DNA of 20,534 nt from Nostoc sp. 'Peltigera membranacea cyanobiont' 232 (GTDB lineage: Bacteria > Cyanobacteriota > Cyanobacteriia > Cyanobacteriales > Nostocaceae): positions 1 to 20,534 of the forward strand of contig NZ_NOLK01000147.1 in assembly GCF_002245985.1 (NCBI RefSeq). The letters are read 5' to 3'. Positions 1-20,534 of this stretch are shown one piece after another. Under the pieces are notes generated by a model. That model did not search any database and was not told the DNA's origin. It saw only the letters and a program-made list of their open reading frames with translations. Position numbers and translations under genes: made by a program. Each line of letters starts with the position of its first letter. Within the stretch, counting starts at the first letter, position 1.

Positions 1-200
1 TACCCCATAACTGAAATGGATAACAAATAAAAAAAACTCCTAATTGGTCTAAAACTAGGAGCTTCGTTTATTCATTGCTTGATAATTGCAGTATATGCAT
101 TTTTAATGATTTCTCTCATCTACTTAAAGAATTAAGCTAAGGTTTGAAAGCAGATACTCTTGTGCGATGGCGTACCCGCTCTTTTCGGTGGCGATCGCAC
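1..200. repeat. Copy A of a 200-bp direct repeat, identical to 11631..11830 except position 128 (a) versus 11758 (g). The left boundary is unknown because the window starts here.
   Basis: Base-by-base comparison of 1..200 with 11631..11830. Identity ends two bases after a HIP1 site (GCGATCGC at 191..198 / 11821..11828). Patchy similarity resumes around 277..300 versus 11841..11895. Confidence 0.95.
29..61 (-). terminator. Intrinsic terminator on the minus strand, inside repeat copy A
   Basis: Minus-strand RNA reads cuccuaguu-uuagacc-aauuaggag followed by U8. This is a 9-bp stem with a 7-nt loop. The one non-Watson-Crick pair is G.U on the minus strand but A-C on the plus strand, which favours minus-strand function. 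It lies about 300 nt downstream of the photolyase stop codon. Confidence 0.6.
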
Positions 201-359
201 TGAGATTTACTCAAAAAAGTAAGATTCTGGCGCTTAAGCAGCCGATGCATCATCACCAAGGGCGATCGCTCAAAGCAGTTAATTTTTCCTCGCTTGTATT
301 TTTTATGGGCATAGCCCGAATTTCACACGCTTCGGTGCGATCGCTATCCTTCTTCTTTT

Positions 360-1904
360 CTACTCTAGTTCTGCCTCTAATTCCTTGAATTCTTTGTACT
401 GTCTATCTTTGTGCTGCCAGTATTTATTGACTGTTTCTTTAGCTGCAACTGCACTTTCATATTCTGTTCCACCTTGGAGAGTTAATCTTTCTCTTACTTT
501 TTTCCGAAGGTCAGAGATGATTTTACCGTTAACTTTGCGGGTTTTAGCCCAATCTAAAATAGTTTGTGGATAAGAACTAGTGCCAATATATTTACCTTGA
601 ATAATTTCTGGTAGGCTGTACCCTTTTAGTTCGCTTATCCAATAGTAAATAAATTTGAGGTCTGGGTCTTTTTCCTGAATATTCTTATTTGGGTTATATA
701 TGCGAAAAGTATCACTAAGCGGATTAGTAACACCTGATTGCATCTGCCACTGCCAATTATCAATTGCTAAATCTCCATCTACTAAATAGTTCATATAATG
801 TCTAGCACCGTGATGCCAGGAAATACCACAGTTGATAGTTAAAAACGTTGCACACATTGCCCTCATGCGAAAGTTCATCCAACCCATAGTTTTTAGTTGT
901 CGCATACTGGCATCTACTAGGGGAAAGCCTGTCATTCCCTCCTGCCAAGCATGAAATAGTTCTTGTTTTTCTGGTGCTAACTCTAGGGGTGTATACCATT
1001 CATCAAATTCTGGATAACGGTTTTTGTAAGCTATTTCTGGGTAAAAATAAAGGCGTTGTGTAAAACTATCGTGCCAGCGTAGACGGTCACGAAATGCTTT
1101 TAAGGAAAATTCTGCTTTGGGCTGATTTGTAAGTTCTGCTGCCCGTGCTTTAGTACGTTGGTAAACAATGCGAGTTGAAATTGTACCAAAAGTCAGATGT
1201 GGTGATAAATGCGATGTTGCTCCTTGTTGTGCTAACCAAGGGCGTGAAAGTTTCCAATGATAACCATTAAATCTACTTTTAATAAATGAATTTAATGTAG
1301 CTTGTGCCTGTGTTTCTCCACCAAGAAAATATACCTGTGTTTGCAAAAAAGCACGATATTTATGTTTGAGTTCAGAAAATGTAATTTGGGGTACGTTTAG
1401 AGAAAGTGATGGAGTGTTGATATTAGTGGGAGTTTGATAAATAGATTGTCTCTGGTATGTGTAATACTCGTTAAACCACTGCTCACGTTTATCTTGTGAT
1501 TGTAAAAAGTTGTTTAGTCCCAGATGATAATCGAGATTTAATGCTTGATACAAATTAACTACGGTTTTATCTCGGCTAATACCATACTCGACTTGGACAT
1601 CACGATTTAAGTAGAGTTTTGGTCTATGTCCCTGCTGTGTTAATTGTTGAGTTAATTCTTGTATAATCTCTACAGAATTACCTTCAAATAATATTAGTTT
1701 GCTGCCTAATTTTTGTAACTTGCTATCTAGATTCTCTAAAGACTCAAACAAAAACCGCACCCGCCCTTTACCGACATCAACCCATTGATAAAACCAAGGG
1801 TCAATAATGAAGAATGGTAAAACTGCGGCATTATTGGCAGACGCTAAGGTGACAATTTCGTTGTCAGTCAAACGTAAGTCTCGACGAAACCACAGAAGGT
1901 GCAT
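360..1904 (-). CDS. Cryptochrome/DNA photolyase family flavoprotein (514 aa)
   Basis: The N-terminus MHLLWFRRDLRLTDN is typical of the photolyase alpha/beta domain. The C-terminal FAD-binding signatures are TGFPLVDASMRQL, GWMNFRMRAMCATFL and YLVDGDLAIDNWQWQ. The ORF is long and uninterrupted. Confidence 0.85.
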   Translation of the reverse strand: MHLLWFRRDLRLTDNEIVTLASANNAAVLPFFIIDPWFYQWVDVGKGRVRFLFESLENLDSKLQKLGSKLILFEGNSVEIIQELTQQLTQQGHRPKLYLNRDVQVEYGISRDKTVVNLYQALNLDYHLGLNNFLQSQDKREQWFNEYYTYQRQSIYQTPTNINTPSLSLNVPQITFSELKHKYRAFLQTQVYFLGGETQAQATLNSFIKSRFNGYHWKLSRPWLAQQGATSHLSPHLTFGTISTRIVYQRTKARAAELTNQPKAEFSLKAFRDRLRWHDSFTQRLYFYPEIAYKNRYPEFDEWYTPLELAPEKQELFHAWQEGMTGFPLVDASMRQLKTMGWMNFRMRAMCATFLTINCGISWHHGARHYMNYLVDGDLAIDNWQWQMQSGVTNPLSDTFRIYNPNKNIQEKDPDLKFIYYWISELKGYSLPEIIQGKYIGTSSYPQTILDWAKTRKVNGKIISDLRKKVRERLTLQGGTEYESAVAAKETVNKYWQHKDRQYKEFKELEAELE

Positions 1905-2078
1905 AACTCAATTTTCTATATCAACTTAATAATACAATTGTACTAAATAATTTTAATGGTGGAACTAAAACTATGACCTATACACGACTGTGGGGCGGCT
2001 TGTGCCGATTACTACGGTGATGATGGAAGTGGCAGGTGTGAAGATGGAGCAACTGTAGGGGTGCGAGGGGGCGATCGC

Positions 2079-2318
2079 CTACGGCGGCAAGCTACGCCTG
2101 TCTACTACATTTCCTCTAAGAACGCGATCGCCTATGCTGGGCTTTAAGAGCGATCGCACCCCATCAATCCCGCTTAAACACCGCCACCAACAACCCAACT
2201 GGTACCAGCCTAAGAGTGCAGCTTGAGGAGTGTAAAAAATCTGTTGGGAACCAAACACTGAACCATCGGGGCTAATCACGCGAAACTGCCAGCATTTACC
2301 AGGAGTGTAAAACACCAA
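2079..2318 (-). CDS. Possible small hypothetical protein; the C-terminal half runs into HIP1/dispersed-repeat sequence
   Basis: A GTG-start ORF. The first ~40 aa (VFYTPGKCWQFRVISPDGSVFGSQQIFYTPQAALLGWYQ) look protein-like. The rest is encoded by HIP1-rich repeat DNA. Confidence 0.25.
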   Translation of the reverse strand: MVFYTPGKCWQFRVISPDGSVFGSQQIFYTPQAALLGWYQLGCWWRCLSGIDGVRSLLKPSIGDRVLRGNVVDRRSLPP

Positions 2319-2384
2319 AAGAATATAGCCTGATAACTATTTAAATAACCTCAAAAATCAGAACAAACTTAATATTCTCAAAAC

Positions 2385-2843
2385 TCAAATATTAAACAGA
2401 TCAGGTCTATACAATCGTAAATCTCTTCCTAATTTACTATCGGCATCAAATCTAAATTGATAAAGTGGAATCATTTTAATCGAAGTAACTGGCTGGAACG
2501 GAAGTAGTTTAAAGAATTGTTTAGCAGGCTGATGGAAGTAAATCGCTTGTGTCGAAACGTTACCTGATTGAAATGGTGCTATACTCGCTACATTGCTCCA
2601 AGGGGATCTAGTACAAAAGCCGAATTGATGCAACTCAATCCCTTCTGGTGAAATGACAATTTCAGTGTTTGCAACTCCGATTAGAAAACTACCAATTATT
2701 ATAAATAAAATAAAACTGGATGCTAGAGTTGGCAGAAACATCCCCATTACTAAACAAAGAAATAGGCTGACAACAATAGTTATGCCTCCAATAGTAAGTA
2801 AGGATTTACGATTATTTTGGTGATAAACCTGTCTCAAGCTCAT
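2385..2843 (-). CDS. Hypothetical membrane protein (152 aa, two predicted TM helices plus a soluble C-terminal domain)
   Basis: There are two hydrophobic stretches, LLTIGGITIVVSLFLCLVMGMFL and SSFILFIIIGSFLIGVA, followed by a non-repetitive soluble tail. No family was recognised. Confidence 0.6.
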   Translation of the reverse strand: MSLRQVYHQNNRKSLLTIGGITIVVSLFLCLVMGMFLPTLASSFILFIIIGSFLIGVANTEIVISPEGIELHQFGFCTRSPWSNVASIAPFQSGNVSTQAIYFHQPAKQFFKLLPFQPVTSIKMIPLYQFRFDADSKLGRDLRLYRPDLFNI

Positions 2844-3391
2844 TGGGCAAACCTATAAAACTCGAATCCACACCATTAGGACATTTTGCACCATTACCAG
2901 TATCAAATCAATCAAATATTCTAATTTTATAATTTTTAGTTAACTGAGCATAGAACCGTCCAAAACCATGCCCTATACACGATTTTCTTCCTGCCTTTAG
3001 TACGTCCCGCTCATCGGTGAGATCCCGTGGGAGGGGAATAGCGGCGAGGGCGGTGATGAAATTTACAAAGTTTGGACGTGCGATCGCCATTCTGGTATTC
3101 ATAAGATATTAAGACAAAATCATTTTTGTAAACTAGTAATAATACTGGGAATATTCTTAAAAATTAGGTATTAAATTAATCTTTAGACTTGATTTTGAGG
3201 CAAGAATGAATGATGCTTTTAAATGTGACGCATAGGCGATGCCTAACGGCTGGCTACGCCTGAGTGGGATCACTTGTGTAAGTTCTCTTACCAAACAGCG
3301 TAGACAAGCATTTACCGCAGGGCGATCGCTTGTCTTTCGCCACCGTTTATAGTACATTTGCATTGATAAAACTGCTTAGAGAAAGCCACAG

Positions 3392-3421
3392 TCCCCGCCT
3401 CAAGTGCGGGGATTTTGTTTT
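3392..3421 (+). repeat. Hairpin plus U-tract element (terminator-like), copy 1 of a ~90-100 bp dispersed repeat
   Basis: TCCCCGC-ctcaagt-GCGGGGA followed by ttttgtttt. A related copy lies at 10986..11016. The flanks share gtgcgtag and ttttcctc blocks. There is no plus-strand ORF immediately upstream. Confidence 0.5.
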
Positions 3422-3654
3422 AGTAGTTGGGGTGATGGAGTGCGTAGAGACATCGCACTCATAGCAACTTTTCCTCGCTTGATTTTAAGTTCCACATCAC
3501 TTAAAAAACTCCCCTTCATTCAAGCAAGAAATTTTACTATAAAAACACAAATTGCGCGTATTCACTGATGTAAGCGGCAATTTCGCATGGTTAATATGTA
3601 GCAAATAATATAGCATCGGCTACTTAAGCTAGAAGGTAAAGTTTCTTTCATTAA

Positions 3655-3903
3655 ATGACTATCAAAAAACCCTTGGCCATTAAACAGCCAGAGGTGGGGC
3701 GAATCATTCGTGATTTGCGGCTTTTGGCTGGGCTAACGCAAGAACAGTATGCAGCCACTCTAGGCGTTACTTATACCACGATTAATCGTTGGGAAAATGG
3801 ACGATCAACGCCGTCGCCGCTAGCGATGGAGAAGATTGAGGGGATGTTGGAGAAGATGGGCGGCGAGGGTCAAGATTTGTTGGCTAAGTATTTGCCGAAT
3901 TAA
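3655..3903 (+). CDS. XRE-family helix-turn-helix transcriptional regulator (82 aa); candidate controller (C) protein of the downstream R-M module
   Basis: The HTH core is LAGLTQEQYAATLGVTYTTINRWENGRSTPS. It is small, on the same strand as res, and ends 88 bp upstream of it. Confidence 0.85.
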   Translation: MTIKKPLAIKQPEVGRIIRDLRLLAGLTQEQYAATLGVTYTTINRWENGRSTPSPLAMEKIEGMLEKMGGEGQDLLAKYLPN

Positions 3904-3990
3904 TTGTTTGCTCAGTTTTGGTATGAGCGGTAAGCGAAGCCATGCCTACGGCTTATCGCAGTAATTGGATTTAGTTCAGGGGATAACTAC

Positions 3991-6801
3991 ATGGTGCAAG
4001 CCAAACGCAGAGCAAATACTGCCAACACTATAGGGCTACTGATTCCGACCCTGCTGCAAGGTGAGGTTGAAGGATGGCGAAATACGGGCTGGGCTGGTGT
4101 TACACAGACTACATCAGAACTTTTGAGCTACTGGTTTGAAGAGGACAGAGACGGGCCACAGTTCCATCAATGCCAGCAGCGGGCGATTGAAACTATCATC
4201 TACTGCCATGAAATTTTAGGGATTGAAAACCCTTACCAGCTGTATGAGAATTTTGCTCCTGAAAGTCCTACAGTTCAAGCGGTTACTCGCTCAAAGGCTT
4301 TGCAGGATGAACTAAACCCGATTAGCTTCCCCAAATACTGCTTAAAAATGGCAACGGGTAGCGGTAAAACTTGGGTGTTAAATGCGCTCATAGTATGGCA
4401 CTACTTCAATGCTCTAAACGATGAGCGTCCTGGTTTATTTACCAGCCGTTTTTTGATTGTCACTCCTGGACGGGAAGTACAGAAGCGAATTTTAGTGTCT
4501 CTTGAATTTGACCTAAGCCAGCCGTTGTTTGTACCCCCTGGTACGCGATGGCGCGATCGCTTTTACTATGAGCTATATACCCCCGATGACTTTCGAGAAA
4601 ATCTTACTCTCACTGATGGCGCGTTTTTAATGGTGACAAACTGGCAGCAGTTCCGGTTTGCGAAGGATAAACCGTCACTGTGGGAAGAATTTATGGGGGA
4701 ACGTGAGTAAATTCCCAAAGCAGAAATTATTGCAGACTTGCTGACTGAATATCCTGATATCTGCGTTCTTAATGACGAGGCTCATCACGTCCACGCTACC
4801 AAACGACCCAATTCTGAAACAGGAAAAGATGAGGAGCTAATCTGGCGGCGGTTTATGACTTTCTTAAAGCAATGCCAACAAGAGCGTCATGAGTCAGCAC
4901 CATACCGAGTTTTTCAGCAGATTGATTTTTCAGCAACTCCCTTTTATGGCAGTGGAGACAATAAAGACTACTTCCCTCATATTGTCTATGACTACGATTT
5001 ACCCCAAGCTTCAACAGATATGCTGGTTAAGCAGCTATTCTTGGAACAGCGCCAGGGGGCTAACTTAGCTGATTTGGACTTTAGGGCAGAACGCACACCA
5101 GCTATAGGGAGAAAGCGGGGTGAAATTATTGGCTTGTCCCGTGGTCAGAAAATCATGCTGGAGATTGGCAAATCCAAACTAGAGCAGCTGACACAGGAAT
5201 TTAAAGTTAATGGGATTAACCGCAAGCCTGTAATGCTGGTATTAGCTGAGGAAACAGATGTTGCTGACCTTGTGGGTGAACACTTCGCCGCCTTGCCTGA
5301 TGAAGATGGCAACTACTACGACAGTGAGCGCGTGGTGGTTTACCATTCCAACTTAAAAGACGCTGATTATAAGACTGCTGAGGTAAAGCTAGAAGACATC
5401 GACAACGGCAATAAACCCCTGCGGGTGGTAGTGTCGGTGCTATCAGTTCGAGAAGGTTTTGACCGTCATAACATTTGTGTAATTGTCATGCTCCGAGCCA
5501 GTGAAGCTGACCTACTCCTGGAGCAAGTTGTTGGGCGTGGTCTACGGGTGATGTTCCCAGATTACAAACCTGAGTATGACCAGATTCAAGACCTAAAGAA
5601 AGAAGCACGGCAGCAACTTCTCAACCGGGAACAGCCCAGCAACGCTTTTGATTGTTTGTTCCTGGTGGAACACCCCAAGTTTAAGGACTTTTACGAGAAC
5701 TACTTGCGATCGCAGGGTTACACTGTTGGCTCAGGTGACAGTTCGGGACAAAAGGCCGCGGGTGATTTAGTTGTAGTAGATGCTGATACTTTACGAATTC
5801 CCAAGTATGACATTTGCTGGCCTATACAAATTTTTGACAATACCCCTATCCCTAACTTAGCTGATATTGAAGTGAATTCTTTGGGGCATTACCCAGTCAA
5901 GTTTTCATTACAAAAACAGATGTCAGCTAAGACGTTGATAACTGATGTTCACGTTGAGACAGAAACGAAGGCTAAGACTTGGGTACTAGAAAACGATTAC
6001 TTTGACTACAACTTTTTCTTACAGCAAATAGCTAGGACGGTTACACAGTCAGGTAAGATGATGCACCTAACCGCCTTCAGTTCTGAGATTGCCGCTTTAG
6101 CAGATGAATATGTCAGCCGTTGGCTATTCACCGAAGACATTGATTTCACTGACCCTGAGAACTATATAGTTCTTCAAAGTCAGCAGATAGTTGATTTTAT
6201 CGTTAAACAAATCCGTTCTGCGATCGCACGGGCGACAGGTGACTTGCAATATCAGCCTGGGGCAGTGTGGCGCAAACTGTCTGATGTCTCTCGGCTATTG
6301 ATGCGACAGTCAAACATGGTAGCTGTACAGCGCTGCATTTATCCTTATCAGGCTGTGCAGACGGTTAAGGGGGGGTTTGAGCGGCGGATTATCAGCAAAC
6401 TGCTGAATCCATCACCGGAAGTTTTAGCATTTGCCAAGCTAGACCGGAAGCACGATTTGATTATTGCGTGGCGAGATGACCGAGGAATTCAGCGCAAGTA
6501 TGAGCCAGATTTTGTTGTTAAAACTGCTGACCGGATATTTTTGTTTGAGACAAAGGGCGACCACCTTATAGGCGACCCCAGCACAGCTTTGAAGGCTCAG
6601 GCTGCTGTTGCTTGGTGTAAGGCTGCTTCTACAGTAACTCCGCCGGGATCGCAGCCTCAAGAGTGGGAGTACATCATTCTCAAACAAAGTGTGTTTGAAA
6701 CACATGAAGGTGCTTCCTTTAATGCGCTACTGCCAATAATGCGAATGGAACGAGAGGCGCTGATTGCTGGGCTTTATGGTGAATTAGGTTTGAATATTTA
6801 G
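3991..6801 (+). pseudogene. res: Type III-like restriction enzyme Res subunit (SF2 helicase plus C-terminal PD-(D/E)xK nuclease), interrupted by an in-frame TAA at 4708..4710
   Basis: ORFs 3991..4710 and 4738..6801 are in the same frame. Walker A (ATGSGKT, ~4354..4371) lies in the first ORF. The DEAH box (NDEAHH, 4774..4785) lies in the second. The codons between them read through as IPKAEIIADL. The nuclease motif is YEPDFVV...FLFETKG at ~6499..6558. The combined length of ~936 aa is typical of Res. Confidence 0.8.
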
Positions 6802-6809
6802 GAGGAATT

Positions 6810-6992
6810 ATGAGTGAACTAACAAGAGGCAGACGCAAAGATTCAGTAAAAATGATGTGGGATACAAAGCCAAAACGCGCTCCCAATCCCAGAGATATTG
6901 AGTTCCAAACTGCTGAAATTGTAATTCCTAATCCTCAACAGGATCAGGGTAATATTCCTTTATTTGTAACTCCAGAGTACGGAAGTAGCTAA
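6810..6992 (+). CDS. 60-codon ORF that looks like the original N-terminus of the mod methyltransferase; in frame with 7023..8912 and separated from it by TAATAA
   Basis: A strong SD (AGGAGG at 6801..6806) begins inside the res stop codon TAG (6799..6801). KMMWDTKPKRAPNPRDIEFQTAE resembles the L-x-W-x-x-K N-terminal leader seen ahead of the GDNL motif in Type III Mod proteins. 6810 and 7023 are in the same frame. Confidence 0.5.
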   Translation: MSELTRGRRKDSVKMMWDTKPKRAPNPRDIEFQTAEIVIPNPQQDQGNIPLFVTPEYGSS

Positions 6993-7022
6993 TAAATAAA
7001 ATCTAGACTAAATGAATATATT

Positions 7023-8912
7023 ATGATATTTGATGAGATGAATAAGTTCAAAGCAAATCGTTTAATCTGGGGCGATAACTTACTTGCAATGCAGGCACTT
7101 TTGTCTCAGGGCTATGCTGGTCAAATTGATTTAATTTATATTGATCCACCATTTAATAGTGATGCTGATTACTCTTACGAAATGACTATAGAGGGTCAGC
7201 AAGTTGAAAAAGAAGCTAGCATAATTGAGCGACTAGCATACACTGATACATGGGAAACAGGTATAGATTCATACTTGGATATGATGTATCCACGCTTGCA
7301 GTTGATGAAAAGATTATTGAGTGACTCTGGAAGTATATATGTGCATTGTGATTGGCGAGTAAACAGTCATTTAAGAATTCTTCTTGAAGAAGTTTTTGGC
7401 ACTAGAAATTTTGTCAACGAAATTATTTGGAAGCGTCGTGGTGGTGCGCTTAATAACTCTAAAAGTTATGGTGCTGTAACTGACACAATATTCTTATTTA
7501 AGAAATCTGATAATTTTATATTTTATCCACTTAAATCAAAAGCATCAGAAGAAGTTAAGGAATATATCAAACAGAGATTTGTTTATGATGATGGTGATGG
7601 AAGGCTTTACAGTCGTGACCCAGTTACTAATCCTTCATCTACTCCAAGCTCAAGTTTAATTTATGAATACAAAGGATATAAACCGCCTGCTAAAGGTTGG
7701 GCATTTTCAATGGAAACTATGGAAGAATGGGATAGTAAAGGAAAATTATATTTTCCTTCTAACAAATCACAAAGAATTAGAAGAAAGACTTTTTTAGATG
7801 AGTACGAAGGGCAGCCTATTCAAAATTTATGGAATGATATTTATGTAATTAATTCTCAGGCAAATGAATATCTTGGCTATCCTACCCAAAAACCAGAAGC
7901 TCTTCTAGAACGTATCATCCAAACTTCATCCAATGAAAATTCTCTAGTCGCTGATTTCTTCTGCGGCAGTGGCACAACAATGGCAGTAGCAGAAAAACTC
8001 AACCGTCGCTGGATTGGTTGCAACCTTGACAAAGTAGGTATCCAAGTTTCTCGTAATCGCTTAGTTAATCAGGGCGCTAAACCCTTCTTACTAGAAAACA
8101 TAGGCAACTACCAGCGCCACATGATTTATCTATCTGGTAGCAAAATCAATGAAATGCAGCGAATTATCCTTAAGCTATACGGAGCAGCACCCAGAAGCGA
8201 TCGCCCCGACCTTGGAAGCCACACCCCCGACGGGCAAGAACCTGAATTGGTGTATGTAGGCTATCCAGACAGACCTGTGACTGCCAAAAAAGTAATCGAA
8301 CTGGCTCAAGAGGCTGAAATTCTCGACGGTACAGGCTACAAAACGCTAGTAGTATTGGCCTGGGATTATGACTACAATTTCAACACCGAACTAGAGAACC
8401 GAAAAGCGGCGTTGAGAACCCCGCTCAAGGTTAACATCAAGCCCCTGACCATTCCCCCAGAAATCTACAACTATCTTAGGAAGGCTAAGAATGAAGACGA
8501 GTTAGATAGTCTACGGGACAAAATTACATTCCATGAAAAGCCTTATCTAAAAGTTAGCAAGCCAGAAGTGAGCAATGCTGGCGATGGCAAAGTAGTCATT
8601 ACTCTGAAGATTGACCGCTATGTGTTGATGAACTATCCCATTCCAGAAGCAGAACAGGTGGAACTTCGTAAGGTTATTAAGGACAACTTTGCTGCGCTCA
8701 TCGACTACTGGGCGATTGATTGGGATTACGACGGTAAAACCTTCCGCTCTACTTGGCAGGCTATTCGAGGTAATGGGAAACAGGCATCAACTGTAGTAAC
8801 TATGGCTGCAAGCCCAGAACTGCCGAGCGGGAAACGTGCGATCGCAGTTCGTCTGGTCGATGTCTTCGGCAATGATGCCAGTGCAACGGTAGAGGTCTGG
8901 AGTTTAGACTAA
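7023..8912 (+). CDS. mod: Beta-class N6-adenine/N4-cytosine DNA methyltransferase (Type III Mod-like, 629 aa) with a long C-terminal extension
   Basis: NRLIWGDNLLAMQ is followed by motif IV (IYIDPPF, 7143..7154), then YPTQKPEALLERII, then motif I (FFCGSGTT, 7956..7979). The order IV-TRD-I defines the beta class. There is no SD before the 7023 ATG. Confidence 0.85.
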   Translation: MIFDEMNKFKANRLIWGDNLLAMQALLSQGYAGQIDLIYIDPPFNSDADYSYEMTIEGQQVEKEASIIERLAYTDTWETGIDSYLDMMYPRLQLMKRLLSDSGSIYVHCDWRVNSHLRILLEEVFGTRNFVNEIIWKRRGGALNNSKSYGAVTDTIFLFKKSDNFIFYPLKSKASEEVKEYIKQRFVYDDGDGRLYSRDPVTNPSSTPSSSLIYEYKGYKPPAKGWAFSMETMEEWDSKGKLYFPSNKSQRIRRKTFLDEYEGQPIQNLWNDIYVINSQANEYLGYPTQKPEALLERIIQTSSNENSLVADFFCGSGTTMAVAEKLNRRWIGCNLDKVGIQVSRNRLVNQGAKPFLLENIGNYQRHMIYLSGSKINEMQRIILKLYGAAPRSDRPDLGSHTPDGQEPELVYVGYPDRPVTAKKVIELAQEAEILDGTGYKTLVVLAWDYDYNFNTELENRKAALRTPLKVNIKPLTIPPEIYNYLRKAKNEDELDSLRDKITFHEKPYLKVSKPEVSNAGDGKVVITLKIDRYVLMNYPIPEAEQVELRKVIKDNFAALIDYWAIDWDYDGKTFRSTWQAIRGNGKQASTVVTMAASPELPSGKRAIAVRLVDVFGNDASATVEVWSLD

Positions 8913-8981
8913 GCCATACAAAATGACCCAGCAGGGCTGAGTTAATCAGAGACTTAGCAAAAGTATGAATAATCTAAGGTA

Positions 8982-9410
8982 TTAAACAGCAACAGATGCT
9001 TCTTTACGTGGTCGTGTTACTGTTTTTTTAACAATCGGGCATCGGTTTTTACGGTGACGCTTTTTTCCTGCTTCCCAACCAGGGGACTTTCCGCGAGGTT
9101 TGGGTGGAAGGGCTGGAGTACCAATCAGCGCAAAAACTCCACCCATAGTTTGAGCGACTCGTCCAGGAGTCAAATTATCGAGTGACTTCTGCCAAGGTAA
9201 AGGATTATCAGTCACAATATCACGAGCTAACCACAACTCCCAAGTCATAAAAGGCATTAAGTCACTCCACCGCTCGCATTGTTTAGGAGTGCCTAGCTTG
9301 GGAACAGTCCAATGTAAGCGTTGTTTCAAAAAACGATACCAGTGTTCAACGGTAAAGCGACGCAAGTAAAGTCGCCAAACTTCTTCTATTGAAGGCATTT
9401 CCTCTCCCAC
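8982..9410 (-). pseudogene. C-terminal fragment of an IS4-family-type DDE transposase (IS remnant)
   Basis: YLRRFTVEHWYRFLK fits the Y-(2)-R-(3)-E-(6)-K signature of IS4-type transposases. Only ~140 aa are present. The frame is closed by a TAA a few codons upstream of the GTG, and the DD part of the catalytic triad is missing. Confidence 0.7.
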
Positions 9411-9581
9411 CCCCCTATTCGATTATCATTATTGTATTCTTGTCTCACAGGCATACTACACAATAATTGTTAAAGGTCAGGGATGCTTTAAGGCTGACAA
9501 GATAGTATTTTTAACCTCTAATTCCTTTTTATTTGCGTTCTCTCATATCGCTTTTAGTCTAAACTCCAGGAGAAAGAAACA

Positions 9582-9887
9582 TTGGCAGCAGCTCGTAATA
9601 TTTGTGAGATCCGCCAGTCACACGCCAAACAAAAGGCGCGTTTTTTAGCATCTTTGAAGAAACTACAAGAGCAATATCAAAATTATACAAATCATGGATT
9701 TGACAAACAGTTACCCACAGCTATTGCAGATTCATGGACAATTGTCAAAAGTTGCATTGATTTCAAAGAGGGATTTACCTCTCCCCATAATGTAGCTGTG
9801 TTGTCAGTACCAGAGGATGTTCGTAGCGGTTGTTACTCGTTAGGTGCTTCTTTGGTAGAATCCGCCCTGTTTAATCAAACGCAGTGA
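9582..9887 (+). CDS. Hypothetical protein (101 aa, TTG start)
   Basis: An ORF with AGGAG 9 nt upstream of the TTG. The composition is non-repetitive. No family was recognised. Confidence 0.3.
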   Translation: MAAARNICEIRQSHAKQKARFLASLKKLQEQYQNYTNHGFDKQLPTAIADSWTIVKSCIDFKEGFTSPHNVAVLSVPEDVRSGCYSLGASLVESALFNQTQ

Positions 9888-9995
9888 GTAGACGAACGCA
9901 AGCCACACTCGGAATTTTGACAATCCTAATGCACCCGTGCTGTGTAGTCGAGGTCAAACTCATATCCGCGTAAAACAATTGGAGTTTGGGAGAAA

Positions 9996-10760
9996 ATGAT
10001 TTATAAAACAACCATCGATCCTTTAAAGACTATGCCAGACTTCAGTAATGAACCGATACCTGAATTAAAAAATCCGAAAGAAATCTTTCATTCTGGTGAC
10101 TTGACCTTGAGAATTGAAGGAGAAGTAGTACCTGTAGTAGATGTCCATCTAGGGCAACAGCAATCGATTTACTTTGAGCATCATATTTTACTGTGGAAAC
10201 ATCCGAATGTTCGCCTTGGTGTCAAAGGTTTAAAAGGGGCAGCCAAGCGTTTCTTTGCCGGACTGCAAATTTTTATCAGTGAAGCACATGGGCCAGGGAA
10301 TATTGCTTTCTCTCGTGAGGCACCTGGACAGATTGTGGTGCTGCAATTAGAGCGTGGACAGACAGTGGACGTGCGCGAACATCAGTTTTTACTCGCTACC
10401 AGTAATATTGAGTACAGTTTCTTTTTCCAGCGAGGGCTGGCAAACCTCTTTTTTAGCCGTAGTGGTGGTTTATTTATTGACCGCTTCATTGGTCAACAAC
10501 AGGGAGGGCTGCTTTTAATCCACGGTTACGGTAATGTCTTTGAAAAGTACCTTGCTCCTGGGGAAGTACTCGATGTTGAGCCAGGAGCATGGTTGTGGAA
10601 AGACTCATCAGTGAAGATGGAGACAGTAACGGCGCTGCAATCTAGTGGCGGTATCTTGGGCGCAATTGGAGTAATGCTTGGCGGTATTTCATTCACTCTT
10701 AACCGTTTTATTGGCCCTGGTCGAATGGCACTAAGAAAAGCTGAAACACTTGTGGTTTAA
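9996..10760 (+). CDS. AIM24 / TIGR00266 (DUF124) family protein (254 aa)
   Basis: It has the repeated beta-rich signature of this family: GPGNIAFSREAPGQIVVLQLERGQTVDV, LAPGEVLDVEPGAWLWKDSSVKME and NRFIGPGRMAL. Confidence 0.75.
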   Translation: MIYKTTIDPLKTMPDFSNEPIPELKNPKEIFHSGDLTLRIEGEVVPVVDVHLGQQQSIYFEHHILLWKHPNVRLGVKGLKGAAKRFFAGLQIFISEAHGPGNIAFSREAPGQIVVLQLERGQTVDVREHQFLLATSNIEYSFFFQRGLANLFFSRSGGLFIDRFIGQQQGGLLLIHGYGNVFEKYLAPGEVLDVEPGAWLWKDSSVKMETVTALQSSGGILGAIGVMLGGISFTLNRFIGPGRMALRKAETLVV

Positions 10761-10985
10761 GCAGTTTGCAATTACTTGCGTAATTCATGCCGGGGTTTTG
10801 TCATCAAGGGGTAAACTTTTGGGCGGCGTTTGCGAACTCGTGGTTCACTTCTGCCAGGGCGATCGCTTCCATGACACTGCATCAAGGACGACCGCCTGAT
10901 TCCTCCTCCACTGTTCAATAGCTTTTAAAGCTGTAGCCCTTATTCCGTATAGCTTAGAGCTTTTCTTAGTGCCATTCGCATATAG

Positions 10986-11016
10986 TCCCTGCCTCAAGTG
11001 TGGGGATTTTACTTTG
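10986..11016 (+). repeat. Hairpin plus U-tract element, copy 2 of the dispersed repeat seen at 3392..3421
   Basis: TCCCTGC-ctcaagt-GTGGGGA followed by ttttactttg. It has the same loop as copy 1. The two stem substitutions both give G.U pairs on the plus strand. Confidence 0.5.
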
Positions 11017-11120
11017 TGGGTGCGTAGGCGATCGCTCATCAAGTGTGCAATTTTTCCTCTAAGAATTTTACGGGGGCGATCGCCCTTAAGACAACTTGTA
11101 AACGTTGCCGCAAATAATAT

Positions 11121-11160
11121 TAGCGCCTACCTAAATATAGGTAAGCGCTATTGTTTTATT
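11121..11160. terminator. Probable bidirectional intrinsic terminator between the convergent AIM24 and GlsB-family genes
   Basis: TAGCGCCTACCTA-aata-TAGGTAAGCGCTA forms a 13-bp stem with one mismatch. It is followed by ttgttttatttc on the plus strand and by a moderately T-rich tract on the minus strand. Confidence 0.55.
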
Positions 11161-11231
11161 TCAATTCAGGGACAAAATATAGTGAAATGAGTTAAGAGAT
11201 TTTTACGATTAATTAATTCCAATTTAATTTC

Positions 11232-11504
11232 TTAGATTGCACTGCGACGATTTAGCAAGTTCCACAAGAAAACAGCGACAATTGCGCCAAGAACCGCTAC
11301 TGCAATACCGGGAATGCTCAAAGTGGGGGCGGCTAACGTCAAGGTTCCTGTACTGAAGAATACACCGAGACTACCACCAACAAAAGCACCGATAATTCCT
11401 AATAAGATTGTTGCTAAGATTCCGCCGCCTTGATGACCGGGGTAGATAGCCTTAGCGATCGCACCAGCAATTAGACCTAAAACAATCCAAGCAAGAATAT
11501 TCAT
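11232..11504 (-). CDS. GlsB/YeaQ/YmgE family stress-response membrane protein (transglycosylase-associated, 90 aa)
   Basis: MNILAWIVLGLIAGAIAKAIYPG...GGILATILLGIIGAFVGGSLG is the characteristic glycine-rich three-TM pattern of this family. Confidence 0.85.
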   Translation of the reverse strand: MNILAWIVLGLIAGAIAKAIYPGHQGGGILATILLGIIGAFVGGSLGVFFSTGTLTLAAPTLSIPGIAVAVLGAIVAVFLWNLLNRRSAI

Positions 11505-11630
11505 TGTTTTAATTCGATAGACGTTTTTGACTTACAAATACACAATAGCAATCCCAACATTGACATTCAATCTACCAACAGAATCAATTATTAATAGCCT
11601 TGAGGATGAATGCTGTTACTTCTCGTGATA

Positions 11631-11830
11631 TACCCCATAACTGAAATGGATAACAAATAAAAAAAACTCCTAATTGGTCTAAAACTAGGAGCTTCGTTTA
11701 TTCATTGCTTGATAATTGCAGTATATGCATTTTTAATGATTTCTCTCATCTACTTAAGGAATTAAGCTAAGGTTTGAAAGCAGATACTCTTGTGCGATGG
11801 CGTACCCGCTCTTTTCGGTGGCGATCGCAC
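11631..11830. repeat. Copy B of the 200-bp direct repeat (see 1..200)
   Basis: 199/200 identity with 1..200, ending two bases after HIP1 at 11821..11828. Confidence 0.95.
11659..11691 (-). terminator. Minus-strand intrinsic terminator inside repeat copy B (same hairpin as 29..61)
   Basis: The sequence is identical to 29..61. It lies ~250 nt downstream of the relic ORF 11940..12092. Confidence 0.55.
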
Positions 11831-11939
11831 CTCTACCTCGTTTAATTTTTCCTCTCTACGAGACGCAATCATGCGATCGCTTGTATTTGCTGGGGAGCGA
11901 TGCCTGCGGCGGTAAACTACGCTAACTGTAGTTTCTTTC

Positions 11940-12092
11940 TCAGTCAACATTCTGCTTAAACTCCATTTGGGCGAAGTGGTCTTGCAGTAGTTTGTGGATG
12001 AAGCGGTAGCGACCACCAACACGCTGAAAAATTAGGCGAACGGTGCAGTAATTGAGGAAACGGGCGTAGTTCCAGGGATGTAGCCTGCCCAT
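11940..12092 (-). pseudogene. Relic C-terminal fragment (50 codons) resembling the winged-helix tail of cyanobacterial STAND/NACHT-type NTPases
   Basis: My own translation gives MGRLHPWNYARFLNYCTVRLIFQRVGGRYRFIHKLLQDHFAQMEFKQNVD*. F-x-H-x-x-x-Q-[DE]-[HY]-F-A resembles the NACHT winged-helix motif. The frame is closed by a TGA one codon upstream of the ATG, so this is a stub. It was not in the supplied ORF track (<60 aa). Confidence 0.4.
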
Positions 12093-12312
12093 TTTTCAAG
12101 CGAGGAAACTTGAGGATCGCTCTTCTAGCCCCGGAACGGTTACGAAAGATTAGGACTTTGAGCCATCTGTTACACGAAATAGCCCAATCGTGTAACTAGT
12201 ACGACCCTGTTTGTAGCTTGAACACTCGTATTATAAATAAGCCTAAAAATCTGAAAAGTTGTACAGTAAGCTTGTATATATCACTATTAATACTAAATTT
12301 AAGTGCAAGCTG

Positions 12313-12771
12313 ATGGTAGAACCTCTAACGGCAGCAGTGATTGTATCCTTGTTTTTCTCTGAAGCAGTCAAGGAAGGAGGAAAAACGTTAGGTAAAGGTG
12401 TGACCGATACATTTACTCAATTGGTAAACACCATCCGTGAAAAATTTAAAGCAGAGGGAACAGAAGGGCTGCTGACTCGCGCACAAAATCAACCTACAGA
12501 AGTGAATAAGACAAAGCTACAAGATGAACTGCAAACCCAAATCGATGCTGATGAAGCGTTTGCTCAGAAACTGAAGGAATTAGTCGTGAAGCTACAAGCA
12601 CAAGATGAAAGAATACGTCAGGTAGTTCTGAGTGAGATTGAAGTAAGTGGCGATTTAAAAGCACAAGATATCAGCCAAAAAGCCACGCGCGATGGTTCAG
12701 TTGAGCAAGAAATGCTAAAAGGGATCAAAGCTACAAACATTGATTTGGGCAATTTAAACCAAGAAGCTTAA
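12313..12771 (+). CDS. Small all-helical protein (~153 aa from ATG 12313; the ORF track starts at TTG 12259) with a hydrophobic N-terminal helix and a C-terminal motif shared with the downstream NTPase. Candidate executioner/effector partner (Bell/HeLo-like by architecture only).
   Basis: MVEPLTAAVIVSLFFSEAV is followed by a charged coiled-coil-like body. The tail reads RQVVLSEIEVSGDLKAQDISQ...TNIDLGNLNQEA. The stop at 12769..12771 is 4 nt before the ATG of the next gene. Confidence 0.6.
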   Translation: MVEPLTAAVIVSLFFSEAVKEGGKTLGKGVTDTFTQLVNTIREKFKAEGTEGLLTRAQNQPTEVNKTKLQDELQTQIDADEAFAQKLKELVVKLQAQDERIRQVVLSEIEVSGDLKAQDISQKATRDGSVEQEMLKGIKATNIDLGNLNQEA

Positions 12772-12775
12772 AAGC

Positions 12776-15700
12776 ATGACTAACCATCCAGATTTTCAAG
12801 TTGTACAAAGAATTTTGGAGAATGTTTGGGCTGGTCGTGACATCACAATAGGAGATATTCATCAGATTTATCAAATTGTTATCAATTTGAATAATATTCC
12901 TAAACCAACAGGTTTTCCGCAAAATATTCCTGACAGTAGCACAGATAAGTTTGTCGGACGTGCGCGGCAATTAGAACGCCTCCACCACCAGTTACAACGC
13001 AATCATGAAGTAGTAATTGCTGCTGTTGAAGGTATGGGGGGAGTTGGTAAAACAGAATTAGCAATCCAGTATTCACTGTTACATTTGCAGTCGCATAATT
13101 ACCCTGGTGGGATCTGCTGGCTACGAGCAAGAGAAGAAGACATTGGATTGCAAATCGTACAATTTGCAAGAACAGATTTAGGTTTGCAACCCCCAGATGA
13201 TCTGGAATTACTAGAACGAGTTCGTTGGTGCTGGAAGCATTGGCATCAGGAAAATACTCTTCTAGTTCTGGATGATGTAAAGAATTACAGCGATATAAAA
13301 CCCTACCTACCACCACAACCATCTCAATTTAAAGTCCTAATTACAACCAGATTAAAACTAGATTTAGCTGATTCTCTGTTTTTGTCAGTTTTGCAAGAGT
13401 CAGATGCACTATTATTACTAGCTCAATTGATTGGAGAAGAAAAGAAAAACCAAGAATTGGAAAAAGCTCAAGAACTTTGTCAACGTTTAGGATACTTGCC
13501 CCTAGCATTGCAACTAGTTGGGCGATATGTCAAAAAGCGCCGGATATCTTTAACAGAATTACTACGACGTTTAGAGTCAAAAGGGCTGGGTCATCCTTCT
13601 TTAATAGTGAATGAAAATGACCCCACTTGGACTTTAAATATCAAACGAGGAGTAGCGGCTGCTTTTGAGTTGAGTTGGTCAGAATTAAGTGACGATGCTC
13701 AACAGTTAGGTTGTTTACTAAGTTTATTTGCTTTGGCTTCGATTCCTTGGTCACTGGTGGAACGTGCTGCTGTTGAGCAAGACTTTGAAAAATTAGAAGA
13801 TACCAGAGTTGAACTAGAAAACTTGCACTTGTTACAGGGTGAAGAAATTTATCAATTACATCAGCTAATTCGTGAATTTCTGAGAGACAAGCAAAACGAC
13901 TTAGCTACTACGTCTGAGCAGAAGTATAATTTCTGTCAAGTAATGATAGAACTGGCACAGGAAATTCCTGATTCGCCAACTCAAGAATTTATTAGTTCAG
14001 TCAAAGACGCTATTCCTCATTTGGCAGAGGTAGCACAAAATCTGATTGATGCAGTCAATGGTGAAAATTTAATTTGGCCCTTTGTTGGCTTAGATAGATT
14101 TTATTCGGGACAGGGTTTATATGCGCTTGCATTACCTTGGTTAGAGCAATGTTTATCAGTTGCTAGAGAACGCTTAGGAGAAGAGCATCCCGATGTTGCC
14201 CAAAGTTACAACAATCTGGCAGAACTCTACCGTAACCAAGGACGGTACACCGAAGCCGAACCACTGTATCAAAAAGCTTTAGAACTAAGGCAACGGCTGC
14301 TGGGAGAAAACCATCCGCTTGTCGCCGAAAGCTACAACAATCTGGCAGTACTCTACGATTCCCAAGGAAAATACACCGAAGCCGAACCACTGTATCAAAA
14401 AGCTTTAGAACTTTGGCAACGGCTACTGGGAGAAGACCATCCGCTTGTCGCCACCAGTTACAACAATCTGGCAGTACTCTACTGTAACCAAGGACGGTAC
14501 ACCGAAGCAGAACCTCTGTGTAAAAAAGCTTTGGAACTAAGGCAACGACTGCTAGGAAAAGACAATCTGGATGTCGCCTACAGTTATAACAATCTGGCTT
14601 TTCTCTACTTTTTCCAAGGACGGTACACAGAGGCGGAACCTCTGTTTCAAAAAGCTTTAGAACTTTGGCAATCGCTGCTAGGAGAAGACCATCCGAATGT
14701 CGCCACCAGTTACGACAATCTGGCAGTACTCTACCGTAACCAAGGACGGTACACCGAAGCCGAACCACTGTATCAAAAAGCTTTGGAAATAAGGCAACGG
14801 CTTCTGGGAGAAGAACATCTCAATATCGCCCAAAGTTACGACAATCTAGCAGTACTCTACCAAAACCAAGGACGGTACACCGAAGCCGAATCTCTGCATC
14901 AAAAAGCTTTGGAACTAAGGCAACGGTTTCTGGGAAAAAACCATCCGCTTGTCGCCACCAGTTACAACAATCTAGCTTTTTTCTACGAATCCCAAGGACG
15001 GTACACAGAAGCGGAACTTCTGTATCAAAAAGCATTAGAACTCAGGCAAGGGCTTCTGGGAGAAGAACATCCCGATGTCGCCAGCAGTTACAATAATCTG
15101 GCATCACTCTACCGTAACCAAGGACGGTACACTGAAGCCGAATCTCTGTGTAAAAAAACATTAGAACTAAGGCAAGGGTTTCTGGGAGAAGACCATCCGC
15201 ATGTCGCCCAAAGTTACGACAATCTGGCAGTACTCTACTGTAACCAAGGACGGTACACCGAAGCCGAACCTCTGCATCAAAAAGCATTAGAACTAAGGCA
15301 AGGGTTTCTGGGAGAAGAACATCCCGATGTCGCCAGCAGTTACAACAATCTGGCATCACTCTACCATAACCAAGGACGGTACACGGAAGCCGAACCTTTG
15401 TTTCAAAAAGCTTTGGAACTAAGGCAACGGCTGCTGAGAGAAGACCATCCGCTTGTCGCCACCAGTTACAACAATCTGGCAGTACTCTACCGTAACCAAG
15501 GACGGTATACGGAAGCCGAACCTCTGCATCAAAAAGCTTTGGAACTAAGGCAACGGCTTCTGGGAGAAGAACATCCCGATGTCGCCGACTGTTACAACAA
15601 TCTGGCAGAACTCTACCGTAACCAAGGACGGTACACGGAAGCAGAACCTCTGCATCAAAAAGCTTTAGAACTAAGGCAACGGCTGCTGGGAGAAGAACAT

Positions 15701-15883
15701 CCCGATGTCGCCACCAGTTACAACAACCTGGCTTTACTCTATCGTTCCCAAGGACGGTACAGCGAAGCGGAACCACTGTATCAAAAAGCTTTGGCAATTA
15801 CTGAACTTAGGTTGGGGGTAGATCATCCCAGTACAGCCACTATCTGTGAAAATCTGAAATCCTTGCGCGATAATTATGCTTAA
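12776..15883 (+). CDS. STAND NTPase: short N-terminal motif region + NB-ARC domain + 13-14 TPR repeats (1035 aa)
   Basis: The P-loop is GMGGVGKTELA (13031..13054) and Walker B is LLVLDDV. Thirteen near-identical 42-aa TPR units follow (…HPxVAxSYNNLAxLYxxQGRYTEAEPLxQKALELRQRLLGE…). The ORF is uninterrupted over 3.1 kb. Confidence 0.9.
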   Translation: MTNHPDFQVVQRILENVWAGRDITIGDIHQIYQIVINLNNIPKPTGFPQNIPDSSTDKFVGRARQLERLHHQLQRNHEVVIAAVEGMGGVGKTELAIQYSLLHLQSHNYPGGICWLRAREEDIGLQIVQFARTDLGLQPPDDLELLERVRWCWKHWHQENTLLVLDDVKNYSDIKPYLPPQPSQFKVLITTRLKLDLADSLFLSVLQESDALLLLAQLIGEEKKNQELEKAQELCQRLGYLPLALQLVGRYVKKRRISLTELLRRLESKGLGHPSLIVNENDPTWTLNIKRGVAAAFELSWSELSDDAQQLGCLLSLFALASIPWSLVERAAVEQDFEKLEDTRVELENLHLLQGEEIYQLHQLIREFLRDKQNDLATTSEQKYNFCQVMIELAQEIPDSPTQEFISSVKDAIPHLAEVAQNLIDAVNGENLIWPFVGLDRFYSGQGLYALALPWLEQCLSVARERLGEEHPDVAQSYNNLAELYRNQGRYTEAEPLYQKALELRQRLLGENHPLVAESYNNLAVLYDSQGKYTEAEPLYQKALELWQRLLGEDHPLVATSYNNLAVLYCNQGRYTEAEPLCKKALELRQRLLGKDNLDVAYSYNNLAFLYFFQGRYTEAEPLFQKALELWQSLLGEDHPNVATSYDNLAVLYRNQGRYTEAEPLYQKALEIRQRLLGEEHLNIAQSYDNLAVLYQNQGRYTEAESLHQKALELRQRFLGKNHPLVATSYNNLAFFYESQGRYTEAELLYQKALELRQGLLGEEHPDVASSYNNLASLYRNQGRYTEAESLCKKTLELRQGFLGEDHPHVAQSYDNLAVLYCNQGRYTEAEPLHQKALELRQGFLGEEHPDVASSYNNLASLYHNQGRYTEAEPLFQKALELRQRLLREDHPLVATSYNNLAVLYRNQGRYTEAEPLHQKALELRQRLLGEEHPDVADCYNNLAELYRNQGRYTEAEPLHQKALELRQRLLGEEHPDVATSYNNLALLYRSQGRYSEAEPLYQKALAITELRLGVDHPSTATICENLKSLRDNYA
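14160..15830 (+). repeat. Tandem 126-bp coding repeats (TPR units) with very high unit-to-unit nucleotide identity
   Basis: Strings such as ccaaggacggtacaccgaagccgaacc...tatcaaaaagctttagaactaaggcaacggctgctgggagaaga recur every 126 bp. Confidence 0.9.
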
Positions 15884-15936
15884 CACCAGTCTAGTTAAAA
15901 ATTATAAACAAGCTAGTAGTGCAGCGTTACACTTTT

Positions 15937-16003
15937 GAGCCATTACGTGTAATTACTGCCTATATATATTGATCTGGCGTGATCGCTTTTTGGCATTCAG
16001 CCG
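15937..16003. repeat. Left copy of a ~67-bp imperfect direct repeat flanking the GC-rich cassette
   Basis: gagccattacgtgtaattactgcctatatatattga is identical to 16780..16815. The remainder (…cgtgatcgctttttggcattcagccg) is similar to …cgcgatcgcttttttggcattgagccg. Confidence 0.85.
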
Positions 16004-16107
16004 CAGATTAACCCAACAAGAGCGATCGCTGCTTGGGCGGAAAACATATTTATCAATTTATATAAACTAAACTGTTGAGTTTGCCCCTGGTTGCAGCTAC
16101 CTTCACA

Positions 16108-16518
16108 CTACCCCGGGTTGCCTTGCGTGTCGTTACATCCGCCACGGCCCCAACGAATCCCGCCGAATCCGCTGCCAGTGCCGTCGATCTTCTCCATAAA
16201 AGTTGTACCCGAGATCCGTAGCTTGAGCGTTCCATGTCCCCACGCTTGTCCGCGAACGTCGGCCCACTCCCCATCAATGATATTGCCGTTTCGCGTACCT
16301 TTGAACGCATTCGTCCAGGAACGACCGTCGTCACCGCTCATTCCGACCCACCAAATGGTACTGCCGATGGCATGAAGGTGGTATGTGCCCCCATCATTCG
16401 CCTTCCAAACTCCGCTAACATACTTCGGCGCGGCACATTGCGCGTGTATGGGCGCTGCGGACGCAGCAAGCAGCACAAGACCTGCCAATGCGATACTTGT
16501 TGGAACAAAGTTTTTCAT
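16108..16518 (-). CDS. Secreted hypothetical protein (136 aa from ATG 16518) carried on a GC-rich foreign segment
   Basis: The SD GGGAGG (16524..16529) lies 5 nt before the ATG at 16518. The signal peptide is MKNFVPTSIALAGLVLLAASAAPIHA|Q. The mature part is Gly/Trp-rich. Local GC is ~55-62% against 28-40% in the flanks. The overlapping ORFs in other frames are GC artefacts. Confidence 0.65.
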   Translation of the reverse strand: MKNFVPTSIALAGLVLLAASAAPIHAQCAAPKYVSGVWKANDGGTYHLHAIGSTIWWVGMSGDDGRSWTNAFKGTRNGNIIDGEWADVRGQAWGHGTLKLRISGTTFMEKIDGTGSGFGGIRWGRGGCNDTQGNPG

Positions 16519-16779
16519 CCGAACCTCCCTGCTGAAATGCACATGTTACGAAGCTCCCTTCCATTGAAGAGAGCGAAAGAATCGCGTTTTAACAACAAAG
16601 TACGTTCGAGTACCGCTTATACTTGAACCATACGCCGCCATCTCTCAGAATTGCTGCTCATATACTGCCTTTCCCCCGCCCAACTATTTATTATACAGAA
16701 AGTTTCCGTATAATCACCCTTTACGGTAGAATTATATAGAATTTTTCCGACATCAAAACTGCGAGCGCATTAAATGAAA

Positions 16780-16847
16780 GAGCCATTACGTGTAATTACT
16801 GCCTATATATATTGAGCTAACGCGATCGCTTTTTTGGCATTGAGCCG
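16780..16847. repeat. Right copy of the ~67-bp direct repeat flanking the GC-rich cassette
   Basis: See 15937..16003. Confidence 0.85.
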
Positions 16848-16935
16848 ACAACCGTGTAATTTGGGTTTCTTGAGAGAATGTACTCTACTAATAACAAACA
16901 AGCCTGCCTTGAGATCACAACAGACATGAGATAAG

Positions 16936-17147
16936 CTTGTAATTAATTTAGCTTTACATTACTGAGATACAAAGACCGTGTAAAAGTGGTCAATTGATAG
17001 CTATAAATGTATTTTTGTAATTAATTACATTTGTATTAATACTCTTTTGTGCATTTGTAAATTTGTAATTTAGGGATTAAGCTTGGTATTGTTACTTTCT
17101 GGAATTTGTCATCACCTAATGAATTACATTTTTACAAAAACACATTT
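16936..17147. promoter_or_regulatory. AT-rich iteron/operator region upstream of parA (candidate centromere-like site and par promoter)
   Basis: There is a perfect 14-bp palindrome TGTAATTAATTACA at 17016..17029. Related TTGTAA(A/T)TT and TTACATT units occur at ~16938, 16955, 17055, 17065 and 17122. Confidence 0.5.
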
Positions 17148-17798
17148 ATGAAAATTGCAGTTTTGAACCAGAAGGGGGGCAGTGGCAAGACCACAGTATC
17201 TATCCATTTGGCTCATGCTTTTTCGATGAGAGGGTATCGAGTATTACTTGTTGATACTGACCCTCAAGGCTCAACCCGTGACTGGGCAGCAGCACGTAAT
17301 GGTGAGGCTCCATTTAGCGTTATTGGTTTGGATCGTCCTATCTTGCATAAAGAATTGCCCAAACTAGCGCAGGGGTATGATTTTGTTTTCATTGATGGTG
17401 CGCCAAGAGTTTCTGACTTAACCAGATCAGCAATCATGGCAGTGGATTTTGTGCTGGTTCCTGTACAACCATCTCCTTTGGATGTGTGGGCAGTGCATGA
17501 GGTAGTAGAACTGGTACAAGAGGCCACTATATATAAGCCAGACCTAACAGCAGCATTTTTAATCAACAGAAAGATAGTGAACACTGCTCTTGGGCGAGAA
17601 GTAACTGAAGTTTTAGGAGAATACCCCTTTCCAGTGTTAAAAGCACAGATAAGTCAAAGGGTAGCATTTGCTGAGTGTTTAAACATTGGTAGTACTGTTT
17701 TGGAAGCTGCCCCGAAAAGTGCTGCCAGTGATGAAGTACGAGCAGTTGTTGAGGAGATATTAGCGGCGAAGGAGGAAACCAATCATGGCAGAAGTTAA
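17148..17798 (+). CDS. parA: ParA-family partition ATPase (deviant Walker A, small type Ib form, ~216 aa from ATG 17148)
   Basis: MKIAVLNQKGGSGKTT, LLVDTDPQGS and FIDGAP are present. The TTG at 17106 in the ORF track is probably not the start. Confidence 0.9.
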   Translation: MKIAVLNQKGGSGKTTVSIHLAHAFSMRGYRVLLVDTDPQGSTRDWAAARNGEAPFSVIGLDRPILHKELPKLAQGYDFVFIDGAPRVSDLTRSAIMAVDFVLVPVQPSPLDVWAVHEVVELVQEATIYKPDLTAAFLINRKIVNTALGREVTEVLGEYPFPVLKAQISQRVAFAECLNIGSTVLEAAPKSAASDEVRAVVEEILAAKEETNHGRS

Positions 17799-18060
17799 AA
17801 AATCACAAAAACTAAGCTTGAGGCCAGGTGTTCAGAAAACGCCTGTAAAAGATGAAGCAGCAGCGTGGGTGGAAAGTCGTAATGGTGCTGAAACTCCTAG
17901 TACTACAGGGACAGAAGAAGTTAACAACGGCAAAAGCAAGCGAGTCACTTTTGAAGTTACCTCAGCACAGCACCAGGAGATTAAAATCCGTGCTACCAAA
18001 AAAGGCATCACCATTAAGGAATATATGATTGCTCTAGTTGAGGAGGAGCTAAAAAGCTAA
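17785..18060 (+). CDS. Small ribbon-helix-helix (ParG/CopG-like) centromere-binding partner of ParA (91 aa)
   Basis: It overlaps parA by 14 nt, with AAGGAGG upstream. The N-terminal half is disordered. The C-terminus KRVTFEVTSAQHQEIKIRATKKGITIKEYMIALVEEEL fits a beta-alpha-alpha RHH fold. Confidence 0.7.
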   Translation: MAEVKKSQKLSLRPGVQKTPVKDEAAAWVESRNGAETPSTTGTEEVNNGKSKRVTFEVTSAQHQEIKIRATKKGITIKEYMIALVEEELKS

Positions 18061-18067
18061 TGTAAGA

Positions 18068-18114
18068 AATTACATTATTACACTTGTATTTATTTACATA
18101 ATTACATTATTACA
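18068..18114. promoter_or_regulatory. Two identical 15-mers AATTACATTATTACA (18068..18082 and 18100..18114) immediately downstream of the par operon
   Basis: The two copies are exact direct repeats 32 bp apart. They share the ATTACA/TGTAAT core with the upstream iterons. Confidence 0.6.
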
Positions 18115-18162
18115 ACTGTTTGGAGATTTCAGACGCAGTTGGCTCTCGTTGGGGTTTGAGTT

Positions 18163-19179
18163 ATGAGTGATTTAACGGTTAATGATGGTTCATATCAGCA
18201 GTTGTTAGATCGCATTGGTGAGTGTTTGGCGTTGGGGCGACAACGGGCTTTTGAGCAGGTTAATTCAGTTTTAGTAGAAACTTACTGGCAGATTGGGCGT
18301 TATATTGTCGAGTTTGAGCAAGCGGGCAAGGAACGGGCAGAATATGGCAGTAAGTTGTTACAGGTGCTTTCACGAGATTTGAAAGCGTTGTATGGTAAGG
18401 GGTTTAGCCGTTCTAATTTGCAGTATATGCGTCTGTTTTATTTGAACTATGAGAATTGCCAAACACTGTCTGGCAAATTGAGTTGGTCGCACTATACGGA
18501 GCTTTTAGCTATTTCGGATGATTTGGCGCGGTCATTTTATGAGCAGCAGTGCATCCAAGATCGCTGGAGTGTGCGGGAGTTGAAACGCCAGAAGGATTCG
18601 GCTTTGTTTGAGCGGGTGGCGTTGAGTAAGGAACGGGCGGAGATTTTGGCACTGGCTAAGGATGGGCAACGGTTCGAGTCGGCGCGGGATGTGGTCAAAG
18701 ATCCTTATGTGTTCGAGTTTTTGGATTTACCAGACCGCAATTATCGTGAGAGTGAGTTAGAAAATCGTTTAATTGCTGAGTTGGAGAAGTTTCTACTTGA
18801 GTTGGGCAAGGGGTTTGCATTTATTGGGCAGCAATACCGAATTACGTTAAACAACACGCATTTTTTTGTGGATTTGGTGTTTTATCATCGCATTCTCAAG
18901 TGTTTTGTCTTAATCGATCTGAAGACGCAAGCGGTAAGTCATCAGGATATTGGACAGATGAATATGTATCTAAATTATTTTCGCGCTGAGGAGAATATGG
19001 AGGATGACAACGAGCCAATAGGGATTGTGTTGGCGCGAGATAAGGATGAGATTTTGGTTGAGTATGCGACGGGTGGTATTTCTAATCAGCTTTTTGTGTC
19101 AAGATATCAACTTTATTTGCCAGATCCGGAGGTTTTAAAGCAGGAGTTAAGGCGGCTTTTGGAGGTAAATGATGGGTGA
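18163..19179 (+). CDS. DUF1016 / YhcG-family PD-(D/E)xK nuclease domain protein (338 aa)
   Basis: The N-terminal helical region is YWQIGRYIVEFEQ...YGSKLL. The C-terminal nuclease core is FVDLVFYHRILKCFVLIDLKTQAVSHQDIGQMNMYLNYF. Confidence 0.85.
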   Translation: MSDLTVNDGSYQQLLDRIGECLALGRQRAFEQVNSVLVETYWQIGRYIVEFEQAGKERAEYGSKLLQVLSRDLKALYGKGFSRSNLQYMRLFYLNYENCQTLSGKLSWSHYTELLAISDDLARSFYEQQCIQDRWSVRELKRQKDSALFERVALSKERAEILALAKDGQRFESARDVVKDPYVFEFLDLPDRNYRESELENRLIAELEKFLLELGKGFAFIGQQYRITLNNTHFFVDLVFYHRILKCFVLIDLKTQAVSHQDIGQMNMYLNYFRAEENMEDDNEPIGIVLARDKDEILVEYATGGISNQLFVSRYQLYLPDPEVLKQELRRLLEVNDG

Positions 19180-19317
19180 TGTTCCCTGCCCCCTCTCAAG
19201 AGATGTCGTCATACTACTATTTAACGACATCCACGCCCAAATCATTAAGGGTTTTTACAAAATATTGACATTTATAGGTAAAGTACTATACCTTTTTTCC
19301 AGATGTGTTGATTGCTC

Positions 19318-19512
19318 ATCGACACCACTCGCCAGAACCTTGAAAACCGCATAACTTCGTTGACTGGTGTCGATTGCTTACACAGCAACGTTTCCAAGCT
19401 GTGAAATCCACTAATTATTGAGAATTTATTGGGAGTTATTGACACTAGAAAAAGTGGTGTCGATTTGGGTATCTCAAACCCTATCTCTGTAAGGTTTCCA
19501 GAAGTGAACTCT
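19318..19512 (+). promoter_or_regulatory. CRISPR leader region containing three copies of the 10-mer TGGTGTCGAT/ATCGACACCA
   Basis: ATCGACACCA lies at 19318..19327, and its exact reverse complement TGGTGTCGAT lies at 19366..19375 and 19455..19464. The region is AT-rich and ends at the first repeat. Confidence 0.4.
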
Positions 19513-19991
19513 CTTTACAAAGTCATTGCCCCGCAAGGGGATGGAAACTCAAAATAACAGCAGAAGAAATCAAGACTACAGTCCACTTTACAAAGTCATT
19601 GCCCCGCAAGGGGATGGAAACCCTTGAACTGGTGGTCTTGCTTGTGCCGGAGGGGTTAACTTTACAAAGTCATTGCCCCGCAAGGGGATGGAAACGCTTT
19701 CTCGCCTGCGTCCTTGCCGATATTGAGACTTTACAAACTCATTGCCCCGAAAGGGGATGGAAACGTGATACGGTCTACGAGCGTCGTCAGAAAATCCACG
19801 TAATATTTTCTAAACCTCTTCCCCTAACGGGGATGGAAACTTGTCAACCGCAGTTTGAACGTCAGTGGGAACCGTCCCATTTTCTAAGACTTATTACCCC
19901 GCAAGGGGATTAAAACGTTGCTGTGTCTTGGTCTGGGTAGTAGATTTGTCCTGAGTTTCGACAACTTATTACCCCTAACGGGGACTATTCG
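19513..19991 (+). CRISPR. CRISPR array with 7 repeats of 36 nt and 6 spacers (37, 38, 33, 40, 40, 39 nt); no cas genes in the window
   Basis: Repeat starts are R1 19513, R2 19586, R3 19660, R4 19729, R5 19805, R6 19881 and R7 19956. R1-R3 read CTTTACAAAGTCATTGCCCCGCAAGGGGATGGAAAC. R4 has 2 mismatches. R5-R7 are diverged but keep the CCCC-nnnn-GGGG hairpin. The 3' end ...GGAAAC and the downstream degeneration put the leader on the left, so transcription is on the plus strand. Confidence 0.85.
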
Positions 19992-20250
19992 CATCAATTT
20001 CTAGCTTTTTATCAGTGTCTAGCTCTACACCATTTCTAGCCACAGGTGACAACATCGACAACGCCGCCGCCGCTCCCAATACCTGAGCGTCAGTCACTTC
20101 CAAATATCTCTGCAACTGTTCTAAATTCCGATGCCCCGAAATTTCCTGTATTACCCTCAAGGGAATACCAGCATTGCTCATCTGGGTTAAGGCAGTACGC
20201 CTGAAGCTGTGGGTCTGGATAGTAAAAGCCCACCCGAAAACGCTTGCTAT
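19975..20250 (-). pseudogene. C-terminal fragment of a tyrosine recombinase/phage-type integrase
   Basis: Extending the ORF-track frame upstream of its Met gives ...GWAFTIQTHSFRRTALTQMSNAGIPLRVIQEISGHRNLEQLQRYLEV. This contains the H-x-x-R box, the GH motif and the catalytic Tyr. The frame is closed by a TAA at 20317..20319, and there is no N-terminal or core-binding domain. Confidence 0.75.
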
Positions 20251-20324
20251 TGCGTTGGTGGGCGGGTAAGGTGGGCAATCTAACCTAAAAATGGGTGATA
20301 GTGTGAGAAGAGATTTTTATACAG

Positions 20325-20534
20325 TCAAGAATTAATGGTTGCTAAAAGTTCTTCTTTTCTTTTTTCTAATTCAGATATTTTTCGCTTCAAACTTCGGATT
20401 TCTGTACTAATTTTTGATAATTCAGCTTTGCACTTTTGAGTTTTTAAATAATCCGACCCATATTTTTCAATGACAAAATCTTCTACCTCATTCCTTAAGA
20501 GTTTGAAGCAGGGATTTCCATATAAAGTGTTGTG
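20325..20534 (-). CDS. 3' end of a gene running off the window (69 codons plus TGA); hypothetical, with a coiled-coil tail
   Basis: My own translation of the minus strand gives HNTLYGNPCFKLLRNEVEDFVIEKYGSDYLKTQKCKAELSKISTEIRSLKRKISELEKRKEELLATINS*. The frame is open to the window edge. No family was recognised. Confidence 0.45.
   Translation of the reverse strand, partial: HNTLYGNPCFKLLRNEVEDFVIEKYGSDYLKTQKCKAELSKISTEIRSLKRKISELEKRKEELLATINS

Follow-up and report, generated by a model that had tools for sequence, protein, structure and literature searches.

The two genes at positions 12313 to 15883 of the window, the 20,534-nt stretch of Nostoc sp. DNA analyzed here, are a Bell/BASS4-NLR amyloid signaling pair that has already been catalogued; the system is real and it is not new. 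The small protein is identical to OYE01065.1 (WP_094345679.1) by exact accession look-up, and Table S2 of Dyrka et al., 2020 (bioRxiv 10.1101/2020.01.06.895854) pairs residues 125–151 of this protein with residues 9–30 of OYE01066.1 as bass_04, colinear and from the same strain. The same table places OYE01065.1 in its ‘Bell-side’ column, which holds the Bell-domain homologues that its authors recognized with HMMER from the Saccharothrix seed ONI86675.1, gives the large protein as OYE01066.1, and also labels the pair cya_02 with an lcs value of 7. The motif coordinates that we derived independently are those of the table, so that accession, strain, coordinates, and colinear adjacency all identify the same object. 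Because the pair is filed as bass_04, the motif that the original prediction had left without a name is BASS4, and because it already stands in the published BASS4 catalogue, the locus adds no new kind of system. The core of that prediction, an NLR and an effector signaling via an amyloid-type motif, is supported by this listing and by a conserved motif at both termini. What is established directly is the gene layout, the domains, the published identity, and, for the motif, that it is conserved at the family level, used as a module, and predicted to sit apart from the folds. For the Bell/BASS-NLR class one expects a protein of about 120–150 aa whose N-terminal all-alpha domain spans about 100 aa, a neighboring colinear gene for NB-ARC or NACHT with TPR or WD repeats, a motif of about 20–25 aa common to both, and a multicellular or filamentous prokaryote as host; the Nostoc pair agrees in each of these.

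All features lie on the forward strand. The effector gene (12313–12771) runs from an ATG at 12313 to a TAA stop at 12769–12771 and encodes a Bell-domain protein of 152 aa; this ORF had been recognized from the DNA alone, though with a length of ~153 aa. The large ORF (12776–15883), identified by Pfam and by the NCBIfam model NF040586, encodes an NLR-like NB-ARC/TPR sensor of 1035 aa and starts 4 nt past the stop of the small ORF, the two being separated by the intergenic spacer aagc (12772–12775). As originally proposed, both genes probably form one operon: the 4-nt same-strand gap is confirmed, and a spacing of 3–4 nt is common in relatives, being found likewise in 23 related loci. Scans for promoters and terminators were uninformative for this call because the sites found were no more numerous than in shuffled sequence.

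The effector holds two full motif copies of 21–22 aa in its tail. The first pseudo-repeat, R1 (IRQVVLSEIEVSGDLKAQDISQ, residues 101–122, 12613–12678), overlaps at its start with the final predicted helix of the Bell domain. The second, R2 (VEQEMLKGIKAT-NIDLGNLNQ, or VEQEMLKGIKATNIDLGNLNQ in full, residues 130–150, 12700–12762), is the segment aligned to the NLR by Dyrka et al., 2020 in Table S2. Between them lies the linker KATRDGS (12679–12699), which is delimited by the alignment and has pLDDT values below 50. The NLR-side motif, VVQRILENVWAGRDITIGDIHQ, occupies residues 9–30 (12800–12865; partner profile E 1.6e-12) and is identical to R1 at 6/22 positions (27%) and to R2 at 7/21 (33%). Other effectors also give HMM matches at the site equivalent to R1, and the literature notes that Bell-side BASS4 often comes in repeats, like the motif of HET-s. 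The match of both R1 and R2 to the partner profile is an addition to the published description (Dyrka et al., 2020). At the level of single residues, the effector tail and NTPase N-terminus had been quoted exactly in the original prediction, and its pairing of NIDLGNLNQ with DITIGDIHQ is in register, at motif positions 14–22. Its common QVV start is three residues out of register, as effector Q103 pairs with NLR Q11 and not with Q8, and the offset that it implies is absent from the six best ungapped offsets. Likewise, the looser copy it saw in IEVSGDLKAQ gives way to DLKAQDISQ as the in-register match of the first repeat.

In the NLR, the motif is followed by a conserved linker, IYQIVINLNNIPKPTGFPQNIPDSSTDKFVGR (12866–12961), that leads to the NB-ARC domain and is kept across NB-ARC homologues whatever the N-terminal module; in short form, this linker reads IPKPTGFPQNIP..FVGR. 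The NB-ARC NTPase domain (residues 64–257, 12965–13546, Pfam E 4.8e-17) carries the Walker A sequence GMGGVGKT. It had been placed about 35 residues into the protein and actually starts at about residue 62, after the motif and the linker. The TPR sensor array (14177–15792) is encoded by a 126-bp tandem repeat of 12.8 copies with 83% matches, and Pfam finds TPR_10/TPR_12 in 14 stretches of the large protein (E about 1e-214). In an AlphaFold2 model of residues 1–330, pLDDT is below 50 over residues 1–36 and reaches 81–95 over residues 91–190. BASS4 is present in 44 of 120 NB-ARC homologues, and the others carry, before the same linker, other N/Y/G-rich motifs, one of the domains PF19954, PF19959 or PF25000, or nothing. 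We take PF19954 and PF19959 to be ‘effector-associated domain’ families. The NLR N-terminus is a low-confidence tail that lies apart from the NB-ARC fold and that other modules replace in homologues, contrary to the refuting case of the original prediction, in which it would belong to a globular domain. The large protein also matches NF040586, the NB-ARC and TPR model for the TPR protein of the FxSxx-COOH system, scoring 491 bits over residues 57–670, where the cut-off is 300. This match spans the generic NB-ARC and TPR body only and leaves the N-terminal motif outside; we read it as likely reflecting an architecture in common with the FxSxx-COOH TPR protein, and not the same system.

We consider it likely that the pair is a Bell-domain/BASS4-NLR amyloid-signaling operon that works by templating. 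This mechanism is drawn from the likeness to BASS1, BASS3, BASS11, and HET-S/NWD2, and it is by analogy with these that amyloid formation, templating, membrane attack, toxicity, and a biological role would be ascribed to the pair. The TPR array would sense a trigger, likely infection by a phage or else some different signal of non-self or danger. The NB-ARC domain would then oligomerize in an NTP-dependent manner and gather the disordered BASS4 motifs at residues 9–30, which would take up a cross-beta fold. The resulting nucleus could template R1 and R2 in the disordered tail of the Bell protein. Because R1 overlaps the last predicted Bell helix, its turning to beta structure would destabilize the helical bundle, and the freed hydrophobic helix may then insert in the membrane, leaving the cell killed or arrested. 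For BASS1 and BASS3 the literature describes prions and fibrils, as well as conversion of the Bell-side motif by the NLR-side motif, and Bab/Agp (BASS11) acts in abortive infection through amyloid signaling (bioRxiv 10.1101/2024.11.07.622273). The pairs shown to cross-seed have 43–56% motif identity, compared to 27% for R1 and 33% for R2 here. The experiments that we found in the literature concern BASS1, BASS3, and BASS11 only, with none for BASS4.

It is also conceivable that the motif common to both proteins serves homotypic docking, or as an adaptor peptide, and needs no amyloid templating; it could act, for example, by pairing of helices or by stoichiometric augmentation of a beta-strand, in the manner of death-fold recruitment to an activated NTPase. 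The low motif identity inside the pair would fit such a role, as would the occurrence of PF19954, PF19959 or PF25000 at the same N-terminal position in homologous NB-ARC proteins and the short, low-confidence helices that AlphaFold2 places in NLR residues 7–15 and at the start of R1. However, the motif itself fits the amyloid signaling class and a beta-arch rung, with its alternating hydrophobic residues, invariant Q, G-[ND] turns, and lack of proline, and on both partners it lies within regions predicted to be disordered. The effector furthermore has two tandem repeats of 21–22 aa against one on the sensor, and for those BASS families of like gene context that have been tested, prion and fibril formation is documented. 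We therefore regard simple docking as rather unlikely.

The templating mechanism also assigns the effector the part of a membrane executioner. Its all-alpha Bell domain (residues about 1–108, 12313–12636) is defined by AlphaFold2 helices at residues 7–14, 17–20, 28–48, 51–59, 63–79, 81–97, and 99–108, with pLDDT values of 87–92 over residues 31–90 that fall below 50 in the tail (110–152). The alignment and the model place a ‘MEPIS’-like motif and a hydrophobic helix, MVEPLTAAVIVSLFFSEA, at the N-terminus (12313–12366), and this helix is presumed to be membrane-inserting. A hydrophobic N-terminal helix followed by a helical body had been anticipated from the sequence and is borne out by the model. 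In the homologue alignment, E3, L5, T6, A8, I10, S12, F15, S16, E17, and A18 are invariant or nearly so; remote homologues begin MEP[IV]T or MEPAT, again with E3 nearly invariant. Such a ‘MEPIS’-type region, a hydrophobic N-terminal helix with an acidic position 2 or 3, is known from published Bell, Hell, and Bab domains. The effector has 204 homologues, of which nearly all belong to Nostocales or to other filamentous cyanobacteria, and its identity across Nostocales is 65–100%, which is unusually high for a conflict-system protein.

Searches of the effector against Pfam, PADLOC, and NCBIfam gave no family above threshold, and so none of the three places it in an unrelated family. RBFA was found below threshold (Pfam E 0.005; 17.5 bits, cut-off 34.7), PMI_typeI_hel and a Type I specificity subunit appeared as sub-threshold noise only, and the automatic names ‘Fis family regulator’ and ‘ribosome-binding factor A’ were discarded as mutually inconsistent. 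The effector profile found nothing below E 0.17 among PDB sequences, with coiled-coil noise only. The comparison with Bell, HeLo, and MLKL folds suggested in the original prediction was run with Foldseek on the PDB and produced no match: the best E was 2.1, the matches were coiled-coil or helical-hairpin proteins, and 9H9V was not among the 50 matches listed. With a best E of only 2.1, this search gives no structural support for kinship with HeLo, MLKL, or Bab. Bell topologies are reported to vary widely.

These results bear on whether signaling might proceed as proposed but with the small protein being a regulator, scaffold, or inhibitor that is switched by aggregation. A domain that gives no fold match to known pore-forming domains, that is very strongly conserved, and that in some homologues (P0127, P0128, P0205, and P0211) is fused to long unrelated C-terminal regions could be read in this way. 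We nevertheless find such a role quite improbable, given that the M-x-E-P-h-T hydrophobic helix is a signature common to Bell, Hell, and Bab domains, that the mutation G11K in helix 1 of Bab abolishes abortive-infection activity, and that helix 1 rests in a cup of four helices in the AlphaFold models published for Bell domains associated with BASS4.

Within the pair alone, the similarity of the two termini is not significant and is statistically indistinguishable from chance: local alignment gave a score of 29 against 23.1 ± 3.9 for shuffles (p = 0.09), and alignment of the motif only gave p = 0.06. A narrow HMM built from near-identical NB-ARC partners reached the effectors at E about 3 only; therefore, we turned to a broader profile, built by iteration, and to a profile-profile test. 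The family profile was built from 33 partner N-termini, with no effector sequences, and includes a locus (L017) from Scytonema sp. NIES-4073, which is likewise listed under bass_04 (Dyrka et al., 2020, Table S2). In the profile-profile comparison, R2 scored 29.2 as the best local match and R1 26.6 (26.4–26.6 as an ungapped match), against a mean of 11.9, a standard deviation of 2.0, and a maximum of 22.9 for 2000 column shuffles; the best score within the helical domain was 9.3. Furthermore, when the partner-only profile was run on 2336 ORF segments, the effectors ranked right after the partners, with one partner fragment among them. At the family level, the match between effector tail and NLR N-terminus is strong and exceeds chance. 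The covariation check that had been suggested came out in part: the motif is conserved at both termini, and its covariation within pairs is weak. Cognate R2 identities averaged 7.80 versus 7.47 for non-cognate pairs, and we do not rely on the permutation p of about 0.002 because the test does not correct for shared ancestry and the effect is small.

The motif can also be followed across related loci. In 44 of these, most intact effectors precede, often by 3–4 nt, a protein with an N-terminal xxQxIFENVxAxGNITVGNITQ, and BASS4 heads four unrelated partner architectures, namely NB-ARC/TPR, NACHT+TM, TM+TPR, and a 170-aa protein. That the termini are alike by chance and the small gene encodes an unrelated co-transcribed protein, such as a ‘Fis family regulator’, ‘ribosome-binding factor A’ or ‘phosphate transport auxiliary subunit’, would accord with the single-pair p of 0.06–0.09, the weak sub-threshold RBFA match, and the inconsistent source names, but it is scarcely credible and at the family level already refuted, as the profile matches exactly two tail positions above all 2000 shuffles, four different kinds of protein encoded immediately downstream of the effector carry the motif N-terminally, no curated family is above threshold, and Dyrka et al., 2020 list the pair under BASS4.

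The partner architectures extend the published picture. The screen of Dyrka et al., 2020 covered NB-ARC and NACHT neighbors only; we find the same effector family also next to partners with no NB-ARC or NACHT match, which is a further addition to that work. These are the TM+TPR proteins of three loci (L022, L036, and L037) and the 170-aa partner of L038 and its relatives, which is followed by a 428-aa membrane protein. Neither the 170-aa nor the TM+TPR partners matched any NCBIfam model. Tentatively, the Bell-BASS4 protein might be a common executioner hub, with a HET-s-like two-rung beta-solenoid tail that would be templated by single-copy motifs at about 30% identity from NLR and non-NLR partners alike, although we hold this extension to be doubtful. 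If the non-NLR partners are functional, bacterial amyloid signaling would not be confined to STAND NTPases, and a single effector pool could serve the paralogous sensors of a genome.

Amyloid templating from an NLR-type sensor to a membrane executioner ties together regulated cell death in bacteria, fungi, and animals, and its antiphage role has been demonstrated only recently, for Bab/Agp. The locus described here is a clean, intact cyanobacterial example of this known class. With its two-repeat effector, its 27–33% motif identity, and the several sensor architectures of its relatives, it lends itself well to tests of what degree of identity templating requires and of whether non-NLR partners employ this same executioner.

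Compared to the rest of the BASS4 class, the pair lies at the weak end (lcs 7; 27–33% identity), which, like the weak covariation within pairs, adds to the published account. The BASS3/RHIM-like pairs have the same gene-pair architecture and include an example in the same genus, Nostoc punctiforme; BASS3 motifs are prion-forming, and seeding from NLR to Bell has been confirmed experimentally. Unlike these and mammalian RHIM, the present pair is filed as bass_04 and not as the RHIM-related bass_03, and it has no RHIM match in Pfam.

Bab/Agp (BASS11, E. coli ECOR25) is the only class member with a demonstrated antiphage function (bioRxiv 10.1101/2024.11.07.622273). It resembles the pair in having a small helical executioner that starts with a conserved hydrophobic helix and carries an amyloid motif C-terminally, next to a large TPR sensor with the same motif at its N-terminus. 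However, Bab has 109 aa, of which approximately 80 make up a ‘Babybell’ domain, and Agp is TPR-GreA/B-C-PIN where the partner here is an NB-ARC/TPR NTPase. The motif family also differs (BASS11), and the effector profile did not match 9H9V among PDB sequences at E up to 10.

HET-S/NWD2 of Podospora anserina, with its HRAM motif, likewise sets an NLR whose N-terminus bears one motif copy beside a helical membrane-targeting effector. The effector tail consists in both cases of two pseudo-repeats of roughly 21 aa and a short loop, and the globular domain ends next to the first repeat or within it; the inter-repeat linker has 7 residues here, and HRAM loops have 6–15 according to the literature. 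In contrast, the Nostoc effector has no HeLo or HET-s match in Pfam (PF14479, PF11558; E up to 0.1) and no fold match, its motif sequence is different, and its genes form a bacterial operon. The pair resembles HET-S/NWD2 in its working, without being a member of that system.

The effector ORF (152 aa, OYE01065.1) spans 12313-12771 on the + strand, with its ATG at 12313 and a TAA stop at 12769-12771, and is separated by 4 nt (aagc) from the ATG at 12776 of the 1035-aa NLR ORF (OYE01066.1), which ends at 15883 on the same strand. The effector matched no curated family in Pfam, PADLOC or NCBIfam. By Pfam, the NLR contains an NB-ARC domain at residues 64-257 (E 4.8e-17) and 14 TPR_10/TPR_12 repeats, which are encoded by a tandem array at 14177-15792 (126-bp unit, 12.8 copies, 83% identity). 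Two antisense ORFs are found within this array on the - strand (14163-14768, 201 aa; 15042-15797, 251 aa); since their translations are repetitive, they most likely result from the 126-bp tandem repeat and are not genes. The original prediction had described a small helical protein and an NB-ARC/TPR gene with a common terminal motif. Both the layout and the family-level motif match confirm this observation, and the effector-tail and NLR N-terminal sequences it quoted are exact.

The gene pair is already known. Supplementary Table 2 of Dyrka et al. 2020 (bioRxiv 10.1101/2020.01.06.895854) lists it under class bass_04 / cya_02, with 'TRDGSVEQEMLKGIKAT-NIDLGNLNQE' at residues 125-151 of OYE01065.1 on the Bell side and 'VVQRILENVWAGRDITIGDIHQ' at residues 9-30 of OYE01066.1 on the NLR side (lcs 7; colinear; strain identical to that of the window). 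These residue numbers agree exactly with the translation of the window ORFs; the distance between the genes is 6 in the table column versus 4 nt counted here, the metric evidently being defined differently from a nucleotide count. The motif, originally left without a named class, is therefore BASS4, and the pair's presence in a published list leaves it of little discovery interest. The listing also supports the earlier interpretation of the two genes as an NLR/effector amyloid-type signalling pair. Prion behaviour, fibrils and NLR-to-Bell seeding have been described for BASS1 and BASS3, and we consider it rather unlikely that the motif shared by the two proteins is a non-amyloid docking motif.

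Modeling of the effector with AlphaFold2 (24 sequences) placed helices across residues 7-108, with pLDDT 87-92 at residues 31-90, and a C-terminal tail at residues 110-152 with pLDDT below 50. At the N-terminus, the sequence MVEPLTAAVIVSLFFSEA hardly varies among homologues. Bell, Hell and Bab domains are defined by a hydrophobic helix of the 'MEPIS' type, in which position 2 or 3 is acidic, and this sequence conforms to it. The small protein could conceivably play a non-lytic role, yet the conservation of this helix makes such a role less likely, and we regard it as improbable. Scanning 1.84 billion representative proteins in full with HMMER returned 258 relatives, some of which join the same helical domain to different C-terminal tails or to other regions, the pattern expected of a Bell domain that pairs with a range of signalling motifs. 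Foldseek comparison of the Bell model with the PDB gave no match (best E 2.1), and neither did a profile search of PDB sequences. What links the effector to Bab (9H9V), HeLo or MLKL is therefore its N-terminal motif and the gene context, with no contribution from fold. Work on Bab/Agp has described amyloid-dependent abortive infection with membrane relocalisation, as well as extensive variation in topology among Bell folds (bioRxiv 10.1101/2024.11.07.622273). The homologues P0127, P0128, P0205, P0211 and P0227 join the same Bell-type helical domain to long C-terminal regions that are unrelated; P0127 and P0128 carry ~45-aa '…GYPL…LGL.DDD…IE.P' repeats, and P0205 a BASS4-like segment and then another domain.

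To check the motif independently, 44 related loci were gathered from species-representative genomes and the gene downstream of each effector was extracted. Most intact effectors are followed, often after a gap of 3-4 nt, by a protein with an N-terminus of the form ~xxQxIFENVxAxGNITVGNITQ. A profile made from these partner N-termini alone, iterated to 34 sequences with effectors left out, was searched against all 2336 stop-to-stop ORF segments that are 50 aa or longer in the window and the loci. Partners ranked first and effectors next, with one partner fragment among the effectors, and the profile aligned in consistent register to two sites in the effector tail, the pseudo-repeats R1 and R2. 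Profile-profile local alignment of the effector family with 33 of the partners scored 29.2 for R2 (ending at residue 150) and 26.6 for R1 (residues 101-122, ungapped), compared to 9.3 at best within the helical domain and to a null of 2000 column shuffles with mean 11.9, sd 2.0 and max 22.9.

The aligned copies in the window are R1 IRQVVLSEIEVSGDLKAQDISQ, R2 VEQEMLKGIKAT-NIDLGNLNQ and NLR VVQRILENVWAGRDITIGDIHQ, with the common pattern h-x-Q-x-h-h-x-x-h-x-h-x-G-[DN]-h-x-h-G-[DN]-h-x-Q. The NIDLGNLNQ/DITIGDIHQ match first proposed is correct, and two other proposed correspondences shift. Namely, the shared 'QVV' is 3 residues out of register, as the family alignment puts effector Q103 opposite NLR Q11, a residue that almost all homologues keep, whereas NLR Q8 is variable; the 'IEVSGDLKAQ' match is likewise out of register. 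The NLR motif occupies residues 9-30 and is followed by a conserved linker (IPKPTGFPQNIP..FVGR), and the NB-ARC domain therefore begins at roughly residue 63 instead of ~35.

Local alignment of the window pair alone scored 29 versus 23.1 +/- 3.9 for shuffles (p = 0.09, not significant), and a shuffle test on the motif alone gave p = 0.06. R1 and R2 have 6/22 and 7/21 identities to the NLR motif, other pairs of the family reach up to 11/21, and experimentally cross-seeding BASS pairs have 43-56% motif identity. Cognate motifs are just slightly more alike than non-cognate motifs, with 7.80 versus 7.47 identities for R2 and 5.57 versus 5.25 for R1 (permutation p ~0.002, not corrected for shared ancestry). 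Because the pair-alone statistics are not significant and the cognate excess is slight, the caveat that the match could be chance was fair for the single pair; at the family level chance is excluded, and a coincidental resemblance of the two termini is extremely improbable. Support for the shared motif comes from the family, not from the single pair. A BASS class with low sensor-effector identity is one source of residual value here.

Three lines of evidence indicate that the BASS4 motif is a free module. First, directly downstream of the effector family, BASS4 is found at the N-terminus of four partner architectures. NB-ARC/TPR proteins form the majority, and at locus L009 the partner is a NACHT-like P-loop protein that has a membrane region at its C-terminus. 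Partners at L022 (5528-), L036 and L037 have a BASS4-like N-terminus (e.g. QSILRNVQATVIIIGSVTQ), then transmembrane helices and a C-terminal TPR array, without an NB-ARC or NACHT match, and are possibly a membrane-anchored sensor class using the same effector. At L030, L032, L035, L038 and L043, the effector is followed 3-4 nt on by a protein of 170 aa that belongs to no known family and has an N-terminal BASS4; at L038 this protein (5460-5972) is overlapped by a 428-aa membrane protein (5950-7236), and NB-ARC and NACHT domains are absent from all of these. The published screen covered NB-ARC and NACHT neighbours only (Dyrka et al. 2020, bioRxiv 10.1101/2020.01.06.895854), and relatives' partners that match neither lie outside its scope and are of residual value as well.

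Second, BASS4 is present in 44 of 120 close NB-ARC homologues, the rest having other N/Y/G-rich motifs (an N/Y-rich example is NININQGNYxEYIxGNYIQGNY), PF19954, PF19959 or PF25000 domains (Pfam), or nothing; replacements were seen in P0298, P0299, P0303, P0307, P0314; P0349, P0362, P0385, P0389, P0383, P0386. The linker PKPTGFPQNIP..FVGR is constant behind all of these N-terminal modules, a sequence pattern that indicates N-terminal module swapping. Third, AlphaFold2 modeling of NLR residues 1-330 (32-sequence alignment) left residues 1-36 with pLDDT below 50 and folded the NB-ARC domain beyond them with confidence. Upstream of BASS4, some N-termini (NLRs at L013, L016, L017 and L039; P0274, P0277) have an additional G/N/Q-rich segment (…STLSGGMQAIQGDNNIQLQGNS…), possibly a second motif of amyloid type, and in P0322 the NLR side has two BASS4-like copies in tandem.

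Upstream on the + strand is what looks like a type III restriction-modification system, comprising a fragment of a ResIII helicase (3991-4710), an ORF of 687 aa that matches models of restriction endonucleases (4738-6801) and an N6_N4 DNA methylase (7023-8912). Its res gene apparently occupies two separate ORFs, perhaps through a frameshift or because it is a pseudogene. Between these genes and the Bell operon lie an AIM24-family protein (9996-10760, +) and a 90-aa glycine-rich membrane protein (11232-11504, -; PRK10457 of NCBIfam at 67 bits, below the cut-off of 129). Downstream of the NLR lie the genes for a ParA family partition ATPase (17106-17798, +; NF041546, E 1.1e-83) and for a YhcG PDDEXK nuclease (DUF1016; 18163-19179, +), a hint that the 20.5-kb contig comes from a plasmid or belongs to a mobile region. 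The restriction-modification, ParA and YhcG genes are no more than compatible with a defence or mobile region.

Divergent from the Bell gene and just upstream of it is a 50-aa ORF (11940-12092, -; …GGRYRFIHKLLQDHFAQM…) with 45% identity over 40 aa to the extreme C-terminus of the L009 NACHT and membrane-region partner (pairwise E 2e-11). It resembles the remnant 3' end of a further sensor gene and so suggests that cassettes have turned over here. Decayed copies are many (L031, L033, L039, L041, L044, L014, L009 710-886); they include effectors with truncations or frameshifts as well as short ORF remnants (78 aa at L014, 59 aa at L009) in which the start of the BASS4 partner motif persists, and they point to rapid gain and loss of Bell-BASS4 cassettes. 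In several genomes, Bell-BASS4 loci occur as two or three paralogues: L007, L018 and L021 in Brasilonema angustatum, L013 and L016 on one Tolypothrix campylonemoides scaffold, and L025 and L030 in Scytonema sp. HK-05. Their effector tails are nearly identical and their partner motifs different, so that sensor cross-talk via a shared effector pool seems possible.

Alongside the layout, domains, motif conservation, modularity and predicted disorder observed here, we infer a mechanism for the pair from BASS1, BASS3 and Bab/Agp, and also from HET-S/NWD2. Ligand sensing by the TPR array would lead to NB-ARC oligomerisation, and the clustered N-terminal BASS4 copies would then form a cross-beta nucleus. 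This nucleus would template R1 and R2 of the effector, upon which the Bell domain would be destabilised and its N-terminal helix would attack the membrane. In the AlphaFold2 model, R1 overlaps the last predicted helix of the Bell domain (99-108), which suggests a HET-S-like trigger whereby beta conversion of R1 would unfold the end of the globular domain. The pair further resembles HET-s in having two repeats on the effector versus one on the sensor, a HET-s-like arrangement that has been remarked on earlier for BASS4.
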